DNA of 64,000 nucleotides from Thermoplasmatota archaeon (GCA_029259115.1 JAPDJO010000076.1:12447-76446); one strand, 5' to 3'; shown: positions 1-64,000, counted from the first letter of the stretch. The notes: a model not told the origin generated them from the sequence alone. Translations and numbers: made by a program.

Positions 1-21
1 TGGGATGATGAGCTTGCAAAA

Positions 22-720
22 ATGAACAAAGGTAAGGTTGGTAAACCTTTTGTCTATCCTCAAACATTCATCTATTTCTCTTCTTTCATCTACATCGCTT
101 TTCTACCATATCGACAGATAGAGGGATTCTTCAGAAAACTTTCAGAGTTTATACCTAAATTAAAATCTGCAGATTACTCTACCCTCTGTAAAAGGTTGAA
201 GAAATTGGACGTTAATCTTCCAGAAAATCTCGGGAAAGAGCAAAAGAAGAGGGATTTCAAAAAGGTACATATTCTCGTCGATTTGCTATCCAAGAAAATA
301 ATCTACTGTTTGTTAACAAAAGGAACATCATCAGATTCAAAACAACTCAAAAAGATGCTAAGGGGATGCAAAGGATGGACCAAGATAGAGATCATTTTGG
401 GTGATACAGGCTATGATACAAGGGAATGCTTTGATGAAATCGATGAGTTTGGTGCGATTCCCGTAATAAAGGTAAGGAAAAATTCCTCCTCTTTATCAAG
501 AGGTTCCCCAGTTAGGAGGAAAGCTGTTATTGCCCAAAAGCGTGACAATGAAAAATGGAGGAGAGAAGTTCATTATACTATGGAGATGCGTGGTTGAAAG
601 CATATTTTCAGGGGGTAAAACGCAGATTTGGAGAATACCTCTTTAGTGTTAAAGAGGTATTTAGGAGAGTTGAGGTATGGTTGAGAACATACTCTGGAAT
701 GTACTGATATATCTGAGGAG
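22..720 (+). pseudogene. IS5-like DDE transposase, decayed (internal deletion and 3' frameshifts; 5' end may lie outside the window)
   Basis: Motifs GKPFVYP, LPYRQIEG, DYSTLCKR, K-V-H-I-L-V-D and GDTGYD. The first catalytic-Asp segment appears to be missing. The C-terminal VESIFS/GVKRRFGE continues only in shifted frames after 590. Confidence 0.8.
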
Positions 721-904
721 AGAATATATTACACAAAGTATATCAACTCGATAAACTATTGTTATCAGAGTCAAAACTAATTTTTCCTAGAAAATACAGC
801 GGAGAGTGGAGAGGGAAAGAGCTGCTGTGTATTGATAAAAAATAAATTGGAAAAGAGTATGGAATAGATATTTCCCATATCCGAGGTAAACCGATATTAG
901 TGAA

Positions 905-1210
905 ATGATGCCACTATATAAATAATTAGAATAATGCAAGCAATCGAGAAAGATAGATACAACTCCAGAAATAAAATATTTAGATAATGGATATAGAATT
1001 TTTTTATATAATCATGGCTAGAACTTAAACTGTCATATCTCAAGGAACCCAAAATGGAAATTTTGTGAGCGATGCAGGATGCTTGGTCGTCAAATCTTTA
1101 CCGCATGTTCAGAATGTTCAGTCAGCAGACCATGTAACATGATTGTAACGCGGATGTCCGTATGCACGAATCACTTTCGTACACATGATAAGTATATAAA
1201 AAATCAATAA
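905..1210 (+). pseudogene. Decayed copy of the Cys-rich secreted peptide family
   Basis: Manual translation: MMPLYK* (905), IRIMQAIE (shifted frame), then KIDTTPEIKYLDNGYRIF...TAG(1019)...FCERCRMLGRQIFTACSECSVSRPCNMIVTRMSVC...* (1210). The motif order matches the intact copies. Confidence 0.6.
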
Positions 1211-1245
1211 CAGTTATATGTGCTAAAGAGATTTATAATTTCAAA

Positions 1246-3735
1246 ATGGATATCGAGAAATTGTATCATGCGATTAATATTGCAATACTGTTTGTTGTGA
1301 TATCAATCGCAGGCAATATGGTAGGTTTTTTAGGCAAACCATTATCTTCCTTTTATATTTCTATTTCTGTACTTACTCTATCTTTTTTGAATCTATATAG
1401 GGATCGAAAAAATACAAAATTTCCTAAATCCTATAAAGAAACCAAATTAATCACAGGATACCTTTTGATTATACTTTCTCTAATTCTAGCATTTAGCTAC
1501 AATTTTAATCATCTTTACCCTGTCATATCTATCCCTATTCTATTCATAGGTCTAGACATTATTGGAAAAACAAAAGTAGAAACTGATGTAATGGTGGTAT
1601 CTTCAACTCTATGTATACTTCTTCTAATTCTTTTAGACACAAATTCAATAGCTTGGTTTATAGTAAATGATTTTTCCAAAAACATATCAATCTCGGTCAC
1701 ATCACTTACAGGTAGATACTATATCCTTGGATATTCATCAAGCGGATTCTTTATGTTTATCCTTTCGCTTTCAATCGCTCTTGTAATAATACTATTCTCA
1801 AAAAGATTAAAGCAATTCTTCATTTACCCACTTTTGCTACTTCTGATCTGGATCACATATATACTTACCTTGGGTGTAATAAATTTCGATACAAACGGTG
1901 ATACTGTTAGATTCTTACCAATTCTATGCTTAGCCTTCGCATCTATCTTAGCATTTCAGATTTATAAGAGTGAATTGAGAAAACAAAAGAAAAAAAGACC
2001 AAAATTCATCATTAATTTCATCATCTTCTTATTAATATCAACTTCGGTACTCATGCTCATTATTTCACCATGTCAAATTAAACCAACTAAAAGAGAAAGA
2101 ATACTCTTTTATGGGGAAAATATGCTGGGGACATGGGATACCCCAGAATATGGAAAGTATGGTAGGCTTGCACCTGGTATGTTTGGTCTGCTGCCTTACT
2201 ATCTGAAAATTTATGGCTATAACTGCACAATTTTTACAAAAAATATCACGAAATTTGTAGAAAGAAATCAACCAACATATGAAAATCTAACCAGATATGT
2301 CAACCTGACAGAATTTGTAAATTTTATAGAGGATGAAAGAGTAACAGAGGATATTCTTAAAAAATTCGATGTTTTTGTTGTAATAAACCTTAATACCACA
2401 TTCTCAAACGAGGAAAAAAAAGCGATATGGAAATTTGTTGAGGATGGTGGATCTCTTCTTGTTTTAGGAGATCACACTGGCATGGATAATCTCATGACAT
2501 CTTTGAATAATCTCCTTGAGGGTAAGGGTATAGCCTTTAGATTCGATTCAGCCTTACCTTTAGATCCAGCAAATAGCTGGTTGACCTGTTACAATAAGAT
2601 GAATAATCCAGTAAATTTCGGAATATCAAATGAGGAAATAGAAATAAGCATAGGTGCATCCTTGAACATAACTCCTCCAGCATTCCCAGTAATAGTTGGT
2701 GATTTTGCATTTTCAGATTACGGTGATGTTACAAATGTCGAAAATGCATATTTAGGAGATTACAAGTATGGTAAAGGAGAATTGCTTGGAAATGTGGTAT
2801 TGGTTGCAGGACGATATTATGGTAAGGGGAGAGTTCTAGTTTTTGGTGACACAACAACATTTCAAAATCCGTCTCTTTCCCTATCACATAGATTTGTATC
2901 AAGAATTTTTAGTTGGCTAGCGAATGGCAATAGTTGGGAGATAGATGTTGCAAAGCAGGTATTATCCTTTGTATTACTCATCTTTGCCGCAATTTTACTC
3001 TCTAAGAATCAGGATTTCAAATTACTCCCATTTGCATTGTTACTTGCTATAATCCTCTCTATCTTCATTAATTCTCAGCTGATAAAAGATGCTGAGCCTG
3101 AAGGTCCTTTGATGTATATAGATACAACGCATGTCAATGGATTCTCGATCTCTCCTTTTAATACAAAATCTCTAACTGGAACAATAATAAACTTTGCAAG
3201 AAACGGTTACCTGCCTTTGATTTCAGAAGATTTTAGTTACAGCAGAATTAACAAATCATCGATACTTCTAATTGTTGCTCCAAATGAACCATTTTCTGAT
3301 GAAGAAGTCAAAGATATGATGAGATTCATGGAAAGCGGTGGATTGATCATACTTAGTTCTGGATATCAATGTAGAGATTGTGTAATACCTCTGTTAAATA
3401 AGTTTAAATTAGATATAGACAACATTCCTTTAGGTCCAGCCCCTTACGTTGAGGAAAATCCAGAGGAGCACCAGATGGAGCCAAAATTTGTCGATGCCTG
3501 GCCGATATTGGTAATGAACAAAACAGCTGTATCATACTACGATCTTTACATCGAAAACCAGACATATACTCTAGCAGTTTTTATAAAGCATGGAAAAGGA
3601 GGGCTAATACTAATAGCGGATAACGAATTCTTCTTAGACAAAAATATAGAATCGATAAACTCGATTTGGCCTGGAAATATCCAGTTTATTAAAAATATGA
3701 TCGATGATGTTAGGGAGAGAGGTGTTTTAAGATGA
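1246..3735 (+). CDS. Polytopic membrane protein with two GATase-like (DUF4350/GIFT-like) domains; N-terminal region exosortase-like
   Basis: 829 aa: many N-terminal TM helices, FSNEEKKAIWKFVEDGGSLLVLGDHT...GKGRVLVFGD, a TM hairpin, then FSDEEVKDMMRFMESGGLIIL...GKGGLILIAD. Confidence 0.7.
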   Translation: MDIEKLYHAINIAILFVVISIAGNMVGFLGKPLSSFYISISVLTLSFLNLYRDRKNTKFPKSYKETKLITGYLLIILSLILAFSYNFNHLYPVISIPILFIGLDIIGKTKVETDVMVVSSTLCILLLILLDTNSIAWFIVNDFSKNISISVTSLTGRYYILGYSSSGFFMFILSLSIALVIILFSKRLKQFFIYPLLLLLIWITYILTLGVINFDTNGDTVRFLPILCLAFASILAFQIYKSELRKQKKKRPKFIINFIIFLLISTSVLMLIISPCQIKPTKRERILFYGENMLGTWDTPEYGKYGRLAPGMFGLLPYYLKIYGYNCTIFTKNITKFVERNQPTYENLTRYVNLTEFVNFIEDERVTEDILKKFDVFVVINLNTTFSNEEKKAIWKFVEDGGSLLVLGDHTGMDNLMTSLNNLLEGKGIAFRFDSALPLDPANSWLTCYNKMNNPVNFGISNEEIEISIGASLNITPPAFPVIVGDFAFSDYGDVTNVENAYLGDYKYGKGELLGNVVLVAGRYYGKGRVLVFGDTTTFQNPSLSLSHRFVSRIFSWLANGNSWEIDVAKQVLSFVLLIFAAILLSKNQDFKLLPFALLLAIILSIFINSQLIKDAEPEGPLMYIDTTHVNGFSISPFNTKSLTGTIINFARNGYLPLISEDFSYSRINKSSILLIVAPNEPFSDEEVKDMMRFMESGGLIILSSGYQCRDCVIPLLNKFKLDIDNIPLGPAPYVEENPEEHQMEPKFVDAWPILVMNKTAVSYYDLYIENQTYTLAVFIKHGKGGLILIADNEFFLDKNIESINSIWPGNIQFIKNMIDDVRERGVLR

Positions 3736-6197
3736 AAAAATCTCTTCTCTGGTTAGCTGCGATATTAATTTCATTTTCTCCACTTTATTTATTATATGTA
3801 AATGAACCCCCAAATGTAGAGATTGGGCTTTTTACGGTATTTGTGGCGACATTTCTTCTTATATTTTCCGATTATAGATTCGAAATGGGTAGTAAAACAT
3901 CAATTTTCCTTCTAATTCCTTCACTCATCGTAGTTTTCCTACTCGACTTTCCCTTCAACATAGGCTTTATAATGCTATCAATAGCTATCATTCTAAATAT
4001 AGCGTTATCTTATGTTGGTATACTTGAGAAAATACAGAAACTAGTCAGTGGCATTTTTCTCAGCGGCATTTTACTACTAATCGTGTATGCCTTTTATCCG
4101 CTATATTCTGTGATATTCTCTCGCTACCATAGAGTCGACATTTTGAATAATCTCTTTTCTGGATTGCTTCATCTTTTCGGAATCCAATCAAGCGTTAATA
4201 ATAATCTAATTTACATCCAAACGTATAACCAAACCTTCCCCTTTACAGTGACATGGGAGAAATTATGCATCCTCATCTGGTTAAATCTTTTCTTAATATT
4301 TTTATTCATCTCCTTTCTATCGTTCAACAAAAAGAGATTTCTCAGAAATCTTGGGATATTCATCCTGATAGCTTTGTTTTACTCAGTATTCAGACTTCTC
4401 CTCACTACGATAATTTACTCCCAAAACTCCAAACTAAGTACATTCTGGGATACAAACCTAGCCCTTTTAACCTTTATACCTCTCTTCATCCCCCTTTCTT
4501 TACTTATAAAAACTAATGAGGTAAAAATCGATATGTCTTTCGGAAAGATCAATAAAAAAACATCTGTAACCATGTTGACACTCTTCCTATCGATATTCTT
4601 CCTAATAGGATCAATAGCTTTTGAAGATCCTGGAATAAGGAAATCTGGAAAAATTCTCATAGATGAGGTTCATAGCGATTGGGAGGATACAACAAGAGAG
4701 ATGGATAAAGAATGGTATGGTATGCTGTCAACCTACAATTACTACTGTTGGGCCAAGTGGTTGGATGTTTACTATGATGTTGATATAAACACCAACAGAA
4801 GCTTGACTTATGACTTGCTGAAGAATTACGATATTTTAATAATAAAATGCCCTACTAGTCTATTTTCAGATAAAGAAATTGATGCCATTCTTAGATTTGT
4901 GAAGGAGGGCGGCGGACTCTATCTTATAGGTGATCACACCAACGTATTTGGAATGAATTTTTACTTAAATCAAATCTCGAAAAAATTAGGAATAGAATTT
5001 AAGACGGACGCAACATATGAGCTGAACACAGGATCATTATCTGTATATAAACCCCCTTCTTTATTTGCACATCCGATTGTTAAAAATATTAATAAATTCG
5101 AATTTCAAACATCTTGCTCATTAAATGCACCTCTGTTTTCAGAGAACGTCATAATAGGCTATGGTTTACTTGGTGAGCCTGGGACCTATTCAACAGAAAA
5201 TTTCTTTAGAGAACCACTCTCTTCACCAGATGTAGAATATGGGTTACTTCTCCAGACAGTAGCTCTCCAGTATGGTAAAGGAAGAGTGGTTGCGTTTACA
5301 GATAGTACATGTTTTTCTAACTTCTGCGTATTTATGGATGGATACAGAGAATTTAACCTTGGAGTTATAGAATATCTCAATAGGATAAACGCCTACAACT
5401 ACGTCAACACCCTGTTTGTGATAGCTTTTATCATTCTCCTTATAGTCTCGATAATCTTTATCAAGGAGGAAAAAGTGGGGAAAATAGTATCTATCTTCTT
5501 TTTCTCTACATCGATCGCGTTTGCAACATCGGCACCCCTTTTTGATTACATTAACTCAATTAACTACGAGCTGCCAAGCATAGAAGAGCACCCAATGGTA
5601 TGTTTTGATATGGAACATTCAGGAATAGAAATATCTCCATATGCCCATATGGAACTCCACGATCCTGCGGATGTGTATAACACATTCTTTGTATGGACTC
5701 AAAGAGTTGGATGGATGCCCTCGGTGGAGAAAACGATAGAGAAATCTATTGAAAAGGGAGATGCTATAATTATCATAAATCCAAACAAATCATTCAGCGA
5801 TGGAGAAATTGAAAAGATTAGAAAATATGTCGAGGAAGGAGGAAGATTATTAGTTTTAGACTCCATAAGAAATAAGGATTCCACTGCAAATCAAATTTTA
5901 AATACATTTAACATGGAGTTATCCACGGAAACATCGAACTTATCTCTGAGATGTGATAACTCTAGTATAGGGAATATCACGATTCCATATCTCTCAATCA
6001 TCGGTGGGGACGTTAATTTTTCCTTCAATAACAACACCTATATTTCTATTAAGGAGTTTGGAGAAGGAAAAATCGTGGCAATAGTTGATTCCTATACGTT
6101 TAGCGATGAGGTTATGGGGGATGTCTTTACTGAGCCAGATGAGAAACTCAGAGCAATATATGATGTAGAATATTACATACTCGAAGCTTCTAATTAA
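3732..6197 (+). CDS. Paralogous polytopic membrane protein with two GATase-like (DUF4350/GIFT-like) domains; exosortase-like N-terminal region
   Basis: 821 aa with ATGA overlap to the upstream gene and the same architecture (FVKEGGGLYLIGDHT, GKGRVVAFTDS, YVEEGGRLLVLD). The segment VTWEKLC...YSVFRLLL recalls the exosortase Cys/Arg region. Confidence 0.7.
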   Translation: MKKSLLWLAAILISFSPLYLLYVNEPPNVEIGLFTVFVATFLLIFSDYRFEMGSKTSIFLLIPSLIVVFLLDFPFNIGFIMLSIAIILNIALSYVGILEKIQKLVSGIFLSGILLLIVYAFYPLYSVIFSRYHRVDILNNLFSGLLHLFGIQSSVNNNLIYIQTYNQTFPFTVTWEKLCILIWLNLFLIFLFISFLSFNKKRFLRNLGIFILIALFYSVFRLLLTTIIYSQNSKLSTFWDTNLALLTFIPLFIPLSLLIKTNEVKIDMSFGKINKKTSVTMLTLFLSIFFLIGSIAFEDPGIRKSGKILIDEVHSDWEDTTREMDKEWYGMLSTYNYYCWAKWLDVYYDVDINTNRSLTYDLLKNYDILIIKCPTSLFSDKEIDAILRFVKEGGGLYLIGDHTNVFGMNFYLNQISKKLGIEFKTDATYELNTGSLSVYKPPSLFAHPIVKNINKFEFQTSCSLNAPLFSENVIIGYGLLGEPGTYSTENFFREPLSSPDVEYGLLLQTVALQYGKGRVVAFTDSTCFSNFCVFMDGYREFNLGVIEYLNRINAYNYVNTLFVIAFIILLIVSIIFIKEEKVGKIVSIFFFSTSIAFATSAPLFDYINSINYELPSIEEHPMVCFDMEHSGIEISPYAHMELHDPADVYNTFFVWTQRVGWMPSVEKTIEKSIEKGDAIIIINPNKSFSDGEIEKIRKYVEEGGRLLVLDSIRNKDSTANQILNTFNMELSTETSNLSLRCDNSSIGNITIPYLSIIGGDVNFSFNNNTYISIKEFGEGKIVAIVDSYTFSDEVMGDVFTEPDEKLRAIYDVEYYILEASN

Positions 6198-6232
6198 TTA
6201 TAACTAAAAGTGAATGCTGTAAGAATGAGTCT

Positions 6233-6476
6233 TTGATCTTAGTAGATAGAGGACCCTGGTATAAATGAGCTCTATAGAGATTGGGATTGAGATACGTTCG
6301 TCAAACCCTTGGAGAAAGGAGTGTTATAGAACAATGGTGTAGTCTGTTCAAAGCTAGAGTAAAACGATTCTGGAAAAGATTTCCATATCACAGCTTACTG
6401 GATAGTATTAAAACTTGGACAATAGTGTGGTGTGCCATCTATAATCTATGCTGGAGGTGGGAAAGTTGACAGTGTC
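6233..6476 (+). mobile_element. IS6-family element 3' remnant with right terminal inverted repeat
   Basis: LVDRGPWYK*AL*RLGL...ERSVIEQW...KRF...YN with in-frame stops at 6266 and 6275. It ends in GTTGACAGTGTC (6465-6476), similar to the end of the IS at 43706-43717. Confidence 0.75.
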
Positions 6477-6526
6477 AGCAAAAGTGAGATAAAATTTTAT
6501 ATATGAGAGAATATATACTCTTATTG

Positions 6527-6901
6527 ATGGTTAAAAGGAGAGTTGGCATAGTCGTATTATCAATTCTTCTGGTGATATTATCCTACCATACTTTGATAAC
6601 TCCAGTCAGTACAACGAGAGCCATTTTACATAAAGGTAACCAACCACATCCGCTTTTCAAAATAAGAGCATACACTGCTGCAGAAAAAAATCTCCCAGAA
6701 ATAGATGCAAAATATCTAAATAAGATCTCTATCATTTCGTCGTTAATATGGCTAAGCCATCAGAAGTTCACTCACAATCAAAAACATGCTACATTAGTAC
6801 CACCTACGTGTAACTGTAAAACAGGTCCTATAAGTTGCTTCTGCTGTATTCTCGGCACAACTTTAGCCTGCTTCCGCCATACGGTTTGGTGCAACATGTA
6901 G
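6527..6901 (+). CDS. Secreted Cys-rich precursor-like peptide, copy 1
   Basis: Basic-hydrophobic signal (MVKRRVGIVVLSILLVIL), then HPLFKIRA...KYL, then a tail with 7 Cys. Alternative start at 6503. Confidence 0.75.
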   Translation: MVKRRVGIVVLSILLVILSYHTLITPVSTTRAILHKGNQPHPLFKIRAYTAAEKNLPEIDAKYLNKISIISSLIWLSHQKFTHNQKHATLVPPTCNCKTGPISCFCCILGTTLACFRHTVWCNM

Positions 6902-6909
6902 AAACAATG

Positions 6910-8298
6910 TCAGACAAACAGAAGAGTCACATTGTCCCAAACAGAATTCCCATATTTATCGTATGCCTTCGCCTCTATTCTATGTTCCCCCTTTAAATTC
7001 TTTTTAATTTTCCACTCGAACGGAGCAGAGGTAGCTGTATGCTCTAAGTTGCCATCAAGATAAAATTCCACCTTTTTACCCCCCTCTACGTATGCTACTA
7101 CTGTTATATCTCCAATAATAACCGTCTTACCGATTCTCGCTAAAATCCTTTCTAAAAGTTTCCCTGTTTTGATCTCTTTGTCATTTACATACAGCCTGTA
7201 AATCATTTTGCCTTGAGGTTTTGTTATAAAGACCATCAATTCGTTACATGGAGGAAGATCCTCATCTGGAACTTTTGCTAGCCATGCCACAACTCTTCTG
7301 TGAATCCACCAATTTTTACTCATGTTCAATGTTGTACCATTATACCAAGCGTATACTATTCTTGGAATGCCCAGGGTATTTCTTCCAAAGAACTCTTTTA
7401 TGGTCCCATTTACCATTACAGGAATCTCAGGATGGGATGAAAGCAGAACAATTCTCCCACTATTGTTATATGTTGTTGCGATACCTGCAAATTGCCCTTT
7501 GATATCAGTCTTTATCACCCTATCCTTTATCCATCCTATCAAAGCTTTCTTCCAGAAATGTATAGGTTTAGTTTCCATTAGCTCCTCATTGTATATCAGA
7601 AGAGGTGTAATTTTACCTAATCTAGAGTCATTAGAATCTGCTATATACATTCCCGCGCCGCCGCCGTAAGAGATGTTAAATACATCCTTCTCAAAAGGTA
7701 GAAAAATTGGATTGTTAACTTCTCTATTTATTCTAACTTCTATTGGTATTTGACCGAATCTTGGACTTACCCACTCAGACTCTTTCAACAAATATTGCAA
7801 CTCCCCATCAAAGTCATCATTTAGATATATGTTAGCTATTCTGAGCACGCCTTTGTTCACCTCTTTTTCGAACCAATTATCGGGATTCTCATAACCCTGA
7901 GATGCCAAGAATGCTCCTGCACACACGCCATAAAAACCTTTTCCATCTGATAGGAATCTTTTAATAGCTTTCCTAAAATTTGGATTTTTCCCATCTTTGA
8001 GATATGATCTGTAGTTTGCTCCAGCGATAAAGACATCGTAATCCTTTAAAATGGAATAAAAGCCCTTAGATCTTACTTCTTCATAACTCAACTCGTGCAC
8101 CTCGAATCTGTATGACTTGTTATGAATTCTCCAAGCATAATTTAGAGACAGTTTGAGAGATTCATCCGAACCCGTTCCTTTAGGGTAAATAGCAACCTTT
8201 ATTATTCTCTCATTGAGATTTCCTGTGGAACTATGGACTATCAGTGTGGAGAAGACGAAAGAGACGGCAATCAATAGAGATATTATCCTGATCCACAT
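6910..8298 (-). CDS. Secreted class I GATase-like (BPL_N-type) hydrolase with C-terminal Ig-like domain
   Basis: Start moved to MWIRIISLL (8298, signal peptide). Nucleophile elbow GVCAGA, HPE motif, C-terminal KVEFYLDG...APFEW...GEHRIEAKAYD. Confidence 0.75.
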   Translation of the reverse strand: MWIRIISLLIAVSFVFSTLIVHSSTGNLNERIIKVAIYPKGTGSDESLKLSLNYAWRIHNKSYRFEVHELSYEEVRSKGFYSILKDYDVFIAGANYRSYLKDGKNPNFRKAIKRFLSDGKGFYGVCAGAFLASQGYENPDNWFEKEVNKGVLRIANIYLNDDFDGELQYLLKESEWVSPRFGQIPIEVRINREVNNPIFLPFEKDVFNISYGGGAGMYIADSNDSRLGKITPLLIYNEELMETKPIHFWKKALIGWIKDRVIKTDIKGQFAGIATTYNNSGRIVLLSSHPEIPVMVNGTIKEFFGRNTLGIPRIVYAWYNGTTLNMSKNWWIHRRVVAWLAKVPDEDLPPCNELMVFITKPQGKMIYRLYVNDKEIKTGKLLERILARIGKTVIIGDITVVAYVEGGKKVEFYLDGNLEHTATSAPFEWKIKKNLKGEHRIEAKAYDKYGNSVWDNVTLLFV

Positions 8299-8411
8299 AT
8301 CACTAATAATTTCTACTTGATTAAATATATATTTTATCATACAATTACTTTCACAAGAGTTAAAACAAAAGATTTTTATATAATAAAAACCAATATAAAT
8401 TTGGTGATCTA

Positions 8412-8849
8412 ATGAATGTAAGACTTGCAGTAACTGGGATGGTGATGATTTCCCTGATAATCTTTGCAGGTCTAGGAGTAGCAATGACCAAATCCAAAAC
8501 AGAAGAAAAAGTTTCACCATTATATAAGATCAGAACACTTCAGTCAATAAAAGAAAAAGTCAGCACACTGAAAGCATCCTACTTAAGTAACAGAATCTTT
8601 GTTTGGTCACTGCTGAAATATTTACTTGAAAGATATAAGGAAAACCATCAAGAATTTTCTACCGTGTGTTCCATATGTAAGACAAGAGGCTGCAGACTAT
8701 CCCTACCACTGGATGATGGGAGAGAGGATCTATCAACGAGAGAATATTTCTGTAAAACATATGTAAAGTGCAAACCGCCAGTAGGCTTGCAGAACCATCA
8801 GATGATTTCTAGAGTAATAGCACCTTCATACTGCATAAAGTGCCTATAA
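8412..8849 (+). CDS. Secreted Cys-rich precursor-like peptide, copy 2
   Basis: GGTGA RBS, signal peptide, TEEKVSPLYKIRTLQSI...RIFVWSLLK, 7 Cys, ends ISRVIAPSYCIKCL. Confidence 0.8.
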   Translation: MNVRLAVTGMVMISLIIFAGLGVAMTKSKTEEKVSPLYKIRTLQSIKEKVSTLKASYLSNRIFVWSLLKYLLERYKENHQEFSTVCSICKTRGCRLSLPLDDGREDLSTREYFCKTYVKCKPPVGLQNHQMISRVIAPSYCIKCL

Positions 8850-8967
8850 TTTAATCAGGAGCAATTTCCTTACCTCTTTTGATCATCTCTTCAATTTGTG
8901 AATCATTTTATAAAATCAAATAGAAATTTTTATAGTACCAAAAACAAATATCAAACTGGTGAGAACA

Positions 8968-9363
8968 ATGGATATGAAGTCTATAATTCTTGTGTCTATA
9001 ATAATGGTATCCTTTCTATTTGCCAGCCTAGCAAATGCCTTCTCAACAGAACGCACAGAGAAGAAAGTCTCACCCCTATTCAAAATCAGAACCCTACAAT
9101 CTATAGAGGATAAGACTATCAATCTAAAGGTAGACCACCTAAAGGAAAGGATTTTCATTTGGTCACTACTGAAGTTCCTAATCGAGAACAGAGGAGAAGG
9201 GCGAATTTTAGAAGGATTCACTGTTACTTGGATATGCACATACAACTGTAAATCTGTATATACTCCTGTATGTCCAGGAATAACAAGGCATTCACAAATT
9301 CAACAACCTCTCATTTCCAGGGTTGCGACGACCCCATCATACTGTATAAAGTGTCCATCTTGA
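8968..9363 (+). CDS. Secreted Cys-rich precursor-like peptide, copy 3
   Basis: GGTGA RBS, signal peptide ending ANA, TEKKVSPLFKIRTLQSI...RIFIWSLLK, 5 Cys, ends ISRVATTPSYCIKCPS. Confidence 0.8.
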   Translation: MDMKSIILVSIIMVSFLFASLANAFSTERTEKKVSPLFKIRTLQSIEDKTINLKVDHLKERIFIWSLLKFLIENRGEGRILEGFTVTWICTYNCKSVYTPVCPGITRHSQIQQPLISRVATTPSYCIKCPS

Positions 9364-9421
9364 CAGAATTAAAACCTCTATTACCAGTCGCAATCTTTTA
9401 GATTAGAGAATCCATAAATGA

Positions 9422-10363
9422 ATGGTGTACGAACCAGAGAACAATCCAAAATATACCTTTATGGAAAAGAACCCTTCCTTTTATAGTAGATACTTGAACA
9501 TAGATAACAGTGAGGCATTCTTCAATTACATGCTAAAACCGATAAAACCCTCTGTGAGAATAAATACTCTGAAAGCAGATATGGATGAGGTTGTCGAGAG
9601 ACTAAGTGAAGATTTTGAACTTGATAATATAAAATGGTGCAAAGAAGGATTTTACATAAATACAAACAATTTTGGAGGCATAATCGAGCATAGACTCGGC
9701 ATAATATTCCCTCAAGAAGCAGCATCCATGATTCCAGCAAATTTAATGGAGCTAAGATCAAAGATGAAGGTTTTAGATTTATGTGCTGCGCCAGGCGCAA
9801 AGACTACGCAGATAGCTCAGTACATGGAAAATGAGGGATGTGTAATAGCAAACGATCCAAATGCAAGAAGGATAAATATACTCATATCCAATCTCCAGAG
9901 ATGCGGAGTTTTGATAACTAGGGTGACAAAGAAAGATGGTAGATACTTTTCCAGATATGAGGAAAGATTCGATGCAGTTCTTGTCGATGCCCCTTGTAGC
10001 AATGTTGGAATGATAAGAAAGAACTTCAAGTATCTGAAGTTTTGGAGAGAGAAGGAAATAGGATATCTATCGAATTTGCAAAAATCTTTGATCTTGGCTG
10101 GATACAGGGCTTTGAAACCTGGAGGAATCTTGATCTATTCAACCTGCACTCTGGATCCGTTGGAAAACGAAGAAGTCGTAAATCACTTGTTGGTGAATAC
10201 TGATGCTGATATAGAGAGTATAGATCTCCCTATCAACAGAAGAGAACCTTTTCTCAAGTTTGAAGATAAAATTTATACGAGTGAGGTTAAAAGATGTTTG
10301 AGAATACATCCGCAGGATAATGATACAGAAGGCTTCTTTGTTGCAAAGATAAGAAAACCCTAG
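9422..10363 (+). CDS. NOL1/NOP2/RsmF-family RNA m5C methyltransferase
   Basis: VLDLCAAPGAKT, DAPCS, YSTCT, HPQ..DTEGFFVA motifs. Confidence 0.92.
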   Translation: MVYEPENNPKYTFMEKNPSFYSRYLNIDNSEAFFNYMLKPIKPSVRINTLKADMDEVVERLSEDFELDNIKWCKEGFYINTNNFGGIIEHRLGIIFPQEAASMIPANLMELRSKMKVLDLCAAPGAKTTQIAQYMENEGCVIANDPNARRINILISNLQRCGVLITRVTKKDGRYFSRYEERFDAVLVDAPCSNVGMIRKNFKYLKFWREKEIGYLSNLQKSLILAGYRALKPGGILIYSTCTLDPLENEEVVNHLLVNTDADIESIDLPINRREPFLKFEDKIYTSEVKRCLRIHPQDNDTEGFFVAKIRKP

Positions 10364-10371
10364 GTGATAAG

Positions 10372-10815
10372 ATGAGCGAAACAAAGGAGAAGATAATGAA
10401 GTATCTAAGGGAGCAGTATGGTGTCGAAAATATAGACTTTGAAATTAAGGAAAAGGAGAATAAAAAGCTCTATGCCTTTAAGAAATGCGAGGATATAGAT
10501 ATTGAAGAGCATAGGCATTTCAATGGTTTGTACTTCGGTAGACTCTGTAAAGATGGGTTAAGATTGTCTATAGAAGGTTCTTTCCTTATAGGAAGAATAG
10601 CGAAATATGGTGTAATTGATCTAAATAGAGAGGAAGCAGAGAGATGGTTATCTGGTGAAAATCTAAAAAGGAAGGAAAAAGGATACGTTATATTGAGATG
10701 GAGATCTTATTATCTGGGTTGTGGAAAAGGAGATGGAAAGATGATTAAGAATTTTGTACCAAAAGAGAGGAGGTTGACCCATGGAGATAAAAGAGTTTCA
10801 AAGAAAGATGCATGA
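10372..10815 (+). CDS. PUA/NIP7-like RNA-binding partner of the m5C methyltransferase (RsmF C-terminal-like)
   Basis: GLYFG..RLSIEG, WLSGE, LGCGK...KNFVPKERR; adjacent to the methyltransferase. Confidence 0.7.
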   Translation: MSETKEKIMKYLREQYGVENIDFEIKEKENKKLYAFKKCEDIDIEEHRHFNGLYFGRLCKDGLRLSIEGSFLIGRIAKYGVIDLNREEAERWLSGENLKRKEKGYVILRWRSYYLGCGKGDGKMIKNFVPKERRLTHGDKRVSKKDA

Positions 10816-11077
10816 GATTTATGGGGAAAGAGACAAAAAGAGAGGAATAGAGAAGACATACATGTGGGTAATAGAGGAAATAGGAGAGCTTGCTAGAGCG
10901 ATAAGGAAATCGAATAGAGGAGAAATCGAGAACGAGTTTGCAGATGTCGTAGCCTGGATATTTTCTCTTGCAAATCTCCTTGAAATAGATATCGAGGATA
11001 CACTCAAGAAATACGCTGCTGTCTGTCCAAAATGCAAGAAAAACCCATGCGGATGTGAGGAGGGTTGGAAGAGTTAA
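10781..11077 (+). CDS. MazG-like nucleotide pyrophosphohydrolase
   Basis: EEIGEL...EFADV motif and a C-terminal CPKC..PC.C. Confidence 0.85.
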
Positions 11078-13485
11078 CTTTCCAATCTAGCTACACACAC
11101 TATTTTGTCACCTTCTTTCAATCTCATTATCCTCACGCCAGCCGTATTTCTTCCCTGCCTCCTAATATCTTTTACTCTCATCCTTGATATCATTCCAGTC
11201 CTACTCAGGACCATTATTTCATCTTCTTCTTCGACAGATTTGGCAAATACAACTCTTCCATTCCTTTCATTCGTTATTATCGTCCTTACACCTTTGCTGC
11301 CTCTATGTGTTTTTCTGTAATCTTTTAATGCTGTTCTCTTCCCAAAGCCATTCTCTGTTATCGTTAGTATATCTTTATCATCTCTCGTTACATCTAAAGA
11401 GACAACCTCATCTCCTTCACTTAATCTTATACCTATAACTCCCATCGCATTTCTACCCATAGGTCTTATCTCTTTTTCACTGAACCAGCTGGCTTGACCG
11501 TTTTTGCTGGCTATGAAAACATCATCACTCCCGCTTGATAGAATTACATCGACCAATTCATCCTCTCTAAGATCTATTGCTATTATACCATTCGATCTGA
11601 TGTTTTTGAACAAATCAACCTTACATCTTTTTACTATCCCCTCCTTAGTCGCAAATATCAGGTATCCTTCTTTTTCAAAGGATCTGAGAGGTATGGCTGT
11701 TATAACTTTCTCATCTTGATCAAGTTTCGGGAGGAGATTGATTATGGCTTTGCCCTTTGCTCTTCTCCCCCCTTCTGGAATTTCATAGCATTTTAGTCTG
11801 TACACTTTACCAAGATTTGTGAAAAATAGAATATAGTCATGGGTTGATGCCACAAACGATAGTTTAAGAAAGTCATCTTCCTTGGTTTCCATGCCTATTA
11901 GACCTACACCTCCCCTCCTCTGTGTCCTATACGCATCTATGGGCATCCTCTTGATGTAACCTTGATGAGTAAATGTTACTATGACATCTTCTTCCTGAAT
12001 AAGATCTTCTATCTTGAGTTCGCCTTCTTCCTCAACGATTTCTGTCCTTCTTTCATCTCCAAATTTTTCTTTAATCTCTATGAGTTCTCTCTTTATCTCT
12101 TCGAGTATGTTTTTCTTATCACTCAAAAGCCAGTTCAATCTCTCAATCTCTTCCTTTGTACATTTATACTCTTCTTCTACATTCCTTCTTTCCATTCCTG
12201 TTAATCTTTGCAATCTCATATCGAGGATAGCCTTTGCCTGAATCTCAGATAAGGAAAATCTTTTCATTAGATTGTTTCTAGCTTCGTCTACACTTTCGCT
12301 CTTCTTTATTATGTCTATAACCTCATCTATGTTATCCAAAGCTATGAGGAAACCTTCAAGGATATGCAATCTCTCTTTAGCTTTTCTTAACAGGTATTTT
12401 GCTTTTCTTGTTATAACATCTACCCTATGTCTTACAAATGCCTGAATCATCTCTTTCAGGGAGAGAATTCTGGGTTCTCCATCGACTATTGCTAGATTCA
12501 GTATTCCAAAAGTTACTTGAAGCTGTGTATGCTGAAATAGCTGATTTAAGATAATATCTGGTATGACATCCCTTCTTAGCTCTATAACGACTCTTAACCC
12601 TTCTCTATCACTCTCATCTCTTAGATCAGTTATCCCGTCTATCTTTCCATTTTTAACAAGATCGGCTATATGTTTCAGAAGATCAGATTTGTTAACCTGA
12701 TAAGGTATCTCTGTTATGACTATCCTTTTCCTCTCTTCTCCCTCTATACTAACCTTTCCTCTAACTCTTATAAGCCCTCTTCCTGTTTCATATGCTTGCT
12801 TTATTCCGCTCTTACCACATATTACTCCACCAGTTGGGAAATCGGGTCCCCTTATTATCTTCATGAGCTCATCTGTTTTTATCCTTGGATTATCAATAAC
12901 AGCTATTATACCATCAACTATCTCACTCAGGTTGTGGGGAGGTATATTTGTAGCCATTCCTACAGCTATACCAGATGAACCATTCACCAGAAGATTTGGA
13001 AATTTTGCAGGTAAAACCTCGGGTTCTTTCAAGGTTCCATCAAAATTATCTCTCCAATCAACCGTATCCTTATCTATATCTTCTATCATCATCTCTGCAA
13101 TCTCGTTTAATCTCACTTCTGTGTATCTCATCGCCGCAGGAGCGTCGCCATCAACACTTCCAAAGTTACCCTGTCCATCTATCAGAGGATATCTGAGAGA
13201 AAAATCCTGAGCCATTCTTACTAAAGCGTCATAAACAGCTTGATCTCCATGAGGATGATACTTTCCAAGAACTTCTCCAACAACTCTTGCGGATTTTTTA
13301 AAAGGTTTATCGTGATGTAGCCCCATTTCACTCATTGCATAGAGAATTCTTCTATGTACAGGCTTAAGACCGTCTCTGACATCTGGTAAGGCTCTACTCA
13401 TTATGACACTCATTGAGTAATCGATAAAGCACCTCTTCATCTCGTTCTCTATTGTTCTAACGATGACATCTCCTATATTTTCCAT
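11074..13485 (-). CDS. gyrA: DNA gyrase subunit A
   Basis: [29 protein letters not shown], GyrA-box QRRGGVG, pinwheel repeats. Confidence 0.98.
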
Positions 13486-13493
13486 AAGATCAC

Positions 13494-15431
<1,938 letters not shown>

Positions 15432-15558
15432 CTACACCTTTACATCCCATCGGGAGATAAAACCCATATAAGGTATTTACTAATAAATGTTCTCCTTATA
15501 TAGTATCTAGCTAGAAAGATTAAAGATTGCAGAAACCTTTTTGATTTTAGGTATACGG

Positions 15559-16776
15559 ATGTTGATAAACGCAGATCTCCACATACACTCCAGATTCTCC
15601 GGAGCAACAAGCAGCTCGATGACAATAAAAAGACTAGCAGAGTCAGCTCCCAAAAAGGGGATAGATGTTCTTGCTACTGGAGACTGCTTGCATAGGGAAT
15701 GGCAAAAAGAAATCAGAGAGTGCAAAAAGATAGATGATGGAACATTTGAGATGGGAAAGACAAGATTCATATTAAGCACAGAGGTTGAGGATAAAAACAG
15801 GGTGCATCACCTCCTTTATTTTCCATCATTTTCCCAAGTTGAAGAATTTAGGAAGAGAATAGAAAAGTTTTCCAACAATTTAGATGCGGATGGTAGACCA
15901 AAGTTAAAAATCGATGGAGAAGAGATTGCACAGATAGCAAAAGATCTGGATGTACTGATAGGGCCAGCACATGCTTTCACTCCATGGACAGCGATATACG
16001 CTTATCATAACTCCTTGAAAGATTGCTATAGAGACCTTTCAGAATATGTTTCTTTCCTAGAACTAGGATTGAGTGCAGATTCAGACTATGCTGACAGGAT
16101 ATCTGAACTTCATAGACTGACGTTTCTGACAAATTCAGATTCTCATAGTCCACATCCAGTGAGATTGGCTAGAGAATTCAATAGGATGGAGGTTAGCGAT
16201 GTGACATTCGACGAGATAAGAAAAGCCATACTGAGATTGGGAGGAAATAAGGTGATTCTCAACGTTGGCCTTCCTCCTCAGGAAGGAAAATACAATGAAA
16301 CAGCCTGCATAAAGTGTTACAGACATTACACATTAGAAGAAGCAATAAGTAGGAGATGGAAGTGCGTATGCGGGGGAAGGATAAAGAAAGGGGTAAAGGA
16401 CAGGGTTAGAGAACTAGCAGATCTAGATGAGCCTAAACATCCAAATCATAGACCACCTTATCTCCATATAATTCCTCTTTCTGAGATCATAGCAAAGGCC
16501 ATAGGACAAAGTAGTGTATTTACAAAAAAGGTTAGTGATATATGGGAGAGTCTTGTATCGGAGTTTGGTAGCGAAGTAAGAATACTCGTAGATGCTGATA
16601 TAAGGGAGATAGCAAAATATAGTAATCTTGCGGTTGCAGAGGCTATAAAGCTATTTAGAGAAGGAAAAGTGAAGATAATTCCCGGTGGCGGCGGCAGGTA
16701 TGGTGTAATAGAACTCTCTCCTTCAGATTCAGACCCTATAACTTTTAATCAGCAGAAAAGTTTACTTGACTTCTAA
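15559..16776 (+). CDS. PHP-domain endonuclease Q-like protein (TIGR00375 family) with C-terminal PIP box
   Basis: DLHIHSRFS, PAHAFTPW, ELGLSAD, NSDSHS, GKY..TACxxC, C.CGG.IKKGV; ends QKSLLDF. Confidence 0.88.
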   Translation: MLINADLHIHSRFSGATSSSMTIKRLAESAPKKGIDVLATGDCLHREWQKEIRECKKIDDGTFEMGKTRFILSTEVEDKNRVHHLLYFPSFSQVEEFRKRIEKFSNNLDADGRPKLKIDGEEIAQIAKDLDVLIGPAHAFTPWTAIYAYHNSLKDCYRDLSEYVSFLELGLSADSDYADRISELHRLTFLTNSDSHSPHPVRLAREFNRMEVSDVTFDEIRKAILRLGGNKVILNVGLPPQEGKYNETACIKCYRHYTLEEAISRRWKCVCGGRIKKGVKDRVRELADLDEPKHPNHRPPYLHIIPLSEIIAKAIGQSSVFTKKVSDIWESLVSEFGSEVRILVDADIREIAKYSNLAVAEAIKLFREGKVKIIPGGGGRYGVIELSPSDSDPITFNQQKSLLDF

Positions 16777-16777
16777 G

Positions 16778-17242
16778 ATGAGGATATCGAAATTGAGAGA
16801 GGAGGACTTCAGGAAAAGGCTCGGAGAAATCATAGATGTGTATCTCGACGGATATGCAGATGTGAAAGAGTATGCTTACCATAAAAGAAGAGATGTAAAG
16901 AATTATGTTAAATGGCTTTATAGATGCGATCCAGATGCATTTATTGTTGCCTTTGAAGAGGACAGCATTATAGGATTCGTAGCCGGAGCTAAAAACTGGT
17001 GGGATAGAGTTTATGGAGATATAGGAGAGATTCATGAGTTAGTCGTCAAAAGAGATTCTCGAGGTAAGGGTGTAGGAAAGAAAATCCTCGAAGAGGAGAT
17101 AAGACTCCTGGAAGAGAAAAACAAAATCATCGGGTTGTGGGTTGGGGAGAAGAATTACAGAGCTATAAAATTCTACGAAAGGTTTGGATTTGAAACAGTT
17201 GGAAAGGTGGGTGTATGGCTGAGAATGATAAGAAAAAGTTAG
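16778..17242 (+). CDS. GNAT-family acetyltransferase
   Basis: RGKGVG motif A and N..AIKFYERFGF. Confidence 0.88.
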   Translation: MRISKLREEDFRKRLGEIIDVYLDGYADVKEYAYHKRRDVKNYVKWLYRCDPDAFIVAFEEDSIIGFVAGAKNWWDRVYGDIGEIHELVVKRDSRGKGVGKKILEEEIRLLEEKNKIIGLWVGEKNYRAIKFYERFGFETVGKVGVWLRMIRKS

Positions 17243-18282
17243 AAGAGATTTTAAAGAAACTGATATCGATAAAAAGCAAGACCGGAGAAGAAAATAAGAT
17301 AATAGATTTCCTAGAGGATTACCTAACAGATATAGGATTAGAAGTTGAAAGAGAACGTATAGATCACAGGGAGAACATCTTCGCTTACCGAGGAAAGCCA
17401 AAATATCTCATAGCCACTCATGTCGATACAGTACCAGCATGGGGATTCAGGAAAGCTTTTTCTCCTAAAACACTCAAAGGAAAAGTTTATGGTAGAGGAG
17501 CTGTAGATACAAAGGGGCAGATATCACCTTTACTTCTAGCCTTAGAAAAGACAAAGGAATCATGCGCGATAGCCTTTTTTGTTGATGAGGAGAAAGATGC
17601 TAAAGGCTCAGAGAAATTTAATCCAAAATTCAAATTTGATGGAGCTTTGATTCTAGAACCAACAAATTTCAAGATATCTACCATGCAAGCCGGAAGCATA
17701 GAGATTTATTTAGAGGTTAGAGGAACAAGCTCGCATGGTGCTGTACCAAGGAAAGGAAGGAGTGCTATAGATAATTTCATAGAAATCTATAGGAAATTGA
17801 AATGCCTGGATCACATAAAGAACAGACCAAAATTTTTCAGAGATTCTGGAGTAAATCTTGGGTGGATAAGAGGAGGAGTTGACTGTCAGATTGTTCCTAA
17901 AGTTTGTAGAGGGGAGATCGATATACCTATCTTTCCAGATGATGATATGGAGAAGATTAAGAGAGAAATCGAGGATATAGTCAAAAGGCATGATGCGAAA
18001 ATGGAGATAAAGACATTTGATAAACCATTCAAGATTTCAAAGAGCGAAAAGATTGTTAAATTCCTTGAGAAATCAATAAGAGGAATAAAAAGAGTAGAGT
18101 ATTCTGGTATGCCAGCATGGACTGATGCTGCAAACTTGATAGAGAAAAGCATTCCGTCGGTTGTTTTTGGTGCTGGAGATCTATCTTTAGCTCACACTGA
18201 GAGAGAGAACATAAGAATCAAGGATATGGTAGATTTATACATGATATTGAAGAGATTTATAGAACTATCAGAGAAATACTAG
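17215..18282 (+). CDS. M20 metallo-hydrolase (ArgE/DapE-like deacylase)
   Basis: HVDTV, GRGAVDTKG, DEE, EPT, AHTERE metal ligands. Confidence 0.88.
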   Translation: MAENDKKKLEEILKKLISIKSKTGEENKIIDFLEDYLTDIGLEVERERIDHRENIFAYRGKPKYLIATHVDTVPAWGFRKAFSPKTLKGKVYGRGAVDTKGQISPLLLALEKTKESCAIAFFVDEEKDAKGSEKFNPKFKFDGALILEPTNFKISTMQAGSIEIYLEVRGTSSHGAVPRKGRSAIDNFIEIYRKLKCLDHIKNRPKFFRDSGVNLGWIRGGVDCQIVPKVCRGEIDIPIFPDDDMEKIKREIEDIVKRHDAKMEIKTFDKPFKISKSEKIVKFLEKSIRGIKRVEYSGMPAWTDAANLIEKSIPSVVFGAGDLSLAHTERENIRIKDMVDLYMILKRFIELSEKY

Positions 18283-18692
18283 TCTTCTATTTCAATCTCC
18301 CATTTAATATCTGCAACCTTCCTGAGCATCGCTGAGACAGAGCAATATCTCTCTTGAGATAGTCTGATAGCCTTTTCTATCTTATCTCTGGGTAGATCTT
18401 TGCCTTTGAATTTATACTTCAATTCTATCTTTGTAAAAACCTTCGGATGATCCTCTGTTCTATCAGCGTTAATCTCTATTTCAAAAGAATCGTATTTTAC
18501 CTTCATCTTAGATAGTATTGAAACCACATCCATACCCGTGCATCCACCAAGAGCAATAAGTACAGCTTCCATAGGTTTTACAGCTGCATTAAAACCTCCA
18601 AACTTTTCATCTCCATCCATGACCATCCAATGGCTACTATCTGCTTTTCCTACAAATGTTAGACCTTTTACATTTACTATCTTTGCCTTCAT
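18279..18692 (-). CDS. OsmC/YhfA-family protein
   Basis: PME..L..LGGCTGMD...YCSVS two-Cys motif; start moved to MKAKIV. Confidence 0.88.
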   Translation of the reverse strand: MKAKIVNVKGLTFVGKADSSHWMVMDGDEKFGGFNAAVKPMEAVLIALGGCTGMDVVSILSKMKVKYDSFEIEINADRTEDHPKVFTKIELKYKFKGKDLPRDKIEKAIRLSQERYCSVSAMLRKVADIKWEIEIED

Positions 18693-18732
18693 GGAGAAAC
18701 CAAAAGAGAAGCGTAGCTTAAACTTTTTCCAA

Positions 18733-19524
18733 TCAGAACGCCTTCTCAAATTTTATCTTATAATACTCGCACCATCTCTCGAATTCTTTGGAGATATTTT
18801 CGTAATACGATTTGTTCTCGAAGAGCCTATACCTGTACACCCTGATCATATCTCTCGGTAAGTTTCTTTGAAGATTTTCCCACACACCTCTCTTTAAATG
18901 CAACGTATCAAATATTATGATATTGGCTCCTGCATCTTTGAAGACCTCTACCATATCCTTCACTTCCTCTATCTCGGTAGTTGGATAAAGAGGACCAACG
19001 AATACATATGTCTTTATTCCTTCCTTGGACAATCTTCCTATAGCATCTAATCTCTTTTCTATAGGCTTTGCTCTTGGCTCAAGGATTTTTCTTTCATCAT
19101 CTCTTAGTGTTGGGATCGTCAAGCCAACTTCCACATCCTCTATCCTTTTAATGATATCTATATCTCTCAAGACCAAATCAGACTTAGTTTGTATATCAAC
19201 TGGAAAATCATACTTACAGATTTGTTCAAGACAAAGTCTAGTTAGCCTGTATTTTTCTTCTAGAGGTTGATAAGGATCAGTAACTGTGGATATACCAATG
19301 ACGCCTTTTTTCTTCCTTCTCAATTCCTTAGATAAAATGGTTGGTATGTTTCTCCTTATATCAACAAAACTTCCCCATTCTTCTCTAGGAATTGACAAGA
19401 CATTTGGAACATAACAATAAATACACCCATGCTCGCAGCCTCTGTAAGGATTTAAGCTATAATCTAGATCTGGAAGATCAGATTTTGATAAAGCAGTTCT
19501 ACAGTACACCTCTCTAACTATCAT
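18733..19524 (-). CDS. Spore photoproduct lyase-like radical SAM protein
   Basis: NPYRGCEHGCIYCY, TDPYQPLE, TKS; directly downstream of nre. Confidence 0.88.
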   Translation of the reverse strand: MIVREVYCRTALSKSDLPDLDYSLNPYRGCEHGCIYCYVPNVLSIPREEWGSFVDIRRNIPTILSKELRRKKKGVIGISTVTDPYQPLEEKYRLTRLCLEQICKYDFPVDIQTKSDLVLRDIDIIKRIEDVEVGLTIPTLRDDERKILEPRAKPIEKRLDAIGRLSKEGIKTYVFVGPLYPTTEIEEVKDMVEVFKDAGANIIIFDTLHLKRGVWENLQRNLPRDMIRVYRYRLFENKSYYENISKEFERWCEYYKIKFEKAF

Positions 19525-19525
19525 A

Positions 19526-20797
19526 TCAAAAATCCTCTAATCTCCTCTGCAACATCAAGTCTTTCAAAATCGCGCTATTCTTTATCCATCTTTCAACAGG
19601 TATATCCATGAACATCCTAATCTCCTCTAAAACCTCTTTCAGTCTCTCGCATTTCTTATATTCCTTCTTCAGAGCAGACCTTACCGCTTCTCTGACATTC
19701 CACACACCTACCGGCAATATGTATCCTGGATGTGCTTCTCTCAGCACAATCACGCCAGCCTGGCGCCTTTCTTCATTCAACTTTTCATTCACAGCCAATC
19801 TTGCTGCATAGTAGCAACCACCTATCTCAGCATATGTTTTTCTTCCATTGTAAAACTCATAGCTGTTAAACATAGCGATTCTACTTCCATAAGGATTCCA
19901 TGTCGTTTTTGGATACCAAGCCTCAATCAATTCATATCTCCAAGATGTAGGGAGAAATATTACCATCCATCTGTTATCAAGCTTCTTAAATTTGTAAACC
20001 CTGTACTCGTTTATCAGAGGATAGGTCTTCGTATCCCTCATTAACTCTTCTCCTATGATAGAATCCACTGCCGTTATGCTCCACCTTGTTGGTACAAACC
20101 TTCGATATTTTTTCTCGCCAAATGCACCTACGCTGAAAGCCTTTTGAATCTTCGATACCATCACACCATTCTTGTAAAGCTCTAGGACCGCATCTCTTGC
20201 TTTGAGATCTACATCATAGAAAGCTTTCTCTAGATGATGATCATACTTTGGATTAGATATATCCAGATATTTTATTGGAGCAGACGGTCCATGAGGCTGA
20301 GCATCATCAAAGAAAGTGATCTTACCATAGGGCTTCTTTTCAAATAACACCTCTGTATCCACAGGATTTCTAGATAGAGCCAACTCTCTTGTGAATTCTA
20401 TGACCCTATCACTTTTATCAACATCATAGACATTTACGATATACTTACCTCTTACAAGTTGAGATCTGAATTTCACGATATCATCTATTGTTACATCTTG
20501 CCATAGCTCTGGAATATCTATATAGGATGTATCTCCTGAAAAAGGAGGAACAAGAGGACCTATGGCTACCTTTGGATAACCTATTCTTCCAACAAAGACG
20601 CCCGGAGGAGATGATCCCTCTATGAAAATATCATCTATCATGGGTTGAACCTTGCTGTAATGATAGAATCTTACCAAAACAGGGCATCTATCCTTTCCAC
20701 ACAGCATCTTTGTTCCTCTACAAAGTATGCAGAGGTTGAATCTACGCTTATCTGAAACCTTGAATCTCGTCTGATAAGCCCTACTATTATAATCCAC
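19526..20797 (-). CDS. nreA: Nre-family archaeal DNA repair protein
   Basis: C..C.G...LCG...CP, GSSPP.VFVG..GYPKV, RRFVPTRWSITAVD, GGCYYAARL, PVGVW.VRE; C-terminal PIP box QRRLEDF. Confidence 0.9.
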   Translation of the reverse strand: MDYNSRAYQTRFKVSDKRRFNLCILCRGTKMLCGKDRCPVLVRFYHYSKVQPMIDDIFIEGSSPPGVFVGRIGYPKVAIGPLVPPFSGDTSYIDIPELWQDVTIDDIVKFRSQLVRGKYIVNVYDVDKSDRVIEFTRELALSRNPVDTEVLFEKKPYGKITFFDDAQPHGPSAPIKYLDISNPKYDHHLEKAFYDVDLKARDAVLELYKNGVMVSKIQKAFSVGAFGEKKYRRFVPTRWSITAVDSIIGEELMRDTKTYPLINEYRVYKFKKLDNRWMVIFLPTSWRYELIEAWYPKTTWNPYGSRIAMFNSYEFYNGRKTYAEIGGCYYAARLAVNEKLNEERRQAGVIVLREAHPGYILPVGVWNVREAVRSALKKEYKKCERLKEVLEEIRMFMDIPVERWIKNSAILKDLMLQRRLEDF

Positions 20798-21004
20798 TGT
20801 GAAAACAAAATTATGCAGAAGTAAAAAATCTTTTCTGGAAATAGTTCATTTTACAGATGTTACAGCACATACTGGTGAAAGGAGACGCTAAACTTTACTA
20901 GAGAATAACAAATTTATTCACGCAGACATAGTCGATATCACCCCGATATTCGCACTACACAGACAAGGTTTTAAAAGGTAAGGGGATAATATCAAGGGAA
21001 AGAG

Positions 21005-22636
21005 ATGTCAGAGAAATATAGCGGAATATTATCAAGGAAAGAAAAGATAGCCATGCTAATTGGACTATTTATTACTGTAATTTCTGTAGGAATTCAGATC
21101 TTAATATATACCTTTTCACACAACAATCAAACTCTTACAACTGAAGGTACTGTACTCTTTATTACATCATATATAGGCATAGTAGTTGGATTTTTGATGG
21201 TTGTTAAAATAGTTGTAGGAAAACACCTCAATAGACTATCCTACATTGTGACATCTTTCATGGTGGGTTGTTTTATAGGAGGATTAAGTGTTCTTATAGT
21301 GGCAGGATGGTCTAGACCATGGGTCATATACGGAGCATATCTCTATACCATATTGATATATGCACCGGCTATTCTCGTTACTCTCTCTGTAGTATCTGTT
21401 GCTACGTTGAAATTTTCCAATAAGGTATCTTTCATTGTATCCGTTTTTTCTGTAGTAGTTACCATTATCATATTGACTCTAATTTTAGTCCCTACTCTCT
21501 CACCAATTAGAACAGATAGGGAATGTATAACAGCCTTATCATTTTCTACTGATGGAAATAAGCTTTTATTGACGACAGGGGATTGTTATTCCAAACGTCT
21601 TTATATCGAAAAAGACGGGAAAAAGATGTATAGTGGAGTTCTACAGATATGGGACATAGAAGAAAGAAAAAAGATACATGAGGAATTTCCAGGTGAGGAT
21701 ATATTATTTGGATATACTCTCTCCCCCTGCGGAAGATACTACGTAGTTGAGAATACCATCTACAATTCTACCACAGGTGAAATAGTCACAGAGATAGAGG
21801 GAGAGATATTGGATTGGTCAGAGGATGGTAAATATTTGGTGGCGAAAGATCCAGAAGTTTATGTATCCTCTTTTGGTTGGACATCGAAGATCCTGTTTCT
21901 TCAGATACCAAACTTTTCAATAGCTAAAGAGATAGAAATTCCAGAGATACATCCTGAAAGAGGTGATAAATTCAAATTATCTCCTGGAGAAAATTTTCTC
22001 TCTCTTTGGTATAATGAAGAGAGACAACTGATGGTATTTTCTATAGAAGAAAATACATCACTGTGGAAAAAATCGCTGGGAATAGAAGGTGAAAACTTAT
22101 GGATACACTGGTCTACCGATGAGAAACTTCTGCAGATCATTAAGAGAAAAGGAAGTCTAGAAAACACCAGTTATAATGTCATAGTAATCAATGCTACTGA
22201 TGGAAAAGAGATCCAAAACATCTCTCTATACGACGATCTAATCAAAGACGAAAAGAAAACTTACTTACTGGGGGCAACCTTTGGTAGGTTGTACTTTTGT
22301 ACGAGCAAATCATACCTTGAGAAAGGCTTATTTTTCAATAGATGGGTATGTAAACGTTACATCCTCATCTATAATCTTACCGGATTGAAACAAATCATTA
22401 ATATAACCGGTACAGCAACCCGTATCTCTCTCAGCAAAGGACTGATTGCTGTCGGTTACGATAATGGTATCGTTGATATTTTTAATGAATCAACAGGTAA
22501 GTTGATTTTCAGCATAAAAACACCGGTCTATAACTATAAAGTGAGAATACCTGCACCTGGTATACCTTTCATAATCATCGTTATCCTATTAGTCTATATC
22601 ATAAAGAAGAAATGGAGGAGTTATGGCGATGCCTAA
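21005..22636 (+). CDS. Membrane protein with WD40-like beta-propeller and a PGF-CTERM-like tail
   Basis: About 5 N-terminal TM helices, repeats FSTDG/LSPCG/WSEDG/LSPGE/WSTDE, and a C-terminal PAPGIP-hydrophobic-KKKWR tail. Confidence 0.6.
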   Translation: MSEKYSGILSRKEKIAMLIGLFITVISVGIQILIYTFSHNNQTLTTEGTVLFITSYIGIVVGFLMVVKIVVGKHLNRLSYIVTSFMVGCFIGGLSVLIVAGWSRPWVIYGAYLYTILIYAPAILVTLSVVSVATLKFSNKVSFIVSVFSVVVTIIILTLILVPTLSPIRTDRECITALSFSTDGNKLLLTTGDCYSKRLYIEKDGKKMYSGVLQIWDIEERKKIHEEFPGEDILFGYTLSPCGRYYVVENTIYNSTTGEIVTEIEGEILDWSEDGKYLVAKDPEVYVSSFGWTSKILFLQIPNFSIAKEIEIPEIHPERGDKFKLSPGENFLSLWYNEERQLMVFSIEENTSLWKKSLGIEGENLWIHWSTDEKLLQIIKRKGSLENTSYNVIVINATDGKEIQNISLYDDLIKDEKKTYLLGATFGRLYFCTSKSYLEKGLFFNRWVCKRYILIYNLTGLKQIINITGTATRISLSKGLIAVGYDNGIVDIFNESTGKLIFSIKTPVYNYKVRIPAPGIPFIIIVILLVYIIKKKWRSYGDA

Positions 22637-23252
22637 GAGAGATAACAAGATAGAGTTAGAAGAAATGAGATATGTGACTAGAGGACTGCTGAAGAATTCG
22701 TATTATATAATCATAGTTATAGCCGTAGTTTTTCTTATCCCATTGGTATTATCCTATCTGCAGAGCTTCCTCAGAGATCTAGGTATATCAAAAGATTTTG
22801 ATCTATATATTTCGATATTACTCTACATCATTGCTGGAGTAATATCTGTAGAGTGCATAAGAAAGATGATATCAAACTCCCTCAGAGAGGTTCTAGATGA
22901 TTACAGCATAAGAGGAATAACCTCATTCTTTAGGATAGTGGGTTATGTGATACTCCTAATAATTATAACCTCAGCGCAGCAGGGGAGCGTTGTGTTTGGC
23001 GCTACACTAGGAGGCTTTCTGGGATTACTCTTAGGTATGGCAAGCAAAGAGCTTATAGGGAATGCGATATCAGGAATATTCGTGATAATAACGAAACCCT
23101 TCAGAATCGGTGATGAAGTAAATGTTGCAGGTGGTGAAGGAAAAGTAGTTGATATAAAAATGATGTATACTGTAATAGAGAAAGAGGAACAAAAAATACT
23201 TGTTCCAAACTCGAAGATAATTGGTAACGTTATAAAGGTGAAGAGGCAATAA
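22623..23252 (+). CDS. Small MscS-family mechanosensitive channel
   Basis: GN.ISGI....KPFRIGD.V...G.V.DI...YT...VPNS. Confidence 0.85.
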   Translation: MAMPKRDNKIELEEMRYVTRGLLKNSYYIIIVIAVVFLIPLVLSYLQSFLRDLGISKDFDLYISILLYIIAGVISVECIRKMISNSLREVLDDYSIRGITSFFRIVGYVILLIIITSAQQGSVVFGATLGGFLGLLLGMASKELIGNAISGIFVIITKPFRIGDEVNVAGGEGKVVDIKMMYTVIEKEEQKILVPNSKIIGNVIKVKRQ

Positions 23253-23253
23253 G

Positions 23254-25167
23254 ATGCAGATATCATCATTCGAAGTCCTAGCAATAGTGAGAGAACTTCA
23301 AGATCTAGTTGGAGCTTATATTGATAAGATATATCAGATCGGAAAAGACGAAATACTTCTGAGATTGAGAAAGAAAGGAATTGGTAAGATATACCTATTG
23401 ATAAAAGCTGGAGGATTTCTGCTTAAAACAAGGAAAACATTCGAAACTCCAGAAAAACCAAGTATGTTTGCTATGATCTTGAGAAAATACTTGGATGATG
23501 GTAGAATCTCGAAGATTTATCAGTATGACTTTGATAGGATAGTTGTTATAGAGATTGAAAAGAAAGGAGAATTGTATAGGGTAATATCAGAGCTTATACC
23601 CAACGGAAATATCGTTCTGGTTGATAATGAATGGAAGATAGTAATGCCAATAAGAGAGCAGACATGGTCACATAGAACCATTAAACCAAAGGAGTTGTAT
23701 ATCTTTCCACCATCAAAAAACAATCTCATCGAGATGGATGTGGAGAGTTTCTCGGAGATCATCAAAAAATCAGAGAAGGATCTGGTAAGAACTCTAGCAA
23801 TAGATCTTGGACTTGGAGGAATATATGCTGAAGAAATTTGTTATCTATCGAATATTGACAAGAATAAATCTACCAAAGAACTCACTGATGAAGAGATAAG
23901 GGATTTATTCAGATCAATGAGAACCATAATTGATACCATAGACAAAAAGGAGCCATCCTCTGAGATAGTCAAGGAAGGTGACAAGATCATAGCTGTAACC
24001 CCCATCCATCTTAAGAAATTTGATGGTTATGAGATAACGAGGAAAAATTCGATAAGCGAAGCTCTCGAGGAGATTATTGATAAACTTGAGGAAATAGAAG
24101 GTAAGGATGAGGAGAAGGAAAGGATAGAGAGACAGATAGAACAGCAGAGGAAAGCGATAGAAGATCTTATGAGACGATCTGAAGAGAAGAAAAGAGAAGG
24201 AGATCTACTCTACATTCACATGAAAGAAGTGGACGATATAATAGAGAGATTGAGGAAAGCCTCAAAAGAGAAAGACAAAGAAAAATCAATCAGGGAAATA
24301 GAATCTCTAGATATAGTTGAGAGTGTAGATCTTCATGATGGGATTGTTAGACTCAGAATAGATGACAAAATCTTTGAGATAGACTTTAGGAAAAGTGCAG
24401 CAGAAAATGCAAACCTTGCATACAAATTAAGCAAGAAATTCAAAGAAAAGGCAGAGAGAGCAAAAGAAGCTTTGAAAGAAAGCGAAAAGAAGCTTAAAGA
24501 GAGGAAATTAGAGAAAAAGGAGAAGAAAGAGAGAGAATTCTGGTTCGAGAAATACAGATGGTGTATATCTAGCGATGGTAACCTGATAATAGGTGGCAAA
24601 GATGCTAAAACAAATGAGAGAATAGTGAAGAAACACATGGAAGAAAGAGACATCTATGTCCATGCAGATATACATGGAGCACCAAGTTGTATACTTAAGT
24701 GTAGAGATATATATGGAAAAGAAAGAGAAATTACAGAAAAATCCATAGAAGAGGCATGTCAGTTTGCTGGAATTTACTCCAAAGCATGGAAGCAGTTTGG
24801 AGAGGTTATGGTTTATTGGGTTTACCCTGATCAAGTGAGTAAAACTCCGGAAAGTGGAGAGTTTTTACCAAAGGGTGCTTTTGTTATTAGGGGTAAAAGA
24901 AACTATGTTAGATGTAGAATGGAGATGGCAATAGGAGAGATTTCTATAGAAGGTATAAAGAAAGTCATGGGGGGGCCTGTAGATTCAGTAAAAGCTAGAA
25001 GTGATAGATTTGTGGTGATACAACCTGGATATATTAAGAAAGAAAAATTTGCTAAATTACTCGCAGAAAAACTAGAAGTAACCCCTGATAAAGTATCGAA
25101 AGCACTTCCGCCAGGCGACGTGCAAGTTATAGAAGTTAAGGGATTGGACATAGAGGAATTAAGATGA
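23254..25167 (+). CDS. rqcH: NFACT/RqcH (Rqc2-like) ribosome quality-control protein
   Basis: F...LRKYL, FDRIV, GN..LVD, coiled coil, WFEKYRW, GGKDA..NE, HADIHGA, SGEFLPKGAF. Confidence 0.9.
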   Translation: MQISSFEVLAIVRELQDLVGAYIDKIYQIGKDEILLRLRKKGIGKIYLLIKAGGFLLKTRKTFETPEKPSMFAMILRKYLDDGRISKIYQYDFDRIVVIEIEKKGELYRVISELIPNGNIVLVDNEWKIVMPIREQTWSHRTIKPKELYIFPPSKNNLIEMDVESFSEIIKKSEKDLVRTLAIDLGLGGIYAEEICYLSNIDKNKSTKELTDEEIRDLFRSMRTIIDTIDKKEPSSEIVKEGDKIIAVTPIHLKKFDGYEITRKNSISEALEEIIDKLEEIEGKDEEKERIERQIEQQRKAIEDLMRRSEEKKREGDLLYIHMKEVDDIIERLRKASKEKDKEKSIREIESLDIVESVDLHDGIVRLRIDDKIFEIDFRKSAAENANLAYKLSKKFKEKAERAKEALKESEKKLKERKLEKKEKKEREFWFEKYRWCISSDGNLIIGGKDAKTNERIVKKHMEERDIYVHADIHGAPSCILKCRDIYGKEREITEKSIEEACQFAGIYSKAWKQFGEVMVYWVYPDQVSKTPESGEFLPKGAFVIRGKRNYVRCRMEMAIGEISIEGIKKVMGGPVDSVKARSDRFVVIQPGYIKKEKFAKLLAEKLEVTPDKVSKALPPGDVQVIEVKGLDIEELR

Positions 25168-26207
25168 GATTGGTCTTTAAGGATCTGAAAAAGGGGATTG
25201 TTAAATTAATTCCTGAGAACATGGATGATCTGTGGCATCTCTATCATATAATAGATAAGGGAGATCTTGTGAAAGCATTAACATTTAGGACTGCTGAGCA
25301 GAAAGGAGATAAGATTAGAATAAAGAAGGCTGAAAAGAAGCCGATGGTATTAACTATAAGAGTCGAAGACGTTGAATTCCATGACTTCTCAGATAGATTG
25401 AGGATACATGGGATAATAGAGGAGGGACCTCAAGATCTGGGATCTCATCATACCATAAATCTGAGAGTTGGAGATTACAAAGAAGTAACTATAATCAAAG
25501 AAGAGTGGAAACCCTCGCATCTACAAAGGCTTGATGAAGCATTGAAATCTAGGGGTAAGAATGACATTATTGCTGTATCTTTGGATGATGAAGAAGCATG
25601 CATAGCTGTGATAAGGAATAGCGGTATCCAGATAGTTGCGGAAATCGAATCAGGAAAATCTGGAAAACTTTATGAGAGCAAGGATAGAGAAAAAGATTAC
25701 TTTGCAAAGATAATAGATGTGATTAGGAACTTGGCAGAGGATTTACCTATACTAATATCAGGTCCAGGATTTACAAAGGAAAGATTGGTATCGTATGGCA
25801 AAGAAAAGGAGCCAGAGATATTCAAAAGAGTTTTCATTTGCTCTACCGGGAATGCTGGTTTAAATGGTATATACGAAACAATAAGATCAGGAGCTGTAGA
25901 TAGAATAGTTAGTAACAACAGGGTTATAAAGGAAACAAAACTCGTTGAAAGATTTATAGAAGAGTTAGCTAAGGATGGAGCGGTAGCATATGGTAAGGAT
26001 GAAGTTATAGATGCACTCAACAGGGGAGCAGCATCTCATATACTCATGATAGATAACATGGCAAGAACCAAGGAGGGTGAAGAAATTCTGAGTCTAGCAA
26101 GAGAGATGAGAAGCGACTTCACCATAATAAATTCAAAAATAGAGGCCGGAAAGAAACTAGAAGGATTTGGAGGGGTGGTGGCTTTCCTAAGATTTAAAAT
26201 AGATTAG
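25164..26207 (+). CDS. pelA: Pelota/Dom34 ribosome rescue factor
   Basis: PENMDDLWHL, RLRIHG, GSHHT, GPGF, YG..EV, L..FGGV.A.LRF; ATGA overlap with rqcH. Confidence 0.93.
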   Translation: MRLVFKDLKKGIVKLIPENMDDLWHLYHIIDKGDLVKALTFRTAEQKGDKIRIKKAEKKPMVLTIRVEDVEFHDFSDRLRIHGIIEEGPQDLGSHHTINLRVGDYKEVTIIKEEWKPSHLQRLDEALKSRGKNDIIAVSLDDEEACIAVIRNSGIQIVAEIESGKSGKLYESKDREKDYFAKIIDVIRNLAEDLPILISGPGFTKERLVSYGKEKEPEIFKRVFICSTGNAGLNGIYETIRSGAVDRIVSNNRVIKETKLVERFIEELAKDGAVAYGKDEVIDALNRGAASHILMIDNMARTKEGEEILSLAREMRSDFTIINSKIEAGKKLEGFGGVVAFLRFKID

Positions 26208-26950
26208 TGGAAACCTGGGTATGCGAAGATTGGATACATCCTTTCTCTTAGAGACATTGCTTTCATCGCTGTCATCTCAGATGTTGAAGAAGATGCCGTC
26301 ACAGACGATGTTCCAATCTCTGGTTCGTAATAGACATACTCTACTTCTATAGTAAAGTTATTACCTTTGTCAAGCAACCTCTTGAGGGGTCTGAATATCT
26401 TCTCCCCAACCTTTACACTGACATTTACTTTGAATGGTTGATCCTTCCACTTCTCACTGTAATAATCCTGTAACTTATCCAGAGCCTCGCTGGAGCTGTT
26501 AGCTTTGATTTCATCCACGTACGGGACCGGATTTATATTGTCAAAGACGATCTCTATGGTTCCATTTCCTACGCTTTCCTCGCTCTTTACTGTTCCGTCT
26601 GGCGCAGTTACCTCAAAAGTCAGGGTATCTAGACCTTTCTTTCTTAGAAGTCCATACGTGTGATCGTCTTCCCATGTCAATATGAATCTGACACTCTTCA
26701 AGTTGTATTGAGAGATCGTAACGTTTGCGGAATATGGTATGTCCTTGAAGAGTTTGTCGTATGCAACCATGTCTGGATTATCTGGCGAAGCGTAGCCTGT
26801 TTTTTCTGTCCATGTAACAGCGTATGTCTTCACAGCCTCTGTTCTCTTTTCCTCTTCTTTTGGTACAGGTCTATATAAAAATATTCCTATTGCCGCTAGA
26901 ACTATTATCACTACACCGATTATCACAATCAACTTGTCCGTGGACTTCAT
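26204..26950 (-). CDS. Membrane-anchored exported hypothetical protein
   Basis: Single N-terminal TM helix followed by a beta-rich domain (LTWEDD, VTAPDG). Confidence 0.6.
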   Translation of the reverse strand: MKSTDKLIVIIGVVIIVLAAIGIFLYRPVPKEEEKRTEAVKTYAVTWTEKTGYASPDNPDMVAYDKLFKDIPYSANVTISQYNLKSVRFILTWEDDHTYGLLRKKGLDTLTFEVTAPDGTVKSEESVGNGTIEIVFDNINPVPYVDEIKANSSSEALDKLQDYYSEKWKDQPFKVNVSVKVGEKIFRPLKRLLDKGNNFTIEVEYVYYEPEIGTSSVTASSSTSEMTAMKAMSLRERMYPIFAYPGFH

Positions 26951-27283
26951 TTCTTCACCTTCCTACTATCTATAAGGGTTTTACCCCTTTATTAAATTTT
27001 TCTTATTTTTATATTTTTGCAATAATTTGTATACTTCTTGCTTAATAACCTTTTCTATACGTTTCTAGCCTAATCTCTGAAAGGTCATAGAATGCTGTGA
27101 AAACGAGCTTTTAATCCTAGTATATAGAGGATTATCTTAAGTTATAGTCGTCAAGCATTATGAGAAAGGAGTATCGCTAGAATAATGGCACAGTCTATCC
27201 AAAAGTTTTGCTGATTTTTCATTGTACCTCTATTGATATATCATCAAATATGGAATGTCGTAATTTGAGGTTTAGCATGATGC

Positions 27284-28960
27284 TCAACGGTCTAGAAAAG
27301 TTATCAATTGATTGAACTTAAATAATCGTAAAAAAAATTCTATGATGGAATTTATCGAGTGGAGAATCTTCTCTATCCATTTCAGTAAAATAGACTTCTT
27401 TATTACTTTCACCTCAACCTTCTCGGACCTAACATATCCTTCCTTTTCCGCATACACCTCATATACTCCCTTCTTGGAAATCTTCACCTCCACTGAACCA
27501 TTCGAGTCAGTGGAGAAGGTGTATGAATCTATATGCACGGTCGCATTCTTGACAGGATTATTACTTTCATCCTTAACCGTTATCCTGAAAATCTCATTCA
27601 TTTCCACTTCTTTCTTCTCTACAGATATCTTTAATGCGTGCGCCTCCCAAGTTTCAGCATATCCCCACAGAACCTCTCTATCATCTTCAGTGAGCCTACA
27701 CTTATCACAACTCACCATTGGTAGTTCATAATCGACCCAATAGTGCCACCAGTCAGAATCTCCGTCTATGCTTTTGACGTAGAGAGCATCCCAGCTTGGA
27801 TAGTAAAGAATTGTACAATCAAATCCGCCTTTCTCTGATGCCTCAACCAACGCCCCGAGAACGGATGGATAATGAATATGAAATTCCTCTGACTGGTTTG
27901 AACTAACATTTATTGCAACAACCGTTGTATCTCTAACGGTTACGATACCTTCCCATATGGTTTCATACTTTCCTTCAATCCTTACATATCCCGTCCAAGT
28001 TTCAACTGGAGAAGAGTGGTATATCTTCACTGGATAGTACTTTCCTAGGAGAGCAGGTATCGCATAGGATGTCATCCACTCAGGATTTAGATCTAAAGTT
28101 TCATTCCATTTAAAACTACCATCATCATTCTGTAGGCTTAACAGATAATCTACCGGGCTCTTTCCATTCTTTATCCAATTATTGGGGTTCTCACCAGCGC
28201 AGCTTATAGCCATGATAGCCCATGATGTTGTCGCAGAATTTACTGCTCCCCAAGAGGAGAAACCTCCATTATCTGTCTGTCTCTCTCTTAAAAAATCCAA
28301 AGCTTTTTGTATGATGCTTGCACCTCTATCAATTCCACTAGCTAAGAGAGCCATGATTGTAGCCGATGTTGAATCCACATCGCTACTTCCATTTATACTA
28401 ACGCCCCACCCCCCATCTGCATTTTGATGCTCAATGATGTAGTTCCTAACGCTTCGTACAACAGGATCATCCTTTTCAACCCCACAAGATATTAGAGATA
28501 TTATACCCCAAACATCATCGTTGAGCAAGCCCCTGATGCCTATCTGCTCACCATCATAGAAGCTCTTTATCTTCTCGACAAAATCTACTCCTCCAAAATT
28601 CCTTGGATTCTCGTTGCATGCAACTATGGCGAGCGCATGCCTTTCCCAATCCGTTGCCCTTTCTGGGTCAAGACTTTCTATCGATCTCTCCAGGTAGTCG
28701 GGTATGTTTTCCATTTCCGCATTTGCAGAGCATAGGGCCATTGCGGCCCATGCGGTTGTCAATGGATCTCCTATCTCTCCATTCTCTTTCTGTCTCGATT
28801 TCAAGAAATTTATAGCCTTTAGGATCTCTTCGTCCGATGGATTTAACGGGAAGTGATTTGAGGTGAACACATCTCTTGATGTTGCGGGAGTTGCCGAGAT
28901 TATGAGGCTAGGGATAATGATTAAGCATACGGAAACCATTGCAAAGAACCATCTCTTCAT
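27284..28960 (-). CDS. Secreted alpha/alpha-barrel (prenyltransferase/squalene oxidase repeats) plus DUF4430-like domain; transcobalamin-like cobalamin-binding protein
   Basis: Start MKRWFF (28960, GGTGA RBS). QxxxG[GS][WF] repeats, then YVKSIDG..WWHYWVD....V.CD...L...D.VLW, a small beta domain and an amphipathic tail. Confidence 0.7.
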   Translation of the reverse strand: MKRWFFAMVSVCLIIIPSLIISATPATSRDVFTSNHFPLNPSDEEILKAINFLKSRQKENGEIGDPLTTAWAAMALCSANAEMENIPDYLERSIESLDPERATDWERHALAIVACNENPRNFGGVDFVEKIKSFYDGEQIGIRGLLNDDVWGIISLISCGVEKDDPVVRSVRNYIIEHQNADGGWGVSINGSSDVDSTSATIMALLASGIDRGASIIQKALDFLRERQTDNGGFSSWGAVNSATTSWAIMAISCAGENPNNWIKNGKSPVDYLLSLQNDDGSFKWNETLDLNPEWMTSYAIPALLGKYYPVKIYHSSPVETWTGYVRIEGKYETIWEGIVTVRDTTVVAINVSSNQSEEFHIHYPSVLGALVEASEKGGFDCTILYYPSWDALYVKSIDGDSDWWHYWVDYELPMVSCDKCRLTEDDREVLWGYAETWEAHALKISVEKKEVEMNEIFRITVKDESNNPVKNATVHIDSYTFSTDSNGSVEVKISKKGVYEVYAEKEGYVRSEKVEVKVIKKSILLKWIEKILHSINSIIEFFLRLFKFNQLITFLDR

Positions 28961-28992
28961 TCTATCACCATCTTTAAGAATAAGAGGGAAAG

Positions 28993-29017
28993 ATTTAAGG
29001 ATAACAAATTTGATAAC
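28993..29017 (+). promoter_or_regulatory. TATA-like box (ATTTAAGG) followed by candidate operator GATAAC-N6-GATAAC in a divergent promoter
   Basis: GATAAC AAATTT GATAAC at 29000-29017; a matching motif lies at 30682-30699. Confidence 0.5.
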
Positions 29018-29030
29018 GACTGTTGCAGAA

Positions 29031-29540
29031 ATGGATAACAAACTCTTTAAAGCATTGAGCAGTAAAACCAGACTGGATATATTGCGGAAAATCATGGATA
29101 AGGAATATCATCTCTCAGAGCTTTCAAGAGAGATGGGAATATCGAAACCTGTTATATCTAGGCATGTAAAGATACTGGAAGATGCGAACCTGATAAAGAG
29201 GAAAAAGATAGGAAATGTTCATGTTTTGAAGGCAAATATGGATGCGCTTGAAAAGGCCTTCGAACCATTCGTTGAGGAAAAAAGGATAAAGATTAAGGAA
29301 GGGAAGACGGTATTTGATATCCTGAAACAACTCCCAGAGATAGAGGTAAAGGAGCACGATGGAGACAGGTTCATCACCGCGGTTGATGGTGAGGAAGGTC
29401 TGTACATCTATGAGATCGATGGAGAAATACCTGATAGAGCAATAAACAGATATAAACTTGAAAGGTCAGCCTTACTACAACTCAAGAAATTAGTACCGAT
29501 AACAAAGAAGAGGATAAGGGTGGAAATAGAGAAGGATTAG
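29031..29540 (+). CDS. ArsR-family wHTH regulator fused to a DUF4430/transcobalamin C-terminal-like domain
   Basis: FKALSSKTRLDIL...SELSR..GISKPVISRHVKILEDANLI; C-terminal TVFDILK...FITAVDG...YIYEIDG......INRYKL. Start moved to MDNK. Confidence 0.75.
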   Translation: MDNKLFKALSSKTRLDILRKIMDKEYHLSELSREMGISKPVISRHVKILEDANLIKRKKIGNVHVLKANMDALEKAFEPFVEEKRIKIKEGKTVFDILKQLPEIEVKEHDGDRFITAVDGEEGLYIYEIDGEIPDRAINRYKLERSALLQLKKLVPITKKRIRVEIEKD

Positions 29541-30160
29541 TGAATCAAGATTTTTTCGCTTAAGTTAGATAGGAAGCTAGGAATCTTGATCTCTATCTCA
29601 TGCTCCTTGATATAAACAACTGGCAAGATGACAAATGTTATTGCCAAACTCATTGATAATAGATGCCATAAGGTAAAAGGTATAGCGAGGGTATAGCAGA
29701 GAATCAATCCTTTGATGGTATGAGGATACCACAGGAGCCAGCATCCAAAGTTGGTCCAGAGGTCATATAATAGTACGCCGGCTATGCCTGTGCCAAATAT
29801 CATGGATTTTCTTTGCATGCAAAACATTCCCCTTGATTTTAAGGTATAGCTCAGCAGGGCGAGCATAGCAAATCCGGACCATGTGAACAGAAAGATCAGG
29901 TTGTTTCCTATGATTAGATCTGTGATGAGCATTGTAGATACGGGAACAAGAAGAGAATATCCTCTTCTATCTAAAAGAAAACCGCTCAGCATGGAGATGG
30001 TTGCTATCAGGAAGAAGAGATCCATCATCAAGAGAGGTTGCGTTATACCGTTAAGATTGATGAAAATATCTGGCGATGGTGGAAGAAACTTGCTTAAGCT
30101 CAACCTTCCAATTACTCCTGCAATTATCAAGGTTAACATCAGCCCTATCTTCTTATCCAT
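29537..30160 (-). CDS. ECF S-component-like transporter (BtuM/CbrT/DUF6580-like), probably for cobalamin
   Basis: About 6 TM helices; P...M.ITD..IG and YDLWTNFG.W..YPHT..GL..CY..AIPF. Confidence 0.7.
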   Translation of the reverse strand: MDKKIGLMLTLIIAGVIGRLSLSKFLPPSPDIFINLNGITQPLLMMDLFFLIATISMLSGFLLDRRGYSLLVPVSTMLITDLIIGNNLIFLFTWSGFAMLALLSYTLKSRGMFCMQRKSMIFGTGIAGVLLYDLWTNFGCWLLWYPHTIKGLILCYTLAIPFTLWHLLSMSLAITFVILPVVYIKEHEIEIKIPSFLSNLSEKILIH

Positions 30161-30629
30161 CCTTTCCCTCCAAGATTTCTATCTTTGGTTCCTGTAATTT
30201 CCATTCGATTATATCCCCATCTCTCACCTTCTGCAGATCAACACCTACTGGTGCGTAATTACCGTTGATGTAATACTGCCAGAACTTATTAGCTTTTGGA
30301 TCTTCCTCGGTTGAGTTTATCGAGTAAATGTAATGGCTCTTATACTGAGGAAAGTACTCTGCCTCAAAGGTTAACCCATATTCGTTTTTTGCCGCCAGCA
30401 GAACGTGGTAGGCCGTCGAATTCTTAGAATCTAAAGAGATATTAAACCTGTCTATCCTTCCATCTCCGTAATCTATGATCAGAGAGACATTTATGGTCTC
30501 GTTTGATGGGAAGCTTTCAGGATACTCAAATACTATTACTCCCTTATCAATCAATTTCAATATCCCTATACTCGAGAAAGCTACGATGGATATTCCGATT
30601 ACCGTGATCAGCAGAATCCTCCTTGACAC
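30153..30629 (-). CDS. Membrane-anchored DUF4430 (transcobalamin-like) protein
   Basis: N-terminal TM helix; TAYHVL...YIYSIN...FWQYYING..APVGVD...V.DGDIIEW. Probable GTG start at 30629 (ORF track start 30701). Confidence 0.8.
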   Translation of the reverse strand: MSRRILLITVIGISIVAFSSIGILKLIDKGVIVFEYPESFPSNETINVSLIIDYGDGRIDRFNISLDSKNSTAYHVLLAAKNEYGLTFEAEYFPQYKSHYIYSINSTEEDPKANKFWQYYINGNYAPVGVDLQKVRDGDIIEWKLQEPKIEILEGKDG

Positions 30630-30681
30630 GCAATATCCAATGAGAGAAACATCCTTAAAATATAGGATTCTGATAACAATT

Positions 30682-30699
30682 GATACCCACTTAGATAAC
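30682..30699. promoter_or_regulatory. Second candidate operator GATACC-N6-GATAAC
   Basis: Upstream of the DUF4430/S-component operon, with an extra GATAAC half-site at 30672-30677. Confidence 0.45.
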
Positions 30700-30770
30700 A
30701 ATCAATTCGCGCATTCCGTAGAAGAAATTAAGAGAAAAATACTGAGAAAAGTAGCTTTGCCTTTGGAAGA

Positions 30771-31778
30771 CTAATCTATAACAATATTTATCTTTTCTCC
30801 ACATTTCTTACATCTATCCTTCTCTAGACCTTTTACATTGGCATTGAATCCGTATCTCTCGATAAGAAGATTTCCACAGCTTGGGCAATACGTATTTTCA
30901 TAATCTCCATGAGGTACATTACCGAGATAGACAAATTTCAATCCCTTTTCTTTAGCAAGATCAAAAGCCTTCATCAAGGTTTCAAAAGGCGTAGGAGGCA
31001 GATCTAACATCTTATAGTGAGGATAAAATCTTGTAAAATGCACTGGGGTGTCTTCTCCTAGCTCATCAATAATCCATTCACAGAATTCTCCTATCTCTTT
31101 CATAGAATCATTTTTCGTTGGTATAATCAGATAGGTTATCTCAAGATGGATACCAAGCTCTTTAGATAAAACACAAGTATTTAACACAGGTTCAAGCCTT
31201 CCACCAGATATCTTTCTGTAAAAATCATCTCTGAAAGACTTGACATCTATATTTATGCCATCAAGATATCTTCCTATTTCTCTGAAAGGATCTTCATTTA
31301 TGAAACCATTGCTCACATATGTTATGTAAAGGCCGTCTTTCTTCGCTATTTTGGATGCATCGAGAGTGAACTCATGCCATATAGTTGGCTCGTTGTATGT
31401 CCATGATATTCCTTTGCATCTATACTGTTTTGCTAGTCTTGTAGGTTCATCAACCTCTAATTCTCTAAGATAGATATCTTCCGGATCTACCATAGAAATC
31501 GTGTAATTCTGACAGTGCTTACATGATAGATTACAGCCAGCTGTACCAAATGAAAGAGCATAGCTGCCTGGATAGAAATGATAGAGAGGCTTCTTCTCTA
31601 TGGGGTCTACAGCTACAGAAGATGCGGATCCATAGATCAAAGTGTAAAGTTTTCCTCCTCTATTCTCTCTCACTCTACATATCCCTCTCTTTCCTTCGGG
31701 TATCAAGCATCTGTGGGGACAGAGCAAGCACCTGATCTTATCTCCGTCCCTCTCCCAAAATTTAGCCTCTCTTATCAT
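30771..31778 (-). CDS. amrS: AmmeMemoRadiSam-system radical SAM enzyme (PflA-like)
   Basis: C.LCP..C...G.C.VR.N, DPIEKKPLYHFYPG, GCNLSCKHCQN, YNEPT, T.CP.CG..LIER. Confidence 0.88.
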   Translation of the reverse strand: MIREAKFWERDGDKIRCLLCPHRCLIPEGKRGICRVRENRGGKLYTLIYGSASSVAVDPIEKKPLYHFYPGSYALSFGTAGCNLSCKHCQNYTISMVDPEDIYLRELEVDEPTRLAKQYRCKGISWTYNEPTIWHEFTLDASKIAKKDGLYITYVSNGFINEDPFREIGRYLDGINIDVKSFRDDFYRKISGGRLEPVLNTCVLSKELGIHLEITYLIIPTKNDSMKEIGEFCEWIIDELGEDTPVHFTRFYPHYKMLDLPPTPFETLMKAFDLAKEKGLKFVYLGNVPHGDYENTYCPSCGNLLIERYGFNANVKGLEKDRCKKCGEKINIVID

Positions 31779-31812
31779 TCCTAAAATTCATATACCTTTC
31801 AATTATAAAGAG

Positions 31813-33087
31813 TTAATCCCCAAGAAACATTTCTCCTCTGTTGAAAGGATATTTGTGAGGATACATGTCATTCATCTGGGGTTGCATCCAGATAAAGTCC
31901 CTATATTCTTTTCTTATCATGTACTTAGCATAGTAGAAAGCCTCTTCAACAGAGACCCTTCCATCTTTGAATATGTTAAGGTGAGATCTCTTTGCTACAC
32001 CAAATAGTCCCTTCCTAAATCCATCTGCCTTTCCTGTTTTTAATCCTTCGAACCATAGTTGAGTAAAGAGAGGACCGGATACATTACTTGCATAGCCAAT
32101 AGAGAACTTACTCTCGCCTGTTATAACTATTCTACCATCTTTCGGGATATTAGATCTTAGAAGAGAAGGTACATTAAAGATGATCCTGTTTGCAAATCCT
32201 CCACTATAACAAGAATCCACTATCAGACATAACTTTGCTTTTAATCCTTCTAAAAGCTCACCCAACTCTTTATCTTGTATAGTGCCATCCCATAGCACCA
32301 CTTCACTTCTTTCCAAAATCTTGCCACCCGTAATCTTTTTATCTGGATCTCCAACACCATGACCAGATATCCATATAAAAACCTCGCTATCGTTGTACTT
32401 GTTTGCTTCATCCTTTATCCTCTTTATAGATGATATAAGATAATCCTCTGTTGCTGGGCCGTACGATACATAATCTATCTTATCGTTTCTCTCTTGTAAA
32501 GTTGAGATCCTTTTCCCCTCTCCATTTTTGTCTCTTATCCATCCATCATCGAACAGTATGGTAATATGACTTGCAGGATAACCCAAATCAGAAATGAAAT
32601 ATCTAGCCATATCTTCAGCGAGTTCGAGCATTCCATTTCCAAGTTTTATCTCAATATCTTCGACATTCGCTGCTGATACAAATAAAGCCCATCTGTGGAT
32701 ATTATCTGCGATTTCATTCTCAACTAGAATCTTCAATTTTACAATGTCTGAATAATCGGTACCATCCCATGCCCTCGCATAAATACTGTGATAACCGTTC
32801 TCTAAATCCTTGGTATCTATCGTAAAACTCCAATTGTATGTACCATCGGTTACATCCCAAGAGCTATCATCTATCTTTATCTCTACAGATTTTACATCAC
32901 CATCGAGATCTTCAGACCTCCCAGTAATGGTTAGTATGCCATAGACTTTATCTCCATTCCTAGGATAATCGATGTAGACTATAGGCTTTTCATTAGCCTT
33001 TACGGGAATATTTCTCATGGATAGAGTTACCAATATGATAGCTACAGCAATCAAAATTGATACTACGATTATACCTTTGAATCTCAT
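31813..33087 (-). CDS. Secreted caspase-like (clan CD) cysteine peptidase with Ig-like domain
   Basis: Signal/TM helix, Ig-like domain, SGHG and DSCYSGGF His-Cys dyad, DGRVSVEEAF.YA, QPQ. Confidence 0.8.
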   Translation of the reverse strand: MRFKGIIVVSILIAVAIILVTLSMRNIPVKANEKPIVYIDYPRNGDKVYGILTITGRSEDLDGDVKSVEIKIDDSSWDVTDGTYNWSFTIDTKDLENGYHSIYARAWDGTDYSDIVKLKILVENEIADNIHRWALFVSAANVEDIEIKLGNGMLELAEDMARYFISDLGYPASHITILFDDGWIRDKNGEGKRISTLQERNDKIDYVSYGPATEDYLISSIKRIKDEANKYNDSEVFIWISGHGVGDPDKKITGGKILERSEVVLWDGTIQDKELGELLEGLKAKLCLIVDSCYSGGFANRIIFNVPSLLRSNIPKDGRIVITGESKFSIGYASNVSGPLFTQLWFEGLKTGKADGFRKGLFGVAKRSHLNIFKDGRVSVEEAFYYAKYMIRKEYRDFIWMQPQMNDMYPHKYPFNRGEMFLGD

Positions 33088-33126
33088 CCAGTTAATATTT
33101 ATAGAGTTTTATTTAAAACACTTCTT

Positions 33127-34074
33127 TTACAGACGTTGTCTAAAATGTTCCCAACCCCGGTCTTGGAGTTTCCTTTTCTTCCCATGACAGATTATACTTA
33201 TCTCCTTTTCTTTGGTAACCTTGCCCATTTCGTAGATCTTCACCTTTTTCTTTATCTCATCAAACTTATCTTTTGATAGAGTAACCAATAGTTCATAATC
33301 CCCACCAAAATCTATGGCTATAGAGTAAGGATCTATATTCAATATCTCCCCAACCTTAAAAGCTTCTTCAGAGACGGGGATCTTTTCTCTTTCTATGGTA
33401 AAGCCAACATCATTTATCTTTGCAAGTTGGTATAAAGATGAAGACAAACCATCAGATATATCCATACAAGAGCTTATACATCTTGATTTTGCAAGTTCTC
33501 TACCCTCTCTTATTCTTGGTTCTGGTCTTATCAACCCTCTTAACTCTACTCCATCTAGTTTATTCTTTATCGCTAGATAACCAGCTCCAGCTTTTCCGAG
33601 ATGCCCTGTGACGGCAACAATATCTTCCGGCTTTGCTCCTTTCCTAAAAAGAATCTCCTCCTTCGAAACCCTACCTATAGCCGTTCCAGACACCGTTATC
33701 TCGTTGTGTTCCTTTGTATCTCCTCCGAGAATCCTTCCGCCATATTTACCAACGCAATCTTTAGCCCCTTTGATAAGGGAAAGAACAAAATCCTCATCCA
33801 GATCTGAAGGTAGCGATAGAGATAGTAAAACACCTATTACTTCGCCACCCATTGCTGCAATATCGCTTAGATTTATTGAGGTAACAAACCAACCTATGTC
33901 ATATGGAGTCATAACGTTTGGGAGATGAGTCTCTTTTCTGATTACATCAGATGATACAAGGAGATAACTATCATCTACGTCTATATATGCGGAATCATCA
34001 CCGAGATGGTTATCACCTATAATGGATAGAATCTTATCCACAATCTTTCTTTCACCAAGATCAGAGAGTTTCAT
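33127..34074 (-). CDS. thiL: Thiamine-monophosphate kinase
   Basis: MKLSDLGE, GDDSA, NLSDIAAMGG, GGDT, DISDGL, GGDYEL. Confidence 0.95.
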   Translation of the reverse strand: MKLSDLGERKIVDKILSIIGDNHLGDDSAYIDVDDSYLLVSSDVIRKETHLPNVMTPYDIGWFVTSINLSDIAAMGGEVIGVLLSLSLPSDLDEDFVLSLIKGAKDCVGKYGGRILGGDTKEHNEITVSGTAIGRVSKEEILFRKGAKPEDIVAVTGHLGKAGAGYLAIKNKLDGVELRGLIRPEPRIREGRELAKSRCISSCMDISDGLSSSLYQLAKINDVGFTIEREKIPVSEEAFKVGEILNIDPYSIAIDFGGDYELLVTLSKDKFDEIKKKVKIYEMGKVTKEKEISIICHGKKRKLQDRGWEHFRQRL

Positions 34075-34133
34075 AGTTTTAGAAAAAGATACTTCCCAAA
34101 AAAGTTTATCTCCTCCAGCTGCATGCTTTAACC

Positions 34134-35159
34134 ATGGAAGGACTGACCTATGCAAAGAGTGGCGTAGATATATTCAAGGAAGAAAAAGCAATCAAGAGCT
34201 TGATCTCCTCAATACAATTTAACAGGAAAGGGATAGGAAGATATTTAGGAGGGCACTTTGCAGGACTGATAGATTTTGGAGATCATGCCCTAGTTCTTTG
34301 TACAGATGGGGTTGGTAGCAAAGTCATGATAGCAAATGAGATGAGAAAGTGGGATACCATAGGTATAGATTGTATAGCCATGAATGTCAACGATTGTATA
34401 TGTGTTGGTGCTGAACCTATCGCCTTTGTTGATTACTTAGCAATGGAAAAACCGGATCCTAAGATAACAAGAGAGATAGGAAAGGGTTTAGCTAAAGGAG
34501 CCAAAATTGCAAATATATCAATAGCAGGTGGAGAGACAGCTACACTTCCAGAGATTATTAAGGGCTTCGATCTTGCTGGGACATGCCTCGGTTATGTAAA
34601 AAAGGAGAACATAATACTTGGGGATAGAATAAGAGAGGGAGATATTATCATAGGATTAGAGAGCAGTGGCTTACACTCCAATGGATTTACATTAGCCAGA
34701 AAAGTCATAGAGAATAGTAAGTTGTCTTATAGAGATGAATTTCCAAACGGAATCTACGAAGGAAAAACTATAGGAGAAGTTCTACTAACACCAACAAGAA
34801 TATATGTCAAAGAAGTTCTAGAAGTAGTAAGGAACTTTGAGATACATGGTCTAGCTCATATCACAGGCGGAGGAATGAGAAACCTTCTGAGATTGAAAGA
34901 TGTGAAATTTATCATAGATAGCCCATTTGACCCACAGCCTATCTTTAAATTTATACAGGAGAAAGGAAATATAGAACTTAAAGAGATGTACCAGACATTC
35001 AACATGGGGATGGGATTTGCTATAATTCTGGCAAAAGATTATGCGGATGATGTTCTAGATATTTTAGAGAAGAAATCCGAGGCAAAACCAAAAATCGTAG
35101 GGCATGTTGAGAGAGGAAAGGGGGTCAAGATACCTTCATTGAATCTTGTCTTCATTTGA
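34134..35159 (+). CDS. purM: Phosphoribosylformylglycinamidine cyclo-ligase (AIR synthetase)
   Basis: YAKSGVD, TDGVGSK, GGETA, SSGLHSNG, HITGGG, TFNMGMG. Confidence 0.96.
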   Translation: MEGLTYAKSGVDIFKEEKAIKSLISSIQFNRKGIGRYLGGHFAGLIDFGDHALVLCTDGVGSKVMIANEMRKWDTIGIDCIAMNVNDCICVGAEPIAFVDYLAMEKPDPKITREIGKGLAKGAKIANISIAGGETATLPEIIKGFDLAGTCLGYVKKENIILGDRIREGDIIIGLESSGLHSNGFTLARKVIENSKLSYRDEFPNGIYEGKTIGEVLLTPTRIYVKEVLEVVRNFEIHGLAHITGGGMRNLLRLKDVKFIIDSPFDPQPIFKFIQEKGNIELKEMYQTFNMGMGFAIILAKDYADDVLDILEKKSEAKPKIVGHVERGKGVKIPSLNLVFI

Positions 35160-35172
35160 CGTAGGAAAAAAT

Positions 35173-36150
35173 CTAACCTTCATCAAAAATCAGTTCTTTT
35201 CTCCTTTCTAGGGTTATCTTAGGAGTCATCATCCTGTATTTTCTCCTAGCTTCTCTGTCATAGTTCTCCTCGCCCATCTTTTCCAAGATTTTTCTTCCTT
35301 TTTCAATCTGCTTTAGTATATTGACATTTATTCTTTCAACAGTCTTCGGAGCTAGTAACATTAGAGCTTTTGTAATCATACCTATTCCATATGGTAGAGA
35401 TTCCGTTACGAACATTGTTCCAGGGATAGGCTTAAACCATAGACCCATAGATGATTCACCAAATTTGGTTATCGGCACCCCCATTGCCGCCTGCCTCTCA
35501 GGCGTAGGCCCTGCGTGAGCAGGTAACCATTTTCCATCTATATATACTTCTATCTCTCCTTCCAAGGAAAAATATCCTAAAGCATCGTACCATCTTCTCA
35601 TCATCGAATCGTAAATCTCCTCATACATTGATTGACTTTCAACAGCTGCAAAAAGCCTGTATCTAGCCTTAATCCCAGCAGCTCTACAGAGTGCCGCGAA
35701 TACAGAATTTATATGCAGGCAGGTGCCAGTTCCTCTCCTTAGAGTATCCGAGACATCATCCATAGGTAATATTTCCAAGATGAGATTCCTTTTTGCAAAC
35801 TCAAATGCAGATTCAGCAAACTCATAATCCGATTTTTTAAACGCTCCAAGTTTGTTTGCTAGTGCTATTATCTCTGGCGCTCTGCAGTTGCAATAAAGAG
35901 TAGGTCTGAGATATTTCTCGTCAGAATCGCAGTATTTCATACCCTCCCTGTATTTGGGAATTTCATACTTTCTCTTCGGTCTAACATATCTTTCTTCTGA
36001 TGGACTAGATTCTCTCAGCCTCCTTATATCTCCTAGATTGGTGAGTAAGGTTTTGGCTAGGGAAAATGTGCCCACAGTTAACATTTTTATAAAAACTCTA
36101 TTTGGAAAGTACTCCTCGTCTTTAATTTCTTTTAGAGAAGCCATCCCCAA
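35173..36150 (-). CDS. Transglutaminase-like domain protein
   Basis: YLRPT..C....I..LA, G.GTC......AALCRAAGIKARY, EVYIDGKW. Confidence 0.8.
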   Translation of the reverse strand: MGMASLKEIKDEEYFPNRVFIKMLTVGTFSLAKTLLTNLGDIRRLRESSPSEERYVRPKRKYEIPKYREGMKYCDSDEKYLRPTLYCNCRAPEIIALANKLGAFKKSDYEFAESAFEFAKRNLILEILPMDDVSDTLRRGTGTCLHINSVFAALCRAAGIKARYRLFAAVESQSMYEEIYDSMMRRWYDALGYFSLEGEIEVYIDGKWLPAHAGPTPERQAAMGVPITKFGESSMGLWFKPIPGTMFVTESLPYGIGMITKALMLLAPKTVERINVNILKQIEKGRKILEKMGEENYDREARRKYRMMTPKITLERRKELIFDEG

Positions 36151-36243
36151 TCAATTCGAGGTGTACTAAATAAAACTTTTGCTACAAAGTTTATCCTACA
36201 GTACCCACAACCTTTAAAAGTAATAACCCTATACCGCTAGCCA

Positions 36244-36408
36244 ATGAAGCTTATAGATAGATGCAATTCATGCGGAAAGGGACTTGTAGAGAGAGGCTTT
36301 GTTACGTTTCCATGTCCAATATGTTCTAATCCTATAGGTAGGTGTGAAAACTGCAGAGAGCAAGGCGTTGAGTATGTGTGTGAAAATTGTGGTTTTAGAG
36401 GACCTTAG
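36244..36408 (+). CDS. Small zinc-ribbon protein (DUF1610/HVO_2753-like), not in the ORF track
   Basis: Manual translation MKLIDRCNSCGKGLVERGFVTFPCPICSNPIGRCENCREQGVEYVCENCGFRGP*; conserved position upstream of EF-1beta. Confidence 0.9.
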   Translation: MKLIDRCNSCGKGLVERGFVTFPCPICSNPIGRCENCREQGVEYVCENCGFRGP

Positions 36409-36418
36409 GTGATCACAA

Positions 36419-36691
36419 ATGGGAGAGGTAATAGCTCTGATAAGAGTAATGCCATCCGATATTTTGGATGACAAACAGATGGAAGAACTCAAGAACAAAG
36501 TCAAGGAAAAGATAAAAGAGCCTGCACGATTAGCTAGGATGGATATAAGAGATATAGCCTTTGGTTTAAGGGCACTGGATGTTACTGTTGTTGTTCCAGA
36601 TGCAGAGGGCGGGGTAGATCCTATAGCTGAGGATATCTCTAGCATAGATGGAGTCGAAAGTGCCGAAGTTGTTGATGTAGGTAGAATTTAG
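36419..36691 (+). CDS. ef1b: Translation elongation factor 1-beta
   Basis: MGEV......MP, IAFGLRAL, I.GVESAEV. Confidence 0.93.
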   Translation: MGEVIALIRVMPSDILDDKQMEELKNKVKEKIKEPARLARMDIRDIAFGLRALDVTVVVPDAEGGVDPIAEDISSIDGVESAEVVDVGRI

Positions 36692-37377
36692 GAACCTTTA
36701 CCCACCTTTTTTATCTGCTCTTGGAACTTATTTGATACTGATTTTTCTAGAGCCTCTATACCCAATTCTGTTGGGAAATAAACAGGGTATGCAGAATTAC
36801 TTCTATCTCCCTCGACCATCTCCGCCATGATCATCTTCTTCAAGTGCCATTTTACAGTATGGTGATTCAGATTTAGAGCCTTTGCGATTTCAAGAAGATG
36901 CTTGCCGGGATTATTTCTCAGGTATTCCATTATTCTCCTAGCATTTTTGTTCCTCAATATAGATTCCGCTATCGCTCTTTTTCTAGCCTGAATACCTCCT
37001 TCCACTAGGTAATACACCTTTTTGCCGCCGATCTTCCTACTTCTTATCAGGTTGCACTGCTCAAGTTTCCGAAGATGCCACTCAACGTTACTTGGCTTAA
37101 GATCCAGATCTCTAGCTATTTCTCTTAGATGTGATCCAGGATATTCATCTATATATGAGTATATCGTTCTTCTTATCTCTTTATCAAGAACGTTTTCTGG
37201 TGTTACGTATTTTATTCCTCCCCATAGGGCGAAGAAAGTCACTATTATGGCTGCTACTACTATTATTGCTGCAATCCCTATTCCGAGACCAAGGCTAGGT
37301 GTGAACTCTATGGACATTGCACTTACAGAAGGCAGAAGCATTATAGATATGCCTAACATTAGTACCAAACTCTTCAT
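36688..37377 (-). CDS. Membrane-anchored double winged-helix transcriptional regulator
   Basis: Signal peptide plus TM helix, then two repeats R..I..Y....PG.H..EIA..L......WHL.K. Confidence 0.75.
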   Translation of the reverse strand: MKSLVLMLGISIMLLPSVSAMSIEFTPSLGLGIGIAAIIVVAAIIVTFFALWGGIKYVTPENVLDKEIRRTIYSYIDEYPGSHLREIARDLDLKPSNVEWHLRKLEQCNLIRSRKIGGKKVYYLVEGGIQARKRAIAESILRNKNARRIMEYLRNNPGKHLLEIAKALNLNHHTVKWHLKKMIMAEMVEGDRSNSAYPVYFPTELGIEALEKSVSNKFQEQIKKVGKGS

Positions 37378-37423
37378 TGCATCCCATCCTCAGGTTATGT
37401 AAGTATGAAAAAACTTATATATT

Positions 37424-39133
37424 TTACTTATGTGCAAATATTCCTATGATTTTTTCTCCTTTTCTTTCTATTCTCACAAAACCAAACCTCTCGAATTGAA
37501 CAATCTCACCATCTTTAACATTCTCGAGCGCTTTCTCTACAAATCCTTTTACCACTTTCAAGCTATCTGGATTATATTTCTCTCCTATAAACAGAGGTCC
37601 TGGAATGAATATTGATAGCTCAAAATACTCTTCAGTTACCCACTGAATTTTTTCCAAATTCTTTATCAGCTTATCACCGGCAAACTCACCTTCAATATTT
37701 TCATTTTTCTTTAGGACTTTCACGTTGTATAGATCCTTCAATCTGAAGATATCTCCCTCCCTCATTCTATCAGCATCTTCTTTTGGTATGTAGAATATGG
37801 AACCAGTCTTCACTGTTCTGTAACCCATATCCTCAGTTGGGTGAAATCTTAACTTTTTCTCAAGATGCGGCGCACCCCTCACTCTTAGCCTTACTGGATC
37901 AGGAACGAAGAAGAATCTCCTAGAAAATTTGTCTATAATCTTTCTATTTACTGCTTCCAACTGATCAAAAGTAACTACAGATTCACTCTTTGATATCCCT
38001 TGAGACAAAACGAAAATTCTTATTGCATCAGGAACAATACCTCTCCTCCTCAAACCTCTCAGTGTAGGTAATCTAAAATCATCATAACCACTTACCTTTC
38101 CTTCATCAATCAGAGGTTTTATTTTCCTCTTAGAAACAGGCATGCCTTCTATGGATAATCTCGAAAATTCCATTAAATGAGGTTTCCTGAGACCAAGTTT
38201 ATCCAGGAGATAGAAATACACCTCATCTCTTAATTCATACTCCTTTGTTCTGAAAGGATGGGTAACTCCAGATAAAGAGTCTTCAACAGCTCCAGCAAAA
38301 TCATAAGTTGGCCAAACTCTATATTTGTCTCCTTGGATGGGATGTTCAGCATCTACTATTCTAAAAAGCGTTGGATCTCTCATCGCTGTATTCTTACTCT
38401 TTAAGTCTCCTTTCAATCTCAAAACAGCCCTACCTTCTTCTATACTTCTATGCATTTCTTTCCAGAGAGAAAAATTCTCCTCTTTACTCCTCTCTCTACA
38501 TTCACATGGTACGCCTTTGAATCTATTTCTTCTTATAGTTTCCTGATCACATTTGCAGACATATGCGTCTCCTTGGGATATTAACTTCTCTGCAAGTCTA
38601 TAATGCGTTGGAAGATTTGAGGAAGTGCAGTACTCCTTATCCCATTCTATGCCAAGCCACTCTAAGTCTTCTTTCTGAGCATCATAAAACTCGATACTCT
38701 CATTTTCAGGATTCGTATCGTCAAACCTGAGAATAAAGATACCATCATACATTCTAGCATATTCGTAATCTATGAATGCTGCCTTTGCATGTCCTATATG
38801 CAAATAACCATTCGGTTCCGGAGGAAATCTTGTAACAACTTTTCCAGGTTCTGCATATGGCAGGGGAGGAAGCGAAATTTCTTTCTTCCTTTTTTCCTTG
38901 ATCAAAAGTTTTGGATCTATTTCACTCAAAGCTTTTTTCTGCTCATCAATACTCAAGTTATTTATTTCCTTGACAACTCTTTCTACAATTTCCATCACAG
39001 ACTTTATTTTATTCTTCAGATCTTTTCTTTCTGCTAGGATTTTCCCTATAACCGCTTTACTGTTTGCTTTCCCATCGTGCTGTAAAGCATTTTGTAACGC
39101 ATACTTTTTTGCCAATCTCTCTATCTCTTCCAT
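37424..39133 (-). CDS. gltX: Glutamate--tRNA ligase (archaeal)
   Basis: TRFPPEPNGYLHIGH, RFDDTNP, WPTYDF, VSKRK, QFERFGF. Confidence 0.96.
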   Translation of the reverse strand: MEEIERLAKKYALQNALQHDGKANSKAVIGKILAERKDLKNKIKSVMEIVERVVKEINNLSIDEQKKALSEIDPKLLIKEKRKKEISLPPLPYAEPGKVVTRFPPEPNGYLHIGHAKAAFIDYEYARMYDGIFILRFDDTNPENESIEFYDAQKEDLEWLGIEWDKEYCTSSNLPTHYRLAEKLISQGDAYVCKCDQETIRRNRFKGVPCECRERSKEENFSLWKEMHRSIEEGRAVLRLKGDLKSKNTAMRDPTLFRIVDAEHPIQGDKYRVWPTYDFAGAVEDSLSGVTHPFRTKEYELRDEVYFYLLDKLGLRKPHLMEFSRLSIEGMPVSKRKIKPLIDEGKVSGYDDFRLPTLRGLRRRGIVPDAIRIFVLSQGISKSESVVTFDQLEAVNRKIIDKFSRRFFFVPDPVRLRVRGAPHLEKKLRFHPTEDMGYRTVKTGSIFYIPKEDADRMREGDIFRLKDLYNVKVLKKNENIEGEFAGDKLIKNLEKIQWVTEEYFELSIFIPGPLFIGEKYNPDSLKVVKGFVEKALENVKDGEIVQFERFGFVRIERKGEKIIGIFAHK

Positions 39134-39134
39134 A

Positions 39135-40118
39135 TTACCTTCTTCTACTTATACAGTAATCCACGAGTTCTTCCAGGTAATGCTTTGCATCATTATCTGG
39201 TAAAATTGAAAGACTTTGCTTGGCTCTCTTTGAAAATTCTATAGCCTTCTTTCTTGAGTAGTCTAGAGAGCCAATCCTCTCTAATATATCTATAACCTCC
39301 TTCACTTCCTCATCACTCGCATCTTTCTTACCCAGTACAGATAAAATCATCTTCTTCTCATCATCGTTCGCGTTTGACAAAGCGTGTATGATCATGAGAG
39401 TTTTCTTCCCTTCTCTTATATCATTCCCTATCTTTTTTCCAAACTCATTTTCTTCTCCTTTGAGATCAAGATAGTCATCCCATATCTGAAAGGCTAATCC
39501 AAAGAATCTTCCATAGGTCGATAAAGATCCTATTTCTTCTCCACTTCCTTTACCTATTATCGCTCCCCCTTCAGCTGAGCATGAAAAGAGCGCAGCAGTT
39601 TTTCTGTTTATCATATCAAAATATTCTTCTTCGCTGACATAATCTCTCTTCTCAAACTCCATATCTAATTCCTGACCCTCGCATATTTCCTCGATACATT
39701 TTGTCAGGAGAAAACACAATCTTCTGAAAGATTCCGAATCAATATCAAGATTGTGAAGAGATTCGTAAGATTTAGCAAAAAGAACATCTCCAGCTATTAT
39801 TGCCGTTTCTTCTCCGAACTTTATATGAACAGTTTCTATACCTCTCCTTATAGGAGATCTATCCATTATATCATCATGAACCAGGGTAAAATTATGCATA
39901 AGTTCAAGAGATACAGAGAAGGGTATAGCTTTTCTCCAGTTACCACCAACAACTTCTGTTGATAGCATGGCTATCAAAGGTCTCAGTCTCTTACCCCCAG
40001 CTATAGGAAGATACCTCGCCGCTAAATAGAGATTTTCTGGCTTCTTTATCTCCAAAATTCCTTCTATTTCTTTATTGACCTCTCTTATTCTGTCACTGAA
40101 TCTCTCTATTAAATCCAT
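39135..40118 (-). CDS. idsA: Geranylgeranyl diphosphate synthase
   Basis: GGKRLRP, HDDIMD..RRG, GQ.LD, KTA, FQIWDDYLD, GKKT. Confidence 0.92.
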   Translation of the reverse strand: MDLIERFSDRIREVNKEIEGILEIKKPENLYLAARYLPIAGGKRLRPLIAMLSTEVVGGNWRKAIPFSVSLELMHNFTLVHDDIMDRSPIRRGIETVHIKFGEETAIIAGDVLFAKSYESLHNLDIDSESFRRLCFLLTKCIEEICEGQELDMEFEKRDYVSEEEYFDMINRKTAALFSCSAEGGAIIGKGSGEEIGSLSTYGRFFGLAFQIWDDYLDLKGEENEFGKKIGNDIREGKKTLMIIHALSNANDDEKKMILSVLGKKDASDEEVKEVIDILERIGSLDYSRKKAIEFSKRAKQSLSILPDNDAKHYLEELVDYCISRRR

Positions 40119-41149
40119 AGCTCCACCTCCGCGGATTTCAAATCATCAACATCTTTAGCACCAACGAGAAACATTGCTGATCGCAATTCTTCTATTATGG
40201 CGTGCATCTCTCTCATTGCACTATCTAAGCCTCTGACAGCTTGTTTCAATATTACATATGCTATACCTGCGCAGTCTGCTCCAAGAGCAATGGCTTTTGC
40301 AACATCCAGACCATTCCTTATTCCACCTGTGGCAATTATTTCTACCTTATCCTTTACAACATCAGCCACCTCAATTAGAGATAATGGAGTTGGTATTCCC
40401 CAATCCCAGAATGTCTTACCCAACCTCTCATATAGCCAATCATTCATCTTCTTTGCCCTGTAATATTCTATGGCAGCAAAGCTAGTTCCACCATATCCTC
40501 CAACGTCTATAGCAGAGATGTCTAGTTTTGCTAATCTTCTTGCGACATCTCCTGATATTCCTGCTCCTGTCTCCTTTACTATTACAGGGATATCAAACTC
40601 CTTTGTTATTATCTCTATAGAGTTCATGCAACCCTTTGCATACGCTTCTCCCTCGGGCTGTATTATCTCCTGTAAAAAGTTGAGACAAATAGCTAGAGCA
40701 TCAGCATCTATCATTTTGATAATCTCATCTATGCTTCTTATCAGCTCTTTCTTGTTCCATCTCACTATCTGAGATGCACCTATATTCGCAATTTTTAGGG
40801 GTATGTCAAAATCTTTTATTATTCCATATGTATCTTCCAAACTCTTATTTTCGAGGGCAGACCTTTGTGAGCCAACACCCATCCCTATTTGGTAATTCTC
40901 TGCCACTTTCGCCAAAACCTCATTTATCTTTTTTCCACCTCGGTACCCTCCGGTCATGCCGGATATTATTATTGGTGCTTTCAGCTTTTTCTCCAGAAAT
41001 CTTGTTGAGATATCGATATCATCTATATCTATCTCTGGTAGGGCATTGTGTATAAGCCTGACATCATCCCAAAAGTTGTAGCTGGCTCTAACATCTTCAT
41101 TGATTGCTATATCAACATGCTCCGCCTTCCTTCTCTCGGTTTGATTCAT
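40109..41149 (-). CDS. fni: Type 2 isopentenyl-diphosphate isomerase
   Basis: RK.EH, MTGG, GVGSQR, QE..QPEG, KETG.G, GGTSF, WGIPT. Confidence 0.95.
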   Translation of the reverse strand: MNQTERRKAEHVDIAINEDVRASYNFWDDVRLIHNALPEIDIDDIDISTRFLEKKLKAPIIISGMTGGYRGGKKINEVLAKVAENYQIGMGVGSQRSALENKSLEDTYGIIKDFDIPLKIANIGASQIVRWNKKELIRSIDEIIKMIDADALAICLNFLQEIIQPEGEAYAKGCMNSIEIITKEFDIPVIVKETGAGISGDVARRLAKLDISAIDVGGYGGTSFAAIEYYRAKKMNDWLYERLGKTFWDWGIPTPLSLIEVADVVKDKVEIIATGGIRNGLDVAKAIALGADCAGIAYVILKQAVRGLDSAMREMHAIIEELRSAMFLVGAKDVDDLKSAEVELWI

Positions 41150-41151
41150 AT

Positions 41152-41922
41152 TTACCCTCCAATTACAAGAGTTCCTTTCACTTTTTTACCAGTCAGAGAA
41201 CCGAATAATCTATCTCTCTTATTACCATTTACAACCAAAACATCGATATCCTCTTTTGCTATCTCTCTAATGACCTCTATCTTACCCCCCATACCACCAG
41301 TCACATCAGTATATATGCTTTTCTCTGCAACAGGTAAATCATCGTATTTTATCTCTCTAAGGAGCTTTGCATCTTTGTATTTTTTTGGGTCTTTATCAAA
41401 TATGCCATCCTCATCTATAACAAAGATAACCTTTTCTGGTTTAAAATATCTGGATAAATTTAAGACAAGAATATCTCCAGAACATATAGAAAATCCAAGC
41501 TCATCATCAAAAACTATATCGCCGAACGTTACCGGTGTTAAACCTATACTTATTGATTCTTCGAAGCACTTCAGATCGATGTATTTTAATTTCCCGTTGT
41601 TCATTTCTACAAAGGAGAGCGGAGGTAGAGATACAGAAAAAATATCATGGTTGTATAGAGAACTCATCACAATTTGATTCAATATCCTAACACTGCTATG
41701 AGTGATGTGAAAACCTTTAAGTTGATTCCTGCTTTTGAAACCCCTATCGAGTTTGTATTCTTTCGCATGAATGTGCCCAAAAGATCCGGCGCCATGCACA
41801 AGTATTATCTCTTTTTTTGATTTTTTTATCTCTCGAACCAATCTATCTATAACCTTTTTCCTAGCTCTATTTTCTCTCTTTTTATCTGTTATTACGCTTC
41901 CTCCCAACTTTACGATGATCAT
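41152..41922 (-). CDS. ipk: Isopentenyl phosphate kinase
   Basis: KLGGSVITDK, VHGAGSFGH, SGD, DVTGGM.GK; isoprenoid cluster context. Confidence 0.92.
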   Translation of the reverse strand: MIIVKLGGSVITDKKRENRARKKVIDRLVREIKKSKKEIILVHGAGSFGHIHAKEYKLDRGFKSRNQLKGFHITHSSVRILNQIVMSSLYNHDIFSVSLPPLSFVEMNNGKLKYIDLKCFEESISIGLTPVTFGDIVFDDELGFSICSGDILVLNLSRYFKPEKVIFVIDEDGIFDKDPKKYKDAKLLREIKYDDLPVAEKSIYTDVTGGMGGKIEVIREIAKEDIDVLVVNGNKRDRLFGSLTGKKVKGTLVIGG

Positions 41923-42031
41923 CCTCTATGCATAGGTTTTTTTGATAATAGTTTTTTGTTGAGACCACGTTCTACCAAAGGTTTTTAAAGGTGAACTTGA
42001 CATATATATTAGGTGGAGGCAAATTAGAGAA

Positions 42032-42418
42032 ATGTTAGAGAATAAAAAGATAGATCTGTTAAAAGATATTTTAAGCAAGGGTAGAGAAGAGTTGATGGTA
42101 TGTCCAGAGTGTGGCGCTCATGTAACTATTGTTCAACTTCCACCTAGATATGGGCCATATGGCGTAGTCTATGATACCTATCTAGAATGCAGCAAATGCA
42201 ATTTCAAAATGAAGGTAAATTCCTATACTCTGTATGGTGCTGTTAAAGACTACGACGAGAAAACCATTGAAATAAGTAGTTGGTCTGATATGGGCAGTAG
42301 AGAGGTTAACAGATTCTATCATGTTCTTGATGAAAACTTACTAAAAAAACTCAAAGAAAGCGGGGATCTAGTTGAATTCCTTGTAGTTAATGATGTAGTT
42401 TTACTCGTTGTGGGCTAG
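42032..42418 (+). CDS. Hypothetical zinc-ribbon protein
   Basis: CPECG...ECSKC; GGTGGAGG RBS. Confidence 0.65.
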   Translation: MLENKKIDLLKDILSKGREELMVCPECGAHVTIVQLPPRYGPYGVVYDTYLECSKCNFKMKVNSYTLYGAVKDYDEKTIEISSWSDMGSREVNRFYHVLDENLLKKLKESGDLVEFLVVNDVVLLVVG

Positions 42419-42549
42419 AGACCTTCCGTGGACAAAAGAACAGCTAGATTTATCAGCGTAAGTATACTGAGTATTCCCACAAAGGGGCTTAAGAATAGCA
42501 AAGTAATCCATAGAAATAATAGGGTTTTAGCGGTCCTATAACCATGCAT
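42415..42549 (-). CDS. 44-aa hydrophobic small membrane protein, not in the ORF track
   Basis: MHGYRTAKTLLFLWITLLFLSPFVGILSILTLINLAVLLSTEGL*, preceded by a GAGGAGGGG RBS. Confidence 0.5.
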   Translation of the reverse strand: MHGYRTAKTLLFLWITLLFLSPFVGILSILTLINLAVLLSTEGL

Positions 42550-42631
42550 TTTAGCCCCTCCTCACACTTTAATGATCAACTAAATAATATAGCAATTATT
42601 ATATTAAAACTTGTGAAAGATAATTATAGAG

Positions 42632-42871
42632 CTAATCTCCATCCAGAAGCCCAAGAGCTTTTCCACTTAGAACATAGATCTTTGCACCACTCTGCTTGTA
42701 ACAGCCAAGTATGCATTTGCTGCACTTCTTGTCGCAACTTATCTCTACAAGATATCCATCATTGATCAAACTATCTACTATTGCTGAGAACAACTCTTCA
42801 CTAATGCCTGTATCTTTTATTGATGCAATCTTATCCTTCCTTTCTCTTATACCTTCGAGAATCTTTCTCAC
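42632..42871 (-). CDS. FeoC-like winged-helix protein with Cys cluster
   Basis: Probable GTG start at 42871; L...GYL....CDKKCSKCILGC motif. Confidence 0.6.
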   Translation of the reverse strand: MRKILEGIRERKDKIASIKDTGISEELFSAIVDSLINDGYLVEISCDKKCSKCILGCYKQSGAKIYVLSGKALGLLDGD

Positions 42872-42908
42872 TACAGTTGGTGTATCAACATTAGTCCGAA
42901 AGAATAAA

Positions 42909-42975
42909 AATAATTGCACCCCATTCCCTCCATTGTATACCACCTCAAGCAAAAGAGGGATGGGGTGCAATTATT
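42909..42975. promoter_or_regulatory. 21-bp inverted repeat covering the transposase RBS and start codon
   Basis: AATAATTGCACCCCAT(T)CCCTC - 24 nt - GAGGGATGGGGTGCAATTATT. Confidence 0.75.
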
Positions 42976-43705
42976 AAGAGAATTGTTGAGAGAAAAATCT
43001 ATCGTTATAAGAGAAAGAACACCTGTAGAGATTATCCTCTACAGCGTGTTTCTTCATCTCTTTGGTCAGTCTTTCAGGAAGGTATCTTCTACGATAGAAC
43101 CTTTCATAAAGAGAAGCAGAACATTTGTATGGGAATGGGTGCACAAACTCGGAGATATCTTGAGAGACTGTTACTCTGACAGATTACCAGAGGTTGTTGC
43201 GATAGATGAAACTTCCCTCGAAGTAGGAGATATACCTCTATGGTTCTGGTTTGTCATTGATCCTGAGAGTAGGAAACTGGTGTTTTTCATGATAACAAGG
43301 AGTAGAACAAATCTAGCATGTAAAAAACTTGTGCGAGGGATACAGAGAATGTATGGATGTCTACCATCTGTTGCTATAACAGATGGTGGTTCGTGGTATC
43401 TCGTGCTGAGAAGGTATGGTATAGAGCATAAGATTGTATCTGGTGGAGTGAGAAATTACATTGAAAGATTAATAGAAATGGTCAAGGACAGGACAAGAGT
43501 GTTCGATAATTACTTCCCAAGTGAGAGATGGAAAGTAGGGCGTGTTTACAGATGGTTGAACCTGTATGCATTTTATTATAACTGGGTCAGAAGTCATCTG
43601 ACCTTGCATAGACTCTCACCAGTTTTCTATGAGAGAGGAGTAGATGTTAAGAATGAATTTGGGAGGTTTACCATAGCATTGCGGGAGGTGCTCCGCAATG
43701 CTTAA
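42965..43705 (+). CDS. IS6-family DDE transposase
   Basis: S.R.V...R...W.WV, VAIDET, TDGGSWY, RNYIER, YN..R.H; GTG start after GAGGGA. Confidence 0.88.
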   Translation: MQLLRELLREKSIVIRERTPVEIILYSVFLHLFGQSFRKVSSTIEPFIKRSRTFVWEWVHKLGDILRDCYSDRLPEVVAIDETSLEVGDIPLWFWFVIDPESRKLVFFMITRSRTNLACKKLVRGIQRMYGCLPSVAITDGGSWYLVLRRYGIEHKIVSGGVRNYIERLIEMVKDRTRVFDNYFPSERWKVGRVYRWLNLYAFYYNWVRSHLTLHRLSPVFYERGVDVKNEFGRFTIALREVLRNA

Positions 43706-43742
43706 GTTGACAGCATCTAAAAAGTAGATAAAAATTTAACTA

Positions 43743-43816
43743 CGGGCTCGAGGGGATTCGAACCCCTGACCAACAGGTTAAGAGCCTGTCGCTCTACCTG
43801 GCTGAGCTACGAGCCC
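43743..43816 (-). tRNA. tRNA-Lys(CTT), no intron, CCA not encoded
   Basis: GGGCTCG acceptor stem, D arm TAGCTCAGCCAGGTAGAGC, anticodon arm ACAGG-CTCTTAA-CCTGT, T arm GGTTCGAATCC. Confidence 0.97.
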
Positions 43817-43900
43817 CAAGCGCTATCAGAGAATAACAGAAGTATATATAGATATTACGTTAAAAGGAGATTGTTACGAAAATTAACACTAAAATCATTC

Positions 43901-44554
43901 TCATCCGTCAAGTAAAGATATATACTTCTTATCTACAAAATCCGTAACATACACATCCTTCCCAGCTTTATAGATTTTTACACCATCTTCCCTGGCTTTT
44001 TTTGCATCTATCTTAAGTATGACAGGTTTATCTGTTCTCACCTTCCCAGCCTCTATTGCTTTCTCTATGCTCCCGCTGAGGTGAACCTTCCTTCTATCAC
44101 TAGGATGCAAGCCACTTTCTAAAATAAATTCTAATTCCTCCTTGGTTACAGGATAATATAAAATATCCACATCAGCCTCAGGTAAGTCATCTAGTTTTAC
44201 TTCTATGGTGTGACCATATGTAGCTCTTATCATTCCACCATATATTTGATATCTGCCTTTTGGATCAGTTTCAACCAATGCTCTGAGATGTTCCTCTCTT
44301 AACCACTGAAAGCCAGATCTGCTTATTTTCAAAGCATCCAGTAGTTCTTTTATATCTACCCATCCTCTTCCATCTATCTTCAAGTTTAACTTATCCGGAA
44401 AATGCCTCAATAATCCAGCTAACAACCTGCCGAGAATATCTATCTCCTTGTCACTCATCAAAAATTTTCCCTTCTTTCCGCACTTGGGGCAGAATTCACC
44501 TCTATAGTAACCATGGTCTGGGCATGTTGCAAGCATCCTTTCAGGTAATGACAA
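43901..44554 (-). CDS. kptA: RNA 2'-phosphotransferase (Tpt1/KptA) with N-terminal Zn finger
   Basis: LRHFP, D.RGWV, DPKGRY, IRATYGH, R.KVHLS. Start may be 44536. Confidence 0.9.
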   Translation of the reverse strand: MSLPERMLATCPDHGYYRGEFCPKCGKKGKFLMSDKEIDILGRLLAGLLRHFPDKLNLKIDGRGWVDIKELLDALKISRSGFQWLREEHLRALVETDPKGRYQIYGGMIRATYGHTIEVKLDDLPEADVDILYYPVTKEELEFILESGLHPSDRRKVHLSGSIEKAIEAGKVRTDKPVILKIDAKKAREDGVKIYKAGKDVYVTDFVDKKYISLLDG

Positions 44555-44604
44555 TCTATGGTATAAATTTTTGTACCAAAGTTAGATACCTAATTGGTGT
44601 TAAA

Positions 44605-45291
44605 TTGGACAGAGAGGAGATGAAAAGATTAGCTGCTGAGAAAGCTCTAGATTACATAGAGGATGGTATGATTATAGGAATAGGAACAGGCTCGACCGTC
44701 GAATACTTCATACCAAAGCTTGGAGAGAAGATAAAGAAGGAAAAATTGAGTATCATAGGCATACCAACCTCACATAGAACAAAAAATCTTGCCAGAGAGT
44801 ACGAAATCCCGCTTTCTACTTTGAAGGATCACCCAGAGATAGATGTCACTATCGATGGTGCCGATGAAGTAGACCCAGAACTTAATCTGATAAAGGGCGG
44901 CGGCGGTGCATTAACCAGAGAAAAGATAGTTGCCTTCTCTTCAAAAAAAGAAATCATAATAGTTGATGAATCAAAGCTTGTTCAGAAATTAGGAGTGTCT
45001 TTTCCTCTCCCTATTGAGGTTATACCATTTGGATGGTATCCAACCAAGCTAAAGATAGAAGAGAGGTTTGATTGTAAAGCTGAGCTGAGAATGAGCAATG
45101 AAGGTCCTTTTACATCAGACAACATGAACTATATATTGGACTGTGAATTTTCATCCGGGATAGAGGATCCAGAAGACCTCGAAAAAGAGTTAGATCGTAT
45201 ACCAGGTATAGTTGAAACCGGTTTATTCGTCAATCTTGCAGATATCGTTATAGCTGGAACCAGAGAGGGCATAAAGATATTTGAAAAGTGA
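44605..45291 (+). CDS. rpiA: Ribose-5-phosphate isomerase A
   Basis: GIGTGST, DGADEVD, IKGGGGALTREK, PIEV; probable TTG start. Confidence 0.96.
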   Translation: MDREEMKRLAAEKALDYIEDGMIIGIGTGSTVEYFIPKLGEKIKKEKLSIIGIPTSHRTKNLAREYEIPLSTLKDHPEIDVTIDGADEVDPELNLIKGGGGALTREKIVAFSSKKEIIIVDESKLVQKLGVSFPLPIEVIPFGWYPTKLKIEERFDCKAELRMSNEGPFTSDNMNYILDCEFSSGIEDPEDLEKELDRIPGIVETGLFVNLADIVIAGTREGIKIFEK

Positions 45292-45295
45292 TTAG

Positions 45296-45901
45296 ATGAA
45301 CAGTTTCGATTACTGGTTTAGAAGATCAGCCCACATATTTGCAACAACATTCATATCTTATTATTTTCTTCCAGATAGCGGTTACATTGGAATCCTAAAG
45401 AGGATAATCGTTCTTTCTCTGCTAATCATCTTTATAGTATTTGATATAGCGAGGCTAAAAAGAAAGAGATACAAATTGACTGGATTAAGGGATTACGAGG
45501 AGAATAGAATCGGGAGCTACGTATATTTTGGTATAGGAACATCTATACTACTTTTGCTTTTTCCACAGCAAATAGCTATCCCATGTATAGTTTCTGCGGC
45601 ACTCGCGGATCCTGTGGCTGGAGAGCTAAGGAAGATCAATCTAAAACTATCTTACTTAATCGTTTTCATGCTCTCTTTTTTCATCTTCTACTCAACTTGG
45701 TTAACATCTCCATATGCAATCTTAATATCTGTAATCTCATCTCTTTCACTAACACTCAGTGAACTCAAAAAGTTTAGATATCTAGACGATGACCTGCTCA
45801 TGCAAATAGTTCCTGCACTCACAATATTGATATTCTATTTAGTCCTTGGAAAAGAGATCATGCCGAGAGAGATTATCTTTCCCCTCTTGGAGGTGAGATG
45901 A
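45296..45901 (+). CDS. Dolichol/phytol kinase-like membrane protein
   Basis: RR..H, LRDYE, DP.AG, DDD motifs in a polytopic protein. Confidence 0.65.
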   Translation: MNSFDYWFRRSAHIFATTFISYYFLPDSGYIGILKRIIVLSLLIIFIVFDIARLKRKRYKLTGLRDYEENRIGSYVYFGIGTSILLLLFPQQIAIPCIVSAALADPVAGELRKINLKLSYLIVFMLSFFIFYSTWLTSPYAILISVISSLSLTLSELKKFRYLDDDLLMQIVPALTILIFYLVLGKEIMPREIIFPLLEVR

Positions 45902-46093
45902 TTGAATAGATATAGGTTTCTCTCCATAGTCCTTGTAATCTCACCTATACTTCTCTCTATAGCTTTAGTCAAGGAGTATATAAGGTACGGCTTAATAGAA
46001 AATCTCCTTCTTTCTTTACCTATATTATTCCTAACACTCGCATTTTCTGTACCATTAATCAAATCCCTTTTAACCTATAGAGAGCAGGCATAA
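45902..46093 (+). CDS. Small two-TM membrane protein
   Basis: GGAGGTGA RBS, abuts the upstream gene, two hydrophobic segments. Confidence 0.5.
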   Translation: MNRYRFLSIVLVISPILLSIALVKEYIRYGLIENLLLSLPILFLTLAFSVPLIKSLLTYREQA

Positions 46094-48251
46094 AGAACAC
46101 AGCTCCTAGGAGAGAAAGAGCAATCATAGAGATAACAACTTTCATGAACTCCTGAAGAGCTGGAACATTCACAAAATAAACAGATATTAATCCAGCTATA
46201 GTAGTTGATGCAGCCTCTACCAAGGATAGTCCAGTTTTCTCGATAGCCTCTTCCATTGCTTTTTCTTTGTTCAATCCTTCTTCAATCCCTTCTAGATATC
46301 TCTTTGTTACATGCACACCATAGTCAACGCCTGTTCCCACGATTATCGATGCTATGGATATAGTAACTACGGATAGAGATATGCCCATTGAAACCAGTAT
46401 GCCAGGCTCCAGCAGCAGAACGAACATTATTGGAACGATAGTTAGAAATGCATACAAAGATGATCTGAATATTATTATTAAAGTTGCGAATACAAGAAGT
46501 ATGGAGATGAAAAGAGACCTTATCTGTTGTTCGAAGAGAAGATCATTTATGGCTACGTTTATGGCAGTCGTCCCAGTGATTGGATAGATTTTTCCTCCAG
46601 GTATAGAAGCATTTTCTATTATTGAATTAATCGCCAATACAACCTCTCTTTGCTGCTCCATGCTTAGCCCTACAGGAATATTAACATTTATTAAAGTCTC
46701 AGAGAAGTCTTCGTCAACCATCATCTCGATCTTATCTTCTAGGAGAGTATAGATTATCTGTAATCTGGTAGGATCCTTTGGTAATTCCCCAAGATTCAAC
46801 TTTTTTACAACATCAGCAATCGATGTAAATGTTACTCCACATCCAGAAATTCTCGAATCACTTCTCATCCTTTCTTCCATATTGTATATCTCCTCTATCA
46901 CATCCGGATCTTTTAGGTCAGCCTTTACCATTATGAGATTTAGACCTCCACTACTGCCAAATCTTTCTGAGAATTCTTGAGTCTTGAGAACAACTGGATT
47001 GTCTTTTGGTGCCATAGAGAAATAATTGACATCAGTTCCAACCTTTGGAAGAACAGCTAAAGATAGTACAGCTATTGCTACCCCAAGAAAAACTATTCTA
47101 CCGCTATTCTTAACAGAAAATCTTGCCAGTTTTTTCCAAGCCGGTAATCTCACTTTCTTTCTGAAATCCAGAATAACAATCAGAGGCGGGACCATAATAA
47201 TAGTAGAGAAGAAGCATAGAACTATGCCAAGAGAACAGCCGAAACCAAAATCTCTGAGAGGAATCATGCTTGATATCATCAAAGATCCAAAACCTATGGC
47301 TGTTGTGATCGTTGATAACAGAACTGCTTTTCCTGTAGTTCTTATAGATCTTCTAGCCCTCTCTACGTAATCTCCCTCCTCTTCCAGAAACCTATTCATA
47401 AGGTGTACGGAATAGTCTACACCTAACCCTAACAGTAGAGCAACGATAGCTATTGATAACATTGTTAGCTGAGGTCTAACTACGCCAAGTATACCAAACG
47501 TCATGAATATAGAGTATGCTGTCGGTAAGAATGTTATAATTAGTCCTTTAAGAGATCTGTGAAAGCCAAATAGAACGATGGAAACGAAAATTATGGCTAA
47601 GGGAAAAATGATAGCCATGCTTCTTAGATTCCATTCCCTTAGAGATTCTGTTAATGGCAACGTTCCAACTAGATACATCTTTGTACTTACATCATCTATA
47701 GCGTCTTCAGCTCTTGAGAGAATTGCTTTTTTATCTGCATCACTCGATAGCATAAATATAACAGCAGAAGCTTTGTAATCGTCTGTAATTACAGCCTTCC
47801 TTCCCTCTCCTATTCTTGCCACATACTTCATTATTTTGTTTTCACTGGAAGGCAATTCAAACTTTCCTTCTCCGAGTGGCGGCGAAAGGCTATTTTCGAG
47901 CTTAATGAGAGAAGTTATAGATGTTTCACTAACAATCCCATCTATCTCTCCTTTATCATGCCTATAGATGTTTATCTTACTCACGACATAGTCGATATCT
48001 CTTAAAGTGTCTAAATCCAAAACGTTATCACTCTCTACATAGATTATTAAAGTGTCTCCTATATTCCATTCCTCACCTATATATTTGAGAAGTTTGATGG
48101 TGGGTTCATCCTCTGGTAAGAACTTGCCAAGATCAGATTCCATGTAAAGATTTTTTGCGTTGAACGCTATGAGAAAAGTGAGGATAGTAAATAAAAGTAA
48201 TACAGTTTTTGGCTTCTTCACTAGGATCTCTGTTATGTCTGGATATCTCAT
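46059..48251 (-). CDS. RND/MMPL-family transporter (HAE3-like)
   Basis: Two repeats with GLGVDYSVH and GTGVDYGVH; STITTAIGF. Confidence 0.9.
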   Translation of the reverse strand: MRYPDITEILVKKPKTVLLLFTILTFLIAFNAKNLYMESDLGKFLPEDEPTIKLLKYIGEEWNIGDTLIIYVESDNVLDLDTLRDIDYVVSKINIYRHDKGEIDGIVSETSITSLIKLENSLSPPLGEGKFELPSSENKIMKYVARIGEGRKAVITDDYKASAVIFMLSSDADKKAILSRAEDAIDDVSTKMYLVGTLPLTESLREWNLRSMAIIFPLAIIFVSIVLFGFHRSLKGLIITFLPTAYSIFMTFGILGVVRPQLTMLSIAIVALLLGLGVDYSVHLMNRFLEEEGDYVERARRSIRTTGKAVLLSTITTAIGFGSLMISSMIPLRDFGFGCSLGIVLCFFSTIIMVPPLIVILDFRKKVRLPAWKKLARFSVKNSGRIVFLGVAIAVLSLAVLPKVGTDVNYFSMAPKDNPVVLKTQEFSERFGSSGGLNLIMVKADLKDPDVIEEIYNMEERMRSDSRISGCGVTFTSIADVVKKLNLGELPKDPTRLQIIYTLLEDKIEMMVDEDFSETLINVNIPVGLSMEQQREVVLAINSIIENASIPGGKIYPITGTTAINVAINDLLFEQQIRSLFISILLVFATLIIIFRSSLYAFLTIVPIMFVLLLEPGILVSMGISLSVVTISIASIIVGTGVDYGVHVTKRYLEGIEEGLNKEKAMEEAIEKTGLSLVEAASTTIAGLISVYFVNVPALQEFMKVVISMIALSLLGAVFFMPALYRLKGI

Positions 48252-48371
48252 TTCTCTAAAGAGTAAGGAAAAGAGGTTAATTTAGTTAATGGATACGGGG
48301 TGTTAAATTCGTTAATAAAACAATAAGAAAATATTTATATTACGTTGGCATATAAATATTGAGGATTAGAT

Positions 48372-51300
48372 ATGAAATCGAAAAGATTGTTTGTATTTAC
48401 GCTACCAGTTCTACTAGTACTATCTGGATTCTCGGTAATAGTTAATCCAAAAACTACTGTTCGAGAAATAAATATCAATGATATAGAGCTTTATCCCGAT
48501 ATACAAATAGAATTGTATGTTGATGCAGGGGGGCCCTACTATTCTGACACATTCACGGTTACACTAAGAGGGTATGCTAAAATCTTGAATGCAACCATCA
48601 ATGCAACCATCATATCATATGCTTGGAACTTTGGAGATGGAACATCGGAAAGGATACAGTTATCGTCTCCTTCAACCGAAATATCGTGCACCATCACCCA
48701 TACATATCCTCACGGAGGATATTTCAATGCTCTATTAAGTGTGGTTGCGAGTATTCGAGGTACCAAATTTCTAAACATCGAGACGGACACAACCTTAGTC
48801 TGCATAAACAAACCTATACCACCGGAACCTTCCGAGTATCCGAGATGGTATCGTTACCCTTACGGAATAACAACAAGCAGAGAGCTGGATGATTTTGACA
48901 AAAAGGTATGGAGTCCTGTGGCAGAAGAATGGGGCGACTACGCCGGTTTCCTAGTAGGAGAACCCATAAAATTCAAGATAACCTGGGAACCCCCAGATGA
49001 ACCTTTTGGCTGGCCCCTTGTATATCCTGATAGCTATTATGCTGATATTAAGATTATAGATATGCTTCCCCCAACTGTCAAATTTATAAATGCATCAAGA
49101 GAACCTACAAAAATAGAGAAAAAGGTATATTTCGACTATGATAACATGATGTTCGTACCATTTACGGTGTTGGAATGGGATCTCGGAAAACATCACGTTT
49201 CACACAGAGTGGGGAAACCCATAATTATCAACTGTGTTGTAGAATATCTCAACTATAGCTACTTTGATATACCTGAAAAATACTGGGGTATACCGATTAA
49301 TTATCTCACAACGAACTATGCGAGAGAAGAAGCAAGGAGCAAGTATGGAAGCGGCTGCCCCCCACCTTATGATCAGCATTTAGTAACTCATGTCGCCATA
49401 GCTACCGATATAGTAGAGTTCTCGGTTAGAGAATCACCTGAGTGTGGTGGAATAAAAATAACTAAAACCGTAAATAAATCCTTAGTCTATATTGGAGACG
49501 AAATCAAATATACAATATTTGTGGAAAATACAGGAAATATAAAACTTTATGATATATACGTCAATGATACTATGTTTGGATTTTCGGAATACATAGATTC
49601 ACTAGAGCCAGCTGAAATAGTAACTTTGCATTTCAATTATACGATATCTCCGGATGATCCACCAATCATAAAAAACATAGCAACTGTAGAAGGATACGAT
49701 GGCAATCATACGAGATATAGCGATTGGGACAAAGCAGAAGTAAAAGTCATAAGGGGAGGAATCAATGTTACCAAGTGTTCGGATAAAACATCTGCCCATG
49801 TTGGTGAAATTATAAACTATACTATCAATGTCACAAATACTGGAAATGTAAACCTAAGTAATGTGACAGTATATGATATAACTCTTGATTTCTATAGAGA
49901 GATTGGTAACCTTGGACCAGGAGAATATTACAAATTCTATATAGAACATCAAATCTCTTCTACAGATCCAGATCCATTCGTAAACGAGGTAGTTGCTAGA
50001 GGTTACGATGAACTTGGCAAAATTTATACAGACAATGATACAGCGGTTGTAGACATCATTTGCGAGTCAAACTTCTCTCTCCAGAAACTAGTTAAGTGGG
50101 ACTGTCAAGGACCATACGTTAAAGATCTGACCATAACACAAGATCAGTGGAACCAAGCAAAATGGGTAACATTCAGGATATATGTAAATAATACAGGAGA
50201 TACTCCACTTGATATTTATGTAAGAGATGATCTTCCAGAAGGTTTAATCTACAGAGAAGGAACATCGACACCGAAAGAGCCAGAAAAATTAGGAAAATCT
50301 CTCTATTGGAATTTCACCGATGTACAGCCAAATGATAAGATAACTATAGAATTCGTTGCAGACGTAACAGAATGCGGGAACTTCACAAACATAGTTCACG
50401 TGACAGCAAGATACGATTGTAACGAGATAGAGAAAGAGGATTATGCGATAGTAAGAACACCTCCTTGCACATGCATTCCAGGTATGAAAATAGATAAAAA
50501 GGTCTGGAATAAAGAGACGGGAGAATGGGTAGACTCTATATCAATCGATGAAAGTCCGAAAGAACTAAGATTCAACATAACTTTGGAGAATAATGGCACA
50601 TGTGACATCTTTAATTTAACAATTAATGATAAACTTGGATGTGTATTACATAACTTGAGGGACTTCTACGAGTCTGATAAAGACCTGATTAGGAAATTAG
50701 TGGATGAGACCCATGGATTTGTATCTTGGAAACTAAACAGGACATTGCATCCAGGAGAAAAAATATACATGGAATTCAATGCAACTGCATATCTTCAACA
50801 GGGAGGCTCCACTTATAACCGTGTAGATGCAGTAGGTGACACATCGAAAGTTCATCTCAAAGCAGATGATACGGTCAATATTTACTATCCTATAGAGGAG
50901 CCAAAGCTCGCATTCTATCCAACAAGTATCGAGATTACAGATCCTATATACATAGGAGACCCAATTTCCAAGACTTTCGAAATCTGGAATGATGGAACTG
51001 GAACATTAGTGTTCAACATAACCGGCTATCCAAGCTATGTAACTGTAACCCCAAAGGATGGAACCTCTGCAGATTCTTCAGATAAGAAAACAATAACTGT
51101 AGAAATATCAACATCCTCTTTGGGTGAAGGAGAACATTCTGTAGCGATACCCATACAGTCTAACGATGGAAATGGTATATTCTATGTGAATTTCACTCTG
51201 ATAAATCCGCCGCAGCTATCATATACGCCATTGAATATCTATCTCTATGACGTAGAAAAGGGAACAATATTCGATAAGACAATCGAAATCTGGAACGAAG

Positions 51301-51851
51301 GAGATGGAACATTGACATACACTCTAGCAGCAAATTGTGAATGGATAATCTTAGACCCTGAAGAAGGAGAATCCACCGGAGAGAAGGATACCATAAATGT
51401 AACAATAGACACATCTTCTCTGGACGTAGGCATACACGAATGCAACATAACCATAAACTCAAATGGAGGAAGTGGAATAGTAAGGGTACACGTTGAGGTT
51501 ATTCCGCCAGCGCAACCGCCAAACGTTAGCATAGAAAAACCAATAGACGGAGCGATTTACTTATGGAACAAGGAAATATTCAGATTCTTTAGAACAATAA
51601 TCATCGGACCTATAGCAATAGAGGTAAACGCAACAGACCCTGATGGAAATATAGAAAAAGTGGAATTCTTCATAGACAATACATCTGTATACAATGACAC
51701 AGAGGCACCATATGCGTACGCTTTCAACGATAGGATGTTCGGAAGACACACTATAAAAGTAGTTGCATACGATGATCAAGGTCTATCAAGCGAAGCATCT
51801 GTAGAGGCTTTCATAATAAGCTTCGGAATAAGAACGGTAGAAATCGAGTAA
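48372..51851 (+). CDS. Large secreted/surface protein: PKD, DUF11-like repeats, BACON-like and Ig-like domains
   Basis: AGGPY...WNFGDG; repeated K....GD.I.YTI.V.NTG; two IWN.G.GTL repeats; C-terminal KVEFFID...APY...GRHTIKVVAYD. Confidence 0.8.
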   Translation: MKSKRLFVFTLPVLLVLSGFSVIVNPKTTVREININDIELYPDIQIELYVDAGGPYYSDTFTVTLRGYAKILNATINATIISYAWNFGDGTSERIQLSSPSTEISCTITHTYPHGGYFNALLSVVASIRGTKFLNIETDTTLVCINKPIPPEPSEYPRWYRYPYGITTSRELDDFDKKVWSPVAEEWGDYAGFLVGEPIKFKITWEPPDEPFGWPLVYPDSYYADIKIIDMLPPTVKFINASREPTKIEKKVYFDYDNMMFVPFTVLEWDLGKHHVSHRVGKPIIINCVVEYLNYSYFDIPEKYWGIPINYLTTNYAREEARSKYGSGCPPPYDQHLVTHVAIATDIVEFSVRESPECGGIKITKTVNKSLVYIGDEIKYTIFVENTGNIKLYDIYVNDTMFGFSEYIDSLEPAEIVTLHFNYTISPDDPPIIKNIATVEGYDGNHTRYSDWDKAEVKVIRGGINVTKCSDKTSAHVGEIINYTINVTNTGNVNLSNVTVYDITLDFYREIGNLGPGEYYKFYIEHQISSTDPDPFVNEVVARGYDELGKIYTDNDTAVVDIICESNFSLQKLVKWDCQGPYVKDLTITQDQWNQAKWVTFRIYVNNTGDTPLDIYVRDDLPEGLIYREGTSTPKEPEKLGKSLYWNFTDVQPNDKITIEFVADVTECGNFTNIVHVTARYDCNEIEKEDYAIVRTPPCTCIPGMKIDKKVWNKETGEWVDSISIDESPKELRFNITLENNGTCDIFNLTINDKLGCVLHNLRDFYESDKDLIRKLVDETHGFVSWKLNRTLHPGEKIYMEFNATAYLQQGGSTYNRVDAVGDTSKVHLKADDTVNIYYPIEEPKLAFYPTSIEITDPIYIGDPISKTFEIWNDGTGTLVFNITGYPSYVTVTPKDGTSADSSDKKTITVEISTSSLGEGEHSVAIPIQSNDGNGIFYVNFTLINPPQLSYTPLNIYLYDVEKGTIFDKTIEIWNEGDGTLTYTLAANCEWIILDPEEGESTGEKDTINVTIDTSSLDVGIHECNITINSNGGSGIVRVHVEVIPPAQPPNVSIEKPIDGAIYLWNKEIFRFFRTIIIGPIAIEVNATDPDGNIEKVEFFIDNTSVYNDTEAPYAYAFNDRMFGRHTIKVVAYDDQGLSSEASVEAFIISFGIRTVEIE

Positions 51852-51896
51852 ACAAAAAACTTTATCAACTAACCCCTCTTTTAATTTTTAAATCTC

Positions 51897-52502
51897 ATGC
51901 CTAAAATATCTGAGAAATTTAAACAGTACTCCAAGATATCGGATCTGGGAGAGATATCGAGAAGATATTTTGTCATGAATGCTTTTGACGGAGCATTGAC
52001 TATGCTGGGCGTAGTCATAGGAGCATACATATCTAACATAAGATCACCATCCCCTATAATCAGTGCAGGTATAGCAGGCTCTTTAGCTATGGCTATATCT
52101 GGGATAAGTGGAGCGTACATGACAGAAAGAGCAGAGAGACTCAAGAAACTAAAATCTTTGGAAAAAGCCATGCTAAAAGAGCTGAGAAATAGCATACATT
52201 ACAAATCTCATAGATTTGCTATGTTCGTGACTTCCCTGACAGATGGTCTATCACCATTCCTTTCTGCCATGATAGTCATATCTCCTTTCTTCCTCTTGCA
52301 TTTCGGTTTGCTTTCTTGGAATATAGCATTTTATCTCTCCATAGCCCTAACTCTCATTCTACTGTTTTCCATGGGTGTGTATTTAGCAAAAGTTAGTGAG
52401 GAAAGTATGATAGTATACGGTTTGCAGATGCTGTGTGTGGGGATGTTGACTGCTTTCCTGTGTATCATGGTATCCCTTGCGCTGGGAGGGAGCATGACTT
52501 GA
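51897..52502 (+). CDS. VIT1/CCC1-like membrane protein
   Basis: RRYFV.N.FDG, SG..GAY..E.AER. Confidence 0.75.
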   Translation: MPKISEKFKQYSKISDLGEISRRYFVMNAFDGALTMLGVVIGAYISNIRSPSPIISAGIAGSLAMAISGISGAYMTERAERLKKLKSLEKAMLKELRNSIHYKSHRFAMFVTSLTDGLSPFLSAMIVISPFFLLHFGLLSWNIAFYLSIALTLILLFSMGVYLAKVSEESMIVYGLQMLCVGMLTAFLCIMVSLALGGSMT

Positions 52503-52720
52503 TAGAGCAAGTAAAGAGAATAGAAAAAGATCTAAAAATGTTTGAAGAGAACTTATCGAGGTTTTCTCCATCTGATGAGAGGGAAGAAGAAATATTGAAT
52601 TTGGCTAAGAGCTATTACCAAGATACAAGGTACTACCTTGAAAAAAGAGACCTTTTCACAGCCTTTGGTTGCATAAACTATGCTCATGGATTACTGGATG
52701 CTCTCATAAAACTAAGGTAA
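52499..52720 (+). CDS. DUF357-family protein
   Basis: A.SY..D..YY....D..TAF....YAHG.LDA; TTG start overlapping the upstream stop. Confidence 0.8.
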   Translation: MIEQVKRIEKDLKMFEENLSRFSPSDEREEEILNLAKSYYQDTRYYLEKRDLFTAFGCINYAHGLLDALIKLR

Positions 52721-53492
52721 CTCTGTCTCCAATGCTTGCCCCTAATTCCCTGGATGCTGAACCTTTATTTACGCTTATCTCTAAAAAACCTATTCCACCT
52801 ATCGTTAATAATATTTCACCTTCTTTTGAGTATCCATAAGATTTCAGAAATTTAACCCTGTATTTTCTACCTTTGATGATGAGATCAATTCTCTCTCCAT
52901 ATTCGATATACCTTTTGATCAAACCTTCTTCTATATTTGTTATCAGATTTCCAAACCTGTCTATATGGAATATTTTACCATTTATTTTATCCTCACAAAC
53001 TTTACCAAACTCCAGATTAAAATCCACATAATCCTCAATCTCTCTACCTATATCAGCCAAACTAATTCCATTAGCTATGTATGCAGCTATGGGAGCGAAT
53101 ACATCTCTACCATGAAACGTGTAAGTAATTTTGTCTAGGGTGTATTTCTTACCTACAATCTCGTACACTTTGAAGTTTTCACATCTTCTTGCAGCAGGCA
53201 CAAGCAAACCATTGTCAGGTCCAACCAAGGTATAATCCTTACAATCTATAATTATTCCTCTCCTAGAAGTTCCTACCCCGGGATCAACTACTGCAACATG
53301 TATGCTACCTTTTGGAAAATACGGAATAGACGTGTATAGCAGGAATGCGCCTTGCTCGATATTCTGAGGATGTACCTCATGAGAAATATCTATTATCTTA
53401 ACATCTTTTGCTATCGAAAGAATCACTCCCTTCATCTGAGCAACATATGGATCCTTTAATCCGAAATCAGTGAGCAAAGTTATTACTTTCAC
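52704..53492 (-). CDS. SAM hydroxide adenosyltransferase / SAM-dependent halogenase family (DUF62)
   Basis: TLLTDFG, VVDPGVG, GPDNG, TFHGRDVFAP, IDRFGN. Confidence 0.92.
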   Translation of the reverse strand: MKVITLLTDFGLKDPYVAQMKGVILSIAKDVKIIDISHEVHPQNIEQGAFLLYTSIPYFPKGSIHVAVVDPGVGTSRRGIIIDCKDYTLVGPDNGLLVPAARRCENFKVYEIVGKKYTLDKITYTFHGRDVFAPIAAYIANGISLADIGREIEDYVDFNLEFGKVCEDKINGKIFHIDRFGNLITNIEEGLIKRYIEYGERIDLIIKGRKYRVKFLKSYGYSKEGEILLTIGGIGFLEISVNKGSASRELGASIGDRVTLVL

Positions 53493-53920
53493 TTTAGCAC
53501 CTCTATTTCATTAATTCTATCATTCACTATCATGTCGATTACCTTCTCTCCAGCCTTCTTGACTTCTTCACTCATCTCTCCATGCAGCTTTTTTGGCTGT
53601 ATCCCAATCAGGATGATATCTTTGGTGTATCTCTTGATATAGTCCGTAATTATAGATAGAGGTAGGGAGTGCGTACTGAAGTGATAACCTTTAATCTTAT
53701 CTGGGGGTATTATTCTTACTTCTCCAGCCGGTAAATCCATATCGACAGCATCAATAATAATAACTCTATCTGCATCTTTTGCCATATAAACAAAATTCTC
53801 TGGAACCGTCTCGCAGTTCACGACTCTAAAATCTTCAACATCAGGAAAGTTCTCAGCTATGTATGGTCCTATACCGTCATCACCATTCATCTCATTCCCT
53901 ATACACATCACAAGAATCAT
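53489..53920 (-). CDS. Hydrogenase maturation endopeptidase (HycI-like)
   Basis: IGN...GDDG.G, E..PEN, IDA, STH.LP, IGIQP. Confidence 0.88.
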   Translation of the reverse strand: MILVMCIGNEMNGDDGIGPYIAENFPDVEDFRVVNCETVPENFVYMAKDADRVIIIDAVDMDLPAGEVRIIPPDKIKGYHFSTHSLPLSIITDYIKRYTKDIILIGIQPKKLHGEMSEEVKKAGEKVIDMIVNDRINEIEVLK

Positions 53921-53960
53921 GATTTGCAAAACGGAACATTATAATAAAACTTAATCCTCT

Positions 53961-55028
53961 ATGTTAGCAGCTATGACGGAAGAGAACATAATAACAACAG
54001 CAGAAGGTGCAGGCGGAGAGCGTATGGATTCCTTGATAAAGAATTATATCCTTAAACATCTTTACACAGAAGATGACTCAGAGATCGGACTGAAAGATTT
54101 AGATGATTCTGCTGTTATAAATGATATTGTCTTCTCTACAGATTCCCATACCGTAGATCCATTGTTCTTTCCAGGCGGAGACATAGGAAAACTGGCTGTT
54201 TGTGGAACCATAAATGATATTTCTGTTTTAGGAGCAAAGCCAATAGCCCTATCATCTGCATTTATCATAGAGGAAGGATTTGGTAAGGATGATTTTGATA
54301 GGATATTGCGTAGTATGAGAGAAGTTTCTATAAAGTCCAAAGTTCCCATAGTTACTGGAGATACCAAAGTCGTTGAGAGAGGAGGCATTAAGGGGATGAT
54401 CATAAATACCAGCGGAATAGGAATAAGGACCGGAAATTTAGATAAAAACTTGGAGGAAGCGAAAAGATATAGAGAAGTGAAGTCGAGATGGTTGACAGAT
54501 TCTAATCTTGCGCCAGGCGATGCTATCATTTTATCGGGTAAAATAGCCGAGCATGGGATATCGCTTCTATCTTTCAGAGAGGGATATGGATTCGAATCTG
54601 AGATAAAGTCCGATGTTGCACCTCTTAATGGTCTAATTGATGAAATTCTTAGAGAGGGAGGGGTTGTCTCTGCCAAAGATCCGACTAGAGGTGGGTTAGC
54701 GAATGCATTGAATGAGCTTAGCGAGAAATCAAAGGTCATGATAGAGATCTGGGAGGATAAAATTCCTATATCCAATGCTGTCAGATCGGCTTGCGAGATG
54801 CTCGGTTTAGATCCTCTGGAGATAGGAAACGAGGGCAAGGTTATTGTTGGGGTTGTGAAAGAAAAAGCCGAAGATGTTTTAAATGCTATGAAAAAACATC
54901 CCCTAGGAAGAGACGCTGAAATAATAGGTGAAGTGAAAGAGGGAAAAGGAGTTTTTATGGAGACTATAGTTGGAGGAAGAAGGTATATTCCAAAGCCTAT
55001 AGGTGATCCGATTCCTAGAATCTGTTGA
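53961..55028 (+). CDS. hypE: Hydrogenase maturation carbamoyl dehydratase HypE
   Basis: TDSH.V.PLFFPGGDIGKLA, GDTKVV, DPTRGG, NEG, C-terminal PRIC. Confidence 0.95.
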   Translation: MLAAMTEENIITTAEGAGGERMDSLIKNYILKHLYTEDDSEIGLKDLDDSAVINDIVFSTDSHTVDPLFFPGGDIGKLAVCGTINDISVLGAKPIALSSAFIIEEGFGKDDFDRILRSMREVSIKSKVPIVTGDTKVVERGGIKGMIINTSGIGIRTGNLDKNLEEAKRYREVKSRWLTDSNLAPGDAIILSGKIAEHGISLLSFREGYGFESEIKSDVAPLNGLIDEILREGGVVSAKDPTRGGLANALNELSEKSKVMIEIWEDKIPISNAVRSACEMLGLDPLEIGNEGKVIVGVVKEKAEDVLNAMKKHPLGRDAEIIGEVKEGKGVFMETIVGGRRYIPKPIGDPIPRIC

Positions 55029-55656
55029 TTAAGTCAGGTAGATACTCAAGAGAACTTATCACGAAATTACCATTTCTACCACTTTTTCTGTCTAGATAAA
55101 TAGCCTTGATACCAATACTTCTCGGAGCCAGAAAATCGAATTTGTAATCGTCTCCAACATGAATAAGTTCACCTTTATCTATACCCATTTGCTCACACAC
55201 TTTTCTGTATACCTCTCCCTCTTTTTTTACCATATTAAAGTCCGAAACTGTGGAAAATACTCTTTTGAAATATCTCTTGATATCAAGCTTCTCCATCTGT
55301 ATCTCTATGAACTCTCTTCTTGCATTTGATATGATAATGAAATCGTAATTGTTTTTGAGATTCTCCAAAGTTGGGATAACATCTGGGTAGATCTCGATTG
55401 CATAAGAATAATCTTCCATGAGTTTCTTCCAACTATAGTTTATATTGAATCTATTAAACCAGTAATCAGGATCATACCATTCCAACCTCTCTTTTCCTAT
55501 CTTGTCATACTCTCTGAAGAGAAAGTTCTTGGCTTCTTCGAGATCAACATTATACTTCTCGGAATAAAGTTTTGGTAATCCCTCTAACCAGAATAAATCA
55601 GCAAATGTTGTTTTGGTTATTGTTCCATCGAAATCGAAGGAAATTACTTTTATCAT
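55015..55656 (-). CDS. HAD-superfamily hydrolase
   Basis: FDFDGT, SNA, KK, HVGD..FD. Confidence 0.88.
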   Translation of the reverse strand: MIKVISFDFDGTITKTTFADLFWLEGLPKLYSEKYNVDLEEAKNFLFREYDKIGKERLEWYDPDYWFNRFNINYSWKKLMEDYSYAIEIYPDVIPTLENLKNNYDFIIISNARREFIEIQMEKLDIKRYFKRVFSTVSDFNMVKKEGEVYRKVCEQMGIDKGELIHVGDDYKFDFLAPRSIGIKAIYLDRKSGRNGNFVISSLEYLPDLINRF

Positions 55657-55698
55657 AACCAAAAGCCATAATATCAAGTTTTATTATGGTTGCGATCT

Positions 55699-57129
55699 CT
55701 AGTCCTCATATGCCCTTCTGTTTCCTCTGTCCTTAGAGAAAAGTTTCATCACGTCTTCCCTCATCTCTTCAGGATACCCGTCTGGGAAATTGATACAACC
55801 TGTACAAACATCAAATCCTATAGCATCTATCAAAGATTCCATACTTATATAAGCCAAAGAATCAGCACCTATCTCTTTAGCTATCTCTTCCCAACCCTTT
55901 ATGCTTCCATCCTTCCTTCTAGCTATAAACTCTTTCTTACTCCTCATATCTATACCAAGGTAGCAGGGAGCAATGAGAGGTGGACAACCTATTCTAACAT
56001 GCACTTCTTTTGCTCCAGCATCTCTCACGCCTTTCACCAACCTCCTCATATTAGTTCCTCTAACTATGGAATCATCCACAATCACAACCCTCTTTCCTTC
56101 TAGGACAGCTCTTATGAATGATATACCTTCTTCGACTATCTTATCTCTTTTATCCTGAGTTTGCTGAATAAAAGACCTCTCGTACTTATCTTTCATTATC
56201 CCTTCATCTATTGGTATTCCTGATTCTCTTGAAAAACCGAGAGCATATCTCCTTCCAGATTCAGGAACCGGCACAACTATATCTGCATCAACCGGCGCTT
56301 CTTGAGCTAATCTCTTTCCAATCTCAACTCTGACATCATGTACAGACCTCCCTTTTATCCTTGAGTCAGGTTTCGCAAAATAGACAAATTCAAACATACA
56401 AGGATACTCTTTCTTTTTTATGATCTGTTTCTCATAGATATTCCCTTCGGTATCGATAACAACAACACTTCCCCCAGGAATATCTTTGATATAGTTGAAT
56501 TTAATTTTCTTGAAAACTCTAGTTTCTGAGCATATGCAATACATCCCATCCTTTTCTCCCAGAACTAGAGGTCTTATCTTGTGAGGATCGGTCATAGCAA
56601 AAAGTAAAGGATTCTCTCCAGAATCAGTAACAAAGATTGCAGAATAACTGCCTTTTATCAGGGGCATAACATTCTCGGCAGCCTCGAATATAACATCTGC
56701 ATCAATCTTTTTTCCATATAATTGGTCAGCCATTGGAAGGAGGAGCCACTGAATATCACACTCTGTTCTAGGTGTTCTTTTAGTTAATTTTCTTATTTCA
56801 GCTCCATTGTAGATATTGCCATTATGTGCAGCGGCAAGAAAAGGATTGATCACGTATTCCGGCTGAGCATTTCTTTTTAAAGATTCTATATCATCCATTC
56901 CTGCAGTCGAATATCTCGTATGACCTATACCTATATTTCCTGGAGTATCTATCTTTCTCTCTTCGTTAAAAACATCTCTAACTAACCCATAATCCTTATG
57001 CATGTGAACATTACCATCGTATGTTAATTTACCAGCAGAAGACTGACCTCTATGCTGAAGAGATATCAGAGCATGATAGATCAATCGAGATACCGGTTTA
57101 TCCCCTATAATTCCGACAACACCACACAT
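55699..57129 (-). CDS. purF: Amidophosphoribosyltransferase
   Basis: N-terminal MCG, LQHRGQ, GHTRYST, HNG, VDDSIVRG, PC..GID. Confidence 0.95.
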   Translation of the reverse strand: MCGVVGIIGDKPVSRLIYHALISLQHRGQSSAGKLTYDGNVHMHKDYGLVRDVFNEERKIDTPGNIGIGHTRYSTAGMDDIESLKRNAQPEYVINPFLAAAHNGNIYNGAEIRKLTKRTPRTECDIQWLLLPMADQLYGKKIDADVIFEAAENVMPLIKGSYSAIFVTDSGENPLLFAMTDPHKIRPLVLGEKDGMYCICSETRVFKKIKFNYIKDIPGGSVVVIDTEGNIYEKQIIKKKEYPCMFEFVYFAKPDSRIKGRSVHDVRVEIGKRLAQEAPVDADIVVPVPESGRRYALGFSRESGIPIDEGIMKDKYERSFIQQTQDKRDKIVEEGISFIRAVLEGKRVVIVDDSIVRGTNMRRLVKGVRDAGAKEVHVRIGCPPLIAPCYLGIDMRSKKEFIARRKDGSIKGWEEIAKEIGADSLAYISMESLIDAIGFDVCTGCINFPDGYPEEMREDVMKLFSKDRGNRRAYED

Positions 57130-57187
57130 AAGCAGAGAGGAGAAAGACGGTCTTCATTTTAAATCTTTTGAAAATATAGTACATGAT

Positions 57188-57832
57188 ATGCTCCCAAGAG
57201 AAATCAAAGAACTTTACGAAATGAGGAAGAGTGACATAGAGAGAAGATTAAAGGAATTTAAAGAATTGTTTGAAAATTCGAACGATGATAGGATATTTGC
57301 AGAACTCATTTTCTGTTTGCTAACTCCCCAATCAAAAGCAAAGATCTGCTGGAAGGTGGTTGAGAATCTTATGGAAAAAGATCTGCTGATTCATGGAAGC
57401 TACGAGCAGGTTTTGAGAGAACTGAAGGGTGTTAGATTTAAAAAGAATAAGGCCAAATATATAATAGAGGCTAGAAAAACTTTCACAAGGGAAAACGAAA
57501 TTCGTATAAAAAGTGTGATAAGTAGTTTTTCAGATTCTAAGAAAGCAAGAGAATGGCTTGTTAAGAATGTTAAAGGGATGGGTTACAAAGAAGCGAGTCA
57601 CTTTCTGAGAAATATAGGATTTGGTGAAGATCTTGCAATTTTAGATAGACACATTCTGAAGAATCTCAGATTACTCAGAGTAATAGAGGATATACCGAAG
57701 AAGACCTTGACGAAAAAGAGATACATGGAAATAGAGAATAAAATGAGAGAGTTTTCGAGGGATATAGGTATACCCTTATCTCATCTGGATCTTCTGTTTT
57801 GGAGTAAGGAGACGGGCGAAATATTCAAATAG
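57188..57832 (+). CDS. ogg: 8-oxoguanine DNA glycosylase/AP lyase (Ogg2-type)
   Basis: EL.FCLLT, GMGYKEASHFLRNIG, AILDRH, C-terminal GEIFK. Confidence 0.92.
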   Translation: MLPREIKELYEMRKSDIERRLKEFKELFENSNDDRIFAELIFCLLTPQSKAKICWKVVENLMEKDLLIHGSYEQVLRELKGVRFKKNKAKYIIEARKTFTRENEIRIKSVISSFSDSKKAREWLVKNVKGMGYKEASHFLRNIGFGEDLAILDRHILKNLRLLRVIEDIPKKTLTKKRYMEIENKMREFSRDIGIPLSHLDLLFWSKETGEIFK

Positions 57833-57917
57833 AATAACGTTTTTCGTAATATATATTTCAAAAATCGAACAAAAAACTTAAATATTCGTAATATATGTAG
57901 TGTATGGTGATAGAAAA

Positions 57918-58595
57918 ATGGAGGAAAATAAAATACCTCTCTTAGGAGATAAATTTCCAGAGATAGAAGTGCAAACAACACATGGAAAGATAAAACTACC
58001 AGACAAGTACAAAGGTAAATGGTTTATTCTATTCAGTCACCCCGCTGATTTTACTCCAGTATGTACAACAGAATTCGTGGCATTTCAGTTGAGATACGAA
58101 GAATTCAAAAAACTAAATACAGAACTGATCGGCCTGAGCATAGATCAAGTTTTTAGCCATATAAAATGGACGGAGTGGATCAGGGAAAATATTAAGATAA
58201 AAGGAAAACCTGTCGAAATCAGGTTTCCAATAATAGCAGATGATACCGGAAGAGTGGCAGAGAGATTGGGACTCATACATCCGGGAAAGGGTACAAATAC
58301 CGTCAGAGCTGTATTCATTGTAGATCCTAAAGGGATAATCAGGGCAATACTGTATTACCCACAAGAACTCGGAAGAAATATGGATGAAATTCTGAGAATG
58401 ATCAGAGGTTTTCAAACCTCAGACAAATATGGGGTAGCTATTCCAGCAAACTGGCCAAACAATGAGATCGTAGGAGATGATGTCATAATACCCCCAGCAA
58501 GTAGCGAGGAGGAGGCAAAAGAAAGACTAGAGGCTGCAAAGAAAGGAGAAATCAAATGTTTAGACTGGTGGCTGTGTCACAAGAAGGTGAGATAA
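57918..58595 (+). CDS. Peroxiredoxin (Prx6/archaeal type)
   Basis: [32 protein letters not shown]. Confidence 0.95.
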
Positions 58596-59111
58596 ATGTT
58601 GAGTAAAAGAATGTTAAAAGCATTAAACAAGCAAGTAAATGCCGAGCTATATTCGGCTTATCTCTATCTTTCGATGGCAGCTTACTTTGAATCTATAAAC
58701 TTGAAAGGATTTGCGAACTGGATGAAAGTACAAGCCCAAGAAGAACTTACTCATGCGATGAAATTCTTTGATTACCTAAACGAGAGAGGAGGCAGGGTTG
58801 AACTTGATACAATAGAGAAGCCACCCACGGAGTGGAATTCGCCATTGGATGCATTCGAGACCACCTACAAGCATGAAACCAACGTAACAAGAATGATTAA
58901 TAACCTTGTTAACATGGCCATGGAGGAGAAAGATCACGCAACCTACAACATGCTGCAGTGGTTTGTGGCGGAGCAGGTGGAAGAAGAGGCAAGTGCGGAT
59001 GAGATAAGACAGCAGCTGAAACTCATAGGCAACGATGGCAGAGGAATAATGATGCTTGATAGAGAACTTAGGCAAAGAACGTTCACACCACCCCAGGAGG
59101 AGAAACAATGA
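58596..59111 (+). CDS. ftn: Ferritin
   Basis: E..SAY.Y, QA.EE..HA.K, HE, LQWFV.EQVEEE. Confidence 0.95.
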
Positions 59112-59395
59112 TGTCGAAAATACCCATAGAGCTAAAGAATATGGAAGGAAAAGACATAGAAAAAGAAGTGCTTAGAGTTGCTATTATAGCAGAGTTGGAT
59201 GCCATTAATTTATATGAGCAGATGGCGGCGATGGTGAAGGATGAGGGAATCAAAGCGGTGCTAAAGGATGTGGCAGATGAGGAGAAAACCCATGTGGGTG
59301 AGTTTCTTACCCTTCTCTTAAAACTTGATGAGAAGCAGGTTGAGGAGATGGAGAAGGGGAGCAAGGAAGTTGAGGAGATTTTAGGAGGTGAATGA
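59108..59395 (+). CDS. Short ferritin-like protein (encapsulated-ferritin/rubrerythrin family)
   Basis: [11 protein letters not shown]...EEKTHVGE. Confidence 0.85.
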
Positions 59396-59776
59396 ATGGC
59401 GGAGAGGTATGAAGTATATAAATGTGAGATATGCGGAAATGTTGTGGAAGTGCTTCATGGCGGGAAAGGGCAATTAGTGTGCTGCGGGCAACCCATGAAA
59501 TTAATGGAAGCGAAAAAGGAAGAGCAGGGATATGAGAAGCATCTGCCAGTTATCGAAAGTAGAGATGAAAAAGTGATTGTTAAGGTCGGGAGTGTTCCTC
59601 ACCCTATGGAGAGTGAGCATTACATAGAGATGATAGAGGTTATCACGAAAGATGGAAAAGTATTTAGAAAATACCTCAATCCAGGAGAAGAACCAGAAGC
59701 AGAGTTTAATGTTTCTGAGATAAAGAAGGCAAGAGAGTACTGCACGATTCATGGTCTTTGGGTAAAAGAAGTTTAG
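59396..59776 (+). CDS. dfx: Desulfoferrodoxin (class I superoxide reductase)
   Basis: [21 protein letters not shown]...HYI, C..HGLW. Confidence 0.94.
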
Positions 59777-59786
59777 AGGTGAGTGA

Positions 59787-60290
59787 ATGAGGAAAATGAC
59801 GGAAAAATCTTTAAATGAGGCGTTTGCCGGCGAGAGCATGGCACATATGAAGTATCTGATATTCAGTGAAGTTGCAGAAAAGGAAGGTTATTCAAATGTT
59901 GCCAGATTATTCAAAGCTATAGCATACTCTGAGTTTGTACATGCAAAAAATCATGCTAGAAATCTGGCTATGATAAAAGAAACAACAGATAATCTGCAAT
60001 CAGCTATAGATGGAGAAACCTTCGAGGTTGAGGAAATGTATCCCGCATATGATGCTATAGCAGAACTTCAAGACGAGAAGAATGCACAGACAGGGATAAA
60101 ATATGCTCTTGAAGCTGAAAAAATCCATGCAGGATTGTATCAAGAAGCAAAGCAGGCTGTACAGTCTGGGAAAGATATTGATATAGGCGAAATATACATA
60201 TGTCCAATATGTGGTTACACGCACGTTGGAGATGCACCAGATAGATGTCCAATATGTGGTGCATCTGGTAGAGAATTTAAAAAATTCTGA
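59787..60290 (+). CDS. rbr: Rubrerythrin
   Basis: AFAGES.A..KY, E..HA, GE..E..EMY, C-terminal CPICG...CPICG. Confidence 0.94.
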   Translation: MRKMTEKSLNEAFAGESMAHMKYLIFSEVAEKEGYSNVARLFKAIAYSEFVHAKNHARNLAMIKETTDNLQSAIDGETFEVEEMYPAYDAIAELQDEKNAQTGIKYALEAEKIHAGLYQEAKQAVQSGKDIDIGEIYICPICGYTHVGDAPDRCPICGASGREFKKF

Positions 60291-60299
60291 GGTGATTGT

Positions 60300-60476
60300 A
60301 TGAATAAGGAGGAAATGGTTTTGAATGCTTTTAAGAAGGCTGGTAAACCTTTGAGACCTGGAGATGTAGCAAAGATGACAGGTTTGGATAGTAAGGAAGT
60401 GAGCAAGATAATAAAGAAGTTAAAGGATGAAGGAAAACTCATTGTTCCGAAGAGGTGCTACTACTCTTTACCCTAA
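60300..60476 (+). CDS. Small winged-helix protein (58 aa) closing the oxidative-stress operon; not in the ORF track
   Basis: GAGGTGA RBS; MNKEEMVLNAFKKAGKPLRPGDVAKMTGLDSKEVSKIIKKLKDEGKLIVPKRCYYSLP*. Confidence 0.85.
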   Translation: MNKEEMVLNAFKKAGKPLRPGDVAKMTGLDSKEVSKIIKKLKDEGKLIVPKRCYYSLP

Positions 60477-60632
60477 TTCTCATCTTTTCATTATTTTTGG
60501 TGAGGTTTGAAGGAGATACAAACATTTATGTCCCTCATAAGATGTGCATAGTGAACACAAATCAAAACCAGAGAAATACGAGATGGTAATTGGTGGATAC
60601 TCCATCTACAATCAAAACAATCTTTGCCATTT

Positions 60633-62015
60633 TTAGTTTCCTACCATCAAGGATCTTGCCATCTTTATGACTCTTGGAATCGCTCTCATGAGAATGAAAC
60701 CCTTTCTTGAGATCAAATCCTTAATCAGATAGAGTGGGCGCAGGTAAAAAGATATATATGCCTTCTGAAACAGCTTCGTTATCTGCTGAGCTGTAAAGTT
60801 TTTGAGTTTCATCACGGGATCTAAGGTTGTATATTTTCTCCAATCAAAGGTCAATATGAGCTTTCTTGCCAATGCATATTTCCACAATCTCGTTCCAGGA
60901 TATGGTGTAGCTATTGTGAACTGAGCAAAATCTACGCCTACCTTCTTTGACAATTTTATCGTTTTTTCTATATCCTCTTTTGTTTCCTCTGGAAATCCGA
61001 TAATGAATGCTCCAAGGGCACGAATCTTATGCTTTTTAGCTTTCTTAATTGCAGAAATCGATTGCTCTGGAGTTATTCCTTTACCTATGAAATCTAGAGT
61101 TTTCTGAGAGCCTGATTCTATCCCAAAATAAATTGTATGGCATCCGCCTTTCTTCATTGCCTGCGCAAGTTCATCTGTGAATATATCAACTCTGGAGGAG
61201 GCTGACCAGGAGATGTCAAGACCTTCCTCTCTTATTCTCTTTGCGATTCTCATGGCTCTTTTCCTATTTAACGTAAAAGTATCATCCAGAAACTCTATTT
61301 CCCTAATCCCGTATTTCTCGTGAAGATATTTCAATTCCTCAATTACCCTGTAATCGCTGTGTCCACGCCACTCCCTGCCAAATTGAAGAGAAGAGGAGCA
61401 AAATGCACAGTTGAATGGGCAACCTCTGCTTGTCATTACAGTTCCAAATCTAACGCCATTAACCTGATACTTTTCCATAGGAAGCAAATCATAAGAGGGC
61501 ATTGGGATTGTATCAACATCTTTTATGAGAGGACGAGAAGGATTATTCTTCACTTTATCCCCCAAGTTTATGCTTAGTCCTAAAATATTTGAAGGATCCT
61601 TGTTCTTCTCTAAGGTATTGATAAGCTCTTTAAATGTCATCTCTCCTTCTCCTCTCACTATGAAATCTATGTAAGGGCATTCTTTGAATGTTCTTTCTGG
61701 CAAAAAAGTTACATGGGGGCCACCCATTACTATTTTCACGTTCTCGTTGTACATCTTTGCCACTTCTGCAATTGCATAGGCATCTGGAATCATCGAAGTT
61801 GTTGATGTGATGCCAATAACATCGGGGTCATACCTCTTTATCACCTTTTCAACATCATTATAAGTAAAATTCTCAGTAAGGGAGTCAACTATTCTAACTT
61901 CATGCTCCTCTCTGATCATTGAGGCAAGATAAGCTAATCCAAGGGGTGGACCAGTTGCTCCAACTACGGATTTTACAGCACTTATGGTCGGAGGAGATAT
62001 TAAGAGGACTTTCAT
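60633..62015 (-). CDS. B12-binding (class B) radical SAM protein; candidate tetraether-lipid methylase
   Basis: PPLGLAYLA, GGPHVT, GEGE, TSRGCPFNCAFC, GIESGS, GFPEET, TPYPGT. Confidence 0.85.
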   Translation of the reverse strand: MKVLLISPPTISAVKSVVGATGPPLGLAYLASMIREEHEVRIVDSLTENFTYNDVEKVIKRYDPDVIGITSTTSMIPDAYAIAEVAKMYNENVKIVMGGPHVTFLPERTFKECPYIDFIVRGEGEMTFKELINTLEKNKDPSNILGLSINLGDKVKNNPSRPLIKDVDTIPMPSYDLLPMEKYQVNGVRFGTVMTSRGCPFNCAFCSSSLQFGREWRGHSDYRVIEELKYLHEKYGIREIEFLDDTFTLNRKRAMRIAKRIREEGLDISWSASSRVDIFTDELAQAMKKGGCHTIYFGIESGSQKTLDFIGKGITPEQSISAIKKAKKHKIRALGAFIIGFPEETKEDIEKTIKLSKKVGVDFAQFTIATPYPGTRLWKYALARKLILTFDWRKYTTLDPVMKLKNFTAQQITKLFQKAYISFYLRPLYLIKDLISRKGFILMRAIPRVIKMARSLMVGN

Positions 62016-63448
62016 CTCTCAATCAACGCTTCCTTAAGTTTCAACCTCTCCCAATCTTCCTTTTTCAAGACACAGCCGGGATCAGGAGCCTTTAAATCTC
62101 CAAAGTATGCATAGGCTCTCGCTCTACAGCCTCCACAAATATACCTAAATGAGCATGAATTACAGGCATAGTCTGATGCATCCCTATCTCTTAACATTCT
62201 CATTACTTCGCTGTTTTTCCATACGTTGACAAAACCATCCTTTAAGACGTTTCCAACCTTAATTGGTATAAACACGCAGGGCTGGATATCGCCGTTATGC
62301 TCTATTGAACAATAGATTCTTCCAGCTCCACATCCTCCTATGAACTCTGTTAAAGCCTTGACCGCTCCTCCAAACTCTCCTGGTAGCTCGAATTCCGCAA
62401 AATGGGTTGGTGATACCTTGCATTCTCTTCTAGTTATCGATACTCTAGCATAGGATGGAGATGTGGAAAAAATCTGCAGCTTTCCTTTTTGCCATTCATC
62501 ATACAGATAATTCATCAATCTTTCCCTCTCTTCAGGACTGAGATCCTCTTCCACTATACCCTTCGCCCTTCCGGTTGGTATGAAATTGAAAACAATGAAT
62601 CTGTCAACCTTTAGTTCTCTCGCAAGCTCTATTATCTCTGGAAGTTTGTCCATATTGTAACGGGTTACTGTGGTTGCTATACCCGTTGATAACCCAACAT
62701 CTCTTGCATTCTCTATACCTCTCACTGCTCTCTCAAAAGCTCCATTAACTCCTCTGAATTCATCATGAGTTTTCGCATCTGGTCCATCTAAACTAACCTC
62801 GACATATCTTATTCCAACTTCTTTCAATCTTTCCGCAACCTCTTCCGTTATCAAGGTTCCATTCGTTGCAACGGAAAGATAGAAACCTTTTGATTTCGCA
62901 TAATCAGCAACATCCCAGAAATCCTTATTTGCCAAAGGCTCTCCTCCCGAGAAGGATATCGCGGCAACCCCAGCCTCATCTAATTGATCAACGACTTCTT
63001 TTCTCTCTTCAAGCGTTAATTCATCTTCCGCAGGCTTATTACTTGCGTTTGCATAGCAATGCCTGCATCTAAGATTGCACTGCTTTGTAAAGTCCCACAC
63101 AACCATGAAGGGGGCAACAAGTCTTTGAGGTACAGTGATACCATATTCAGCTATACTTCCAATGATAACCGCAAAACCCTTTCTCATGTAAGGATCCTTT
63201 AAAAAATCTCTTATTGCTTCTCCCTCTACATTGAATCTTTTCGCTCCTCTCTCTATCGCCCTGCCTATTATGCCAGCATAAATCTTATCCATCGCATTCC
63301 CATCTTCTACGCCAGCGTATATACCAAATGCCTTCTCTATCTTCTTTATCCTTGCCATTCTTTTCACGACGAATCTCAGAACCTTGTTGTCCAGAACCCT
63401 GTTCAGATAATCTATGATTTCAGCCTCATTCATTTCCTTTTTCTCCAT
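62012..63448 (-). CDS. Radical SAM/SPASM protein with long N-terminal extension; candidate GMGT synthase-like
   Basis: APFMVVWDFTKQCNLRCRHCY, FSGGEP, GGCGAGR...PCVF, C..C.....CGGCRARAY...D..C. Confidence 0.85.
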   Translation of the reverse strand: MEKKEMNEAEIIDYLNRVLDNKVLRFVVKRMARIKKIEKAFGIYAGVEDGNAMDKIYAGIIGRAIERGAKRFNVEGEAIRDFLKDPYMRKGFAVIIGSIAEYGITVPQRLVAPFMVVWDFTKQCNLRCRHCYANASNKPAEDELTLEERKEVVDQLDEAGVAAISFSGGEPLANKDFWDVADYAKSKGFYLSVATNGTLITEEVAERLKEVGIRYVEVSLDGPDAKTHDEFRGVNGAFERAVRGIENARDVGLSTGIATTVTRYNMDKLPEIIELARELKVDRFIVFNFIPTGRAKGIVEEDLSPEERERLMNYLYDEWQKGKLQIFSTSPSYARVSITRRECKVSPTHFAEFELPGEFGGAVKALTEFIGGCGAGRIYCSIEHNGDIQPCVFIPIKVGNVLKDGFVNVWKNSEVMRMLRDRDASDYACNSCSFRYICGGCRARAYAYFGDLKAPDPGCVLKKEDWERLKLKEALIER

Positions 63449-63503
63449 GCCACCTCAACCCCCTTTGTTTTGAAGGTGATTTTCATACTTTAACCTTTTC
63501 AGT

Positions 63504-64000
63504 CTATAACCTAATCCATCTATAGGAAGTTGTAACAAGCTCAATCTTATCTTCAGTTACCACTGGTTTGGAGAAACTGTGCTCCATCTCCATATCTATC
63601 TCTTCTATCTTTATATCCATCAGATCGAGTGGTTTATCAACATCAACTCCTCTTCTCATCGCCCATTTCCTTATACTTTGTACAACCAGTCTTGAACCTA
63701 GCTTTGCAAGCGGTAGAAACATCACAAGATTTGGATTTTCCTTTGCCACTCTTTTCAATCCCCTGTCAACCTCATAAGCAAGGTGGCGCCATGCATGATA
63801 GATGTGCAAAATCCTTCCCTTTGTGAGATGTTCGTTTGCATCGAAGAAATTACCCTCTTTCAAACCAGCCATTGGAATAAAGCCCAGAGGAGTTACGGTG
63901 AAATGAGCCTTCTCTCCAAGTTTTTCTTCTAATTTTTTCTCCATCGTAAGTATCAATCTTGCGGTATCGATATTGTCTTCATCTGTCTCCCATGGTAAGC
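63504..64000 (-). CDS. C-terminal part of a radical SAM protein truncated by the window edge
   Basis: The frame stays open to the window end: LPWETDEDNIDTARLI...VTPLGFIPM, matching the (G)xPxET.ED...T radical SAM C-terminal motif. Confidence 0.65.
   Translation of the reverse strand, partial: LPWETDEDNIDTARLILTMEKKLEEKLGEKAHFTVTPLGFIPMAGLKEGNFFDANEHLTKGRILHIYHAWRHLAYEVDRGLKRVAKENPNLVMFLPLAKLGSRLVVQSIRKWAMRRGVDVDKPLDLMDIKIEEIDMEMEHSFSKPVVTEDKIELVTTSYRWIRL

Follow-up and report, generated by a model that had tools for sequence, protein, structure and literature searches.

A pair of membrane proteins (A and B), the exported proteins that share a conserved N-terminal module, and a secreted enzyme look like an undescribed system for handling exported proteins. 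Their genes occur together within our window (the whole stretch of 64,000 nucleotides that was analysed) on an island of 10,110 bp (C5:11758-21867), which was absent from the closest relative (G004) in a blastn and ORF comparison. We regard this island, at somewhat under an even chance, as the mobile version of a three-part system that acts outside the cytoplasm and is conserved in, and specific to, a lineage of the Thermoplasmatota. No published description of the module or of the A-B system was found in the literature. Table 1 gives the features of the island.

Table 1. Features of the island. Positions are those of the window unless they are given on contig C5.
Feature	Position	Strand	Details
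Island, part within the window	1..9421		begins 688 bp before the window
Fifth gene of the peptide family on the island	C5:11883-12257	minus	upstream of the window start
IS5-family transposase, 3' part	1..597	+	Pfam DDE_Tnp_1, 63.3 bits; NCBIfam IS5, 129 bits (cut-off 140)
N-module peptide pseudogene	890..1210	+	3 in-frame stops, signal-peptide part missing; directly upstream of A
Membrane protein A	1246..3735	+	829 aa
Membrane protein B	3732..6197	+	821 aa; 4-nt overlap with A
IS6-family transposase fragment	6281..6469	+	NCBIfam ISC774/IS6, C-terminal 54 residues only, 23.6 bits
N-module peptide	6527..6901	+	124 aa from the ATG at 6527, ORF opens at 6503; 7 tail Cys
c15	6910..8298	-	secreted/anchored BPL_N protein with C-terminal Ig-like Big_7 domain
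N-module peptide	8412..8849	+	145 aa; 7 Cys
N-module peptide	8968..9363	+	131 aa; 5 Cys

The genes that flank the insertion point lie 82 bp apart in the closest relative, whose GyrA is 92% identical. The GC content of the island is 35.0%, compared with 38.9% for the rest of the contig, and remnants of IS5 and IS6 elements are present; the full ORF of the IS5-family transposase is C5:12363-13043, which starts upstream of the window but within the island. The cargo consists of the A-B pair, 4 intact peptide genes, the pseudogene and c15. When the other genomes of the same genus were compared, both the pair and the module were missing, and none of the 4 has either. In a strain variant of one sample the peptide gene at 6527 is missing, and the contigs join 6179 to 6966/6974. 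The original prediction described four related peptide genes in the window, one of them decayed, and this was borne out as three intact genes and a real pseudogene with three stops. The latter was matched by the family member P0094 in tblastn (E 4.4e-11, 97 residues, 29% identity, in one frame of window 890-1177), while the profile HMM alone gave no significant match at the site. Its position upstream of A is held by intact copies in two other genomes (L041, L053).

The peptides form a genuine family for which there is no Pfam or NCBIfam model. The source genome (1.4 Mb) has 7 intact paralogues, and 230 clusters were found at E<=1e-3 in 1.84 billion representatives, so the family is not a product of chance. 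As predicted, its members start with a signal peptide, which is followed by a conserved pro-region and then by a variable tail rich in Cys and also in Thr. The conserved part is a module of ~45 residues (S-P-L-[YF]-x-[IV]-R ... [FY]-L-G) directly behind the signal peptide, and the three peptides of the window have M1, P-L-x-K-I-R and further columns in common. The motif was located in 147 of 150 representatives (S 93%, P 100%, L 100%, R 96%), with its P at median residue 37; it is preceded by a small-x-small site of the signal-peptidase type in 143 of the 147, and a hydrophobic N-terminal run is present in 146 of the 150. The cysteines are restricted to the tail, the front part being Cys-free in 126 of 146, and among 145 tails the Cys count is even in 75 and odd in 70. 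In one protein (P0011) the module and its Cys tail occur three times in tandem, which would be expected if the release of each core were directed by the module in front of it. No characterised family was matched by the peptides in the Pfam and NCBIfam scans, which agrees with the earlier statement that no known class fits.

The co-localisation of the conserved region with the gene pair at 1246 and 3732, which the original prediction implied, was found both by genome and by locus. Among the 118 genomes of the order, 40 have both the module and the A-B pair, 7 the module only, 4 the pair only and 67 neither. In a sample of 401 genomes of the phylum, both the module and a full-length pair occur outside the order in G147 alone, and its peptide gene lies 170 bp from B. 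A module gene lies at most 1,241 bp from the pair in 29 of 41 loci, to which one truncated copy can be added. Since 6 of the 41 loci end at contig ends, the adjacency amounts to 30 of 35 assessable loci and spans 12 genera, or 13 with G147, whose locus stands outside the 41. The position and strand of the module gene vary: it is found downstream of B, upstream of A, or convergent. There is no adjacent module gene in L057, L059, L061, L064 and L073, despite sequence on both sides. For the 7 genomes with module matches and no pair, at least 2 of the matches are strong (G016, G115) and several cover the signal-peptide part only, the module profile spanning the signal peptide so that weak scores are inflated. 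In many genomes the pair is situated in a block of housekeeping genes (Memo, deoxyhypusine synthase, creatininase, M24). This conserved neighbourhood and the non-independence of related genomes mean that the adjacency may in part be inherited.

The conserved region had been described as a pro-region of Cys-rich peptides, and such specificity did not hold. In most genomes the same module heads proteins of ~220 aa that have a helical domain and are anchored in the membrane by their C-terminus, and there are up to 40 of these long forms per genome. For example, a single-contig genome has 40 module genes, of which 3 are beside its one pair. The behaviour of the module is thus closer to that of a general tag at the N-terminus than to that of a RiPP leader. 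The anchor is kept in 30 of 31 long forms, and so release cannot apply to them as it may to the short peptides. The long forms are accompanied in 22 of 22 loci by c4, another secreted protein, in an operon-like order A-B-module-c4 with gaps of 30-100 bp. An assignment of c4 to peptidase C25 (gingipain) was tried and rejected: it had no Pfam match, an hhalign probability of 0.1 against the C25 protein of the source genome and no PDB sequence match, and the only lead was an Atlas feature match to a cluster with PF01364 in 12% of its members.

A and B had been predicted to be two paralogous membrane proteins of ~820 aa, and they are indeed paralogues, with 27% identity over residues 349-730. According to the domain scan, the hydropathy and the model, each consists of ~9 N-terminal TM helices and two GATase1-like/GIFT ectodomains with a TM hairpin between them. 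A matched the Pfam models IFT52_GIFT (59.5 bits), ABC_transp_aux (48.7 bits) and DUF4350 (34.3 bits), all over the cut-off, and B matched ABC_transp_aux with 49.0 bits (cut-off 34.7). No recognisable protease, transferase, transporter, rhomboid or sortase domain was found in either protein by Pfam and NCBIfam. B is better conserved than A. In the orthologue alignment, H133, D136, E176 and R221 of B, which lie in the TM domain or its outer loop, are invariant, and its ectodomain has G-D-H-T motifs. The AlphaFold model of B (pLDDT 84.3, pTM 0.83) was matched by Foldseek to ThuA-like/STM3548, IFT52 GIFT and OST48/Wbp1 with E from 7e-7 to 1e-4. Its TM domain alone had no structural match in the PDB, and it represents a confidently predicted fold without a solved relative. 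By the positive-inside rule, the conserved polar loop of B (H133, R134, D136, T174, E176, K177) is predicted to be outside the cell. A and B probably form a heteromer whose GIFT/GATase1-like domains are extracellular.

The ORF of c15 runs to 8520, but its true start is likely at 8298, since the orthologues start at the signal peptide. The protein has an N-terminal hydrophobic signal. The match to BPL_N, which is class I glutamine-amidotransferase-like, scored 20.1 bits, below the cut-off of 24.2, whereas an orthologue scored 31.3 bits, above it, and precomputed PF09825 is found on most homologues; Big_7 was matched besides BPL_N. The triad C126/H289/E291 is complete in 63 of 70 aligned homologues (C in 68, H in 65 and E in 70, two of the misses being fragments), and the orthologues retain a G-x-C-x-G elbow and an H-P-E motif. 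The secreted Cys-His-Glu protein of the original prediction was thus recovered. Neither a synthase or ligase domain in c15 nor an adjacent synthase gene was found. The secretion or outside anchoring of c15, its fusion to Big_7 and the lack of a partner domain of the synthase or ligase type make a hydrolase or transamidase its probable identity, in preference to an amidotransferase. Close orthologues of c15 (E<1e-170) adjoin short module peptides in 7 of 7 loci, in line with the predicted enrichment of the peptides near this enzyme, while the distant paralogues are not beside short module peptides.

The explanation we prefer, with a probability just short of one half, is that the module serves as a handling tag at the N-terminus, for which there are dedicated membrane proteins and a secreted thiol enzyme. 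Such a system would have three parts: A and B, the paralogous polytopic membrane proteins encoded by overlapping genes; the Sec-exported proteins with the conserved module straight after the signal peptide; and the secreted thiol enzyme, which would be c15 with the short Thr/Cys-rich peptides, as on the source island, or c4 with the long anchored forms. The module, as a pro-region, would be recognised after export by the A/B complex at the membrane surface, and the variable C-terminal part would then be matured or released, with c15 probably as the nucleophile. What we observed are the family and its architecture, the co-occurrence and adjacency of the genes, their joint mobility and the conserved triad; we infer the binding, the cleavage and the division of these steps among the proteins, as well as the role of the peptides. 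A more specific version, which we consider doubtful, is a lineage-unique N-terminal sorting/maturation system in which B would be a polytopic enzyme of unseen fold with His/Arg/Asp/Glu at its outer face. Together with its degenerate paralogue A, it would capture S-P-L-[YF]-x-[IV]-R-tagged exports by the GIFT ectodomains and then cleave or attach them with the secreted Cys-His-Glu enzyme.

The same genes could also be read as an archaeocin (bacteriocin-like) island, in which the Cys-rich peptides are antagonistic, c15 is a pro-peptidase and A/B give immunity or aid the release. The variable tails, the multi-copy genes, the patchy distribution, the IS-bearing and AT-richer island missing in the closest relative, and the peptide gene that is present or absent between strains all agree with this. 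So does the precedent of halocin C8, an archaeal peptide that an unknown protease releases from its exported precursor, according to the available part of the preprint (10.64898/2026.07.27.741052). However, we find this reading unlikely, as a module on anchored proteins in most genomes, in up to 40 copies, is unlike toxins, and the pair is at a fixed chromosomal site in many genera, not on islands. Moreover, the dispersed copies have no adjacent immunity-like small gene, and no halocin, bacteriocin or ABC-exporter model was matched in the Pfam and NCBIfam scans. Alternatively, the module proteins may be unprocessed structural partners of an A/B surface complex (for example an envelope, adhesion or GldG-like apparatus) and the module a retained docking domain, which agrees with the anchored long forms. 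GIFT domains are protein-protein scaffolds in IFT52 and OST48/Wbp1, both of which are structural matches of B, and the operon-like order with its short gaps points the same way. Nevertheless, there are 16-40 dispersed paralogues per single pair, the short forms have no anchor (only 5 of 150 have a hydrophobic run beyond residue 60), there is a specific link to a thiol enzyme that has kept its triad, and a triple-repeat precursor exists, so that we assign this alternative only a low probability.

We consider it quite improbable that the linkage has no functional meaning and that the peptides are independent secreted products, such as metal- or mineral-binding Thr/Cys peptides of an anaerobe, with a positional ancestry common with the pair. 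It is true that in many genomes the pair lies within conserved housekeeping synteny, that 3 of the 7 intact copies of the source genome are far from the pair, and that odd and even Cys counts are equally common, which is a better fit to metal binding or intermolecular links than to a fixed disulfide fold. On the other hand, the genes moved together to a new site in the source genome, the adjacency survives changes of order and strand and holds in the distant G147 lineage, and the genome co-occurrence (40/7/4/67) speaks against independence. The least probable alternative, and a very improbable one, is a strict RiPP, in which a maturase in the cytoplasm would read the conserved region as a leader ahead of export. 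It would share the logic of a leader and a variable core, and the residues before Cys are enriched in Thr (1.95x of expectation at -1) and Pro (2.05x at -2). Yet a Sec-type signal peptide with a cleavage-type site is placed ahead of the module, and every linked protein is a membrane or secreted protein. The absence of LanB/C/M, YcaO and radical SAM maturases noted earlier was confirmed by Pfam and NCBIfam for all larger island ORFs, the scanned flanking ORFs and a conserved cluster elsewhere (L045), and no other maturase domain was found in them either. The Sec-type signal and the absent cytoplasmic maturase thus argue against a strict RiPP.

Most of what is known about the biogenesis of archaeal cell surfaces comes from a small number of models, namely Sec/Tat signals, class III signals, lipoboxes and archaeosortase. 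If the handling-tag reading is correct, a tag carried by as many as 40 exports in one genome and linked to a single conserved membrane pair would determine the way in which the uncultured cells of this lineage assemble or arm their surface. The source is an uncultured sediment archaeon of the Thermoplasmatota, and its lineage is, in the available text of two sources, among the most abundant archaea of marine sediments (PMC6461988, PMC9585477). The system offers a testable case, consisting of three or four genes that can be co-expressed. The short Thr/Cys-rich peptides of the island are candidate new archaeal secreted peptides, which may be antagonistic, metal-binding or matrix-forming. Under the more specific version, mobile islands would spread these cargos, which would constitute a new class of archaeal peptides matured outside the cell.

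The precursors of RiPPs, defensins and conotoxins have a conserved front region and a hypervariable C-terminal part, which is Cys-rich in defensins and conotoxins. The original comparison with these precursors stands for the module peptides as far as the conserved front and the hypervariable Cys-rich C-terminal part are concerned, and the natural triple-repeat precursor is a further likeness. It fails for RiPPs, as the module peptides have a signal peptide and no cytoplasmic maturase, and for a simple disulfide knot like that of the eukaryotic defensins or conotoxins, as the tails have no fixed Cys framework and their Cys parity does not fit one (70 of 145 tails have an odd count). The enzyme c15 is like the class I glutamine amidotransferases (BPL_N) in its orthologue's score and in the retained triad, and unlike them in being extracellular, in its Big_7 fusion and in lacking a synthase or ligase partner domain. 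The A/B ectodomains are like GldG/ABC_transp_aux (PF09822), DUF4350 and GIFT domains, whose Pfam models they match over the cut-off. When compared with GldG itself, the equivalog TIGR03521 gave only 25.4 and 35.1 bits against a cut-off of 389.85, and no GldA/GldF-type ABC ATPase or permease was found in the island or the conserved A-B-module-c4 cluster. A and B are also a paralogous pair with an added TM domain of ~300 residues without a solved look-alike.

The halocin C8 precursor ProC8 resembles the module peptides as an exported archaeal precursor with its gene in a small cluster with membrane proteins. In the available text of the preprint, ProC8 is a Tat substrate whose C-terminal peptide is freed by a still unknown protease and whose N-terminal part is the immunity protein HalI, and it is neighboured by ABC transporters (10.64898/2026.07.27.741052). 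The module peptides differ by their Sec-type signal and by lineage and habitat. No halocin C8 or HalI model was matched at E<=0.1 by the 7 source-genome peptides and 4 family representatives, assuming that Pfam and NCBIfam hold the models of the preprint. The sorting-signal systems with a dedicated membrane enzyme, as described in the available parts of the sources, are sortase/LPXTG, exosortase/PEP-CTERM, archaeosortase/PGF-CTERM, rhombosortase/GlyGly-CTERM and myxosortase/MYXO-CTERM (10.1101/2023.06.07.544157, PMC3237569, PMC11980579). Exosortase PF09721 had no match at E<=10 in the whole source genome, while it was detected in the control genome, Methanocaldococcus. Unlike these signals, the module is N-terminal, behind a signal peptide, and without a trailing TM helix and basic tail. 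The likeness is one of logic only: many exported paralogues in a genome bear a short conserved tag, the machinery is single-copy and has one tagged gene as its neighbour, and tag and machinery are strictly co-distributed. If the more specific version is true, the system would be an N-terminal counterpart of the archaeosortase/PGF-CTERM principle.

The module, a conserved segment of about 45 residues with the pattern S-P-L-[YF]-x-[IV]-R behind the signal peptide, co-localises with the paralogous membrane proteins A and B, a linkage that the original prediction had put forward as its check. We searched 118 genomes of the order, with the module threshold at E<=1e-4 and the pair taken as adjacent A and B. 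The module was found in 47 genomes and the pair in 44; both occur in 40, the module alone in 7, the pair alone in 4 and neither in 67. Weak module-like matches (E 1.7e-4 and 4.7e-4) were obtained in two of the pair-only genomes. Some of the module-only matches span the signal peptide alone, but G016 and G115 have strong ones. In a phylum sample of 401 genomes, strong full-length matches to the pair were obtained only within the order and in one outsider, G147, which is also the only genome outside the order with the module. The peptide of G147 is 113 aa long, contains the motif and five Cys, and is encoded 170 bp from B, in convergent orientation.

Adjacency was evaluated on 40 fetched pair loci and the source genome (41 loci) by crude ORF mapping. 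In 29 of the 41 loci, the distance between the pair and a module gene is at most 1,241 bp and usually 30-320 bp, and these cases represent 12 genera, or 13 if G147, whose locus is outside the 41, is counted. Among the other loci, one has a truncated module copy, one has a copy 4.5 kb away, and five have both flanks and no module gene; six of the 41 loci end at contig ends on the B side. The arrangement is not constant, as the module gene can follow B, precede A on either strand, or be convergent. Two genomes carry B orthologues with a long C-terminal extension (G031:C9:629-3181 and G036:C61:4346-6898; ORFs of 1,166-1,174 aa), neither with an adjacent module gene, the one in G036 having a module gene 4.5 kb away. 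In most genomes the pair is flanked on one side by Memo and deoxyhypusine synthase, and on the other by creatininase, M24 peptidase, Sua5, HTH and DUF7121. Since the same housekeeping genes flank the pair in most genomes, part of the adjacency could be inherited.

For the source genome, the setting of the genes argues against such inheritance. In G004, the closest genome of the same genus, whose GyrA is 92% identical to that on contig C5 (the contig of the window), the RsmB/F methyltransferase and C25 peptidase genes are divergent neighbours 82 bp apart. In the source genome, the gap between them is 10,110 bp (C5:11758-21867, or window -688 to 9421). This island consists, in order, of a peptide gene, IS5, a pseudogene, A, B, an IS6 fragment, a peptide gene, the gene of c15 (a secreted protein with a Cys-His-Glu triad) and two peptide genes. 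The island has 35.0% GC and the remainder of the contig 38.9%, and terminal repeats longer than 8 nt were not found at its ends. Both pair and module are absent from all four genomes of the genus that were searched (70-96% completeness), and the ancestral site on contig C4 (deoxyhypusine synthase, creatininase, M24) has no pair in the source genome. Therefore, the components of the island moved, or were retained, as a single unit.

Features of the island, with the secreted protein c4 of other genomes (positions are those of the window unless a contig or locus is named)
Feature	Coordinates	Strand	Remarks
Upstream peptide gene	contig C5:11883-12257	minus	
IS5 transposase gene, end portion	1-597		
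Gene A	1246-3735		829 aa
Gene B	3732-6197		821 aa
IS6 fragment	6281-6469		
Small peptide ORF	6527-6901		7 Cys in tail
c15 ORF	6910-8520	minus	true start most likely 8298
Small peptide ORF	8412-8849		7 Cys in tail
Small peptide ORF	8968-9363		5 Cys in tail
c4	L045:10934-11977 and 21 other loci		347 aa, secreted

The gene content that had been described from the sequence (A, B and three peptides, each with a signal, a motif and a variable Cys-rich tail) is borne out by the ORFs and the alignment. The genes of A and B overlap by four bases, and the two proteins are paralogues with 27% identity over residues 349-730. The three peptides have in common an N-terminal hydrophobic signal, the P-L-[YF]-K-I-R motif and further conserved columns, followed by divergent tails. 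The copy called decayed is also real: in tblastn (E 4.4e-11), 97 residues of P0094, a member of the peptide family, align to one frame of 890-1177, which is interrupted by three stops and lacks the signal-peptide part, and a profile HMM run on the six frames of this stretch was not significant by itself. The start preferred for c15 in the table is that from which its orthologues begin with a signal peptide. In one marine-sediment sample, 71-76 other letters replace the stretch between 6179 and 6966/6974 (window 6180-6965) in contigs of both a DNA run and an RNA-library run. The IS6 fragment and the peptide gene at 6527 are therefore missing from a close strain. Two metatranscriptome libraries of one sample yielded contigs over parts of A, B and c15, with some bins bare, among them most of 8275-8888; such RNA-library contigs cannot gauge transcription, and the bare bins say nothing on it. 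Upstream of the island (L094, C5:1-12446), aconitase, two ATP-citrate lyase subunits and isocitrate dehydrogenase form a reverse-TCA-type set, which is followed by two C25 (gingipain-family) peptidase genes. These C25 genes were considered as members of the system and rejected: no homologue exists in the 40 other pair loci, and G004 has a C25 gene without the island.

The source genome (1.40 Mb, 94 contigs, 98.7% complete) contains seven intact peptide copies: three in the window, one 190 bp upstream of it, and three elsewhere beside housekeeping genes. One dispersed copy (C4:65753-66121) lies just upstream of MfnA-like decarboxylase and phosphoribosyltransferase genes; the matching position in G058 (L043) adjoins the pair-c15-peptide block, so the copy is maybe a remnant of an older arrangement. 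A word-indexed search returned just one near-identical protein. Against 1.84 billion representatives, the profile of the seven copies had 230 cluster matches at E<=1e-3, of which 13 reached E<=1e-10; almost all of the 230 are 95-160 aa long. The motif was found in 147 of the best 150 matches (S 93%, P 100%, L 100%, [IV] about 80%, R 96%), with its Pro at a median position of residue 37. Ahead of it are a hydrophobic run (146/150) and a small-x-small site (143/147), and Cys is absent from the front part in 126 of 146. The median tail is 47 residues long, and Thr and Cys make up 10.5% and 10.1% of the tail residues. Immediately ahead of Cys, Thr is enriched 1.95-fold, and at the second position ahead of it Pro is enriched 2.05-fold. 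The Cys-Cys spacing is mostly 3-7 residues, and 82 of 140 tails have their final Cys no more than two residues from the C-terminus. P0011, a metagenome protein of 339 aa, is precursor-like, with three tandem repeats of module and Cys-rich tail. No Pfam or NCBIfam model matched the seven copies and four typical members, and the ESM Atlas search with the 8968 peptide gave no usable match. Because the Cys count is odd about as often as even (70 and 75 tails) and the habitat is anoxic sediment and vent according to the organism labels of the sequencing runs, a fixed disulfide knot is unlikely in the short peptides; metal binding, intermolecular links or thiol chemistry are possible.

The module is not confined to short peptides. 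In related genera, ORFs of 190-250 aa match the profile over their positions 1-65 only; they consist of a signal peptide, S-P-L-F-x-[VI]-R-T ... Y-L-G-K-G and then a helical region. A C-terminal hydrophobic anchor is present in 30 of 31 long forms, and any such run in 5 of 150 short forms. Scoring of all 110 candidates in G068 (a single contig of 2.3 Mb) gave 40 module genes at E<=1e-6, and two relatives have 16 and 38. Many of those in G068 are in tandem clusters far from its single A-B pair, for example at 1887511-1891945, 738629-740124 and 227312-231399. The gene next to a long module protein is c4 in 22 of 22 loci, directly adjacent in 21. In c4, His189 and Cys266 are invariant; it has no family match and a weak Atlas lead to peptidase C25. 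The C25-like assignment, suspected from the two invariant residues, was rejected as unsupported, with an hhalign probability of 0.1, 0 matches in a PDB-sequence profile search and an equally unsupportive search of the source genome.

As for the membrane proteins, the ectodomains of A and B match IFT52_GIFT, ABC_transp_aux (GldG-like) and DUF4350 in Pfam, but both fall far short of the GldG equivalog. The AlphaFold model of B, built from a 27-row alignment (pLDDT 84.3, pTM 0.83), has some nine TM helices, and its outer loop (121-179) comprises a pair of short helices and a three-stranded sheet. An ectodomain (300-550) comes next, and a TM hairpin separates it from a second one. Foldseek matched it to ThuA-like/STM3548 GATase1-like proteins, the IFT52 GIFT domain, OST48/Wbp1 and the fourth domain of site-1 protease (E 7e-7 to 1e-4). 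The TM domain of B modelled alone is confident (pLDDT 85.8) and gave no PDB match in Foldseek (best E 0.086, TM-score <=0.20). H133, D136, E176 and R221 of B are invariant, and R134, T174 and K177 nearly so; by the positive-inside rule, most of these residues would be on the outer face. Both A and B retain a G-D-H-T motif at the nucleophile position of amidotransferases. Since the TM domain of A has zero invariant charged residues in the orthologue alignment, we speculate that activity may reside in B, with A serving as a scaffold. Homologues of B are named in their sources only as 'hypothetical', 'uncharacterized membrane protein' or 'DUF4350 domain-containing', and many bear the precomputed Pfam label PF27016.1.

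The secreted c15 has BPL_N (class I glutamine-amidotransferase-like) and Big_7 matches; for BPL_N, the window protein scores 20.1 bits, below the cut-off of 24.2, and an orthologue 31.3 bits, above it. Among its 69 homologues, from Thermoplasmatota MAGs, no name is more specific than 'BPL-N domain-containing protein'. The family keeps a G-x-C-x-G elbow and an H-[PA]-E motif; of 70 rows, the triad Cys is present in 68, His in 65, Glu in 70 and all three in 63, two of the misses being fragments. One or two short module peptides adjoin close c15 orthologues (E<1e-170) in 7 of 7 loci from six genomes, three of the loci being on contigs without the pair, and five more distant paralogues have no neighbouring short module peptide. 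A 349-aa paralogue in G000 (C3:70356-71372; E 2.5e-75) is also without a module peptide nearby.

Tentatively, we consider that these data fit a three-part extracytoplasmic system. The module would be a tag recognised by the A/B complex, and the secreted thiol enzyme would mature the tagged cargo. Linkage without function could draw on the shared housekeeping flanks; with the island setting of the source genome pointing the other way, it is improbable. It is unlikely that the genes form an archaeocin island, and equally unlikely that the module proteins are docking subunits of a surface complex. A strict RiPP system is very improbable.

Whether the proposed system is taken as a tag with cognate machinery or as a prepropeptide system, all its parts are undescribed or uncharacterised. 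No description of the peptide family was found by full-text literature searches or in main-text passages of Thermoprofundales genome papers. A new N-terminal sorting principle would be the bolder reading, and a rather doubtful one. No exosortase was found in a search of the source genome, nor any archaeosortase, rhombosortase or myxosortase. The many-to-one pattern here resembles the pairing logic of these enzymes with their C-terminal sorting signals; the tag is C-terminal in the exosortase-type systems, whereas here it is N-terminal.
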